Source of the DNA: Promethearchaeota archaeon
GTDB lineage: Archaea > Asgardarchaeota > Odinarchaeia > Odinarchaeales > JBHLKK01
Length of the DNA stretch: 32,000 nt
NCBI GenBank assembly: GCA_048939465.1
Contig: JBHLPL010000002.1
Span: forward strand, 1 to 32,000
Direction of reading: 5' to 3'
Positions 1 to 32,000 of this stretch are shown here, in pieces. Positions within the stretch are counted from its first letter, which is position 1. The number at the start of each line of letters is the position of its first letter. A model generated the notes under the pieces. That model was not told the origin of the DNA. It made no database searches and saw nothing but the letters and a program-made list of their open reading frames with translations. The translations under genes were made by a program, and so were the position numbers.

Positions 1-360
1 CATTATGACTGCGAAGTAGGGAATTTCACTATTTACTGCAATGGAGCTCCCGAGCTCCCATGCTACCATCTCTTCTATAGAGCCTAGCCATTGCCCGTCT
101 TTTGAGAAATTCCTTAGAATCAGTCTGCCTCGAAGTCTGTCTTCTTTTCCGTCTTTAGATCTGCCTTTCCAAGCATCTTCTCTTACGCCGAGAAATCCCG
201 TATCTGTATCGTCTTCTCTAACGCGACCAATGATTTTCATATCGCGCGTAAAAGCTCGGCTTCTAGACATCCACTGTTCCCTCTGTTTGAGCCCAATTCT
301 TTCGCCATGCAAACCGGTTTTCCAAGTGTCAACAATCAATCTCTTAACCTTTTCTGACAA
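1..360 (-). CDS. Hypothetical protein, N-terminal 120 aa, runs off window edge
   Basis: Manual translation gives an open frame from TTG at 360 (MSEKVKRLIVDTWKTGLHGERIGLKQREQW...) to position 1, with a GAGGTG Shine-Dalgarno upstream. Absent from the ORF track because no stop lies in the window. Confidence 0.75.
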   Translation of the reverse strand, partial: MSEKVKRLIVDTWKTGLHGERIGLKQREQWMSRSRAFTRDMKIIGRVREDDTDTGFLGVREDAWKGRSKDGKEDRLRGRLILRNFSKDGQWLGSIEEMVAWELGSSIAVNSEIPYFAVIM

Positions 361-552
361 CTAATACACCTCATTCCCTCTCACCCGTTATACGAGGGGC
401 AATTCCTTACTTAAGTAGGCCTTCCATCTATTAAATAATGCTGGTCAAAGCGAAAGCCCGAAAGACGCCGATAAATGCCCATAATTGCTATTTTTTAGAA
501 AGAAATATATTAAAAGCCGCCAATTATTTATTCAAGTAAGGAAGGGTTTGAA

Positions 553-789
553 ATGGTTCTCGCCTGTATACTAATGAACTGTAAGAGGGGAGAATTCAAG
601 AGTATTGTGGAACAGATAAAAGACTTCGAAGGGGTTAAGTCAGCGTTTTCGACCCCTGGCAGATGGGATATTGTTGTGGAGGTTGAGACCGCAGATTTGA
701 AGGGTTTGACTGAAATCTCACTTAGAATCAATGGACTAGAGGGTGTCAGATCTACAGAAACCCTAGTCGAGGCGGATATAGAGTCCTAG
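553..789 (+). CDS. Stand-alone Lrp/AsnC ligand-binding (RAM) domain protein
   Basis: 78 aa; A-x-I-L-M start, 'STPGRWDIVVEVE' and 'GVRSTETLV' are typical of the AsnC C-terminal domain; no HTH. Confidence 0.85.
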   Translation: MVLACILMNCKRGEFKSIVEQIKDFEGVKSAFSTPGRWDIVVEVETADLKGLTEISLRINGLEGVRSTETLVEADIES

Positions 790-800
790 GAGAGAGCACT

Positions 801-1025
801 ATGACTAAGGCTTGTATCTTGATTCAAACAGAGTCCGGTGGAGTAATAGAATCATTAAGAAGAATTAGAGATATTGGAAGAGTTAGAAGAGCCTTTCCGG
901 TTTATGGAAGATATGATATTGTAGTCTTCATTGAAGGAACGGATCTTAAAGAGCTGAATGACGTCATATTGGAGATAAATTGCTTGAAAGGTATCGATAA
1001 AACGGAAACACTCCTAGAGGCCTAG
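801..1025 (+). CDS. Stand-alone Lrp/AsnC ligand-binding (RAM) domain protein, paralog of the upstream gene
   Basis: 74 aa; 'VYGRYDIVVFIE...GIDKTETL'. Confidence 0.85.
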   Translation: MTKACILIQTESGGVIESLRRIRDIGRVRRAFPVYGRYDIVVFIEGTDLKELNDVILEINCLKGIDKTETLLEA

Positions 1026-1089
1026 CGGAGATGGGGCAGAAGCCCCACGTTTTTTAGGAATCGAATTATTATAAGATAAGAGACCTACT

Positions 1090-1473
1090 ATGCGTCTAGA
1101 AAGATTATTTCCAGCAGGTATTATTCTAATTCTAATAGGCTTCCTTATTATTCTTTTAGCAAGTATGCCACCTGAAGGGGTAGGCATCCTGATATTTCCA
1201 TTCTTCTTTTTCACTTCTGGAGACGGTCTAGTTTTGATAATAGGAATCGTTGCCCTCGCTATCTTCATTGGAGTACCTATCTTTCTTCTGTTCTATATTC
1301 CTAAAAGGAAGTTTAGGATAGAAGAGTCTGAATCATTCGAGCAACCAGAAGATCCTACTGAGACGAAGTATTGTATAGCCTGCGGGACCATACTTCCAGA
1401 AAAGGCCAGATACTGCTGGCGATGCGGATCTATACAATCGAATTACCCGATAAAAGAAAACGGGGAGCAGTAA
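1090..1473 (+). CDS. Membrane protein with C-terminal double zinc ribbon
   Basis: Hydrophobic N-terminal segments, then CIACG-x10-CWRCG. Confidence 0.75.
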   Translation: MRLERLFPAGIILILIGFLIILLASMPPEGVGILIFPFFFFTSGDGLVLIIGIVALAIFIGVPIFLLFYIPKRKFRIEESESFEQPEDPTETKYCIACGTILPEKARYCWRCGSIQSNYPIKENGEQ

Positions 1474-1488
1474 GACAATCAAAATAGA

Positions 1489-2226
1489 CTAGATGGGTTT
1501 GGCTAAGCGTATGAATCCGTCAGGTGAGACAAAGAGAATCCCTTTTTCTTCTAAGGATCGAACAACCTTCATTGTAATGGCAGGTGGGACTTTCACAAAC
1601 TCTTGCAGTTCTCCTTGAGACAGTTGGCTTTTTTGAGCAAGTACAGCTACTATGTCTATCTCAGATGGAGAAGACCCAGCATCTGAAAGCAAATAATCCA
1701 AGGTGGCTTCCTCATTTCTTATCTTCTGGAGGCTCTGTTGAATAGCTCCCAAACCCGCCTGTTTCTCCTCGAACTCTTGTTTGTTTGACAGTCTGATTCG
1801 TTCAATCTCGCGATGTAGCCCGTCTGCAGTATTAGTAGCTTCTCTGAGCTCCGAATCTTGATCGGTTATTCCGCTTTGGACTCGGCCAAGCTGGCTATTG
1901 TAGTCAGCTATTTTGGATTGCAGATCATCGACTCCTCTTTTAAGGTCGACGGTCTCCTGATTCAGCTTCGCTAATTCTTCCTTCAGTTTTTCATTTCCAG
2001 CTTGAAGGTTGTTTCGTTTATCCCTTAGACTCACTATTTGCTCTTCTGAGGTCTCAATACGTTTCTCGGTTTCCTGTAGTTTCTGTTCAACAGCTTGAAT
2101 AGCCTGATTTGCCACCGTGATTTCCTTCAGGATTGATTTCAGTCCAGAAGAAGTGATTTCCTTTAGATCGGACATCTTTGATTCCCCTATTCCCAGAAGT
2201 TCTTTTATTCTTGCTATTTCAGACAT
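1489..2226 (-). CDS. Long coiled-coil protein with C-terminal winged-helix-like domain
   Basis: 245 aa, GGAGG SD; ~180 aa of heptad-like E/K/Q/L-rich sequence, then 'VVRSLEEKGILFVSPDGFIRL' (wHTH wing pattern). Confidence 0.8.
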   Translation of the reverse strand: MSEIARIKELLGIGESKMSDLKEITSSGLKSILKEITVANQAIQAVEQKLQETEKRIETSEEQIVSLRDKRNNLQAGNEKLKEELAKLNQETVDLKRGVDDLQSKIADYNSQLGRVQSGITDQDSELREATNTADGLHREIERIRLSNKQEFEEKQAGLGAIQQSLQKIRNEEATLDYLLSDAGSSPSEIDIVAVLAQKSQLSQGELQEFVKVPPAITMKVVRSLEEKGILFVSPDGFIRLAKPI

Positions 2227-2239
2227 AAGCTAGCCTCCT

Positions 2240-2986
2240 CTAGGTCTTTATCTCCTTTTTTACGGTTATCTCTCCAGTTGTGGGGTCATAATCCAATACC
2301 CCTCTTTTGGCAAGACCAGATACAACGCTCTCTATCAGTGTGGCTTTGGAAAGCGTGGTCTTTTGGAGATAGTCCACTGTGAGCGATTGCTTGCCGATCA
2401 TGCTCTCAATCACGGCCAGTTCAGGCATTTTGATTAGCTTCTCCTTAAGCAGAAACCTTAACGCCTTATGTTGGGCTTGAATTTGCCCAAGTCTCATGTT
2501 TTCATTCTCATAAGCAGCTCTGAGACCTGCGATGGCTTTTTCGTGCTCTTTTTTGATATCCTCTAAGTCTGCCTTCAGTTTCGTTATGAGATCCTGCCGT
2601 TCTTCAGTCCCGTGAACCAGTTGATCCAATTTTCGTTCAGATCCATCAAGCTCAGTCTGCTTCCGTTCAAGTTGTGACTGAAGGTTTTCTTTTTCTCTGT
2701 TAAGTCTGAGGAGTTCATCCTTCCTGTTCGCAATCTGAGTCTCTAATTGGGCTTTCTCTCCTTTAAATTGATTAATTTCAATTTCCAACTCAGAGATAAT
2801 CTTTTCCTTGTTTTCCGTCACTTGCCATTTTTCTTTCAGCATGTTTTCAAGGTTCTCAGCATGTCGGATTAACGCGTCTATTTCGGAAATTGCCTCGTTC
2901 AGTTCCCGTTCTATTGCTGCTTGGAGTTCGCTTAAAGTTGTTTTATTCTTCTTTAATGCTAAAGCCAGGGTAGACACTTCAGACAT
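2240..2986 (-). CDS. Long coiled-coil protein with C-terminal winged-helix-like domain (paralog of 1489-2226)
   Basis: ATG at 2986 after a GGGTG SD; ~185 aa coiled coil, then 'VVSGLAKRGVLDYDPTTGEITV'. Confidence 0.8.
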   Translation of the reverse strand: MSEVSTLALALKKNKTTLSELQAAIERELNEAISEIDALIRHAENLENMLKEKWQVTENKEKIISELEIEINQFKGEKAQLETQIANRKDELLRLNREKENLQSQLERKQTELDGSERKLDQLVHGTEERQDLITKLKADLEDIKKEHEKAIAGLRAAYENENMRLGQIQAQHKALRFLLKEKLIKMPELAVIESMIGKQSLTVDYLQKTTLSKATLIESVVSGLAKRGVLDYDPTTGEITVKKEIKT

Positions 2987-3233
2987 CGAAATACACCCCA
3001 AAGTCTGTTAATGTCGATTTATCGTTGGTAAAATACTCGTCGTTTATATTGAAAAATATTGCTTTAGGCCAGAGAAGTGCCAGAACGAATCCTCGATATA
3101 CAATCAAATGCACCAGGGAGAAGGTGACATCATATTTCTTTTTAAGCATTTTCTTTAGCCAATTCACCTCAAATGATAAATAAAAGATAGGAGCCAAGTC
3201 AAGATGAATTGATAAATGTCTGGTTGATGCAAG

Positions 3234-3671
3234 ATGGGTGAAGATAAACCATCAAATATTCCGTCGTTAGTACTGGCGATTGTCGCAGGAATTCTACTAA
3301 TAGTCTCGCGCACAACGGGCGGATTAGGGTTCTACGAAGCTGTGTTGAATTACGTATCCGCACAATTTGGCGGCATGGTTGCAGTAGTAATTTCTTACGT
3401 ATTATGGGCCTTGTCTATCATTGCTAGTCTTGGAGGAATTGCGGTGATAATTGGAGGAATTCTGACTTATCGTAGTAGAGCAACCACAGGTAAATTTGTA
3501 ATAAGCATCGGGGCCGGTATGGGAATTATAGGATTACTGGTGGAAGTGGGCTCAGCTGCGCTCCAGGGATGGGCAGTTTTGGCTGGATTGATGTTTGCGA
3601 TGACGCAGAGTCTTAGTTGGATTGGAGTTCTTCTTTCAATTGCTGCAAGTTTATTTGTGAGGAAAGCTTAG
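3234..3671 (+). CDS. Hypothetical multi-pass membrane protein
   Basis: 145 aa, about 4 Gly-rich hydrophobic segments. Confidence 0.75.
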   Translation: MGEDKPSNIPSLVLAIVAGILLIVSRTTGGLGFYEAVLNYVSAQFGGMVAVVISYVLWALSIIASLGGIAVIIGGILTYRSRATTGKFVISIGAGMGIIGLLVEVGSAALQGWAVLAGLMFAMTQSLSWIGVLLSIAASLFVRKA

Positions 3672-3720
3672 AAGGCTACAGAAGTAACCTGAAAGCACAC
3701 ATTCATGTAAGAGGGAGTTT

Positions 3721-4233
3721 ATGAGATTCGTGGTGGGCTGCAACTTAGAGGATTTCAAGAGCTACTATGACACAGCATTGGGAAGACTCGATGAGGTAGA
3801 GGAGTACTGGGTTTCCAAGAACCCTTCTCACCTTATTGTCTGGGAGGAGAGAGGCAGGATTATCGGTCATGCAATATGGCACGAAACCGATACGGAGGAA
3901 CATAGAAAGGGAGATCTTAGAGACAGGGAGGATAGAGAAATACTGCAGAAGCTTCTTGGTGGAAAAAAGAGCTTTATTGAGCTTCACGAGATTTGGCTGA
4001 AGGAGGAATACAGAGGAAAAGGTTACGGCAAAATGTTTTTTGAATACTTTGAAGAGTTCGTTAGGGCTAAAGGCTATAATCAGATAGTGTTCTATGCATA
4101 TCATCCGGCTGCAATAGCTATATGCCGCAAACGTGGTTATAGGGAGGCTTACGGTCTAAGGTTAGCGGTACACGGGGGAGGGGTCCAGACTTGCTTTGTG
4201 TTCTGCCTTTCCTTAAAAGCTAAGAAAGACTAG
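3721..4233 (+). CDS. GNAT-family N-acetyltransferase
   Basis: Acetyl-CoA binding motif 'EEYRGKGYGK'; GGAG SD. Confidence 0.85.
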   Translation: MRFVVGCNLEDFKSYYDTALGRLDEVEEYWVSKNPSHLIVWEERGRIIGHAIWHETDTEEHRKGDLRDREDREILQKLLGGKKSFIELHEIWLKEEYRGKGYGKMFFEYFEEFVRAKGYNQIVFYAYHPAAIAICRKRGYREAYGLRLAVHGGGVQTCFVFCLSLKAKKD

Positions 4234-5615
4234 ACAACAACTATCATCATCAGGTCATTCACGTTAGTACCTGTTGGCCCCGTAATAATTGAATCTCCCA
4301 ACTCACTGAAGAAATGGTATTCTGCATTCTCTCTCAAAGAGACGTCAGGATCGAGGCCAAGCATTTTGGATCGATCCAGCGTAGTTCCGTCCACAACGGC
4401 ACCGGCTGCAATACTATATCCATCAATGCCGTCTGTTGCCAAGGAAAGCACAATAACTCCATCAAGTCCATTGATCCCTGGGGCTGCGCTCAAAGCAACA
4501 GTTTGGTTGCGTCCTCCATTTCCATGTCCCGTTAAGGTAACAGTCGTCTCTCCACCAGCAACCATCAAGGCAGGTCTTTGTATGGGATTTCCTCGGAGAG
4601 CTATCTCCTTCGCAATCGCTGCTAGAAAAGTTCCAAGGTGTCTTGCTTCACCCTCAATACTGGATGAAAGAATAAGCGCATTCAGTGAACATTCTTCTCC
4701 TTTTTGCTTGGCAGCTTCAATTGCTAGTCTTCCGCTGGCAATAATAAGATTGTGCACTTTTTGAAAGCGTGGATCGGATTGCTTTGGCGTTTCAGGAATC
4801 TTACCCTCGACTCCTTGTTCAATTGTTGCTTGAATAGATTTAGGAGTGCGATGCCAAAGCTCATATTTCTTTAAGACACGAATCGCATCAGTGAACGTGC
4901 TTGTATCTGCTACGGTAGGACCCGACGATATGACGCCCAAAGGATCGCCAACAACGTCAGAGATAATAAGACCTAATACGGAGGCAGGATATGCTTTGGT
5001 GGCCAGTTGCCCTCCCTTTATCGCCGATATATGTTTCCTGACAGCGTTGATTTCATTAATATTTGCGCCAGATCTCAACAAAAGACTAGTAAGCTCTTGT
5101 TTTTCCTTTAATGTTACTGGAGGAGAGGGGAGCGGCAACAAGGCCGATCCACCGCCGGAGATTAGGCATATCACCAGATCCCTATCTCCCGCGGAATCTG
5201 CGAGTTCAACTATCCGTTGAGTTCCCCTAACACCGCTTTCCGTAGGAATAGGATGCCCTGCTTCATTGATTTCAATGAAGTGTGTTGCATGTTTATCTTT
5301 TGTACCCTTGAGGACGTTTACAATGCCATCGGTTATTCGATCGGCCAAGACTCTTTCTAAAGCAGTCGCCATGACTCCGCTTGCCTTGCCTCCCCCTACG
5401 ACGAAAATCCTGTCGATCTTAGTTAGATCTATTGAATGGTCATTGACGAATAGTTCTTCTTTTTTCAATCTGACATGTCTTTCTATAGCTTTTTCAGGAT
5501 TAGCGCTTTCAAGAACTGTCTCAATGATCTGCAAGGCTTTGCGTCTTGCGGACCAGTCTTTGGGTGAATGAGTGTTCTTCAACAACTGGTTCGTGTTTGT
5601 TACATATGGAGTCAT
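4230..5615 (-). CDS. gck: Glycerate 2-kinase (MOFRL/DUF4147 family)
   Basis: Motifs GGGKAS, EAGHPIP, LISGGGSAL, GGETTV, GGRNQ, TDGIDG, TGPTGTNVND. Confidence 0.93.
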   Translation of the reverse strand: MTPYVTNTNQLLKNTHSPKDWSARRKALQIIETVLESANPEKAIERHVRLKKEELFVNDHSIDLTKIDRIFVVGGGKASGVMATALERVLADRITDGIVNVLKGTKDKHATHFIEINEAGHPIPTESGVRGTQRIVELADSAGDRDLVICLISGGGSALLPLPSPPVTLKEKQELTSLLLRSGANINEINAVRKHISAIKGGQLATKAYPASVLGLIISDVVGDPLGVISSGPTVADTSTFTDAIRVLKKYELWHRTPKSIQATIEQGVEGKIPETPKQSDPRFQKVHNLIIASGRLAIEAAKQKGEECSLNALILSSSIEGEARHLGTFLAAIAKEIALRGNPIQRPALMVAGGETTVTLTGHGNGGRNQTVALSAAPGINGLDGVIVLSLATDGIDGYSIAAGAVVDGTTLDRSKMLGLDPDVSLRENAEYHFFSELGDSIITGPTGTNVNDLMMIVVV

Positions 5616-5630
5616 TATTCTTCAACAGTA

Positions 5631-6815
5631 TTAAACGGCTTTTAGCGCTTTTCCAATTCTTTCGAAAGCACCTAACGCGAAATCTAAGTCTTCTCTTGTA
5701 AGACCTGCATTCATTATTGTTCTTATCCTCGCTTTATCACGCGCAACCATCGGGAAGACGATGGGGGTCCCAAGGATTCCCTCCTCTGAGAGCCTATCAC
5801 TAAACTTGTTGGTTACATCACTTTTCCCGAGAATTACTGGCGTAATGGGGGTTTCGCTGGTTCCGGTATCAAATCCAAGCCCTTTAAGTTCTTTCTTAAA
5901 ATAGTTCGTATTATCCCACAGTCTTTTTAGCCACTGTGGTTCAGTTTGAACGACCTCCAAGGCAGCAATGCAAGCTCCACAAAGAGCTGGCGGCAATCCT
6001 GTAGTAAGAAGGAAGGTCCTTGATTTGTTCAAAGCAAAATTCCGGAGATCTTTGCTTCCCGCAATGTATCCTCCCATGGCTCCAAAGGCCTTGGAAAATG
6101 TACCCATCTCCACATCCACTTTTTCCTCCAAATGAAAATGATCAACGATTCCCTTTCCGTTTTCTCCCAGTACACCATCCCCATGGGCGTCGTCAACGTA
6201 GGTCATTGCACCATGCTCTTTGGCGAGTTCTACAATCTCATCCAAGGGGGCAATATCCCCATCCATGCTGAATACGCCGTCTGTAATCACCAGTATCCGT
6301 CTGTAATTCTTCTTTTCAACCTCAGCAAGTACCTTGCTCAGGTCTTGTGCATCACAATGCTTGTACACTGTCCTATCCGCTCTGCTCAGGCGAACGCCGT
6401 CGATTATGCTTCCATGATTCAGCTCGTCACTAACAATAATATCTCCTTTCCCCATCAGTTGAGGTATTAGACCTGAGTTTACAGTAAAACCGCTCTGATA
6501 AACGAGCGAAGCTTCAGTGCCTTTAAAATCCGCGAGCTTCTCCTCAAGTTCCTCATGTACCTCCATGTTTCCAATTATCGGACGTACTGCACCCGGACCA
6601 ACTCCATATTCTTCAATTGCTCGTAGAGCACCTTCCTTAAGTCTTGGATGATTGCTGAGATTCAGGTAATTGTTTGAGCAAAGCATCAGCATTTTTCTGC
6701 CATCCACCGCGGGATGTGGCAGACTGGGACCCTGAAGATTTTTCATTCTCCAGTCTAGGTTCTTCTCAACCAGCTCTCTGTACTCCTCTCCTAAGAAAGA
6801 TGTAGAATCTCTCAT
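5631..6815 (-). CDS. kbl: Glycine C-acetyltransferase (2-amino-3-ketobutyrate CoA ligase)
   Basis: PLP class II motifs SNNYL, SDELNHGSIIDG, DGVFSMDG, DDAHG, GTFSKAFG; lies downstream of tdh on the same strand. Confidence 0.92.
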   Translation of the reverse strand: MRDSTSFLGEEYRELVEKNLDWRMKNLQGPSLPHPAVDGRKMLMLCSNNYLNLSNHPRLKEGALRAIEEYGVGPGAVRPIIGNMEVHEELEEKLADFKGTEASLVYQSGFTVNSGLIPQLMGKGDIIVSDELNHGSIIDGVRLSRADRTVYKHCDAQDLSKVLAEVEKKNYRRILVITDGVFSMDGDIAPLDEIVELAKEHGAMTYVDDAHGDGVLGENGKGIVDHFHLEEKVDVEMGTFSKAFGAMGGYIAGSKDLRNFALNKSRTFLLTTGLPPALCGACIAALEVVQTEPQWLKRLWDNTNYFKKELKGLGFDTGTSETPITPVILGKSDVTNKFSDRLSEEGILGTPIVFPMVARDKARIRTIMNAGLTREDLDFALGAFERIGKALKAV

Positions 6816-6885
6816 TCATGAATCCTCCCATTATTCTTCTAATAGACACAGACCAGACTCTAACAGTTCAGACTTTATCTATCTT

Positions 6886-7228
6886 CCGCAAGAAGACTTT
6901 ACCCGAGAGGGCGGAGATGAATCAGATGTGTTTAGATGATTTTTCGGTAATTAAGCTTTGGTTAGGACGGTCTCAAAGAAGAGGAAGCCTGCCTAACGGC
7001 ATGGGCGTAAAACTCGGTCTGGAAGAGCAGGTCTTGCGAGTATAGCCTGCTTGACAGGGCTGCCAGGCGTCTGTGGCATAGCATGGAGTTAACCAGCCCG
7101 AGGCCTGACCTCCTGTGTATCCGTCAATTCGGAGCACGGAAACCTCCCCTCTTTGAGGCCGAAGTGTCCTCAGACGCGTAAGACAGAGAGAGGGAGGAAG
7201 CTCCTTGGGAAAGCTAGGGGGAGTTCAC
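6886..7228. mobile_element. Non-autonomous IS200/IS605-like mini-element E1 (~343 bp, no transposase)
   Basis: One end is GAAGCTCC..GGGGGAGTTCAC (tnpB-type right-end-like hairpin); the other reads TTCATCTCCGCCCTCTCGGGTAAAGTCTTCTTGCGG on the minus strand. Homologous along its length to 8432-8775 in inverted orientation. Confidence 0.7.
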
Positions 7229-7289
7229 AAATAGATTAGCCAGGCTATTGCCTCTAGGTCCTACGAATCATAAAAAAAGAGTGAGTAGC

Positions 7290-8387
7290 CTATTCCCATT
7301 TTATCTCTAAGCCCACTTTCCCTGCCTGCTTGGAAGTGAGCAGTTCCATGCCCTTATCAACATCCCTTATTGGTATTCTATGAGTGAATACCTGAGCTAT
7401 CTTCTCACGGAAGTTTGGAATCCTTAGCAATCCCTTTACCTGAAACCATGTTTCGAACATCAGTCTTCCAGTTATCCCATATATCTTTGCTGCTTTGAAA
7501 ACCACCAGATTAGTAAAATCCAACTCAAAGGGACGATGATAGATCCCCAGTACGGAAGCTCTTCCCCCAGGAGTAAGTACTTCTAATCCCTGCCTCAAAG
7601 CGGAAGCTGCGCCCGACATTTCCAAGACAACATCGACTCCAACACCATCCGTTGCGTCCGTAATTACCTTGACAAGCTTGTCTCCTTCCTCCTTTGCGCT
7701 TAGAACCATATCTGCCCCCATTTTTCTTGCCAGATCCAGCCTTATCCTATTGCTCCCACCTCCAACAGCAATGACTTGTTGGGCACCAAACGCCTTTGCA
7801 GCGGTTATGGCCATAAGCCCAGTCGGACCAGTGCCAAAAATAGCAATATTCTTTCCAGCAATGTCCTCTACATTGCCTTTCGGAAGGAGCGTATGAACGG
7901 AATTTCCCAAGGGCTCTTGAACAGACATTAGAAATGGGTCTAATTTAGGATCATTTTTCCAAGCATTCCACTCTGGAAGAGAAAAATATTCCGCAAACAC
8001 ACCGTCTATGTCAACACCAAGTATCTTCATATTTTGACAAACGTGCATCCGACCAGTCCTGCACTGATAATCCATGAAATCGACTATATGCGTTTCGGCC
8101 GATATTAGATCGCCAACCTGAAGGGATGTAACCTCCTTGCCAACTTCTACGACTTCAGCTGCGACCTCATGGCCAGGAATAAAAGGTATTCTTTTTATTC
8201 TCTGCTGTGCCCAATCATCCCATTCCCAGATATGAACATCGGTTCCGCAGATCGAAGAGGCTACTACTTTAGCGAGTACATCTCGTGATCCAATTCTTGG
8301 CATCCGCACGTTATTGACGAGTTTAGCTCCGGGCCCTCTTTCTTTCTTCATCCAAGCATACATGGACTTACTCTCCCTAAAGCTCAT
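7290..8387 (-). CDS. tdh: L-threonine 3-dehydrogenase (Zn-dependent MDR family)
   Basis: ICGTDVH, GHE, AETH, QEPLGNSVH, LEMSG, GITGRLMFETW motifs. Confidence 0.93.
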   Translation of the reverse strand: MSFRESKSMYAWMKKERGPGAKLVNNVRMPRIGSRDVLAKVVASSICGTDVHIWEWDDWAQQRIKRIPFIPGHEVAAEVVEVGKEVTSLQVGDLISAETHIVDFMDYQCRTGRMHVCQNMKILGVDIDGVFAEYFSLPEWNAWKNDPKLDPFLMSVQEPLGNSVHTLLPKGNVEDIAGKNIAIFGTGPTGLMAITAAKAFGAQQVIAVGGGSNRIRLDLARKMGADMVLSAKEEGDKLVKVITDATDGVGVDVVLEMSGAASALRQGLEVLTPGGRASVLGIYHRPFELDFTNLVVFKAAKIYGITGRLMFETWFQVKGLLRIPNFREKIAQVFTHRIPIRDVDKGMELLTSKQAGKVGLEIKWE

Positions 8388-8431
8388 ATAAATGAACCAA
8401 CAGAATGCAAACGATTCAATAACAGACAGAT

Positions 8432-8775
8432 GCAGACTAATCCCCGCTTTCGATGCAGGCTTCCTCTCTCTTTACCTCATCCGTCTGATGACACTTCGGC
8501 TTCTCAGAGGGGGTGTTCCTGTGCTTCGAATCTATGGCTGTCAAGGAGGGGGTCTCGGCGTTGGTTTACTCAAAACTGTGTCACCAGCAAGCGCAGCTTC
8601 GTATCACGGTAGAGACCGGCAGGGTCCCCACTCTCTCGGACTGGGGGTTGTGCCCACTTCTTTGGGCAGCCTTCCTCCCTCCCGGGGAACAGTTCGCCAA
8701 CCAATTATGGCACAGTAGTATTATTTAAGATCAATGTAATTCATCTCGATCTGACAATATCTGATCTTCCTGTGG
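8432..8775. mobile_element. Non-autonomous IS200/IS605-like mini-element E2 (~344 bp), diverged copy of E1
   Basis: Shares blocks GCTTCCTC, CGTCTGA(G/T)GACACTTCGGC, GGCAG.CTTCCTC and TTCATCTC...CTTC(C/T)TG(T/C)GGAAGA with the reverse complement of E1. Confidence 0.68.
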
Positions 8776-8815
8776 AAGAAAGGAAAGACTTGGAGAGGTT
8801 GATTAGGGGGTCAAG

Positions 8816-9556
8816 ATGTTATTTACAGACATAGAAGGGAAAAGAATCCCTCTAGTATCAATAGGAACATCCCCATTCTTTGGGGCAGGGCAATTTGGCA
8901 TAAAGGCGCTTTTTTGGAGACAGAAGTTCCTGCATAATCCGGAGGAAATGGCAAACCTAATGATGGATGCATATGATGCAGGAAGCAGAGGTGCACACAT
9001 AATACCGCTGGGGAAGATTCCAGCGGCTGCAGGAATTGTAAAAGATCAATACTCTGAGTTCGTCGTGATCGGGAGCACTCCGCCTAATAATATCATGAAA
9101 GGAATCGAAATTCTTGAAAAGATGGATGCAAGGATCATCTTTGTACATGGGCAGATTGCGGACTTGAGAAGCAAGAATAAGCTTTCCGGTTTGCTAAGCG
9201 AGATCAGAAATGCTGGAGCCGTACCTGGGATAGCCACACATGAGCCCATAGAGACGATATCATTCATCGAGAACCAAGGACTGGATTGTCCAGCAATTCT
9301 GGTTCCCTTTAACAGCAAAGGTTACGCGATGCAAAACAAACCTCGACTTGAGAGAATGATCAATAGCTCTACCAGGTTTTTCATAGGGATGAAGGTACTC
9401 GCTGCAGGAAAAATAAGACCAAAAGCAGCATTCGAATATGTTGGAAAACACGGTAATATCTCTGCCGTGACAATAGGAATAACTACAAGTCAAGAAGCAA
9501 AAGAAAGCGTGCATTTCGCCTTGAAGTGTCTGAATTCAGGATCAAGGTTAAGGTAA
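8816..9556 (+). CDS. Hypothetical protein, aldo/keto-reductase-like
   Basis: 246 aa; 'IGMKVLAAGKI' and 'AVTIGITT' resemble AKR C-terminal motifs. Confidence 0.65.
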   Translation: MLFTDIEGKRIPLVSIGTSPFFGAGQFGIKALFWRQKFLHNPEEMANLMMDAYDAGSRGAHIIPLGKIPAAAGIVKDQYSEFVVIGSTPPNNIMKGIEILEKMDARIIFVHGQIADLRSKNKLSGLLSEIRNAGAVPGIATHEPIETISFIENQGLDCPAILVPFNSKGYAMQNKPRLERMINSSTRFFIGMKVLAAGKIRPKAAFEYVGKHGNISAVTIGITTSQEAKESVHFALKCLNSGSRLR

Positions 9557-9586
9557 TTCTGTTGCATTAAGAGTGCAACACAAAAT

Positions 9587-9601
9587 GAAAAGCTTAAAAT
9601 A
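9587..9601 (+). promoter_or_regulatory. Putative BRE-TATA promoter of the rpoD operon
   Basis: GAAAAGCTTAAAATA about 57 nt upstream of the rpoD start. Confidence 0.5.
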
Positions 9602-9657
9602 TGCTTCTTGCTTCTCCTTTATCCTATCACTAAAACGATGACTGTCGGTGTACAGAA

Positions 9658-10470
9658 TTGAAGATACGGATTCTTGAAAAAGACGATCAACACATCCAGT
9701 TTTACGTAGAAGGTATTGATCCAGCTTTCGCCAACTCTTTAAGGCGAATTATGATATCCGAAGTGCCGTCTATGACAATAGACGAGGTAATGATAGTCGA
9801 GAATACGTCTGCCCTGTTTGATGAAGTACTGTCGCACAGACTAGGATTAATCCCCATTGTAACCGATTTAGAGTCGTACGTACTTCCGAGTGAATGCGCA
9901 TGCAACGGGTCTGGCTGTCCTCAATGCCAGGTCATACTGACCCTAAACAAAGAAGCAACAGAAGGCGGAATGACTGTCTACTCAGGAGACTTAGAATCGC
10001 AAGATCCTAAAGCGATTCCTGCAAGCGATAAGATACCAATAATCAGGCTGGCAAAAGGGCAACGACTGGTACTTGAAGCATATGCAAGGTTAGGAACCGG
10101 TCGAGAACATGCCAAATATCAGCCAGTATCTGGCTGTTCTTACAGGTATAAGCCGATAATTGACATAGAACTGGACAAGTGTGAGGCATGTGAAGAGTGT
10201 GTCAAGTCATGCCCGAAGAATATTCTTCGTCAAGAGAATGGAACTCTCGTGTTGCACGATGCTTTAAGCTGTACTCTGTGCAAGTCATGTGTAGAATCCT
10301 GCGAATTCGATGCAATTCATATATCGTGGGATGAATCTACATTCATATTCAATGTCGAATCTACAGGAGTCTTACCACCGAGCAAGGTTGTTAAGAAATC
10401 AACCGAAATATTGGAGAAAAAAGCAAGAGAATTCATAGAACTCGTGGGCGTAGCCAAGACGGAGAGGTGA
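9658..10470 (+). CDS. rpoD: DNA-directed RNA polymerase subunit Rpo3 (D), with ferredoxin-like Fe-S domain
   Basis: ANSLRRIMISEVPS, HRLGLIP, GTGREHAKYQP; CxxCxxCxxxCP and CxxCxxCxxxC motifs. Confidence 0.96.
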   Translation: MKIRILEKDDQHIQFYVEGIDPAFANSLRRIMISEVPSMTIDEVMIVENTSALFDEVLSHRLGLIPIVTDLESYVLPSECACNGSGCPQCQVILTLNKEATEGGMTVYSGDLESQDPKAIPASDKIPIIRLAKGQRLVLEAYARLGTGREHAKYQPVSGCSYRYKPIIDIELDKCEACEECVKSCPKNILRQENGTLVLHDALSCTLCKSCVESCEFDAIHISWDESTFIFNVESTGVLPPSKVVKKSTEILEKKAREFIELVGVAKTER

Positions 10471-10474
10471 GCAT

Positions 10475-10828
10475 ATGCCAAAACCTACAGGACCTACAGA
10501 TCCAAATCTGACGCATTTAATCATGAATCTGCGAAAAACCAAGAAAAGAATATGGCGGACAATAGCTGAACAGCTCCGAAAACCAAGAAGAACCAGAACA
10601 GCAGTCAATCTGTCAAAAATCAATCGTCATACTGAGGAAGGCAATGTAGTCGTTATCCCAGGAAAGGTTTTGGGATCAGGCTTACTGAATCATAAGGTCT
10701 CCATCGCCGCACTGGTTTTCACAAAGCAGGCCAGAGAGAGAATAAAGGCCGCTGGGGGCGAATCTATTACCATAGAAGAACTAGTAAGTAGAAATCCAAA
10801 TGGCTCCAGTGTTTTGATAGTGAAGTAA
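10475..10828 (+). CDS. rpl18e: 50S ribosomal protein L18e (eL18)
   Basis: VNLSKINR, VIPGKVLGSG. Confidence 0.96.
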   Translation: MPKPTGPTDPNLTHLIMNLRKTKKRIWRTIAEQLRKPRRTRTAVNLSKINRHTEEGNVVVIPGKVLGSGLLNHKVSIAALVFTKQARERIKAAGGESITIEELVSRNPNGSSVLIVK

Positions 10829-10841
10829 TGGAGGAGGACGA

Positions 10842-11288
10842 ATGGAAGGGCCCAAGATAATTGACGCTTCTGATTTGGTTCTAGGAAGACTAGCGAGCGT
10901 TGTTGCAAAACGCTTACTTGCAGGCGAGAGCATCGTGATAGTTAACGCGGAAAAGGCAGTGATAACAGGCAAAAAGACAAGCATTTTGGAGAGATACAGA
11001 CAGAGATTTGGAATTAGAACTCTTACTGCGCCTTGGAGGGGACCGCTTCATTATCGAAGGCCAGACAGATTTGTGAAAAGGACTATTAGGGGTATGCTTC
11101 CCTATAAAACCCCACGAGGAAGAAAGGCCTATAAACGTCTTCTGGTACACATAGGCATTCCAGATGGAGTTGAGGACAAAATGAAAGAAACGCTCCCTCA
11201 GGCATCTATAGGGCGAACTAAGGGTAGGGGTATACGAGTTTACGAGTTGACCAGGGAATTAGGTTGGATTCCATCCGTGGAGGGGTAA
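10842..11288 (+). CDS. rpl13: 50S ribosomal protein L13 (uL13)
   Basis: [23 protein letters not shown]. Confidence 0.96.
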
Positions 11289-11292
11289 GAAA

Positions 11293-11697
11293 ATGACAAA
11301 AGTTCTTTTGGTTAGTGGAAAGCGGAAGACCGCGATTGCAAGAGCTACAATTCGCAAGGGCAAAGGAATGGTGCGAATAAACAATGTCCCGCTTCAGATC
11401 TATGGCTCTGAACTTGCTAGATCGAAGATTATGGAACCGCTGCTGATAGCAGGAGACGACATAACCAAGAAGATTGATATTCATGTAAGAGTCCACGGTG
11501 GAGGCTATATGGGTCGGGCAGATGCTGTAAGAACCGCGATTGCGCGAGGACTGGAAAGCTGGTCAAAGGATGTCAAACTGAGAGAGAATTTCATTCGGTA
11601 TGACAGAACAATGCTTGTAGGCGATTCTCGAAGAACAGAACCAAAGAAATTTGGAGGACACAGCGCAAGAGCTAGAAAGCAGAAATCATATAGGTGA
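11293..11697 (+). CDS. rps9: 30S ribosomal protein S9 (uS9)
   Basis: [26 protein letters not shown]-terminus. Confidence 0.97.
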
Positions 11698-11939
11698 ACT
11701 GTCCTTAGCTTCCGCAAGGGATTTGCTCCCTCGCTCCTTGAAATGCCAACAGGTCTTCTTTCGGAGCGATGAACACTCTGTGACTGTGGTACAGCTGCGC
11801 TTTCGATCACGCAACCTAAGAGCCTGTTACGCATATTAACTTCCTAGCTCCCAAGGTCATAGATCTTAACCTCAAAGACGAAGGGGATATTCAAACGCAA
11901 TGGAATCCATCCCAACGCCTATGCCGAGGTCTTCTTGAG
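11694..11939. mobile_element. Non-autonomous IS200/IS605-like mini-element E3 (~246 bp)
   Basis: Begins GTGAACTGTCCTTAGCTTCCGCAAGGGATTTGCTCCCTC, similar to the E1 end GTGAACTCCCCCTAGCTTTCCCAAGGAGCTTCCTCCCTC; ends ATCCATCCC...GGTCTTCTTGAG. Confidence 0.6.
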
Positions 11940-12224
11940 AAGGGCAGACGAAGCATGAATTGACGATTTCTTTTCACTTAGTTTTGGTTGGAGGTAAACT
12001 CCATTTCTTGGGGCTACTCCAGAATTGGTAATTTTCCCCTTCAAATCGCTAGGATCCTTTTTGCCTTACTTTGCGTTCAAACAGGGGCGACAAAAAGAGA
12101 AGCCTCGAAATTGAGACCGACAAAAAAGGCGCCTTAAATAAGCAATCTCTTAGGAGAATAGAAAAGCCGTACAATCATTTATTAGGATTCTTGAGGGGTC
12201 ATAAATTAGTGGAGGATGAAAGCA

Positions 12225-12464
12225 TTGAAAGTTATTAGCATAAACATTCCAGAGAAATATATCTATGAGCTAGAGGAACTAGTAAGGCAGGAATTCTACT
12301 TGAGTAGAAGTGAAGCTATTAGAGCTGCAGTTAGAGATCTCCTCAAACGTGAACTCTGGATGGCCGGACAAGCGATCTTGGCAACTGCGCCAGCCCCGAT
12401 TGAACGTGAGCAGACAACATCCGGCGAACAATTAATTGACGGAAAAGTTATCCTTAAAACCTAA
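12225..12464 (+). CDS. CopG/MetJ-type ribbon-helix-helix protein
   Basis: 'VISINIP...SRSEAIRAAVRDLL'. TTG at 12225 is spaced correctly from GGAGGATGA; the track ATG at 12216 lies inside the SD. Confidence 0.85.
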   Translation: MKVISINIPEKYIYELEELVRQEFYLSRSEAIRAAVRDLLKRELWMAGQAILATAPAPIEREQTTSGEQLIDGKVILKT

Positions 12465-12578
12465 CGAATCGCGTTTGCCGAGTGATTCCTTTTTGATTTG
12501 TCAAGAAAAGAAAAATCTTTAAAAGGCAGATTTGTTCATCTCCATTGACATGTTCTAATATAATGGAGAATGATTTAC

Positions 12579-12791
12579 ATGATAATCCCTGTACGTTGTT
12601 TCACCTGCGGAAAAGTCATTGGTGATAAATGGGAGGAATTCAAGAAAAGGGTAATAAAGCAAAATGAAAGACCCGACCGAGTTTTAAATGATCTGGGAAT
12701 TAAACGTTACTGCTGCAGAAGAATGTTTATTTCTCACGTGACCGTGGACAAGGAAGCAAGAGAGCTGATAGATGAAATACTGAAATTTTAA
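12579..12791 (+). CDS. rpoN: RNA polymerase subunit Rpo10 (N)
   Basis: [12 protein letters not shown]...RYCCRRM. Confidence 0.96.
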
Positions 12792-12837
12792 ATACTTGTT
12801 TTACAAGCTTTCTTGAGTAGCCTGGAGGTGAAAGCTA

Positions 12838-13473
12838 ATTTCAGAAACCACTCCAGAGAAAACTGAGGAAGAAGATCTTCTAGTACCCTTGGACAAGTAT
12901 CTTGCCAACGGCATTCATATCGGGACTCAAGTCAAAACAAAATCTATGAGACCATTTATTTATCGGGTCCGTCCAGATGGTCTCTATGTGCTTGACGTCA
13001 AGAAGACTGATGAGAGAATAAGAATAGCGGCCAAATTTCTGGCCAGATATAAACCGGAAGAGATCATAGTAATATCTGCAAGGCAGTATGGCCAGAAACC
13101 AGCCGAGAAATTTTGTGAATTAACTCGGGCAACGCCCATGATTGGACGATTTATACCGGGATCACTGACTAATCCTACCTCAAAGAACTACTTAGAGCCA
13201 GGCATCATCATGGTAACGGATCCTAGAGCAGATAATCAAGCCGTAAAGGAGGCTGTCAAAACTAGATTGCCGGTCGTCGCCCTGTGTGATACCGATAGCA
13301 GCGCGACAAACGTCGATTTGGTTATTCCAACAAATAATAAAGGACGTAAGGCGCTCTCGGCAGTTTACTGGATTTTGGCTAGGCAACTTCTGCGGGAACG
13401 CGGAGAAATTCCGCCTGACGCCGAGTTATCCGCTTCGATTGAGGATTTTCAGGCCCATCTAAGAAGGGCGTAG
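12838..13473 (+). CDS. rps2: 30S ribosomal protein S2 (uS2); probable ATT start
   Basis: GIHIGTQVK, GRFIPGSLTNP, DLVIPTNNKGR. The frame extends upstream of the track start to ATT at 12838, 7 nt after GGAGGTG. Confidence 0.95.
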   Translation: MSETTPEKTEEEDLLVPLDKYLANGIHIGTQVKTKSMRPFIYRVRPDGLYVLDVKKTDERIRIAAKFLARYKPEEIIVISARQYGQKPAEKFCELTRATPMIGRFIPGSLTNPTSKNYLEPGIIMVTDPRADNQAVKEAVKTRLPVVALCDTDSSATNVDLVIPTNNKGRKALSAVYWILARQLLRERGEIPPDAELSASIEDFQAHLRRA

Positions 13474-13501
13474 GTTTTGGACTCCTGTCCTGACACCTAA
13501 T

Positions 13502-13516
13502 AAAAAGGTTATTAAA
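13502..13516 (+). promoter_or_regulatory. Putative BRE-TATA promoter of mvk-ipk/fni
   Basis: AAAAAGGTTATTAAA about 43 nt upstream of the mvk ATG. Confidence 0.45.
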
Positions 13517-13558
13517 TCTCTTGATAGATATCCTTCTCCACCGTGAAGTGGGTGTAGA

Positions 13559-14536
13559 ATGTCAAAGATCACTTTTTCGGCCCCAGGTAAGTGCATACTA
13601 ACGGGAGAACACAGCGTTGTTTACGGCACGCCCGCTATAGTCACAGCCCTTGATATACGGGCGTATTCAGCAGCAGAACCAACAAATGACGATCAGATCA
13701 CCATAACAGGATCAAATCTCGGAATTACCGGCATCTTTCCTAATTCTCTTGAGGCTACACCAGAAGTCGATTCTAAGACATTATCGGTGCTTAAACCGAT
13801 TTGGACAGCTTGCTGCAAGACACTTGAGAAAAAGAACAAGAAAGTTGGACTAAAGGTTGAGGTAAATTCTGAAATACCTCTTAGTGTTGGGCTCGGGTCT
13901 TCCGCAGCCATTGCTGTCTCATCAGTAGCCGCCGTCGCCCATGCTTCAGGCATTTCGCTTACGAAAGAAGAGATATCAAGCATTGCTTTTGAGGCAGAGA
14001 AAGTAGTGCATGGAACGCCTTCTGGAGTGGACAACTCTGTTGCAACCTTTGGGGGAGTCATGATGTACGAACAAGGAGAAATTGAGTACCTAGACGTTAA
14101 GAGTCCAATACCACTAGTGATCGGAAACACGTTAAAGGAGAGAAACACCGGAGAGTGGGTAGAAAAAGTCCGACATCGTCACGACAGACACCCCACAGTG
14201 ATCGATAGTGTGATAAAGGCAATAGCCGACCTAACTAGAAAGGCAAAGATTGCAATTATAAACGGCGATTTAAGAACTCTTGGAGAATTAATGGATATTA
14301 ACCAAGGACTGCTATATTCTTTAGGGGTTTCAACAGATGACCTAGACCGGTTAATTTATGTAGCACGTAAGGCAGGAGCGCATGGGGCGAAGCTTACGGG
14401 AGCCGGCGGGGGAGGATGTATAGTCGCACTCTCTTCTCATAAGAATCAGCATGCAATTGCTGCAGCTATAGGAAAGGCAGAAGGCGAGCCCATCATAACA
14501 AAATTCTCACAACAGGGAGTTAGAATTGAGAAATAG
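13559..14536 (+). CDS. mvk: Mevalonate kinase
   Basis: SAPGKCILTGEHSVVYG, GLGSSAA, PSGVDN, GAKLTGAGGGGC. Confidence 0.95.
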   Translation: MSKITFSAPGKCILTGEHSVVYGTPAIVTALDIRAYSAAEPTNDDQITITGSNLGITGIFPNSLEATPEVDSKTLSVLKPIWTACCKTLEKKNKKVGLKVEVNSEIPLSVGLGSSAAIAVSSVAAVAHASGISLTKEEISSIAFEAEKVVHGTPSGVDNSVATFGGVMMYEQGEIEYLDVKSPIPLVIGNTLKERNTGEWVEKVRHRHDRHPTVIDSVIKAIADLTRKAKIAIINGDLRTLGELMDINQGLLYSLGVSTDDLDRLIYVARKAGAHGAKLTGAGGGGCIVALSSHKNQHAIAAAIGKAEGEPIITKFSQQGVRIEK

Positions 14537-16436
14537 ACCGATTATTCTAAAACTAGGCGGTAGTGTAATCACAAGCAAGAATGAATTATTTAAGGCAAAA
14601 CCTGAAGTTGTAGACCAGATTGCCAAAGAGGTCGCGTCAGCAAAGCGTAAAAATCTGGTTATAGTCCATGGCGGCGGATCGTTTGGTCACCCCGTGGCCA
14701 AAAAATATAAAATACATAAAGGCTTCCGCCACCCAAATCAAATAATGGGATTTTCAGAAACACACAAGGCTATGGAACAACTCAATCAAATAGTAATCGG
14801 CGCATTCCTAAGACAGAGAATCCCTGTTATTTCAATTCCTCCATCAAGCTGCGTCACCACAAACCGTGGCATAATTACAGTGTTCAACATTCCGGTAAGG
14901 GAGTACCTTAAGAAGGGCTTTATCCCCGTGATCTATGGAGATGCAGTCATAGACGAAGAATGGGGCATGGCTATCCTTTCGGGAGACCAGATTGTGAAAT
15001 ATCTCGCGATGCATCTAGAAGCCAGAAGAGTAATTTTCGGTGTTGATGTTAATGGAATCTTCACAGCAGACCCTAAGCAGAACCAAGATGCAAAACTCAT
15101 TCGCAGGATCACACCTAGGAATTTTGATCAGATTCTGTCCAGCTTAGAGACCAGTGATGTGGGCGATGTGACTGGTGGGATGGCGGGAAAAATGAAAGAA
15201 CTCGTAGAAATAGCAAAGAGGGGCATAGAAGTAAGCATTATAAACGCTACCAAATCTAAAAATGTGGAATCCGCGTTAACAGGAAAAGATGTTTCTGGTA
15301 CGCATGTTAGTGGTTGGGAACGCAAAGTGAAAAAAGCGCCAGTAGAGCCAAGAAAACTGGATCACATAAGGATGTGTTTGGAGAAATCTGTTCAAGCAAG
15401 AAATAAGACTGCTGGACTGGAAGATGTTGAGCTAATCCATAATGCAATACCTGAAATATCAAAAAAGGATGTTAATCTTGGTGTAAACTTCCTCAATTAT
15501 GATCTAGACGCGCCAATCATTATTGCAGCAATGACTGGGGGGCATCCTGTTGCAAAAAGGATTAATGAGACATTAGCGAAGGCATCAAAAGAATTGAATA
15601 TTGGATTGGGTGTTGGAAGTCAGAGAGCTGCCCTAGAAGACCCGGAGCTAGCTGATACATTCAGAGTTGTCCGTGAAGTCGCACCGGAGGCGTTCATCAT
15701 AGGAAATCTCGGTGCTCCCCAGCTCTCCAGAGGGTACGATTTAGAGGAGATAGAAAAAGCCATAAAGATGATAGACGCAAATGCAATAGCTGTGCACCTA
15801 AACACATTGCAGGAAGCAATCCAACCGGAAGGAGAAACTGATTTTTCAGGGGTTGTTAGTGCATTTAGGAGGATTTCGGATAAGATTGATATCCCAGTAA
15901 TCGCAAAAGAGACGGGTGCAGGGATAGCAAGGGAGGAAGCAGAGACTCTTGAAAAGGCTGGAGTTACTGCTATCGATGTAGGGGGTGCGGGGGGAACTAG
16001 CTGGGCGGGAGTGGAAACGCATCGGGCAGCTGAGAGCGGGGACGGGCTGAGAACTCGCATAGGAAGGACTTTCTGGGACTGGGGCATACCTACTGCAGTA
16101 AGTACATTCGAGGTAGCTCAGTCAACAGGACTGCCAGTAATAGCTACCGGCGGAGTACGCTCAGGTCTTGACGCAGCAAAGCTAATAGCTCTGGGCGCAA
16201 GTGCCGTTGGCGTTGCCTTCCCGTTGCTCCGACCGGCTTATGGAGGGGATGTAAACGAGGTGATTAATACTCTCGATACAATGATAGAAGAACTAAGAAT
16301 TACCATGCATTTGGTTGGAGCTAAGACAATCGACGAATTGAAAAGCGCAAGGGCAATTATCAGTGGAAAGACTGGTCGATGGCTTCAGCTCAGAGGCTAT
16401 GAAGTTTCCGGATTCGCAAATCGAATAATAGAATAG
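14526..16436 (+). CDS. ipk-fni: Fused isopentenyl phosphate kinase + type 2 isopentenyl-diphosphate delta-isomerase
   Basis: N-half: LKLGGSVIT, HGGGSFGH, SGD, DVTGGM. C-half: RKLDH, AMTGG, GVGSQR, HLN, KETGAG, GGTSW, WGIPT. Single open frame of 636 aa. Confidence 0.9.
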   Translation: MRNRPIILKLGGSVITSKNELFKAKPEVVDQIAKEVASAKRKNLVIVHGGGSFGHPVAKKYKIHKGFRHPNQIMGFSETHKAMEQLNQIVIGAFLRQRIPVISIPPSSCVTTNRGIITVFNIPVREYLKKGFIPVIYGDAVIDEEWGMAILSGDQIVKYLAMHLEARRVIFGVDVNGIFTADPKQNQDAKLIRRITPRNFDQILSSLETSDVGDVTGGMAGKMKELVEIAKRGIEVSIINATKSKNVESALTGKDVSGTHVSGWERKVKKAPVEPRKLDHIRMCLEKSVQARNKTAGLEDVELIHNAIPEISKKDVNLGVNFLNYDLDAPIIIAAMTGGHPVAKRINETLAKASKELNIGLGVGSQRAALEDPELADTFRVVREVAPEAFIIGNLGAPQLSRGYDLEEIEKAIKMIDANAIAVHLNTLQEAIQPEGETDFSGVVSAFRRISDKIDIPVIAKETGAGIAREEAETLEKAGVTAIDVGGAGGTSWAGVETHRAAESGDGLRTRIGRTFWDWGIPTAVSTFEVAQSTGLPVIATGGVRSGLDAAKLIALGASAVGVAFPLLRPAYGGDVNEVINTLDTMIEELRITMHLVGAKTIDELKSARAIISGKTGRWLQLRGYEVSGFANRIIE

Positions 16437-16445
16437 ATAAAAATC

Positions 16446-16459
16446 GAAAGCTTTTAAAA
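16446..16459 (+). promoter_or_regulatory. Putative BRE-TATA promoter of rpl7ae
   Basis: GAAAGCTTTTAAAA upstream of rpl7ae. Confidence 0.45.
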
Positions 16460-16547
16460 TTATTAAAATGTAGAAGTAAGATTATTACAGATTTCAGATT
16501 ACTGCAATGATGAATGATGAGGGTGTATCCCGAAGGAGGTGTTTCTA

Positions 16548-16919
16548 CTGTCAAAGCCTATTCATGTTCGCTTTGAAGTACCTGAGAAACTGGCAGATAA
16601 GGCATACAAAGCAATAGAGATAGCCAGAGACACAGGAAAAATCAAAAAGGGAAGCAATGAAGCCACAAAGGCCATAGAACGAGGAACAGCGAAGCTTGTT
16701 GTAATAGCCCGAGATGTGGAGCCGCCGGAAGTTGTTGCCCACATTCCTTTTCTCTGTGAAGAGAAGAAAACTCCCTATATCTATGTGCCAAGCAAAGCGA
16801 AACTGGGGGTTGCTGCGGGAATCGACGTCGCTGCATCAGCAATAGCTATGGTTGAGACGGGAGAGGCAGAGTCTTTGATCAAGGAGATAATTAAGGAAGT
16901 CGAAGGGATTAAGAGGTAG
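16548..16919 (+). CDS. rpl7ae: 50S ribosomal protein L7Ae (eL8); probable CTG start
   Basis: [24 protein letters not shown]. The track GTG at 16539 is inside the SD GGAGGTG; CTG at 16548 gives the usual MSKP N-terminus. Confidence 0.95.
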
Positions 16920-16926
16920 AGACTGA

Positions 16927-17142
16927 ATGGAACCAACAGAGGCAGGCATCCCAGCAGAGGTCGTCCAGATAATTGGACGTACAGGAGTTACCGGCGAGAT
17001 CATTCAAGTTAGAGTGCGTGTGCTATCAGGGCAAGACAGGGGACGCATTATTACGAGGAATGTGAAAGGGCCAGTAAGGCTAGGGGATATCCTTATGCTT
17101 AGAGAGACCGAAAGAGAAGCCAGGAAAATTAGAGCTAGATAG
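16927..17142 (+). CDS. rps28e: 30S ribosomal protein S28e
   Basis: [25 protein letters not shown]. Confidence 0.97.
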
Positions 17143-17149
17143 TCTCCTT

Positions 17150-17332
17150 CTACTTGCTTTGGTATGCTGTGGTCCACTTCAGTTTCCTTGGTTTTCTCTT
17201 CAAGGCAAGGCTATTCTTGCGGCACTTGGATGAGCAAAAGTACTTGAAACTTCCATCAGCTTGAACATACATCATGCCTGTCCCAGGTTCAATATCGTGA
17301 CCACAAAATAAACATTTTTGTACTTTTACCAT
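17150..17332 (-). CDS. rpl24e: 50S ribosomal protein L24e
   Basis: CLFCG..IEPGTG...FCSSKC...KPRKLKWT; ATG at 17332. Confidence 0.95.
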   Translation of the reverse strand: MVKVQKCLFCGHDIEPGTGMMYVQADGSFKYFCSSKCRKNSLALKRKPRKLKWTTAYQSK

Positions 17333-17463
17333 TTGCTCCACTCTCTGCCATTTTAGGTAGACGATTCTAGGACTATTTATTTGTCCTTTTAACTCTATCG
17401 GCAAAAATCTGAAGTCTCATCTTGACCATCTCAAGGAGACTCCATCCGATAGGGCGGAGTAGT

Positions 17464-18129
17464 TTACGTTAGAATAGACGCTACGATTGCATTAACCAGC
17501 GCCTCAACATCCTTTGGAGAAGAGTCGAGACATTCCTTTTTCAATAATTCAACCATTTCCCTCTTTAAATGCCCAGTTCTATCTCTAGTATTTACGATTT
17601 TCCTACAGATTTCCCTAAGTTCCGATGTGTAGTTTTGCTTATTGCGACCCCACTTTGAGATATACCCATTAATTCTTTCCTTTACTAGTTCAGGATCTTC
17701 CATCTCTAAACCGGCCATATCGTGCCAGATTCCTATCTCAATTAAGGCGGTTTTTGGCGAATCAGAGGCGTGAGCGATGTTTATTCCGCCCCAGATCCCG
17801 TATTTTCCTCTTATAGTATTCGACTCGGCTTTATGGCTAAATGTGTTTCCAAGTAACCCTCTTATTCGCTGAATTGCATCAACGCCTTCGATAATCATTG
17901 CAATAACTGGTCCAACCTTGATAAACTCAACAAGACTATGGAAAAAAGGTTTATCCTTATGAACTTCGTAGTGCTTCTCCGCAAGTTCTTTGGAAGCTTT
18001 AAGCTCCTCAAAGGCTAGGATTTTTAGATCTTCTTGACCAATTAGCTCTTCTAAAACCTTGGTCCCAATATATCTCCTCATTGTTCCATCCGGCTTGATC
18101 AAAAACAACGTTCTTTCGACGCCACTCAT
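17464..18129 (-). CDS. ndk: Nucleoside diphosphate kinase with C-terminal extension
   Basis: ERTLFLIKPDG, HY..H..KPFF, TIRG, NIAHASDS (catalytic His); ATG at 18129. Confidence 0.9.
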   Translation of the reverse strand: MSGVERTLFLIKPDGTMRRYIGTKVLEELIGQEDLKILAFEELKASKELAEKHYEVHKDKPFFHSLVEFIKVGPVIAMIIEGVDAIQRIRGLLGNTFSHKAESNTIRGKYGIWGGINIAHASDSPKTALIEIGIWHDMAGLEMEDPELVKERINGYISKWGRNKQNYTSELREICRKIVNTRDRTGHLKREMVELLKKECLDSSPKDVEALVNAIVASILT

Positions 18130-18164
18130 CAGAACCACCCATTGACGTGGGCTACTAGGAGTAT

Positions 18165-18311
18165 TTGATATATATTCTTTCTTTTTGTTTCAAACCTTTT
18201 GTACCACCTCAAGCAAATGAGAGTTCCGCATTGGATTTGGGAATGGTCTTTGTGTTGATTTCGATTGCGCTTTCAGCCTTGATACTGGTCGCTCTAAAGA
18301 GAGTAGCATAA
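18165..18311 (+). CDS. Possible small single-TM protein (48 aa)
   Basis: TTG-started frame ending LGMVFVLISIALSALILVALKRVA; weak SD spacing. Confidence 0.3.
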   Translation: MIYILSFCFKPFVPPQANESSALDLGMVFVLISIALSALILVALKRVA

Positions 18312-18403
18312 GTTTAATTAGGTAACGTCAAATTCGTTAATCGATATATGCTAAAAGACGACATTCTTAAAGATCCTAGACGAAAAGTGGAGGATGAACC
18401 AAC

Positions 18404-20208
18404 TTGATAAGACAACCCATTATATCGTTCTTGGGCCACATCGATGTGGGCAAAACAAGTCTCCTAGATAAGATAAGAGGAACAGTAGTTCAGCTTCGAG
18501 AGGCAGGGGGTATAATGTAGTAGCATAGACTACTCCATGCTAGACCCAGCATATCGGAGCTAGCTTCCTGCCCACTTCCGTTATAACAGCCATAGCAAAA
18601 GATCTTCTAAATCAATTCAAGATCAAAGTTACAATACCAGGATTGCTGGTTGTTGATAGCCCTGGGCATGCAGCATTTATGAACTTGAGAAGAAGAGCCG
18701 GGAGCGTCTGTGACATCGCCATTCTTGTGATTGATGTACTGGCAGGCTTTCAGCCTCAAACACACGAGTCCGTCAACATCCTGAAGGAGAGAAATACTCC
18801 GTTCCTGGTGGCGGCAAATAAGATAGATAGGGTTCCCGGATGGAAAGACAAAGAATCAACATCGTTCTTAGAATCTGTAAAGAAACAGGAAGAGTTTGTT
18901 AGGAAGAATCTTGATCAGAAAATATACGAAATCGTTGGGGCCTTTTCAACAATAGGTTTTGAATCTGAAAGATTTGACAGAGTGGGAGATTTTACTAAGA
19001 CCATCGCCATTGTGCCTACAAGTGCAAGAACTGGAGAAGGGATTGCAGAACTCCTGATGGTAATTGCAGGACTTACCCAACAATACATGATGAAACGTTT
19101 GGAGATTTCATCTGAAGGGGGCAGAGGAACAGTTTTGGAGGTCAAGGAGGAACCGGGGCTGGGAATTACCGTTGACACTGTTATCTATGATGGAGTGATC
19201 CACAAGGGAGACACCATCGTGGTAGGGAGCTTGGGTGATCCTATTGTAACTAAGATACGGGCAGTTCTGCTGCCAAAACCCCTTGATGAGATACGCGACC
19301 CCCGCGAACGATTTGATCCTGTAAAGGAAGTTCAAGCAGCTGCAGGTATCAAGATAGCAGCACCTGCTCTTGAAGGGGCTATTGCTGGAGCCCCTTTGAT
19401 TGTCGCGAACACAGAAAAGGAGATTGAAGAAGCAAAGAACGAAATATTGAGTGAGATTGAAAAGATCAGGATATCGACAGACAAAACAGGGATAATACTT
19501 AAGGCAGACACGCTAGGTTCTTTAGAAGCTATTCTAAAATACTTCCAGGATCAAGGGATTGCAGTCAGAATAGCCGACGTTGGGGATATTTCAAAAAGAG
19601 ACATAGTTGAGGCTGAAGTCGTTAAGGAACTTGATCCGCTTTCAGCGATTGTTCTTGGATTTAATGTCAAAGTACTGCCTGATGCCAAAGAGGAATCGGT
19701 TAAACATGAAATTCCGATACTCCAAAACAGGATAATTTACCGATTGTTTGAGGAATATGACAATTGGCTATTTGAGAGGAGGGAAGAGCGAAAGAGAGAA
19801 GCATTGAAGACAGCCGTAAAACCAGGAAAGGTAAAAATCATTCCAGAATATATTTTTCGGCAAAGTAAGCCCGCGATCGTCGGTGTTGATGTTCTTAGCG
19901 GGCAAATAGTCTCTCGGGTCAACTTGATAAAAGAGGATGGGAGCAGAGTAGGAACAATTCTTCAGATACAGGACAAAGGAGAAGTAATTCCTATTGCCAA
20001 GGCGGGACAAGCTGTCGCCATTTCAATCAGGGGAGCCACCGTTGGTCGACAGATAAATGAGAATGACGTTCTATATGTCGATATGCCAGAAAGAGATGTC
20101 AGACTCTTCAAAGAACGTTTCAGAGACGAACTCTCTGTGGGTGAGTTGGAAGCTTTAGATGAATTAATCGAGATAAAGAGGAAATCAGATCCTACATGGG
20201 GTGCATAA
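18404..20208 (+). CDS. infB: Translation initiation factor aIF5B (IF-2), split gene: join(18404..18514,18544..20208), 591 aa after removing a 29-nt insert
   Basis: Exon 1 [37 protein letters not shown] joins in frame to [10 protein letters not shown]...DSPGHAAF...NKID; TTG start after GGAGGATGA. Confidence 0.95.
18515..18543 (+). other. Putative bulge-helix-bulge (BHB) intron in infB, 29 nt, phase 0
   Basis: Exon helix GGG/CCC, central helix GGUA/UGCU, bulges UAA (18513-15) and AGA (18542-44), intron stem UGUAGUAG/CUACUCCA (7 of 8 pairs). Contains in-frame TAG TAG. Confidence 0.88.
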
Positions 20209-20311
20209 TCTCAGTTTCAACAACTTTAAAAAAGAAAAGGTATGTTATTAGAATCACTTGGATGTCTTGTAATGAGGATTGACTAGCGTAACAATGGAGG
20301 TAGGAAATCAG

Positions 20312-20704
20312 ATGTCAGAATTCAGATTAGTAATATCTGACCCAGAAACAGGCAAAGCTATCCAAACCCCCGTGAGAGAAGCCAAAGCCAGGGTGCTCTT
20401 AGGCAAAAAAATGGGGGAGATCGTCCCGGGAGACGCTCTGGGATTACCTGGATATGAACTCAGAATAACGGGAGGAAGTGACAAAGACGGTTTTCCCATG
20501 AGACGAGGAGTGCATGGCACTGTTCGTAAGAGAATTCTTCTAAGTAGACCACCTGCCTTTAAACCCGGTAGATCTGGCGAAAGGAGAAGGAAGACTGTTC
20601 GTGGAGACACTATTACAGACGAGACTACTCAGATAAACTTCAAGATAGTCAAAAAAGGAGCAAAGCCTGTTGAAGAGTTAATTGGGATAAAACCCGAAAC
20701 TTGA
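20312..20704 (+). CDS. rps6e: 30S ribosomal protein S6e
   Basis: ITGGSDKDGFPMR, RRRKTVRG; ATG at 20312 after GGAGGT. Confidence 0.96.
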   Translation: MSEFRLVISDPETGKAIQTPVREAKARVLLGKKMGEIVPGDALGLPGYELRITGGSDKDGFPMRRGVHGTVRKRILLSRPPAFKPGRSGERRRKTVRGDTITDETTQINFKIVKKGAKPVEELIGIKPET

Positions 20705-20738
20705 TTCAGATATAATTGATGTCAAAAGGAGACAATAA

Positions 20739-22019
20739 ATGCCTAAGGCGAAAAAAATATCTGTGCCAGAAGCTGAAAAAAAGCAGTGTGAGGTAAATGT
20801 AGGGGTTGTTGGTCACGTTGATCATGGAAAAACAACGCTAGTTCAATCGATAAGCGGGGAGTGGACAGATCGTTACAGCGAGGAAATAAAGCGAGGCATA
20901 TCCATAAAGCTGGGTTATGCCACCGCAGTTGTAGTTAAGTGTCCTAAATGCCCCCCGCCTCAATGTTATATGACCACTACCATGTCTGGTGGCACAACAT
21001 GTCCTCACTGCGGATCCGAGGTTGAGTTTCTTCGAAAGATTTCCTTTGTCGATGCCCCAGGACATGAAATACTTATGGCTACAGTAATTTCAGGCGCCTC
21101 ATTAATGGATGGGGCGATGCTTGTTATTGCCGCTAATGAAGAGTGTCCGCAGCCTCAAACACGAGAGCACCTGGCTGCTCTGCAAATCACTGGTGTGGAA
21201 AGAATTATAATAGTTCAGAATAAGATCGAGCTGATCTCAGAAAAAGAAGGAATCAATCATCACAAGCAGATAAAGGATTTTGTTAAGGGAACCATCGCAG
21301 AGAAAGCTCCAATAATCCCCACATCTGCGATATTTAAATCAAATATTGATTTGGTAGTTCAGGCTATTGAAGAATTTGTGCCAACACCGAAAAGACACGT
21401 AACCAAACCACTGCAGATGTTTACGGCACGTTCATTCGATGTAAATAAACCTGGAACTACTCCAAGAAAGCTTGTTGGGGGAGTAATTGGAGGGGCGATA
21501 GTCCAAGGAAGAGTCGAGATAGGAGAGAAAATAGAAATCAAGCCAGGAATAAGGGTCGAAAAAGAGGGGGAAACAAACTACCAACCACTTGTTACAAAGG
21601 TCGTGAGTCTCAAGGCAGGAAACGCTTCCCTGAAGGAAGCTTATCCTGGTGGACTGATTGGCATAGGCACGAAAATCGATCCATCTGTTACCAAGGCAGA
21701 CGGACTGGTTGGCAATGTAGCGGGAGCAAAAGGAACACTGCCTCCAGTACTTGACAAACTGACGTTCAAAGCACATTTAATGGAACGAGTCGTGGGATCG
21801 AAGGATCTTCTGAAAGTAAAAGACATAAAAGCAAAAGAGAGTCTGATGATTAATGTGGGAGCGGCAGCTACACGTGGGCACGTAATCAGTGTAAAGGGAG
21901 ACAGTATTGATGTGGAATTACGGAGACCGGTATGTGCAGATTCAGGGCAAAGAATGGCTGTGAGCAGACTTGTCAAAGGTAGATGGAGACTCATAGGCTG
22001 GGGGGAACTGACAGCTTAG
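20739..22019 (+). CDS. eif2g: Translation initiation factor aIF2 gamma subunit
   Basis: GHVDHGKTT, RGISIKLGYA, Zn knuckle, DAPGHE, QNKIE, RSFDVNKPG, WRLIGWG. Confidence 0.97.
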   Translation: MPKAKKISVPEAEKKQCEVNVGVVGHVDHGKTTLVQSISGEWTDRYSEEIKRGISIKLGYATAVVVKCPKCPPPQCYMTTTMSGGTTCPHCGSEVEFLRKISFVDAPGHEILMATVISGASLMDGAMLVIAANEECPQPQTREHLAALQITGVERIIIVQNKIELISEKEGINHHKQIKDFVKGTIAEKAPIIPTSAIFKSNIDLVVQAIEEFVPTPKRHVTKPLQMFTARSFDVNKPGTTPRKLVGGVIGGAIVQGRVEIGEKIEIKPGIRVEKEGETNYQPLVTKVVSLKAGNASLKEAYPGGLIGIGTKIDPSVTKADGLVGNVAGAKGTLPPVLDKLTFKAHLMERVVGSKDLLKVKDIKAKESLMINVGAAATRGHVISVKGDSIDVELRRPVCADSGQRMAVSRLVKGRWRLIGWGELTA

Positions 22020-22086
22020 AGCCTGCAGATATTTCCACGAAGAACGTTAGTCTTCGGGATCTATAAAAGACTGGAGGCGAGCAACT

Positions 22087-22512
22087 ATACTTTGTGTCTT
22101 GCTTGATACTAACTTCCTTATGATGTCAGGCCAATTTAAAATTAACATTTTTTCAGAGCTTGACCGCATTATACAAAGGAAATACGTCCCTGTGATTCTA
22201 TCCGCTACCGTCGAAGAGTTGTGGAAGCTTTTGGAAAATGAAAAACCTAAGATTCAGCAGCAAGCATCATTAGCCTTAAAAATGGTAGAGGGGTGCGAGG
22301 TGAGAAAGGCAGACCGTTTGCCTAATGAGAATGTAGATGATTTAATTGTGCGGTACGCTAAGGAAAGCAAATGCATAGTTTCCACAAACGACAGAGAACT
22401 CAGGAAAAAGCTACGGAGAAATCACATAGCGGTAATATATCTAAGGCAAAAGGCGTTTCTGGCTTTGGATGGGGATATTCCACAAAGCTTTAGAAGAGAG
22501 ACACGTTTATAA
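22087..22512 (+). CDS. PIN-domain (Fcf1/Utp24-like) ribonuclease; probable ATA start
   Basis: LDTNFL, DD, STNDRELR motifs; conserved position after eif2g. Confidence 0.88.
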   Translation: MLCVLLDTNFLMMSGQFKINIFSELDRIIQRKYVPVILSATVEELWKLLENEKPKIQQQASLALKMVEGCEVRKADRLPNENVDDLIVRYAKESKCIVSTNDRELRKKLRRNHIAVIYLRQKAFLALDGDIPQSFRRETRL

Positions 22513-22613
22513 ATAAAAACCCCAAAAATGGCTCATTTAAATCTTGATAACTCATAAAGAACTGAAATCCCCCTAATTAGCTCAATTAGATTCTTGTGAG
22601 AGTGCGTCAACGC

Positions 22614-23216
22614 ATGTATAAGTTGATGGTTGTTAGAGACACTGTTCGTATACCTCCAAGGAGATTTAGCGAACCCATAGAGGAAGTGGCGTTAGAGATA
22701 TTGCGAGAGGAGCACGAAGGAATGATGAACCCCGAATTAGGGTTCATAATAGCAGTAATTGAAGTAAAAAATACGGATGTTGGGAAGTTGGTGCCAGGAG
22801 ACGGCGCTGCATTTCACGATGTAGAATTCTCAGTCTTAGTCTTCAAACCAGACTTGCACGAAGTAATTGAAGGAGAAGTAGTAGAAGTCGTTGACTTTGG
22901 CGCCTTCGTTCGCCTTGGTCCCATAGATGGGTTATGCCACGTCAGTCAAATCACTGATGATTACATAAACTATGATTCAAAAAGGTCAGCTCTCTTGGGA
23001 AAAGAAACAGGAAGAATATTAACAATAGGCGATCGGGTTCGTGCACGAATAATTGCAATGAGTATTCGAGGAGGCGCGAGAAGCGGAAAATTAGGTCTAA
23101 CAATGCGACAGCCTTTCCTAGGAAAGTTGGAATGGATAGAGGACGATAGCAAGAAAGCAGCTGAAAAGAAGAAGGAAAAGAAGAAAGAGAAGAAAAAGGG
23201 AACCGAAAAGGCATAG
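22614..23216 (+). CDS. rpoE1: RNA polymerase subunit Rpo7 (E')
   Basis: DTVRIPP, PGDGA, GAFVRLGPIDGLCHVSQ, GLTMRQPFLGK. Confidence 0.96.
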   Translation: MYKLMVVRDTVRIPPRRFSEPIEEVALEILREEHEGMMNPELGFIIAVIEVKNTDVGKLVPGDGAAFHDVEFSVLVFKPDLHEVIEGEVVEVVDFGAFVRLGPIDGLCHVSQITDDYINYDSKRSALLGKETGRILTIGDRVRARIIAMSIRGGARSGKLGLTMRQPFLGKLEWIEDDSKKAAEKKKEKKKEKKKGTEKA

Positions 23217-23229
23217 GAAGGATGTATGG

Positions 23230-23418
23230 TTGGTTAAAGAGCGTGCATGCAGAACATGCAGGAAGATAGTATCCGGACAGCTATGTCCTCGTTGCAAGAC
23301 CTATACACTGTCTCAAGATTTTGCTGGATTAGTCATTATTCTGGATGCTGAAGGTTCACAGATTGCAGAGAAACTTAACATAATGGAGAGGGGAAAGTAC
23401 GCCTTGAAGGTTCGCTAA
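23230..23418 (+). CDS. spt4: Transcription elongation factor Spt4 (RpoE'')
   Basis: ACRTC...CPRC, GLVIILD..S.IA, GKYALKVR. Confidence 0.95.
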   Translation: MVKERACRTCRKIVSGQLCPRCKTYTLSQDFAGLVIILDAEGSQIAEKLNIMERGKYALKVR

Positions 23419-23419
23419 A

Positions 23420-23935
23420 TTGAAAGATCTGAGAATAACTCCTAAACTCCGTCGAGAATTGAAAAAGCCGCAAGGTATCTTACTAAAAGGATCTGCAGAC
23501 ACAAACATACGGATAATTGAAGAACTAGTAAAATCTTCAAAACCTCCTAAACTGGTAACGGTTGGGGATGTGGTTACAAGCAATCTTACGGACGCAAACA
23601 TATTGCCCGATCTATGCATCATAGATGGTAAGACCCTACGAGGCGGGTACAAGATCAAGCTTAAGACAAAGAAGAACATAAGATTGAAAAATCCCAAAGG
23701 AACTGTAAGCTCAGAGGCTTGGGAAGCAATTAGGAAGGCCATTTCCTCAGAAGTCAAGGTTGGGATAATAGTAGAGGGAGAAGAAGATCTGCTAACCATT
23801 CCAGCAGTCCTCTTGGCCCCGAATCGTGCTATTGTGATATATGGTCAGCCAGACATTGGAGTGGTGATCGTAAAGGTCGACGAGGAAAGCAAGAAACATT
23901 ATCGAGAGTTAGCAGAGCAAATGGAGGAAATTTAA
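23420..23935 (+). CDS. GTP-dependent dephospho-CoA kinase (DUF359)
   Basis: LKKPQG, VGDVVT, IIDGKT.R, VEGEEDLL, YGQP. Confidence 0.9.
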   Translation: MKDLRITPKLRRELKKPQGILLKGSADTNIRIIEELVKSSKPPKLVTVGDVVTSNLTDANILPDLCIIDGKTLRGGYKIKLKTKKNIRLKNPKGTVSSEAWEAIRKAISSEVKVGIIVEGEEDLLTIPAVLLAPNRAIVIYGQPDIGVVIVKVDEESKKHYRELAEQMEEI

Positions 23936-24319
23936 TTGTCCATGAAAATTGACGTTATTTCGGAGAAGAAAAATCCCTTGCTAGGAAGAAACGAGATATA
24001 TTTCGAAATCTCTCATCCGAATAAAGGAAGTCCAATGAGGAAAAACATAAGGGAAAATTTGGCCTCGAGATACAAGGTGGATCTAGATTTGGTCTTCATA
24101 CGTAGACTTATGCCGGTTGCGGGAAAGCAGAAAATTAAGGGAACTGCAAGAATCTACGAAGATAAGGATCGAGCCGGACTTGTTGAAGCTAAGCACATAG
24201 TAAGCAGAAATCAGACAGAAGTAGAAGAAAAAGAGGAAGTAGAGAAGGAGAAGCCGAAGGAGAAGCCGAAGGAGAAGCCGAAGGAGAAGCCGAAGGAGAA
24301 GCCGAAGGAGAAGGGTTAG
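23936..24319 (+). CDS. rps24e: 30S ribosomal protein S24e with repetitive charged tail
   Basis: NPLLGRNEI, G.ARIY; C-terminal (KPKE)x5. Confidence 0.93.
   Translation: MSMKIDVISEKKNPLLGRNEIYFEISHPNKGSPMRKNIRENLASRYKVDLDLVFIRRLMPVAGKQKIKGTARIYEDKDRAGLVEAKHIVSRNQTEVEEKEEVEKEKPKEKPKEKPKEKPKEKPKEKG
24251..24310 (+). repeat. Perfect 12-bp tandem repeat AAGCCGAAGGAG x5 in the rps24e 3' end
   Basis: Read directly from the sequence. Confidence 0.97.
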
Positions 24320-24352
24320 AAGAAACTTGGGGAGTAATAGGTGGTAGTTTCT

Positions 24353-24643
24353 GTAAACTACTCCTCCCTCGCAGAAGGGGCTCATGACTGTGCTTGACCG
24401 CAATTCCCTCCCGAGCTCCGGTTTCATCACAAGTCAAATCAAGGGGCGATTTGCAGCGCCCCAGCCCGGTGATCCGTGCATAGCGCCGAGCTTAAGAGTT
24501 TTCCTCGCCTATCCTCGCACGGGTCATTGACCGTTTCCGCCTCCAAGAGAGGTGTCCCTTCAGACCTATTAGTATATATAGCACAAACTCAGTTAAAGAT
24601 CCCTCAATTCCTCTCCGCCCTTTCGGACGGAGTCCCCCAGAGG
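24353..24643. mobile_element. Non-autonomous IS200/IS605-like mini-element E4 (~290 bp)
   Basis: Starts GTAAACTACTCCTCCCTCGCAGAAGGGGCT; ends AATTCCTCTCCGCCCTTTCGGACGGAGTCCCCCAGAGG (terminal hairpin). Homologous to 28455-28752. Confidence 0.7.
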
Positions 24644-24651
24644 TGGTTCCT

Positions 24652-24849
24652 ACGAGCGTCAAAGAATATTATACGGTATCAAAGGACGGAAAAATTGCTA
24701 GATTGAAGAAGAATTGTCCCAGATGCGGACTTGGCACATTCATGGCAGAGCATTCTGATCGATGGAGTTGCGGCAAGTGTGGTTGGACTGAATTCAAGAA
24801 AGGGGAGATTGAAGACCACGAAAAAGAGGAAAAACTAAATCAGTCTTAA
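24652..24849 (+). CDS. rps27ae: 30S ribosomal protein S27ae (eS31); start ACG 24652 or GTG 24643
   Basis: [22 protein letters not shown]. Confidence 0.95.
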
Positions 24850-24943
24850 TCCATAATAGATAGGATAGAATACATAATAGATAAGACGGATAGGGTATAT
24901 TTCTTTGAAAGGCTCTGACTTCTTCCGGCACAATTCTCGGGCG

Positions 24944-25543
24944 TCAAGCAGCAGCTTTGGTTACCGGCTCGGAAACTAATTTACTCTTACGCACTTCGCA
25001 TTTCCTTAACGGCATAATCTTTTTGCTTTCATTATAGATTTCAGATCCAATCTTTCCGAGCACACATTCATGTACAAATTGCTGGAAAGTCAGTTCCTTT
25101 GCCTTTCTATAAACAGTTTCTTTCATTATTTTGCGGATTCTACGCTCTTGACTGGTCTTGGCTCTATTATGCGTAAATGCTATTGTAGAGATAATTAAGC
25201 GATACCTGTCTTTGGTCATAATACTGAATCGACCGTCAATCCTGGTACTTCCTCGGCGAACTAAACTCCTGAGGTAATCCCGGGCAAAATTGTGACCTTT
25301 GAATATGGTATAAGCTGATTTATCTTTTACTTCTTTAATCTGGAAGAGAAGTTGTATGTGTCCAAGAGTCATATCGCCTGTAATATCATACAGCGTAGCC
25401 TCTACAACTCTACCTATCAGCCTGTCAGGATCGTTTGTGACGGTTTCACCTATTTCGATGTCTCCGAGATATTTAGGCGAGTATATAGTGAACCAAGATT
25501 TAGTTCTCCATGTATCCTTGACTTTGCTTCGAGACATGGTCAT
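24944..25543 (-). CDS. rps3ae: 30S ribosomal protein S3Ae (eS1)
   Basis: KDTW..K.WF, GRVVEATLYDITGD, DYLRSLVRRG, PLRKCEVRKSK. Confidence 0.96.
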   Translation of the reverse strand: MTMSRSKVKDTWRTKSWFTIYSPKYLGDIEIGETVTNDPDRLIGRVVEATLYDITGDMTLGHIQLLFQIKEVKDKSAYTIFKGHNFARDYLRSLVRRGSTRIDGRFSIMTKDRYRLIISTIAFTHNRAKTSQERRIRKIMKETVYRKAKELTFQQFVHECVLGKIGSEIYNESKKIMPLRKCEVRKSKLVSEPVTKAAA

Positions 25544-25609
25544 TCATCTCCTTAGGAATCATGGTAGACGAAAAATCAAATAAAAACCTTTCTTAAAAGT
25601 TGACTGCTT

Positions 25610-25837
25610 TTACTTAATATCTTCCACCGATTTGATGGTGGCCAATAGACTGTCAAGTGAAGTCATGACCTTATCGATGTTTTCTTCATAATGGGCGGAT
25701 ATCTCAAGTTTTCTTCCAACGCACACAACTTCTACCCTGCGATCGTTTCGATAATGATGTTGCAGGCTTTTTGTGACAGCTCTAGTCCTTTTTTCGGTTG
25801 CGCAGTCCAGCGTTAGCTTTATTTTGATTCCTTGCGT
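25610..25837 (-). CDS. pcc1: KEOPS complex subunit Pcc1 (not in ORF track; no ATG/GTG/TTG start)
   Basis: Manual translation: (T)QGIKIKLTLDCATEKRTRAVTKSLQ...RVEVVCVGRKLEISA...IDKVMTSLDSLLATIKSVEDIK*. Size, residue pattern and position between DHH and rps3ae match Pcc1. Confidence 0.7.
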   Translation of the reverse strand, partial: TQGIKIKLTLDCATEKRTRAVTKSLQHHYRNDRRVEVVCVGRKLEISAHYEENIDKVMTSLDSLLATIKSVEDIK

Positions 25838-27291
25838 TTTTCGTCCCCCATTTGCTCCCTAATAATCTTTTCCAGATGAAAAACTAATTTCTCTTCACTT
25901 CCTGCGGGGATTAAAGCACCCGCAGCAGCATCGTGTCCTCCTGCTGTGGCTTCTTTTAGTTTAATCTCCTCTATAACTTGGCTTAGAGCCAATCCAAGAT
26001 TAACACCGCTCTCAACTAGCTCTTCCCCTGCACGCAACGATACTTTTACACCTTCCGGGTCTGAATAGGCGAAGGAAACAATGACTTTGTCAGACTTCAA
26101 TATTCGTGCGTGCAAGGCAACAGATGCAACAGTGCCAATTATTCGTTCATCAACAACATTTTCGCCATGAAAGACCTGAAGAAACTCAGTTTCCTTAACG
26201 CGACCTGGCTGTGTAAGCCATTCGATATATTTTGATATTTTCTGGCGATACTCTACAAGTAATTGCTGTGCTTCCATCAGGGCATTTACTCTGTCGCCAA
26301 GACATATTGCCACACCCACCCCAGGATGTCTGATTCTACCACAGGCGTTCAGAAGAGAGGCAAATTCTCTGGCATCCCTCAAAGGCGTTCCTTTTTCCTC
26401 TCTGAGTAGAGTGTACACATTCCCAACAATACTCTCAGCCTTATCAGAATCTATACCTTGTTGCAACATGTACTGAATAAGGGCGCTATTCAGTTGGATT
26501 TTCTCATCTTGTGAGAGATCAGAGAGAGTTCTCCAATGATCGTCTTCTTTCAGTTTTATTCCAGCCTTGGACAAGAACATGAAGCATCTTTCCCCGCTAC
26601 CTGTCAAACCGGGTATGAATGGATCTGTCGTGTATTGCAGTGCAACGTGAATTGGCCTGGTTTCACGTCCAAAGATGGATAAATCCTTCTCTACTCTAAG
26701 AACCCCCGATTCCACACCATCCTTGACGATGATGTCCCCATTTATGCCAAAAAAATCTCGGTGTTCTGCTTTATCCTGTATATCACCTACAGCTCCGACG
26801 ACAGCGAGATGAGCAAGATCCCTATTCTCCTTGTTAATGCTTCTGGCCACGAGGTAGGAAACCCCAGCCCCGCTTACTTCCTGACCTCCGTTTATCCCGT
26901 ATAAATGGGGGTTTACATGAACCAATCCCGGAAAATCACCTGCGTTCCCCATCTCATGATGATCTAGTATTATTACTGAACTTTCAGAAAGATAGTCTTT
27001 AATAGAATTTAGCTGAGCAGAACCAAGATCGGAAAAAACATAGAAGGATCGGTTTTCGTCTGCTAGTTCCTTGATGATTTGTGGATTGATTTGCTTCACC
27101 ACTCGAATGTGAAAGGCCATACCAAGCCGTAATAATGTCAATCCAATTACTCCTGCCGCTGCTATTCCGTCTGCGTCATAGTGGGAAGTGATCCGAACTA
27201 TCCCTTTTTCATCCGCCCATTCTTGGAGCTTCTCCCCAGCTCTCTTGGCAAGTTTTAGAAAGCTATCAAGATCTCTACTCACCAATCTCAA
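25819..27291 (-). CDS. RecJ-like DHH phosphoesterase
   Basis: SHYDADG, SDLGS, LDHH, GAVGDIQD, LLNACGR, AGGHDAAAGA; in the rps15-DHH-pcc1-rps3ae operon. Confidence 0.92.
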   Translation of the reverse strand: MRLVSRDLDSFLKLAKRAGEKLQEWADEKGIVRITSHYDADGIAAAGVIGLTLLRLGMAFHIRVVKQINPQIIKELADENRSFYVFSDLGSAQLNSIKDYLSESSVIILDHHEMGNAGDFPGLVHVNPHLYGINGGQEVSGAGVSYLVARSINKENRDLAHLAVVGAVGDIQDKAEHRDFFGINGDIIVKDGVESGVLRVEKDLSIFGRETRPIHVALQYTTDPFIPGLTGSGERCFMFLSKAGIKLKEDDHWRTLSDLSQDEKIQLNSALIQYMLQQGIDSDKAESIVGNVYTLLREEKGTPLRDAREFASLLNACGRIRHPGVGVAICLGDRVNALMEAQQLLVEYRQKISKYIEWLTQPGRVKETEFLQVFHGENVVDERIIGTVASVALHARILKSDKVIVSFAYSDPEGVKVSLRAGEELVESGVNLGLALSQVIEEIKLKEATAGGHDAAAGALIPAGSEEKLVFHLEKIIREQMGDEKRKESK

Positions 27292-27324
27292 TCATCCGAA
27301 AATTCCTTTAAGATTCCTTAGAGC

Positions 27325-27780
27325 CTATCGTACCATCAGTACAGCCTTATCACGACTATATTTCCAATCAGAAGGAAGGATGCCCTTTTTCTTATAATAC
27401 TTGGAGAGACGATGGATCTTGCTCTCTATTAGTTGTAGCCCCCGCTTTGAGTGAAGATCTTTCGGATGTTCCTCCAGATGCCTTCTCAAGTTCACAGAAC
27501 TCTGCAACAAGTCAATAAGATCTTCAGGTAATGAAGGAAGTAATTCACGTTCTTTTAGAATCTGAGTCACTGACTTACCAGCAGCCAACTTAACTAAGGG
27601 AACCCCGTATTGATCCCTCATAATATTACCTATCATTGAGGGGGGCTCCCCCGCTTTGGCCAATTTGACTACCAGAGCCTCTACTTCATCAGCGTTTCTC
27701 ATAAACCATTCAGGAGACTTTGTTCGAGGAGGTCTGGTGGATTTTGATTTCCCTTTCCTACGGGTGTGCATCCTTGCCAT
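27325..27780 (-). CDS. rps15: 30S ribosomal protein S15 (uS15)
   Basis: [18 protein letters not shown]-like [21 protein letters not shown]. Confidence 0.97.
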
Positions 27781-27883
27781 ATTACTCCACCGCCAAAATC
27801 AAGATACTTGAGGGCTTTTAAATTTTCTGATTTATGATCTACAGCCAGTTCAGTATGTTAAAACCATTAAGAAGGCTTAAACC

Positions 27884-28447
27884 TCATCGAGCCGAGAAGT
27901 TCTTCTTTAACCAATCTGCAAACTTGTACAAAACCTTCTTTCTGTGAGAAAGTTTGTTTTTTTCATCAAAACCCATTTCAGCATAGGTTCTACCGTCACC
28001 CTCCAGCGGGACAAAAATAGGATCGTATCCCCAGAGTTTACCCCGTTCTTCTTCGGAAATTGTACCTTCTACATTGGCAGAAATGCATGTAGATACTCGA
28101 TCATGAGAGAAGGCGATAACTGACTTAAAGACTGCCTTCCTTGTTGCGACTCCCTCCATCAACCTTAGAATCCCCTTATTCCCTATAGTTTTGAAGACGT
28201 ACGAAGAGTACGGGCCAGGAAAGCCGTTAAGTGCTTCGATAAACAGCCCGGTATCTTCCACAAAAACTGGTTTTTTGATCTTTTTAGAAACTAGAGACAC
28301 ACTGTATGAGGCTATTTTCTCTAGACTTTCATGTTGAGGTTCAATCCTCTCGATATCCAGATGTTCAATCTCAAAGCCTATCTTTCCCAATATTTCAGAT
28401 GCCTCTCTTATCTTATTCTTATTACTTGTAGCAAAAAGCAGCTTCAT
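27884..28447 (-). CDS. rdgB: dITP/XTP pyrophosphatase (RdgB/Ham1)
   Basis: FATSNKNK, EDTGL, GFPGPYS, GYDPIF, KNKLSHR. Confidence 0.94.
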   Translation of the reverse strand: MKLLFATSNKNKIREASEILGKIGFEIEHLDIERIEPQHESLEKIASYSVSLVSKKIKKPVFVEDTGLFIEALNGFPGPYSSYVFKTIGNKGILRLMEGVATRKAVFKSVIAFSHDRVSTCISANVEGTISEEERGKLWGYDPIFVPLEGDGRTYAEMGFDEKNKLSHRKKVLYKFADWLKKNFSAR

Positions 28448-28454
28448 TTGATCG

Positions 28455-28752
28455 CCTCGAGGAAACTCCGACCAAAAGGACGGAGAGGGATTAAGGAGTC
28501 GATGAATGCTATTGGGACATACGCACCAATAGATTTGAAGTCACACCTCTCTTCGATGTGGAAACAGCTAATGACGGATGAGGGTGGGCGCCATGGACTG
28601 ATAGCCACTGTATCGCCTGACGCTATATGCAGATTACTGGGTTCAGACGCTTTGGACTTGCTGCCAATCTGGCCTGTGATGCGACCAAAGCCCATTTGGG
28701 AATTAAGGTCCAGCATAGTCATAAACTCCTTCACTAAGATGGAGTATTTCAT
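28455..28752. mobile_element. Non-autonomous IS200/IS605-like mini-element E5 (~298 bp), diverged copy of E4
   Basis: Minus strand shares TACTCC, ATGACT.TGCT.GACC, AATTCCC, CATCACA, AAGAGAGGTGT and the terminal hairpin CTCTCCG.CCTTT.GG.CGGAGT with E4. Confidence 0.7.
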
Positions 28753-29378
28753 CTATCTTCGATATATCGTCCACGTCTCTCGACCTCCCCTATGCGAAGT
28801 ATAGCATCCTCCGCATCCTTGCCCAAGACCTCACGATAACCAGCCAAAACTGCTTCGAAAAACTCTTCAGCGTGTTGATAGTGAGTACTTTGTAAGGCAC
28901 GCTGCATAAGGTGGAGATCCACTCCTTTATGTTCAATTTCTGATGAGTGCTCACCCAATCCAAAATCTATGAAGTATATTTGCTTTTCAGAGGTCAAGAT
29001 CATATTTGAGGTAGTTAAATCACCATGTATAAGTCCGTTCTTATGGAGACGTCCGATTGAGCGTCCTACACAGGTACAGACTCTTTTCTGTTCTTGTCTT
29101 GTAATTTCATTAATAACATTCTTAAGCTTCTGCCCATCAATGTATTCGTAAATGATGGTGGTTTTAGGAACATCTACTTGGCATATTGCCGGAGTGGAAA
29201 CCCCAGCTTTTCTAGCACTGCTGAACATCTTGGCTTCATGAATCGTCCTGTATTGCCTGATCCTTAGATCCAGTTCAGGAATTCGATATCTCTTTGCTAC
29301 CCTGCACTTCCGTACGACAACTCTGTCGTACCACTTCTCCTTAAACAAATAAGCTTCAGCACCTTTGGCCATGAGCAA
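28749..29378 (-). CDS. bud32: KEOPS kinase Bud32 (PRPK)
   Basis: KGAEA, EA, HGDLTTSN, IDFGL, VDLH, RGRY. Confidence 0.94.
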   Translation of the reverse strand: MLMAKGAEAYLFKEKWYDRVVVRKCRVAKRYRIPELDLRIRQYRTIHEAKMFSSARKAGVSTPAICQVDVPKTTIIYEYIDGQKLKNVINEITRQEQKRVCTCVGRSIGRLHKNGLIHGDLTTSNMILTSEKQIYFIDFGLGEHSSEIEHKGVDLHLMQRALQSTHYQHAEEFFEAVLAGYREVLGKDAEDAILRIGEVERRGRYIEDR

Positions 29379-29390
29379 CTTGATCCTCCC

Positions 29391-30396
29391 CTAATCTCTC
29401 CAGACAATATCAACTTCATCGAGTCGCCATTTTGGCTTTACGCTACTATTTTTTAATTTCAAAACCTGTCCATGTTTGTACTGTAACATCCCTGTCCATG
29501 CTATCATCGCTCCATTGTCCCCAGAGAATCTGTTCGAGACCACACGAAACTTTGCATTATGCTCCTTAGCAATGGATTTAAGCATCTCCTGCAGTCTTTT
29601 GTTTGCAGCTACACCTCCCGTTAATAGAACAGCAGGCTTTTCAGTGTGTGCGAGGGCACGCTCCGTAACTTCGGTCAACATTGAAAATGCAACTTCCTGT
29701 AAGCTGAAACAAAGATCTTCGATTCTGTTCTCATGAAGTTTGTTTGTTGCAGCAGTTAGGAGACCGGAATAGGATAAGTCCATACCTTTGACAGTGTAGG
29801 GTAAATCAATGAACCGCTTGCCTTTCTTTGCTAACCTTTCTATCTTGGGGCCACCTGGATGTTTGAGTCCTGCTGAACGCGCAAAAGCATCGAGCAAATT
29901 ACCTATGGGAATATCTAGGGTTTCCCCAAACACACGATACCTACCTCCGTCATAGGCCGCGACTATGGTATTGCCACCTGAAACATACAAAGTAACCGGA
30001 TCTTCCGTATTGGAAGCAAGGCGCCCTATCTCTATATGAGCGACACAGTGATTCACACCGACGAGCGGGACTTCAGTAACTAACGCCAAAGCTCGAGCAG
30101 CAACAGCAGCAGTCCTAAGACAGGGACCTTTCAGCAAACTGTTGGCAGAGTTTTAAACCGGGTCCCTGAGAGAATGCCACGAATTCAATGTCGCTCAGGC
30201 TTATCTTTGCTTCTTCTACTGCTCTTACAATAGTTTTCTCTGCAACCCGTACATGGTGTTGGGCCGCTTCTCGAGGATGGATGCCACCCGTTTCTGGTTG
30301 ATACACGCTTTCAACACTCGTAAGGATTCTTCCTTCAGGCGTTACTATGCCAACACTGAACGTGTGGGCAGTTCCCTCAATACCCAAACCCACCAC
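29391..30396 (-). CDS. kae1: tRNA t6A N6-threonylcarbamoyltransferase Kae1/TsaD, split gene: complement(join(29391..30129,30155..30396)), 326 aa after removing a 25-nt insert
   Basis: Exon 1 GIEGTAHT...GGIHPREAAQHH...AFSQGPGL joins GPCLRT...GVNHCVAHIE...LYVSGG...ETLD...GGVAAN...DNGAMI. Confidence 0.95.
30130..30154 (-). other. Putative bulge-helix-bulge (BHB) intron in kae1, 25 nt, phase 2
   Basis: Exon helix CAGGGACC/GGUCCCUG (8 bp, perfect), central helix CGGU/GCUG, bulges UUA and AAA, intron stem AAACU/AGUUU with an 8-nt loop. Confidence 0.93.
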
Positions 30397-30463
30397 TATT
30401 AACACCTCAAGAAAGGAAGATAAATACTATGATTTAAAAAACAACTGTTTTTGGCAGTGATTT

Positions 30464-31261
30464 TCATTTTCGCAACGCTGTCACTTTCTTCATGAAGTCC
30501 TTTACCCTAACTATATCTACAGGCTCCTTAACATTATTATTTACTTTGAAGTTTGTTCCAACAATTACGCCATCCGCTAATTCCATAAATGCTTCAACAT
30601 TACTGGAATCAACACCACTACCAACCAGGATAGGAGTTTCCGGCACCGCATCTTTTACAGACTCAATATCGTCTAAATTGGGAGGTTCTCCCGTTTCCTC
30701 TCCCGTGACAATGACAGCATCTGCTAGCCCCCGATCTACTGTTTCTCGGGCTGCTCTCTCAATAGGAATCGCGGCAACAGGCAGCGCATGCTTTACATGT
30801 ATGTCCGAAAAGATGAGGACCTCAGAATTGAGGAAGGACCGATACCTGAGTGTCTTGTAGGCCGATCCCTTAATAATTCCTTGATCGGTAATATATACAC
30901 CGGTAAGGATGTTGGCTCTGATGAAACACCCACCGCAAATGGTGGCAATAGATAACGCAGCAATATTATCGTTTCTCAAAACATTAACTCCAAACGGCAG
31001 AGATGTCTGATCAGCTATCTTTGAAACGATGAAGGTCATGGCAGCTACAGTTTCTATGCCAACTTGACTCGGATAATATGGTAAATCCCCAAAATTCTCA
31101 ATAAGCAGCGCATCGACTCCACCGGACTCTAGAGCCTTGGCGTCTTCTAATGCTTGTCGTAATATGGTATTTATGTTAACTGTTCGAGGTGAGCCGGGCA
31201 ATGGCAGAAGATGAACCATCCCAATCACAGCTTTCTTCTTTCCAAAAACACTTCTCAACAT
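30464..31261 (-). CDS. BtpA/SgcQ family protein
   Basis: IGMVHLLPLPGSP, ENFGDLPY, GVNVLRND, DIHVKHA, VTGEETG, VGSGV, IVGT. Confidence 0.9.
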   Translation of the reverse strand: MLRSVFGKKKAVIGMVHLLPLPGSPRTVNINTILRQALEDAKALESGGVDALLIENFGDLPYYPSQVGIETVAAMTFIVSKIADQTSLPFGVNVLRNDNIAALSIATICGGCFIRANILTGVYITDQGIIKGSAYKTLRYRSFLNSEVLIFSDIHVKHALPVAAIPIERAARETVDRGLADAVIVTGEETGEPPNLDDIESVKDAVPETPILVGSGVDSSNVEAFMELADGVIVGTNFKVNNNVKEPVDIVRVKDFMKKVTALRK

Positions 31262-31427
31262 CACCAACCCTCCCAAGAAGTCTTCTGTGTCTAATCTGTA
31301 TTAATTCCCTTCCTAAAAGCATGAGATCTTAACGCTCTAGATAAGCAAAGAATACCTTAAAGGACGGCTCTTATGAGAGACAAAATTGCTTCTGATTGAT
31401 CAAAAAGGAGTTTTATACGAGTTTAGA

Positions 31428-31973
31428 TTAGGGGGCAGCGACATTCCTATCACACGTTGTGAAGTAGTTCTTTCCAACATGTAAGCAAAGACGAACCTTT
31501 GACAGGTCATAGACTTCTTTGAAGTAGTCTTTTGTAACGTATGCTGCAACCACCTTGCCGATCATCAGGGTATGATCTCCTGCCTCGAGACTTTTGCTAA
31601 GCTTACATTCTATGTGGGCAATACAGTCTTTGATTATTGGAGGAGATACTTTCTTAGCACTCTGAGTCTCAAGAGAGAATTCATCGAATTTGTTATGATC
31701 TCTGCCTGAAAGCGTACCGCAGCCGAGTACCTTTTTGGCAAGTTGGAACGTAGGAACGTTCACCACAAATTCTTTTGTTTCTGAGATCAATTTATGAGAG
31801 TATCTTCCAGGACGGATACTCATGGCCAATAGTGGTGGATCCACGCTAACAGGAATAATCCATGCTATAGCAAGAACGTTTGGCCTACCGTCTTTACCCC
31901 GGCAAGAAACCAAGGTCGCATTATAGGGATGCAGCAGACGAGAATACAGCTTAAGGTCCACATCGGTTTTCAT
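31428..31973 (-). CDS. Flavin reductase-like FMN-binding protein
   Basis: EFVVNVP, CGTLSGRDHNKF, IAHIECK, GDHTLMIGKVV. Confidence 0.9.
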   Translation of the reverse strand: MKTDVDLKLYSRLLHPYNATLVSCRGKDGRPNVLAIAWIIPVSVDPPLLAMSIRPGRYSHKLISETKEFVVNVPTFQLAKKVLGCGTLSGRDHNKFDEFSLETQSAKKVSPPIIKDCIAHIECKLSKSLEAGDHTLMIGKVVAAYVTKDYFKEVYDLSKVRLCLHVGKNYFTTCDRNVAAP

Positions 31974-32000
31974 TGTAAATCATCACCTCAAATATCTTTT

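What the first reader, a model, noticed from the sequence alone, without database searches (positions are those of the whole stretch)
18503..18550. Second BHB intron, in the switch-I motif of aIF5B (infB)
Seen: the conserved REAGGI^TQHIG motif is interrupted by 29 nt containing in-frame TAG TAG, so the ORF track finds only a truncated 521-aa product from 18643. The RNA folds as GGG-GGUA-UA^A-UGUAGUAG-CAUAGA-CUACUCCA-UGCU-AG^A-CCC: a 3-bp exon helix, a central helix with 2 G-U pairs, two 3-nt bulges and an intron stem with 7 of 8 pairs. Canonical bulge cleavage removes 18515-18543 and yields ATA ACC CAG (I-T-Q), a 591-aa aIF5B. Inference: a splice-dependent essential GTPase. The motif is somewhat weaker than the kae1 one.
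Basis: partly seen in the sequence, partly recalled or inferred. Interest (0 to 1): 0.92.

Follow-up and report, generated by a model that had tools for sequence, protein, structure and literature searches.

The report
tRNA-type mini-intron splitting aIF5B gene
The only gene for the essential translation-start factor aIF5B in this uncultured Asgard archaeon is broken by a 29-base insert shaped like a tRNA intron; relatives show it is almost certainly cut out of the mRNA, a kind of splicing confirmed so far for only one archaeal protein gene (cbf5).

Summary
A 29-nt insert (18515-18543) with in-frame TAG TAG splits aIF5B between GGI and TQH. Removing it joins profile positions 2-37 and 38-590 without a gap and gives a 591-aa protein. 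It is the genome's only aIF5B.

Evidence that it is a real intron:
- Independent metagenome assemblies from three studies carry the insert. None shows an insert-less DNA form.
- Exon 1 is under strong purifying selection (dN/dS 0.00-0.04), so the gene is not decaying.
- Of 400 Asgard genomes, 8 in three families have an insert at exactly this site (29, 30 or 33 nt). All fit helix / 3-nt bulge / 4-bp helix / 3-nt bulge / helix. 91.9% of pair cells are paired and 8 pairs show compensatory changes.
- Every intron-bearing gene uses the codons GGG GGY ATA|ACC. No intron-less gene does.
- The genome encodes a catalytic and a non-catalytic EndA subunit and two RtcB ligases.

No RNA data could be found, so splicing is inferred, not observed. 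In the window's genus the motif is weaker: the BHB fold lies 2.4-2.9 kcal/mol above the MFE.

kae1, EF-2, pyrG and ahcY in this genome carry similar inserts. This scan has noted aIF5B BHB introns before on other DNA. I found no publication on them.

The parts
18389..18394 (+). Shine-Dalgarno-like GGAGGA, about 10 nt before the TTG start
   Evidence: Read from the sequence. It is conserved in the two congeneric genomes (one search prints the upstream 60 nt).
18404..18514 (+). Exon 1 of aIF5B: 37 codons, TTG start, P-loop GHIDVGKT, up to REAGGI
   Evidence: TIGR00491 positions 2-37, E 2.6e-12. dN/dS is 0.00-0.04 among three species of the genus.
18494..18499 (+). 5' strand of an outer exon-exon helix (CUUCGA), pairing with 18554-18559 (UCGGAG)
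   Evidence: Present in both the MFE and the BHB-constrained folds. Seen only in the window's genus.
18506..18508 (+). Exon helix h, 5' strand (GGG), pairs with CCC 18545-18547. It continues after an A/A mismatch as GC 18503-18504 with GC 18549-18550.
   Evidence: columns 13-15 with 56-58: G-C in 8 of 8 sequences.
18509..18512 (+). Central 4-bp helix H, 5' strand (GGUA, exonic)
   Evidence: Pairs with UGCU 18538-18541. This helix is 100% paired across 8 genomes, with G-C/G-U and C-G/U-G/U-A variation.
18513..18515 (+). 5' bulge UA^A. The predicted 5' cut lies between 18514 and 18515.
   Evidence: The bulge is UAA in 7 of 8 genomes and UAG in one.
18515..18543 (+). The 29-nt intron. ATG TAG TAG lies at its 5' end in the exon-1 frame, and there are two more stops in the exon-2 frame.
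   Evidence: It is present in DNA contigs of runs from three studies, and no insert-less joint was seen.
18516..18523 (+). Intron stem h', 5' strand (UGUAGUAG)
   Evidence: 7 of 8 pairs with 18530-18537. 7 of 10 stem columns show changes on both sides across genomes. A strain variant has G18517-C18536 replaced by A-U.
18524..18529 (+). Intron loop (CAUAGA)
   Evidence: It varies freely among relatives.
18530..18537 (+). Intron stem h', 3' strand (CUACUCCA)
18538..18541 (+). Central helix H, 3' strand (UGCU, intronic)
18542..18544 (+). 3' bulge AG^A. The predicted 3' cut lies between 18543 and 18544.
   Evidence: The bulge is AGA in families f1 and f8 and AAA in f15.
18544..20208 (+). Exon 2 of aIF5B: 554 codons plus stop. 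It begins with the switch-I threonine codon (TQHIGAS).
   Evidence: P0001. (TIGR00491 positions 38-590, 729.7 bits). (PDB 7yyp, 1g7r aIF5B, E 1e-174 or better). dN/dS is 0.06-0.08.

Best explanation
The 29 nt at 18515-18543 are an archaeal bulge-helix-bulge (tRNA-type) intron inside the coding sequence of the single aIF5B gene of an uncultured Asgard archaeon.

Proposed mechanism:
1. The gene is transcribed with the insert.
2. The exon sequence GGG-GGUA-UA, together with the intron and the downstream exon sequence A-CCC, folds into helix / 3-nt bulge / 4-bp helix / 3-nt bulge / helix.
3. The splicing endonuclease EndA, here a catalytic subunit plus a non-catalytic paralogue, cuts after the second base of each bulge.
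4. RtcB joins the exons, and probably circularises the intron.
5. The spliced mRNA encodes a 591-aa aIF5B with an intact switch-I motif GGITQHIG.

Unspliced mRNA yields only a 38-residue peptide, because two stop codons follow the 5' splice site.

Shown here: the anatomy, the colinearity, conservation with covariation, selection on both exons, and the presence of the enzymes. Inferred: cleavage, ligation and the spliced mRNA.
For: 1. Exact join. Exon 1 matches TIGR00491 positions 2-37 and exon 2 matches 38-590, giving 591 aa.

2. No other aIF5B in the genome, which is 91% complete.

3. Not an assembly error. Contigs from runs of three studies span the insert, with no joint lacking it. One strain variant differs at 7 positions, all inside the 29 nt, with none in the 74 flanking exon bases. 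These include the compensatory change G18517-C18536 to A-U.

4. Not a pseudogene. Among three species of the genus, exon 1 has 6-8 synonymous against 0-1 non-synonymous differences (dN/dS 0.00-0.04). Exon 2 has dN/dS 0.06-0.08. Codons 38-70, upstream of the alternative TTG 18643, are also conserved.

5. Same-site inserts in 8 of 400 Asgard genomes: family f1 3/3 (29 nt), f15 4/4 (33 nt), f8 1/1 (30 nt).

6. Conserved structure. All 8 fit the same BHB. In f15 and f8 the MFE fold is the BHB itself in 4 of 5 genomes; in G042 the BHB fold lies 1.3 kcal/mol above the MFE. 91.9% of pair cells are paired, against 26-34% when partners are slid by 1-3 columns. There are 8 pairs and 21 cells with changes on both sides, and 0 of 500 shuffles reach the score.

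7. Exon codons follow the intron. All 6 intron-bearing genes tabulated, and the two further ones matched by the pattern, have GGG GGY ATA|ACC. None of the 24 intron-less genes forms the full GGG/CCC helix.

8. Machinery. One EndA paralogue (204 aa) best matches the catalytic subunit of the Aeropyrum pernix heterotetramer (3P1Z_B, E 1.5e-44) and keeps Tyr, His and Lys. A second (191 aa) lacks the His. There are two RtcB genes.

9. The same genome has analogous inserts in kae1, EF-2, pyrG and ahcY.
Against: No RNA evidence: no RNA run holding this sequence was listed, so the spliced junction has not been seen.

In the window's genus the motif is weak. The central helix has two G-U pairs and the intron stem has one mismatch. 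The BHB conformer is 2.4-2.9 kcal/mol above the MFE, which uses another register.

The genome is a 91%-complete MAG, so an intron-less second copy on unassembled DNA cannot be fully excluded.
Confidence: 0.87

Rival explanations
1. The insert is removed from the RNA, but not by EndA/RtcB. Another nuclease-ligase pair, or a small self-cleaving element, would do it, and the BHB-like fold would be incidental.
For: In the window's genus the BHB is not the minimum-energy fold. No cleavage assay exists.
Against: The geometry kept across three families is exactly the EndA substrate: a 4-bp helix, two 3-nt bulges, and cuts after the second bulge base. The exon codons are held to the sequences that form its exonic half. 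29-33 nt is too small for any known self-splicing intron, and Rfam finds nothing.
Confidence: 0.05
2. Translational recoding. Ribosomes bypass (hop over) the 29 nt or shift frame, as in phage T4 gene 60, so no RNA splicing is needed.
For: A stop codon directly after the take-off site and a hairpin in the gap are features of gene-60-type bypassing. In family f15 the insert is in frame (33 nt) with one stop, so read-through is formally possible there.
Against: There are no matched take-off and landing codons: AUA before the gap, UAG before ACC after it. All frames through the insert hold stops: IM** in the exon-1 frame and two stops in the exon-2 frame, so simple frameshifting cannot work. Gap lengths of 29, 30 and 33 nt with unrelated stem sequences but conserved BHB geometry fit an RNA-cleavage signal. 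Eleven extra residues in switch I would disrupt a universally conserved GTPase motif.
Confidence: 0.03
3. The gene is broken or split. Either it is a pseudogene, or the cell makes a truncated aIF5B (521 aa from TTG 18643, or 554 aa) that works without its P-loop, with a real copy elsewhere.
For: The ORF track shows only the 521-aa ORF. The genome is 91% complete.
Against: Exon 1 and codons 38-70 evolve under strong purifying selection in the aIF5B frame. A product from 18643 would lack the P-loop and switch I. The same interruption persists in 8 genomes of three families. No second aIF5B was found in G000. In the relatives searched the further matches were weak (E 1e-4 to 1e-7) and probably other GTPases.
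Confidence: 0.03
4. Assembly or sequencing artefact: the 29 nt are not in the organism's DNA.
For: The genome is a metagenome-assembled genome of 152 contigs.
Against: Independent assemblies of runs from three studies span the site with the insert, including diverged strains. Two other species of the genus and five genomes of two other families have inserts at the same site.
Confidence: 0.01

Closest known systems
cbf5 pre-mRNA BHB intron of Crenarchaeota (Aeropyrum, Sulfolobales, Desulfurococcales; Watanabe 2002, Yoshinari 2006, Yokobori 2009 = PMC2738675)
   Same: A short BHB intron inside a protein-coding sequence of an essential RNA/translation-related gene. The host has a two-subunit (alpha-beta)2-type EndA. 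The window's catalytic subunit is most similar to the A. pernix one. The phylogenetic distribution is patchy, implying gain and/or loss.
   Different: A different gene (aIF5B, not cbf5) and a different phylum (Asgard). The intron sits in the GTPase switch-I codons. cbf5 splicing was shown experimentally and this one was not. PMC2738675 states that no archaeal pre-mRNA splicing had been confirmed for genes other than cbf5.
Archaeal tRNA and rRNA BHB introns, including the very intron-rich tRNA genes of some Asgard archaea (PMC11291895; bioRxiv 10.64898/2026.10.13.758758)
   Same: The same hBHBh' geometry, the same predicted cut positions and the same size range. ARAGORN finds introns in 12 of the 15 tRNA genes it can detect in this genome.
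   Different: The exons here encode protein, so the exonic half of the motif must be written in codons. It is: GGG GGY ATA|ACC. Those papers describe tRNA introns only. I found no mention of protein-coding introns in them.
HAC1/XBP1 unconventional mRNA splicing (IRE1 cleavage; RtcB ligation in metazoa)
   Same: By my own knowledge: a non-spliceosomal removal of a very short intron (26 nt in XBP1) from an mRNA by a protein endonuclease that cuts at two RNA structures. Joining is by an RtcB-type ligase, and the reading frame changes.
   Different: The endonuclease (IRE1) and the RNA signal (two stem-loops) are different. That system is a regulated stress switch. No regulation is shown here.
Translational bypassing, phage T4 gene 60
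   Same: A short untranslated gap in a coding sequence that begins with a stop codon and holds a hairpin.
   Different: No matched take-off and landing codons, variable gap length, and conserved BHB geometry instead.

Membership tests
Archaeal BHB (EndA-cleaved) intron | Two 3-nt bulges on opposite strands, separated by a 4-bp helix | tested here: met
   GGUA/UGCU with bulges UAA and AGA. The central helix is 100% paired in 8 genomes.
Archaeal BHB (EndA-cleaved) intron | Flanking helices h (exon-exon) and h' (intron-intron) | tested here: met
   h is GGG/CCC, plus GC/GC after a mismatch, plus an outer 6-bp helix. h' has 7 of 8 pairs. It is weaker than in families f15 and f8, where h has up to 6 bp (3-6) and h' has 9-11 bp.
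Archaeal BHB (EndA-cleaved) intron | Cuts after the second base of each bulge give the functional product | tested here: met
   Removing 18515-18543 joins TIGR00491 positions 37 and 38 exactly. The same holds for the 30-nt and 33-nt inserts.
Archaeal BHB (EndA-cleaved) intron | Structure maintained in evolution by compensatory changes | tested here: met
   8 pairs and 21 cells with changes on both sides; 91.9% paired against 26-34% for slid controls; 0 of 500 shuffles. A strain-level G-C to A-U change was also seen.
Archaeal BHB (EndA-cleaved) intron | The host encodes the splicing endonuclease and an RNA ligase | tested here: met
   Two EndA paralogues: one with the Tyr/His/Lys triad, one without the His. 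Two RtcB genes.
Archaeal BHB (EndA-cleaved) intron | Spliced RNA, circular intron, or in vitro cleavage observed | not testable with these tools
   No RNA run was listed for this sequence.
cbf5 pre-mRNA intron lineage | Located in the cbf5 gene of Desulfurococcales or Sulfolobales | tested here: not met
   The host gene is aIF5B and the organism is an Asgard archaeon. It works like the cbf5 intron but is not a member of that intron lineage.
Programmed translational bypass (gene 60 type) | Matched take-off and landing codons flanking the gap | tested here: not met
   AUA before the gap; UAG then ACC at its end.
Intein | In-frame insertion translated with the host protein | tested here: not met
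   29 nt is not a multiple of 3, and there are stops in all frames used.
Self-splicing group I / group II intron | Ribozyme core recognisable by covariance models; length of hundreds of nt | tested here: not met
   The insert is 29 nt. No Rfam match in the window or in 18350-18700 at E up to 1.

The most novel reading that the evidence does not exclude
In this Asgard lineage, EndA/RtcB splicing is not a curiosity of one gene but a routine step of mRNA maturation. Many core genes depend on tRNA-type micro-introns. I confirmed inserts in aIF5B, kae1, EF-2, pyrG and ahcY, and earlier unchecked notes of this scan list more. In the kae1 insert a canonical BHB was confirmed here. In the EF-2 and pyrG inserts a BHB was only partly fitted by hand (EF-2's central helix has 3 of 4 pairs). 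In ahcY only the frame breaks were seen. aIF5B introns at the switch-I and P-loop codons are kept or regained across Asgard families. That would make these archaea, relatives of the eukaryotic ancestor, prokaryotes with intron-interrupted protein genes. It would also tie synthesis of the translation machinery to the tRNA-splicing enzymes.
Probability: 0.5. Interest if true: 0.9.

Novelty: new member of a known kind. Interest (0 to 1): 0.74.

Why it matters
Protein-coding BHB introns have been confirmed experimentally only in cbf5 of Crenarchaeota (PMC2738675). My searches of the paper library found nothing on such introns in aIF5B or in Asgard protein genes.

Here an essential, universally conserved translation GTPase needs removal of the insert to keep its catalytic switch-I motif. 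The insert is conserved, with covariation, across three Asgard families.

Practical consequence: gene callers report a truncated aIF5B (521 or 554 aa) and may flag a pseudogene. That distorts marker-gene sets, completeness estimates and phylogenies for these MAGs.

Biological consequence: it widens the substrate range of the archaeal tRNA-splicing machinery to mRNAs of core genes in the archaeal group closest to eukaryotes. It also gives a concrete, testable case, with a predicted junction sequence, circular intron and junction peptide, for how introns arise and persist in protein genes without a spliceosome.

Tried and rejected
1. RNA evidence. Neither kind of run search listed an RNA run holding this sequence: 'no RNA holder listed'. 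This says nothing about expression.

2. Genome-wide count of mRNA introns. I scanned for a strict BHB (central helix 4/4, exon helix of at least 3 bp, intron stem of at least 5 pairs) and added an ORF-joining test with frame-shifted decoys. There was no excess over decoys, for example 25 against 16-23 hits at 60 or more open codons on both sides. Of the 25 top candidates only kae1 looked real. The verified pyrG and EF-2 inserts have relaxed stems or helices and fail the strict filter. The scan is therefore too crude to count introns and is not evidence either way.

3. Unconstrained RNAfold of the window's own sequence does not return the BHB as its MFE. The constrained BHB is 2.4-2.9 kcal/mol higher.

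4. Rfam: no family matches.

5. Considered and rejected: pseudogene, split gene, translational bypass or frameshift, intein, assembly error (see the rivals).

6. Single origin against repeated gain could not be settled. On the aIF5B tree, family f1 is sister to the intron-less family f2 (SH-aLRT 97), while f8+f15 form a clade elsewhere (98). That needs at least two gains, or one gain and several losses. It is a single-gene tree from a quick search.

7. The pattern survey of 400 genomes presupposes the exon sequence GGGGGYATA...ACCCARCAYAT, so same-site introns with other exon codons would be missed. In the protein search only the best 150 rows were listed.

Full report
**What is in the sequence**

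On the + strand an aIF5B frame starts at TTG 18404, preceded by GGAGGA. It encodes 37 residues with the P-loop GHIDVGKT and ends with REAGGI. It then runs into ATG TAG TAG.

At 18544 a second frame starts with TQHIGAS and continues for 554 codons to 20208. The mechanical ORF list shows only a 521-aa ORF from TTG 18643. Removing 18515-18543 (29 nt) gives GGT ATA|ACC CAG and a 591-aa protein. A cut one base to the right gives the same product.

NCBIfam places exon 1 at positions 2-37 and exon 2 at 38-590 of TIGR00491, and at 9-44 and 45-597 of NF003078. The join is exact to the residue. Exon 2 matches solved aIF5B structures at E 1e-174 or better.

The threonine that opens exon 2 is the conserved switch-I (G2) threonine of IF2/eIF5B GTPases. 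This last point rests on established knowledge of the family.

**Is it real DNA, and is the gene alive?**

The genome is a MAG of 1.96 Mb in 152 contigs, 91% complete. It holds no other aIF5B: the further hits are other GTPases.

Contigs of public runs from three studies span the site with the insert, and no joint lacking it was seen. One diverged strain contig (18467-18569) differs at 7 positions, all inside the 29 nt. The changes include G18517-C18536 to A-U. In another variant the U18518/C18535 mismatch becomes A-U.

Two other species of the genus have the same 29-nt insert. Among the three species:
- exon 1 shows 6-8 synonymous against 0-1 non-synonymous differences (dN/dS 0.00-0.04);
- exon 2 has dN/dS 0.06-0.08;
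- the intron differs at 4-7 of 29 positions.

The 33 codons between the insert and TTG 18643 are also conserved as coding sequence. This excludes an assembly error, a decaying pseudogene, and a product that starts at 18643.

**Relatives**

A congener carries the NCBI title 'Candidatus Hodarchaeota archaeon', which places the organism among Asgard archaea. The same-order genus has complete genomes of about 1.4 Mb.

I surveyed 400 genomes of the phylum. An insert at exactly GGI|TQH occurs in 8:
- family f1, 3 of 3 genomes, 29 nt;
- family f15, 4 of 4, 33 nt;
- family f8, 1 of 1, 30 nt.

A different 29-nt insert splits the P-loop codons (GHIDHGK|T) in 4 of 4 genomes of genus g7 of family f7. It is absent from the other genus of that family.

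**Structure**

All eight same-site inserts fit one model: exon helix (GCU)GGG/CCC(AGC), central helix GGYA/URYY, bulges UAR and ARA, then an intron stem of 8-11 bp and a loop.

In families f15 and f8 the unconstrained MFE fold is this hBHBh' motif in 4 of 5 genomes. In G042 the BHB fold lies 1.3 kcal/mol above the MFE.

On alignment A1:
- 91.9% of pair cells are standard pairs, against 26-34% when partners are slid by 1-3 columns;
- 8 pairs and 21 cells have changes on both sides;
- 0 of 500 shuffles reach the covariation score;
- the central helix is 100% paired.

The stems of the three families differ at most positions yet stay paired, for example G-C/C-G, U-A/C-G and G-C/A-U.

In the window's genus the motif is weaker. 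It has two G-U pairs in the central helix and one mismatch in the stem. The BHB conformer lies 2.4-2.9 kcal/mol above the MFE, which uses another register. An outer exon helix (18494-18499 with 18554-18559) is present in both folds.

A motif of the stringency that this site passes occurs at about 3e-5 per position and length in the genome. Its presence at the one place required by homology, in three lineages, is not chance.

**Exon codons**

All 6 intron-bearing genes tabulated read GGG GGY ATA|ACC CAR, and the two further f15 genomes match the same exon pattern. These codons supply the exonic half of the motif. None of 24 intron-less Asgard genes forms the full GGG/CCC helix; they use GGT/GGA/GGC, ATC/ATT and ACT/ACA. 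Synonymous sites are thus tied to the presence of the intron.

**Machinery**

The genome has two EndA paralogues, each with both Pfam endonuclease domains.

- The 204-aa one best matches the catalytic subunit of the Aeropyrum pernix heterotetramer (3P1Z_B, E 1.5e-44). It keeps the Tyr, His and Lys that I align to the M. jannaschii triad. That alignment is by eye, from my knowledge of the M. jannaschii enzyme.
- The 191-aa one lacks the His.

This points to an (alpha-beta)2 enzyme. That is the type with broad substrate range, and the type found in the hosts of the cbf5 intron (PMC5829648, PMC2724299 abstracts). Two RtcB genes are present, one interrupted by an intein.

**Rivals**

- Translational bypass or frameshifting. 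There are no matched take-off and landing codons. Stops lie in every frame through the insert. Gap length varies while the BHB geometry is conserved.
- Intein or self-splicing intron. The size, phase and lack of any Rfam hit exclude both.
- Removal by some other RNA-processing route. This cannot be excluded without an assay, but nothing points to it.

**Context in this genome**

I confirmed a canonical 25-nt BHB intron in kae1 on the - strand of the window (30130-30154). Splicing restores AFSQGPGL|GPCLR.

I also confirmed:
- a 31-nt insert in EF-2 between EEQERG and ITIKSA, one codon from the homologous switch-I position;
- a 31-nt insert in pyrG that restores SGIGKGATAASIG;
- at least two frame-breaking inserts in ahcY.

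Earlier notes of this scan gave me these leads. My own crude genome-wide scan could not count such introns.

**History**

On a quick single-gene tree, f1 is sister to the intron-less f2, and f8+f15 form a clade elsewhere. This means either repeated gain at one site or an old intron with several losses. It remains open.

**Known or new**

The library holds the cbf5 work, which states that no pre-mRNA splicing had been confirmed for other archaeal genes (PMC2738675). It also holds papers on the abundant tRNA introns of some Asgard lineages (PMC11291895; bioRxiv 10.64898/2026.10.13.758758). I found nothing on aIF5B or on protein-coding BHB introns in Asgard archaea. Papers outside the library cannot be excluded.

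This scan has reported aIF5B BHB introns before on other DNA: Baldrarchaeia, Bathyarchaeia, methanogen-related classes and DPANN. One of those notes describes the same 30-nt motif that I see in G012.

**Verdict**

This is a new member of a known kind, well supported by comparative evidence, and it awaits RNA-level proof.

Noticed in passing
window 30130-30154, - strand: A 25-nt canonical BHB intron in kae1/tsaD: 8-bp exon helix CAGGGACC/GGUCCCUG, central helix CGGU/GCUG, bulges UUA and AAA. Splicing restores AFSQGPGL|GPCLRTAAVAARALA. Unspliced, the frame stops after ...KLCQQFAERSLS.
   Followed up: yes
L015, L016, L048, L049 (genomes G011, G021, G139, G138; family f7, genus g7): aIF5B of another Asgard genus has a different 29-nt insert, inside the P-loop codons (GHIDHGK|T), with a perfect 9-bp intron hairpin. 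The central helix has only 3 of 4 pairs by my hand fit. It is absent from the other genus of the family (G140, L050).
   Followed up: partly
G000 contig C68, about 10914-10944, + strand (locus L005): EF-2 is split by a 31-nt insert between EEQERG and ITIKSA. This is in switch I, one codon from the position homologous to the aIF5B intron. The BHB is relaxed: 3 of 4 pairs in the central helix in every register I tried.
   Followed up: partly
G000 contig C116:17805-17835, - strand (locus L064); contig C118:250-1000, - strand (L061, L063): pyrG has a 31-nt insert in its N-terminal nucleotide-binding motif; removing it restores YIFVVGGVMSGIGKGATAASIG. ahcY is broken into at least three frame segments within about 250 nt.
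   Followed up: partly
G000 contig C31:2958-5639, - strand (locus L042:1501-4179): One of the two RtcB ligase genes carries an in-frame intein of about 450 aa, with a LAGLIDADG-like domain, between RtcB profile positions 57 and 45. The ligase needed for RNA splicing therefore itself needs protein splicing.
   Followed up: partly
whole genome G000: ARAGORN detects only 15 tRNA genes in a 91%-complete genome, and 12 of them have introns. Most tRNA genes are probably missed because of multiple or non-canonical introns, as reported for other Asgard lineages.
   Followed up: no
G126:C20 (locus L047 and downstream): The aIF5B of G126 (family f12) is continuous at the switch-I site, yet its open frame is only 526 aa. 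The cause was not examined; it could be another insert further downstream or an assembly problem.
   Followed up: no
L009, L010, L012, L013 (family f2, sister of the window's family): The intron-less sister family already uses ATA (Ile) and ACY (Thr) at the junction but GGT GGA for the glycines. This is halfway to the intron-bearing codon set, and is compatible with either intron loss there or a predisposed site.
   Followed up: no

Follow-up and report, generated by a model that had tools for sequence, protein, structure and literature searches.

A short bulge-helix-bulge (BHB) intron within a protein-coding sequence has previously been described in the crenarchaeal cbf5 pre-mRNA (Watanabe 2002; Yoshinari 2006; Yokobori 2009, PMC2738675), where it occurs patchily among relatives and has been both gained and lost. 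The splicing endonuclease of Haloferax volcanii also acts on the HVO_1309 mRNA, which is neither a tRNA nor an rRNA (Schwarz et al. 2020, PMC7714728), and a review covering this case concluded that splicing affects at least two genes in archaea, with more probably awaiting discovery (PMC10485636). In Asgard archaea, heavily interrupted tRNA genes (PMC11291895; bioRxiv 10.64898/2026.10.13.758758) and an (alpha-beta)2 EndA with a broad-specificity L1 loop (Kaneta et al. 2018, PMC5829648) have been reported. As searched, PMC11291895 and bioRxiv 10.64898/2026.10.13.758758 contained no mention of introns in protein genes, and no paper describing BHB introns in Asgard protein genes was found in the literature.

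In a 32,000-nt stretch of Asgard DNA, hereafter the window, the genes encoding aIF5B and Kae1 are each interrupted by a short insert. Both inserts are very probably archaeal BHB introns in protein-coding genes, forming part of a set of at least 13 introns that is spread across the genome in no fewer than 11 conserved genes; the observations behind this conclusion are the motif geometry, the restoration of the reading frames, the conservation and covariation among relatives, the occurrence of both enzyme genes, and the census described below. Like the cbf5 intron, they are short BHB introns within coding sequence with a patchy distribution among relatives, although here they occur in other genes and in another phylum, with at least 13 introns in a single genome, and their motifs are mostly canonical, while the cbf5 motif was described as relaxed (PMC10485636). 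The cbf5 intron is cut by a hetero-oligomeric (alpha-beta)2 splicing endonuclease and its exons are ligated; comparable processing is predicted here from the sequence. The HVO_1309 mRNA shares with these genes the property of being an endonuclease substrate in mRNA, but stands alone as one example from a euryarchaeon whose enzyme is of the alpha2 type, while here many introns lie inside coding sequences of core genes. The BHB introns of archaeal tRNAs, including those of Asgard archaea, have the same motif and size range and presumably use the same enzymes. They differ in their host, because in an mRNA the reading frame must survive excision, and because H1 and half of H2 consist here of codons, kept by synonymous covariation. 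In the splicing of eukaryotic HAC1/XBP1 mRNAs, cleavage by IRE1 is followed by ligation by RtcB or Trl1, with RtcB acting in metazoans. There, too, a short frame-changing mRNA intron is removed at paired stem–loops by protein enzymes independently of the spliceosome, but the nuclease is IRE1 rather than one of the EndA/TSEN type, and the reaction is a regulated stress switch of one mRNA, while any regulation of the present system is hypothetical. RtcB and XBP1 are also mentioned in another paper (PMC8718801).

The aIF5B gene lies on the forward strand. Its exon 1 (18404..18514) has a TTG start, contains the P-loop GHIDVGKT and ends in ...REAGGI, and its exon 2 (18544..20208) extends from TQHIGAS... 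to the stop codon. The Pfam GTP_EFTU match is split over the exons, with positions 5-27 in the first and 65-185 in the second, which also contains GTP_EFTU_D2, IF-2 and GTP_EFTU_D4. Between them is a 29-nt phase 0 intron with a canonical BHB (18515..18543), defined both by reading of the sequence and by a protein-to-DNA alignment that made no use of the motif and put a 29-nt jump exactly at the insert. The alignment with the intact orthologue of genome G003 showed 26 of 28 exon 1 residues to be identical, up to the junction. The insert breaks the reading frame and its excision restores it; the unspliced frame encounters TAG after one codon, while the junction peptide after excision, REAGGI/TQHIGA, belongs to an open frame collinear with homologues. 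The motif (18503..18550), read from the sequence and from a pair table across five genomes, consists of H1, in which gcaggg (18503-18508) pairs with cccagc (18545-18550) with one A.A mismatch that the pair table shows to be common to the genus; H2, in which GGTA (18509-18512) pairs with TGCT (18538-18541) as G.U, G-C, U.G and A-U; H3, formed by 18516-18523 and 18530-18537; and the bulges TA/A (18513-18515) and AG/A (18542-18544), the slash marking the exon–intron border. The BHB score was 33, and in the minimum-free-energy fold the middle register was slightly off the BHB register. The genome contains a single copy of aIF5B.

The Kae1 gene, which is also present as a single copy, lies on the reverse strand. 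Exon 1 (30155..30396) runs from a GTG start to ...SQGPG plus the TT of a leucine codon, and exon 2 (29391..30129) supplies the A of this codon and continues with GPCLRTAAV... to the stop. The Pfam TsaD coordinates abut over the break, with 11-61 in the first exon and 64-264 in the second. The 25-nt intron (30130..30154), which is in phase 2 and has a canonical BHB, was defined by sequence reading, by the fold, and by an intron at the same codon in relatives. This insert, too, breaks the frame, which is restored by its removal, giving the junction peptide SQGPG[L]GPCLR in an open frame that runs collinear to intact orthologues. The motif (30121..30168), read from the sequence, the fold and a pair table, has eight perfect pairs in H1 between cagggacc (30168-30161) and ggtccctg (30128-30121), CGGT (30160-30157) paired with GCTG (30135-30132) in H2, AAACT (30153-30149) paired with AGTTT (30140-30136) in H3, and the bulges TT/A (30156-30154) and AA/A (30131-30129). 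The BHB score was 41, and the minimum-free-energy fold of a 71-nt Kae1 stretch was exactly the BHB motif. The data bore out the sequence-only reading, which had proposed BHB inserts of 25-29 nt at these two places. Scores of at least 30 occurred at 0.15% of random sites in the same search space. The description of a glycine codon whose GG(U) is joined to (U)GCU by G-U pairing was also correct for both genes.

Removal of these introns would begin with folding of the pre-mRNA, in which the two exon ends would pair together in H1, H2 would arise between the final four paired bases of the exon and the intron's 3′ end, and the intron body would fold into the H3 hairpin, so that 4 bp separate the two 3-nt bulges that are left. 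EndA, composed of an alpha-like and a beta-like paralogue, would then cut after the second base of each bulge, and RtcB would ligate the exons and probably circularize the intron, so that full-length aIF5B and Kae1 would be obtainable from the spliced mRNA only. We infer the cleavage and ligation steps, the way in which the enzyme is built from its subunits, and any regulatory role. The genes for both enzymes had been noted as missing from the window, and they were found elsewhere in the genome, two EndA paralogues and two copies of RtcB, one with an intein-like insert, with an RtcB gene on contig C78. The EndA encoded on contig C90 (204 amino acids) matches the second, catalytic half of two-unit EndA models and is alpha-like, while that on C139 (191 amino acids) matches the first, structural half, with weak matches to beta-subunit models, and is beta-like. 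The identification of the EndA type, which had been proposed as a check, thus suggests an (alpha-beta)2 heterotetramer predicted to assemble from the two paralogues. The genome also appears rich in tRNA introns, as ARAGORN detected seven uninterrupted tRNA genes and 12 with anticodon-loop introns, and no tRNA in the window. Judging from the motifs and the enzyme genes, the mRNAs of this archaeon would almost certainly need cutting and rejoining by tRNA-splicing enzymes.

The sequence-only reading had also expected many more such introns. In a census based on homology and blind to the BHB motif, proteins were aligned to DNA against a closed genome of the same order and 43% of an outgroup genome (G017, 1.2 of 2.8 Mb), introns common to this genome (G000) and G003 being thus screened in about 43% of the outgroup genes. 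The census yielded 13 frame-breaking inserts of 22-32 nt in 11 conserved genes, encoding aIF5B, aEF-2, Kae1, eS30, a DRG GTPase, GatA, PyrG, AhcY (three inserts), UPF0147, a radical SAM enzyme and GcvP. AhcY is thus a multi-intron gene with three or more introns, and all three phases are represented among the 13. The BHB score was at least 22 in 12 of the 13 inserts, and at least 30 in eight of these 12, while the chance level for a score of 22 or higher was 4.2% of random sites. The canonical hBHBh′ motif, with two 3-nt bulges and a 4-bp helix, was present in 11 of the 13; the aEF-2 insert is without the outer helix H1 and has one mismatch in H2. For GatA, homology and frame agree with a 32-nt register in which H2 contains a G.A mismatch, and a perfect 34-nt BHB register was rejected as out of frame. 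The expectation survived its own refuting condition, as 11 further BHB-flanked, frame-breaking inserts were verified, but the two per 12 kb of the window are not representative, as the density is 13 verified introns in 1.96 Mb, or about 1% of testable genes, which is a lower bound. The total extrapolates to perhaps 20-30 introns in the genome, tens and not hundreds.

A de novo genome scan, which combined BHB geometry with joining of open reading frames, gave observed counts close to those expected, with and without a hexamer coding filter. With the strict motif and lengths of 20-35 nt, nine candidates were observed versus 5.8 expected. Adjacent same-strand gene junctions pass the joining test at about 3% of positions. 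The scan is not decisive, and shows only the lack of a hidden excess of hundreds of introns. Junction-peptide BLAST against a relative was swamped, at loose settings, by in-frame indels and syntenic neighboring genes, and matches were kept only if later confirmed by alignment. Intron detection requires homology on both sides, and candidates with a convincing alignment on one side only were dropped or left undecided: C60 (83 nt), C73 (53 nt), C137 (59 and 32 nt), C46 (55 nt, V-ATPase A), C4 (77 nt) and C116 (35 and 52 nt). The junctions of the two window introns, spliced or genomic, had no match in metagenome contigs in two pattern scans; records of this species are probably absent there or withheld, and the result is uninformative.

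Among relatives, the Kae1 gene has an intron at the identical codon and phase in nine genomes of three families, with lengths of 25, 25, 25, 28, 30, 32, 26, 14 and 14 nt, a 14-nt form occurring in family f7. The third pair of H1, located at synonymous third positions of glycine codons, is A-T, T-A, C-G or G-C and is paired in eight of the nine genomes, and the sixth is G-C or A-T. Every pair of H2 is kept, through two or three pair types, and the H3 sequences are unrelated among genomes, yet always paired. The aIF5B site contains an intron in five genomes of three families (this genome, G001, G002, G012 and G022), with H2 and H3 maintained by compensatory changes, including three pair types at the third pair of H2, and the intron is missing from at least 14 other genomes. 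The genomes with interrupted sites were independently assembled, and one of them is closed. Some introns are thus old, as the Kae1 position is common to three families, and others are patchy.

As to origin, it is quite possible, if tentative, that the introns are vertically inherited relics, which were lost many times, rather than products of repeated site-selective gain, and that nothing but biases of survival and detection accounts for their placement in conserved motifs. This would agree with the Kae1 intron common to three families in identical phase, with the need for homology on both sides in detection, and with the absence of intron–intron similarity pointing to recent transposition, the longest shared word being 7 nt, no more than in shuffles. 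On the other hand, the aIF5B site is filled in the non-sister families f1, f8 and f15, but vacant in about ten other families as well as in f2, their sister family within one order, while f7 has the P-loop of this gene interrupted instead. Moreover, the paralogous GTPases aEF-2 and aIF5B both carry an interruption in the G2 motif, no more than 2 nt apart, and in-frame indels found by the same method fall in the least conserved windows. The occupancy of the aIF5B site in three non-sister families, the double hit in the G2 motif and the P-loop intron underlie the opposite reading, which we consider unlikely, that gain into the most conserved, self-complementary motifs of core Asgard genes is ongoing and site-selective. 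The rule of placement proposed from the two window genes stood in part: intron segments are unusually conserved, with 10 of 11 reaching the 83rd percentile or higher, but the GGT codon with G-U pairs is limited to aIF5B and Kae1, as the central helices of the other introns are TTCG, GCGA, ATCC, GGGC, CGTC, TGCG, TGAC, GCGC, CCCC and CCAG. Site-selective gain, which had been raised from these two genes, is only suggested. If gain were ongoing, archaeal relatives of eukaryotes would spread mRNA introns by a route based on protein enzymes, and the expression of translation factors and tRNA-modification enzymes would depend on tRNA-splicing capacity.

The inserts could also stay in the mRNA and be skipped by ribosomal bypassing, hopping or other recoding, as short untranslated gaps with a hairpin are typical of known translational bypass. 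This is very improbable, because matching take-off and landing codons are absent at both junctions, because what relatives have kept is the precise arrangement of two bulges, a 4-bp helix and exon–exon pairing, which is the target of EndA and not a take-off hairpin, and because all three phases are seen among the introns and the genome encodes the endonuclease and the ligase. That the inserts represent damage, as frameshift pseudogenes or as assembly or sequencing errors, is hardly credible. The genome is a fragmented MAG of 152 contigs, 91% complete and with an estimated contamination of 3.8%, and gene callers are expected to give truncated or split genes at both loci. However, the same sites are interrupted in nine (Kae1) and five (aIF5B) independent assemblies, one of them closed, with varying insert lengths and compensatory changes in the helices, both genes are sole copies of essential functions, and the BHB is far more frequent in the inserts than at random sites. 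Self-splicing group I or II introns, which have a ribozyme core of hundreds of nucleotides, are ruled out by the insert lengths of 22-32 nt and by the lack of any Rfam match in the window, and inteins, which are translated in frame and removed at the protein level, by the fact that the inserts shift the frame or contain stops, such as the one met after one codon in aIF5B.

The assignment of both inserts as BHB introns has consequences for annotation, because gene callers split or truncate such genes, leaving aIF5B without its P-loop exon and Kae1 without its first 80 residues. Essential functions are then easily taken for broken, and for Asgard MAGs both the estimates of completeness and the inferences about metabolism are biased. 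For RNA biology, about two endonuclease-spliced archaeal mRNAs are documented in print, compared with at least 13 candidate introns in this one genome. The 14-nt mini-introns, relaxed motifs, multi-intron gene and translation factors provide a natural substrate set to define which mRNAs (alpha-beta)2 enzymes accept. TSEN and RtcB are processing enzymes still used by eukaryotes. The introns offer a testable case of protein-coding genes in pieces in Asgard archaea, in which gain and loss can be reconstructed from the positions common to several families. The cbf5 gene itself is uninterrupted here, with a continuous TruB_N match (C69:39744-40085, positions 1-149) without stops in a 345-amino-acid open frame.

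The two inserts in the window, the opening 32 kb of contig C69 in a 1.96-Mb genome of 152 contigs, were compared with the canonical archaeal bulge–helix–bulge (BHB) motif. This motif was taken as an outer exon–exon helix (H1), a 3-nt bulge, a 4-bp central helix (H2), a 3-nt bulge on the opposite strand and an inner intron helix (H3), the cut falling behind the second base of each bulge. In the minus-strand gene of the t6A enzyme Kae1, exon 1 (30396 to 30155) ends with SQGPG and two bases of a Leu codon, and exon 2, starting with (L)GPCLRTAAV, continues from 30129 after a frame-breaking 25-nt insert (30130–30154). The insert fits the canonical motif perfectly, with an 8-bp H1 (cagggacc with ggtccctg), H2 formed by CGGT and GCTG, bulges TT↓A and AA↓A (arrow, cleavage), and H3 formed by AAACT and AGTTT, and the minimum-free-energy fold is identical to this motif. 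In the plus-strand gene of the translation factor aIF5B, the N-terminal frame opens with TTG at 18404, encodes the P-loop GHIDVGKT and then REAGGI, and meets ATG TAG at 18515, while a second frame of 554 residues begins at 18544, after a frame-breaking 29-nt insert (18515–18543). Its H1 (gcaggg with cccagc) contains one A·A mismatch, H2 is formed by GGTA and TGCT, the bulges are TA↓A and AG↓A, and H3 consists of 2 bp, a mismatch and 5 bp. The breaks were confirmed by Pfam matches on the two sides of each insert, to TsaD positions 11–61 and 64–264 for Kae1, and to GTP_EFTU positions 5–27 and 65–185 for aIF5B; neither gene has a second copy in the genome. The two BHB inserts proposed by the sequence-only reading are real. 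It was also correct that their intron bodies are unrelated, and that G–U pairs join the GG(U) of a Gly codon to (U)GCU in both, but this detail fails as a general rule, because ten other H2 sequences are present among the introns. Directly downstream of aIF5B, an EF-Tu-type GTPase of 426 aa, probably aIF2-gamma, is encoded without interruption (20739–22019, plus strand).

The loci of 30 relatives were compared with intact orthologues using a custom protein-to-DNA aligner, which is motif-free and permits jumps of 8–150 nt. The Kae1 intron was found at the identical codon and phase in nine genomes from three families, namely the window's genus (f1), the sister family of the same order (f2), whose carriers include a closed 1,418,269-bp genome, and a further family, f7, while the remaining 21 genomes have Kae1 without interruption. 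The nine introns are 25, 25, 25, 28, 30, 32, 26, 14 and 14 nt long, and the 14-nt introns of f7 (L167:2231–2244 and L168:2231–2244), with an H3 of 2 bp and a loop of 3 nt, are near the possible minimum of the motif. Two Gly codons meet in H1 at their third positions, and the pair formed there differs among genomes (A-T, T-A, C-G or G-C); at a second H1 pair, G-C is replaced by A-T. Each of the four H2 pairs is maintained through two to three pair types, and H3 is paired in every case despite unrelated sequence. These changes are the work of selection on RNA structure at synonymous sites, and they exclude an assembly error or a pseudogene as the source of the Kae1 insert. At the GGI↓TQ site of aIF5B (arrow, junction), canonical BHB introns of 29–33 nt are present in three f1 genomes, in G012 (family f8) and in G022 (family f15), while in f2 and about ten other families the site is empty. 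The aIF5B genes of f7 (L014 and L015, in G011 and G021) contain instead a 29-nt BHB intron within the P-loop codons, GHIDAGK↓T.

The sequence-only reading had also expected many more such introns genome-wide. A de novo scan for BHB geometry with ORF joining showed no large excess and was uninformative, because adjacent genes yield a high background. Further frame-breaking BHB inserts were found by motif-free protein-to-DNA alignment, using as queries open frames of at least 70 aa with a strong match in the genome. There were 1,433 queries from the closed same-order relative G003, used whole, and 1,136 from the closed outgroup G017, used for 1.2 Mb. Frame-breaking inserts of 22–32 nt were kept, in-frame indels and weak segments were removed, and gene identities were assigned by Pfam on the intact orthologues. 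The resulting set of 13 includes the two introns of the window, in aIF5B (29 nt) and Kae1 (25 nt). Three introns were verified in AhcY, which is cut by contig ends (C118:346–377, minus strand, 32 nt; C118:482–509, minus strand, 28 nt; C24:7268–7289, 22 nt). Others interrupt UPF0147 (C139:1973–2003, 31 nt), PyrG (C116:17805–17835, 31 nt), a DRG-type GTPase (C113:448–471, 24 nt), GatA (C77:44560–44591, 32 nt), which stays in frame only with a G·A mismatch in H2, eS30 (C84:35681–35710, 30 nt), a radical SAM enzyme (C127:114–143, 30 nt) and GcvP (C150:6525–6553, 29 nt), the last two being present also in G003. In aEF-2 (C68, about 10914–10944; L192:1476–1506; 31 nt), the gene is split at ERG[I]TI, with GTP_EFTU positions 1–55 and 53–176 in separate frames. 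A BHB score of at least 22 was reached by 12 of the 13 inserts, and of at least 30 by eight of these 12, as compared to 4.2% and 0.15% of random sites in the identical search. The exception is aEF-2, where H3 and three H2 pairs without an adjacent outer helix form a relaxed motif. All three codon phases are represented. The remaining frame-breaking jumps, mostly of 8–21 nt and in spurious or antisense frames, had null-like scores. Among about 1,000 testable genes, 13 introns were verified. This count is a minimum, since the screen for introns that G003 shares drew on only 43% of a single outgroup, and a gene lacking an orthologue escapes the method. Hence, further introns do exist, but their number is in the tens, and the lineage-level claim is true in a moderated form.

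Weaker candidates are a 14-nt insert in a gene of unknown family (C44:2744–2757, minus strand, score 22), a 30–33-nt insert in a class-III aminotransferase (C4:11883–11915, minus strand, score 26), and a 27-nt gap without an in-register motif in an amidohydrolase adjoining ahcY (C118:3264–3290, minus strand). The two neighboring AhcY introns (C118:346–509, minus strand) total 28 + 32 = 60 nt, and therefore a message retaining both regains the frame and is open for 170 codons. G003 carries at least five or six such introns of its own; those in GcvP (827298–827326, plus strand) and Kae1 (795537–795564, minus strand) are common to both genomes, while a 34-nt intron with a score of 36 (535634–535667, plus strand) is missing from the window's genome. 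The gatA gene of G003 is broken too, further downstream, and its first open frame spans only positions 1–153 of the Amidase model.

The identity to the orthologue in 16 residues round the junction was at the 66th–95th percentile of same-protein windows for the 11 scorable introns, and at or above the 83rd for ten of them, while two in-frame indels from the same method were at the 1st and 8th percentile; a degree of detection bias in favor of conserved flanks remains. The junctions lie in signature motifs, including GGI↓TQ and RG[I]TI, which are switch I of two paralogous GTPases, as well as GPG[L]GPC, CNFKCAH↓CQN, GKTNMDEFA[M]GSS, GGVMSG[I]GKG, TP[Y]QAEISQG and HGSLT[K]AGKV. The aEF-2 and aIF5B introns occupy the same G2/switch-I motif at homologous positions within 2 nt. 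Of 12 introns, 10 are followed by a 3′ exon that begins with A, and all 12 start with A or T themselves. Comparison of the intron set detected no shared sequence above chance, and therefore nothing points to recent copying from one site to another.

Endonuclease splicing of mRNA was previously described for cbf5 in Crenarchaeota (PMC2738675) and HVO_1309 in Haloferax (PMC10485636), and a 2023 review counted at least two spliced archaeal genes, with others probably still undiscovered (PMC10485636). In contrast, cbf5, the classical intron host, is here continuous across the TruB_N domain (C69:39744–40085, minus strand). A search of the literature outside subscription journals found no description of BHB introns in protein genes of Asgard archaea. 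Archaeal BHB splicing of the ordinary type, acting on mRNAs, is very probably the mechanism, and the case notably expands a known kind without being a new one. The suggested look-up of splicing enzymes returned two paralogues of the endonuclease EndA and two copies of the ligase RtcB. Each EndA paralogue has the N-terminal domain as well as the catalytic domain. Against two-unit EndA models, one of them aligns to the second half, which is catalytic, and the other, which also matches beta-subunit models weakly, to the first half, which is structural. The predicted subunit architecture of this pair matches the (alpha-beta)2 type reported for Asgard archaea (Kaneta et al. 2018; PMC5829648). In the whole genome, ARAGORN detected only 7 tRNA genes free of introns and 12 others with an intron in the anticodon loop, and none at all in the 32-kb window; so few genes mean that most must be interrupted in ways that ARAGORN cannot read. 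These counts fit the heavily interrupted tRNA genes of Asgard archaea (PMC11291895; bioRxiv 10.64898/2026.10.13.758758). In one RtcB copy (C31:2961–5708, minus strand; L003 and L005), the Pfam match is split into positions 1–57 and 45–426 by an in-frame insert of about 1.4 kb inside a single 973-aa open frame. The insert resembles an intein, lying in the very enzyme that would ligate the exons after splicing.

What the first reader, a model, noticed from the sequence alone, without database searches (positions are those of the whole stretch)
30121..30168. Canonical BHB intron interrupting the mRNA of kae1/tsaD
Seen: kae1 is broken into two frames by a 25-nt insert in the middle of the conserved GPGL^GPCLR motif. 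Unspliced, it stops after ...KLCQQFAERSLS*. The minus-strand RNA reads CAGGGACC-CGGU-UU^A-AAACU-CUGCCAAC-AGUUU-GCUG-AA^A-GGUCCCUG: an 8-bp exon helix, a 4-bp central helix, two 3-nt bulges and a 5-bp intron stem. Known: archaeal EndA cuts after the 2nd nt of each bulge and RtcB ligates. Cutting there removes 30130-30154 and gives GGT TTA GGT CCC (G-L-G-P), restoring a 326-aa Kae1. Known: mRNA BHB introns are well documented mainly in crenarchaeal cbf5. Inference: Kae1 (t6A synthesis) is normally essential and the rest of the KEOPS operon is intact, so splicing is far more likely than pseudogenisation.
Basis: partly seen in the sequence, partly recalled or inferred. Interest (0 to 1): 0.95.

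Follow-up and report, generated by a model that had tools for sequence, protein, structure and literature searches.

The report
tRNA-type mini-intron splitting Asgard kae1
The only copy of the normally essential tRNA-modification gene kae1 in this Asgard archaeon is interrupted by a 25-base insert that folds into the shape cut by the archaeal tRNA-splicing enzyme; relatives carry the same kind of insert at the same codon, so it is very probably a true intron in a protein-coding gene, which published work reports for only two other archaeal genes.

Summary
Observation confirmed and interpretation supported. There is no RNA evidence.

- **The break.** kae1 (minus strand) is split at GPGL|GPCLR by 25 nt (30130-30154).
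- **The fold.** The minimum-energy fold of 30121-30168 is exactly an hBHBh' motif.
- **The repair.** Cutting after the 2nd base of each bulge restores a 326-329 aa Kae1 with no residue gained or lost.
- **Not a pseudogene.** The genome has one kae1. Bud32, Pcc1, Cgi121 and Sua5 are intact, and two EndA paralogues and two RtcB genes are present. dN/dS is about 0.1 in both exons.
- **Conservation.** All 17 genomes of four Asgard families (Odinarchaeia- and Jordarchaeia-type) plus two metagenome contigs carry an insert of 13-32 nt at the same codon. About 365 other Asgard genomes and about 80 other archaea do not.
- **Covariation.** 97% of helix cells pair, and six pairs show compensatory changes. 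Two synonymous exon sites pair in 16/17 and 15/17 carriers, against 38-40% in 90 intron-less genes.
- **DNA support.** Contigs of three studies contain the insert.
- **Missing.** No RNA run was available, so splicing itself is inferred.
- **Novelty.** Published work documents such mRNA introns only for cbf5 and HVO_1309. This scan had already noted kae1 introns on other Asgard DNA.
- **Public annotation.** Gene calls keep only the truncated exon 2.

The parts
30155..30405 (-). kae1 exon 1 (N-terminal 82-83 codons plus the first 2 bases of the Leu codon). Possible starts are GTG 30405, 30396 and 30393, after a GAGGTG motif.
   Evidence: Pfam TsaD profile 11-61, E 4.7e-12. ORF list. dN/dS 0.11-0.16 against the same genus.
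30130..30154 (-). 25-nt BHB intron: 3rd base of bulge 1, inner hairpin, 3' strand of the central helix, and the first 2 bases of bulge 2.
   Evidence: Removing it restores the frame and the GPGLGPCLR motif. Same-site inserts occur in 19 sequences.
29391..30129 (-). kae1 exon 2 (3rd base of the Leu codon, 245 codons and the stop).
   Evidence: Pfam TsaD profile 64-264, E 6.6e-63. dN/dS 0.10.
30161..30168 (-). Outer (exon-exon) helix, 5' strand CAGGGACC. It pairs with 30121-30128.
   Evidence: Minimum-energy fold. 96.7% of cells paired across 19 sequences, with compensatory changes at 2 pairs.
30157..30160 (-). Central 4-bp helix, 5' strand CGGU (exonic). It pairs with 30132-30135.
   Evidence: 98.7% of cells paired, with 2 pairs changed on both sides.
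30154..30156 (-). Bulge 1 (UUA). The predicted 5' cut lies between 30155 and 30154.
   Evidence: The rule of cutting after the 2nd bulge base is established knowledge for archaeal EndA.
30136..30153 (-). Inner hairpin h' (5-bp stem AAACU/AGUUU, 8-nt loop).
   Evidence: The first two inner pairs covary (GC/AU and CG/GC/AU) across lineages.
30132..30135 (-). Central helix, 3' strand GCUG (intronic).
30129..30131 (-). Bulge 2 (AAA). The predicted 3' cut lies between 30130 and 30129. Its 3rd base, A, is invariant in 19 sequences and completes the Leu codon YUA.
30121..30128 (-). Outer helix, 3' strand GGUCCCUG (exon 2, codons G-P-C).
28749..29378 (-). bud32 (the KEOPS kinase), immediately downstream of kae1 and intact.
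   Evidence: Pfam Pkinase, RIO1 and Kdo hits.

Best explanation
The 25 nt at 30130-30154 are a bulge-helix-bulge (tRNA-type) intron in the kae1 pre-mRNA of an Odinarchaeia-related Asgard archaeon.

**Proposed mechanism**
1. The transcript folds so that the exon codons for Q-G-P (CAGGGACC) pair with the exon codons for G-P-C (GGUCCCUG).
2. The next four exon bases (CGGU) pair with the intronic GCUG.
3. Two 3-nt bulges are then exposed on opposite strands, 4 bp apart.
4. The (alpha-beta)2-type splicing endonuclease EndA cuts after the 2nd base of each bulge.
5. RtcB joins the exons, giving GGU UU|A GGU CCC, i.e. G-L-G-P.
6. The joined mRNA encodes a full-length Kae1, the catalytic subunit of KEOPS for t6A37 synthesis.

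The unspliced RNA can only give a 96-aa fragment, so splicing is obligatory for Kae1 synthesis.

**Shown here:** the fold, the exact in-silico restoration of the frame, presence of the enzymes, conservation of the site, helix covariation, purifying selection, and presence in DNA.

**Inferred:** that cleavage and ligation actually occur, and which enzymes perform them.

**Origin.** The site looks predisposed. The codons of the motif QGPG-L-GPC form an inverted repeat by themselves (6 of 8 outer pairs are fixed by the amino acids), so an insert there immediately has an exon helix. The intron is old: it is shared by Odinarchaeia-type and Jordarchaeia-type families. One gain or two cannot be told apart.
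For: **In this genome**
- The minimum-energy fold equals hBHBh'.
- Excision restores a 329-aa frame with SQGPGLGPCLR and continuous Pfam coverage (61 then 64).
- There is one kae1 only in the genome.
- EndA: an alpha-like paralogue matches the Aeropyrum and Sulfolobus catalytic subunits at E 1e-44 to 1e-38, and a second paralogue is present. Asgard EndA is reported as (alpha-beta)2 with the broad-specificity L1 loop (PMC5829648).
- Two RtcB genes are present.
- KEOPS and Sua5 partners are intact.
- 12 of the 15 tRNA genes that ARAGORN found carry introns.
- DNA contigs from 3 runs of 3 studies span the insert without an indel.

**Across genomes**
- The split lies at the same profile position in f1 3/3, f2 4/4, f7 5/5 and f19 5/5 genomes with a match. 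It is absent from about 365 other Asgard genomes and from 78 named non-carrier archaea.
- The 19 inserts are 13-32 nt long. All give GPGLGPCLR, or GPGLGACLR in the one metagenome contig L152, under the same cutting rule. Only one is a multiple of 3, and it contains two TAA codons.
- Covariation: 97.4% of cells are paired against 81.7% in shuffles (0/500). The covariation score is 0.489 against 0.191 (0/500). Slid controls give 29-61%. Six pairs have changes on both sides.
- The synonymous third-position pairs of the exon helix are complementary in 16/17 and 15/17 carriers, against 34/90 and 36/90 intron-less genes.
- dN/dS is 0.06-0.16 in both exons, with dS about 1.
- 14 of 19 carriers have no start codon available for exon 2.
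Against: - There is no RNA evidence at all. No RNA run holding this DNA was listed, so the spliced junction and any circular intron are unobserved.
- The central helix has two G-U pairs here and three in Odinarchaeum, where the minimum-energy fold leaves it open.
- Some relatives deviate from the strict motif. Four of the 17 genomes and both metagenome contigs have one mismatch in the outer helix, G031 has a 2-nt second bulge or one central mismatch, and G139 has almost no inner stem.
- Carriers are related, so the counts are not independent events.
- Relaxed BHB patterns are frequent by chance in this genome.
Confidence: 0.88

Rival explanations
1. Split gene. The insert is never removed, and the two ORFs are translated separately into a 96-aa and a 248-aa polypeptide that assemble into an active Kae1, like the split genes of Nanoarchaeum.
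For: In this genus a TTG lies 3 codons upstream of exon 2, inside the insert. Gene callers therefore predict a 248-aa protein.
Against: - 14 of 19 carriers have no ATG, GTG or TTG upstream of exon 2 in frame.
- In f19 a stop directly precedes exon 2, and the first start would delete at least 17 residues, including the invariant GPCLR.
- The break lies inside a conserved loop motif.
- This model does not explain BHB geometry kept across lengths of 13-32 nt, nor covariation at synonymous exon sites.
Confidence: 0.04
2. Translational recoding. Ribosomes bypass or frameshift over the insert, as in the hop of phage T4 gene 60, with the hairpin acting as a stimulator.
For: A stable hairpin sits at a frame break. 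Early cbf5 introns were themselves mistaken for frameshift sites (PMC2738675).
Against: - There are no matching take-off and landing codons. The Leu codon exists only after joining UU to A.
- The frame offset differs between lineages (13, 14, 25, 26, 28, 29, 30 and 32 nt), while the two 3-nt bulges and the 4-bp spacer are constant.
- The host lineages have many BHB introns in their tRNA genes (PMC11291895).
Confidence: 0.03
3. Pseudogene or assembly artefact. kae1 is dead in this organism, or the 25 nt are a mis-assembly.
For: The MAG is 91% complete with 3.8% contamination, so a second copy could be unassembled.
Against: - The insert is present with no difference in contigs of three runs from three studies. 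These may include the MAG's own source.
- Same-site inserts occur in 19 sequences, including complete single-contig genomes G003 and G040.
- dN/dS is about 0.1 in both exons despite dS of about 1.
- No carrier genome shows a second full kae1.
Confidence: 0.02

Closest known systems
cbf5 pre-mRNA intron of Crenarchaeota (Desulfurococcales and Sulfolobales; Watanabe 2002, Yokobori 2009, PMC2738675)
   Same: - A short BHB-type intron (16-44 bp in cbf5) inside the coding sequence of an RNA-modification enzyme.
- It interrupts a conserved or catalytic motif.
- It is cut by an (alpha-beta)2 splicing endonuclease and the exons are ligated.
- It is conserved in a clade and absent from relatives.
- It is routinely mis-annotated.
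   Different: - A different gene (kae1, not cbf5) and a different phylum (Asgard, not Thermoproteota).
- cbf5 of this genome is uninterrupted.
- The kae1 motif here is a strict hBHBh', whereas the cbf5 motifs are described as relaxed.
- Lengths go down to 13-14 nt in relatives.
- cbf5 splicing is experimentally shown. This one is not.
HVO_1309 mRNA of Haloferax volcanii, cut by EndA (Schwarz 2020, PMC7714728; review PMC10485636)
   Same: An mRNA substrate of the archaeal splicing endonuclease, with spliced product seen in RNA-seq.
   Different: The host is a euryarchaeon with an alpha'2 enzyme. I recall the element as lying in the 5' region rather than splitting a conserved coding motif, but I did not check this here. 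It is not conserved across classes as far as reported.
Archaeal pre-tRNA BHB introns, including the many and non-canonical tRNA introns of Asgard archaea (PMC11291895; bioRxiv 10.64898/2026.10.13.758758)
   Same: - The same hBHBh' geometry and size range.
- The same enzymes and the same host lineages.
- This genome's own tRNA genes are intron-rich.
   Different: - It lies in an mRNA.
- The exon helix is built from codons, so it evolves under both protein and RNA constraints.
- Removal must preserve a reading frame.
IRE1/RtcB splicing of XBP1/HAC1 mRNA in eukaryotes
   Same: Non-spliceosomal excision of a short (26-nt) frame-shifting intron from an mRNA, by an endonuclease that cuts in two small RNA loops, followed by RtcB ligation.
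   Different: An unrelated endonuclease (IRE1) and a different RNA motif. That splicing is regulated and stress-induced. Here there is no evidence of regulation.

Membership tests
Archaeal bulge-helix-bulge (EndA-dependent) intron | Two 3-nt bulges on opposite strands, separated by a 4-bp helix | tested here: met
   Minimum-energy fold of 30115-30175. The same layout occurs in 19 related sequences; G031 has an imperfect second bulge or central pair.
Archaeal bulge-helix-bulge (EndA-dependent) intron | Flanking helices h (exon-exon) and h' (intron), making a strict hBHBh' motif | tested here: met
   8-bp outer helix and 5-bp inner stem. Outer helix 96.7% paired and inner pairs 97.3% paired across the alignment.
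Archaeal bulge-helix-bulge (EndA-dependent) intron | Cutting after the 2nd base of each bulge and joining gives a functional product | tested here: met
   In silico only. The result is a 329-aa frame with GPGLGPCLR and no gap against 90 intron-less homologues.
Archaeal bulge-helix-bulge (EndA-dependent) intron | The host encodes the splicing endonuclease and the RtcB ligase | tested here: met
   Two EndA paralogues (C90, C139) and two RtcB genes (C31, C78).
Archaeal bulge-helix-bulge (EndA-dependent) intron | The structure is maintained by compensatory evolution | tested here: met
   Six pairs changed on both sides, covariation 0.489 against 0.191 in shuffles (0/500). Synonymous exon pairs 94% and 88% paired, against 38% and 40% in intron-less controls.
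Archaeal bulge-helix-bulge (EndA-dependent) intron | Spliced RNA (exon-exon junction, excised or circular intron) is observed, or cleavage is shown in vitro | not testable with these tools
   No RNA run was listed for this DNA.
Kae1/TsaD (Pfam PF00814), the t6A synthase of KEOPS | Full-length match to the family profile above the curated cut-off | tested here: met
   Exon 1 covers profile 11-61 (46.6 bits) and exon 2 covers 64-264 (213.3 bits), against a cut-off of 24.8 bits.
Kae1/TsaD (Pfam PF00814), the t6A synthase of KEOPS | Conserved motifs and KEOPS partners are present | tested here: met
   GPGLGPCLR is restored and VNHCVAHIE is present. Bud32 is adjacent, and Pcc1, Cgi121 and Sua5 lie elsewhere in the genome.

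The most novel reading that the evidence does not exclude
The kae1 intron is one visible member of a wider, ancient set of EndA/RtcB-spliced mini-introns in core translation and RNA-modification genes of the Odin/Jord branch of Asgard archaea. A second one sits in aIF5B 12 kb away in this window. On this reading the introns are retained not as junk but because obligatory splicing ties the synthesis of tRNA-modification and translation factors to the capacity of the tRNA-splicing machinery. That would be a regulatory mRNA-splicing layer in the closest prokaryotic relatives of eukaryotes.
Probability: 0.15. Interest if true: 0.9.

Novelty: new member of a known kind. Interest (0 to 1): 0.72.

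Why it matters
- **Rarity.** Published work documents endonuclease-dependent splicing of archaeal mRNAs for only two genes, cbf5 and HVO_1309. A 2023 review says more probably remain to be found (PMC10485636).
- **What this adds.** A third gene, essential and universal. It would be the first in Asgard archaea, the closest known relatives of eukaryotes, where only tRNA introns have been reported.
- **Strength of the comparative case.** The site is conserved across classes and the helix covariation is clean.
- **Practical consequence.** Public gene calls for these lineages hold an N-terminally truncated Kae1 of 224-253 aa. This can distort marker-gene sets, completeness estimates and phylogenies.
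- **Evolutionary point.** It shows how a protein motif (QGPG-L-GPC) whose codons form an inverted repeat can serve as a ready-made landing site for a BHB intron.
- **Testability.** The 13-14 nt versions in relatives are near the lower size limit for such introns. They give simple substrates for testing what Asgard EndA needs.

Tried and rejected
- **RNA evidence.** Two searches for sequencing runs listed no RNA holder, so none was listed and expression and splicing could not be examined.
- **Run X15.** It laid nothing on the stretch. This is not evidence of anything.
- **Genome-wide search for further mRNA introns, strict version.** I scanned for a strict BHB pattern with a 6-bp outer helix and tested whether excision merges two ORFs. 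This gave 96 candidates. The top ones were adjacent separate genes (for example pheS/pheT, or a cysteine desulfurase start), and only kae1 was convincing.
- **Genome-wide search, relaxed version.** A 3-bp outer helix gave 624 candidates with no way to sort them without a local protein database. Both scans missed the aIF5B intron, which has a short exon 1 and a 3-bp exon helix. The scans are therefore insensitive, and their blank says little.
- **cbf5.** I checked it as a second intron host in this genome and it is uninterrupted.
- **Kae1 tree.** The aim was to decide between one and two gains. Only the quick tree finished. Carriers fall into two clades: f7+f19, and f1+f2 next to Sigyn/Loki. 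A single origin is not excluded, so the question stays open.
- **Literature.** Searches for kae1 with BHB, for Asgard with mRNA introns, and for Odinarchaeum with intron found no prior description. Subscription journals are not covered.
- **Group I/II intron or intein.** Rejected without a test. 25 nt is far too small, and the break is a frameshift at the RNA level.

Full report
**1. The observation**

On the minus strand, kae1 is read in two frames. ORF 30405..30115 (96 aa) ends ...AFSQGPGLKLCQQFAERSLS*. ORF 30137..29391 (248 aa) begins MLKGPCLR....

Pfam's TsaD profile is matched at positions 11-61 by the first piece and 64-264 by the second. The break is therefore a clean interruption of one gene.

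RNAfold's minimum-energy structure of 30115-30175 is exactly the proposed motif. It has an 8-bp outer helix, a 4-bp central helix, two 3-nt bulges on opposite strands, and a 5-bp inner stem with an 8-nt loop. Energy is -18.7 kcal/mol and z = -2.75.

I checked the strand topology against canonical pre-tRNA from my own knowledge, not from a tool. There, positions 32-35 pair with the 3' part of the intron, and each bulge lies 3' of its central-helix strand. The layout here is the same.

Removing 30130-30154, by cutting after the 2nd base of each bulge, gives one frame of 329 aa from GTG 30405. From GTG 30396, which follows a GAGGTG motif, it is 326 aa. The product reads ...SQGPGLGPCLR....

**2. 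Not a pseudogene or artefact**

- The genome (1.96 Mb, 152 contigs, 91% complete) has no other kae1.
- Bud32 is adjacent and intact. Pcc1, Cgi121 and Sua5 are intact on other contigs.
- Between members of the same genus, dN/dS is 0.10-0.16 in exon 1 and 0.10 in exon 2, at dS of about 0.8-1.3.
- Logan contigs of three runs from three studies (mangrove and sediment metagenomes) span 29900-30400 with no indel and no intron-less joint. Some of these may be the MAG's own source.

**3. The machinery**

- There are two EndA paralogues. One matches the catalytic alpha subunits of the Aeropyrum, Sulfolobus and Pyrobaculum heterotetramers (E 1e-44 to 1e-32). The other is more distant and also touches the structural beta subunits.
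- This fits the published statement that Asgard archaea have the (alpha-beta)2 enzyme with the L1 loop linked to broad substrate range (PMC5829648).
- Two RtcB genes are present. One carries an intein-like insert.
- ARAGORN finds only 15 tRNA genes, and 12 of them contain introns. This fits the intron-rich tRNA genes reported for Asgard lineages (PMC11291895).

**4. Who has it**

The nearest named Kae1 sequences are from Odinarchaeia (RPA3) and Jordarchaeia (RPF2). Both carry the insert. Sigynarchaeum, Lokiarchaeia/Promethearchaeia, about 35 Bathyarchaeia, methanogens and others do not.

I surveyed 400 genomes of the phylum. The split at profile position 62-64 occurs only in four families:

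| Family | Identity | Genomes with the split |
|---|---|---|
| f1 | this genus | 3 of 3 |
| f2 | Odinarchaeum, includes a closed genome | 4 of 4 |
| f7 | not identified here | 5 of 5 |
| f19 | identical to Jordarchaeia RPF2 | 5 of 5 that have a match |

About 365 other genomes have an uninterrupted gene.

Insert lengths are:
- f1: 25, 25, 25
- f2: 28, 30, 32, 26
- f7: 14, 14, 14, 13, 14
- f19: 29, 28, 29, 29, 29

Two further metagenomic variants of 25 and 28 nt have different loops.

Only the 30-nt insert is a multiple of three, and it contains two TAA codons. In every case the same cutting rule gives GPGLGPCLR (GPGLGACLR in the one metagenome contig L152).

**5. Covariation**

On a 19-sequence alignment with the structure given by hand:
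- 97.4% of cells form standard pairs, against 81.7% after shuffling (0/500).
- The covariation score is 0.489 against 0.191 (0/500).
- Sliding the partner by 1-3 columns drops pairing to 29-61%.
- Six of 14 pairs show changes on both sides.

The outer helix is made of codons, and six of its eight pairs are fixed by the amino acids. The remaining two pairs join synonymous third positions: Gly/Gly, and Gln/Pro.
- In carriers they are complementary in 16/17 and 15/17 sequences, using GC, CG, UA, AU, UG and GU.
- In 90 intron-less kae1 genes they pair at chance level, 34/90 and 36/90.

This control shows that the exon helix is selected as RNA only where the insert is present. Carriers are related, so the p-values overstate independence, but several different pair types must have arisen separately.

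**6. Rivals**

- **Split protein.** This fails because 14 of 19 carriers offer no start codon for exon 2. In f19 a stop directly precedes it.
- **Ribosomal bypass or frameshift.** This does not fit. The frame offset varies between lineages while the bulge-helix-bulge geometry is constant, and the Leu codon exists only after joining.
- **Pseudogene or artefact.** See section 2.

**7. Origin**

A quick Kae1 tree places carriers in two clades: f7+f19, and f1+f2 beside Sigyn/Loki sequences at SH-aLRT 94. The deeper forks are open, so one gain with loss, or two gains, are both possible.

The inverted repeat inherent in the QGPG-L-GPC codons may make this site prone to gaining or retaining a BHB intron. 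This is inference.

**8. Known or new**

- cbf5 introns (16-44 bp, Crenarchaeota) are the classic case. That paper states no confirmed pre-mRNA splicing for other genes (PMC2738675).
- A 2023 review counts two archaeal genes, cbf5 and HVO_1309, and expects more (PMC10485636).
- Searches for kae1 or Asgard mRNA introns found nothing.
- Public gene calls hold only truncated exon-2 proteins of 224-253 aa, named Kae1/TsaD.

Within this scan the same intron had already been reported on other Asgard DNA. Those notes cover a 28-nt Odinarchaeota version, 13-, 14- and 29-nt Jordarchaeales versions, and clusters of such introns. I re-derived those lengths independently here.

It is a new member of a known kind: same mechanism, new gene, new phylum.

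**9. Context in this window**

A second insert of the same architecture interrupts aIF5B at 18515-18543 (+ strand, 29 nt, GGI|TQHIG, 3-bp exon helix). It is shared only by the three genomes of this genus. My own structure scans were too crude to find it or to list others.

**10. Verdict**

This is a genuine BHB intron in kae1 with high probability (0.88). The missing piece is RNA evidence.

Noticed in passing
window 18515-18543 (+), within aIF5B 18405..20208: A 29-nt insert with in-frame TAG TAG interrupts the aIF5B motif EAGGI|TQHIG. It folds as a BHB with a 3-bp exon helix (GGG/CCC), central helix GGUA/UGCU, bulges UAA and AGA, and an inner stem with 7 of 8 pairs. The split occurs at the same profile position only in the same genus (G000-G002). 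Odinarchaeum aIF5B is uninterrupted.
   Followed up: partly
relatives G011 and G021 (f7), G022 and G032 (f15), G012 (f8), G033 (f9): aIF5B matches: The aIF5B family matches in these Asgard genomes contain in-frame stop codons (TAA, TAG or TGA). These may be further in-frame mini-introns at other positions.
   Followed up: no
G000:C31:2961-5708 (-), locus L005/L007: One of the two RtcB genes is a single 973-aa open frame in which Pfam RtcB positions 1-57 and 45-426 lie about 1.4 kb apart. This looks like an intein in the RNA ligase.
   Followed up: no
G000 whole genome: ARAGORN finds only 15 tRNA genes in 1.96 Mb, and 12 of them carry introns. Most tRNA genes are probably too interrupted to be recognised.
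   Followed up: no
G141:C185:6372-7311 (L131) and G014:C121:820-1628 (L045): kae1 of G141 has a second break near profile positions 110-137, in addition to the shared intron. kae1 of G014, which lacks the shared intron, has TAG and TAA inside and a split near profile 189-201. These are either frameshifts or introns at other sites.
   Followed up: no
public protein collection; loci L152, L153, L155: Gene callers annotate only the exon-2 ORF (224-253 aa) as Kae1/TsaD in carrier lineages. Two further intron variants from JGI and ENA metagenomes (25 nt with GACLR; 28 nt) extend the set.
   Followed up: partly
G000:C69:39279-40235 (-), about 9 kb beyond the window: cbf5, the classic intron host in Crenarchaeota, is uninterrupted in this genome. 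An earlier scan note reports it split in a Jordarchaeia genome.
   Followed up: partly
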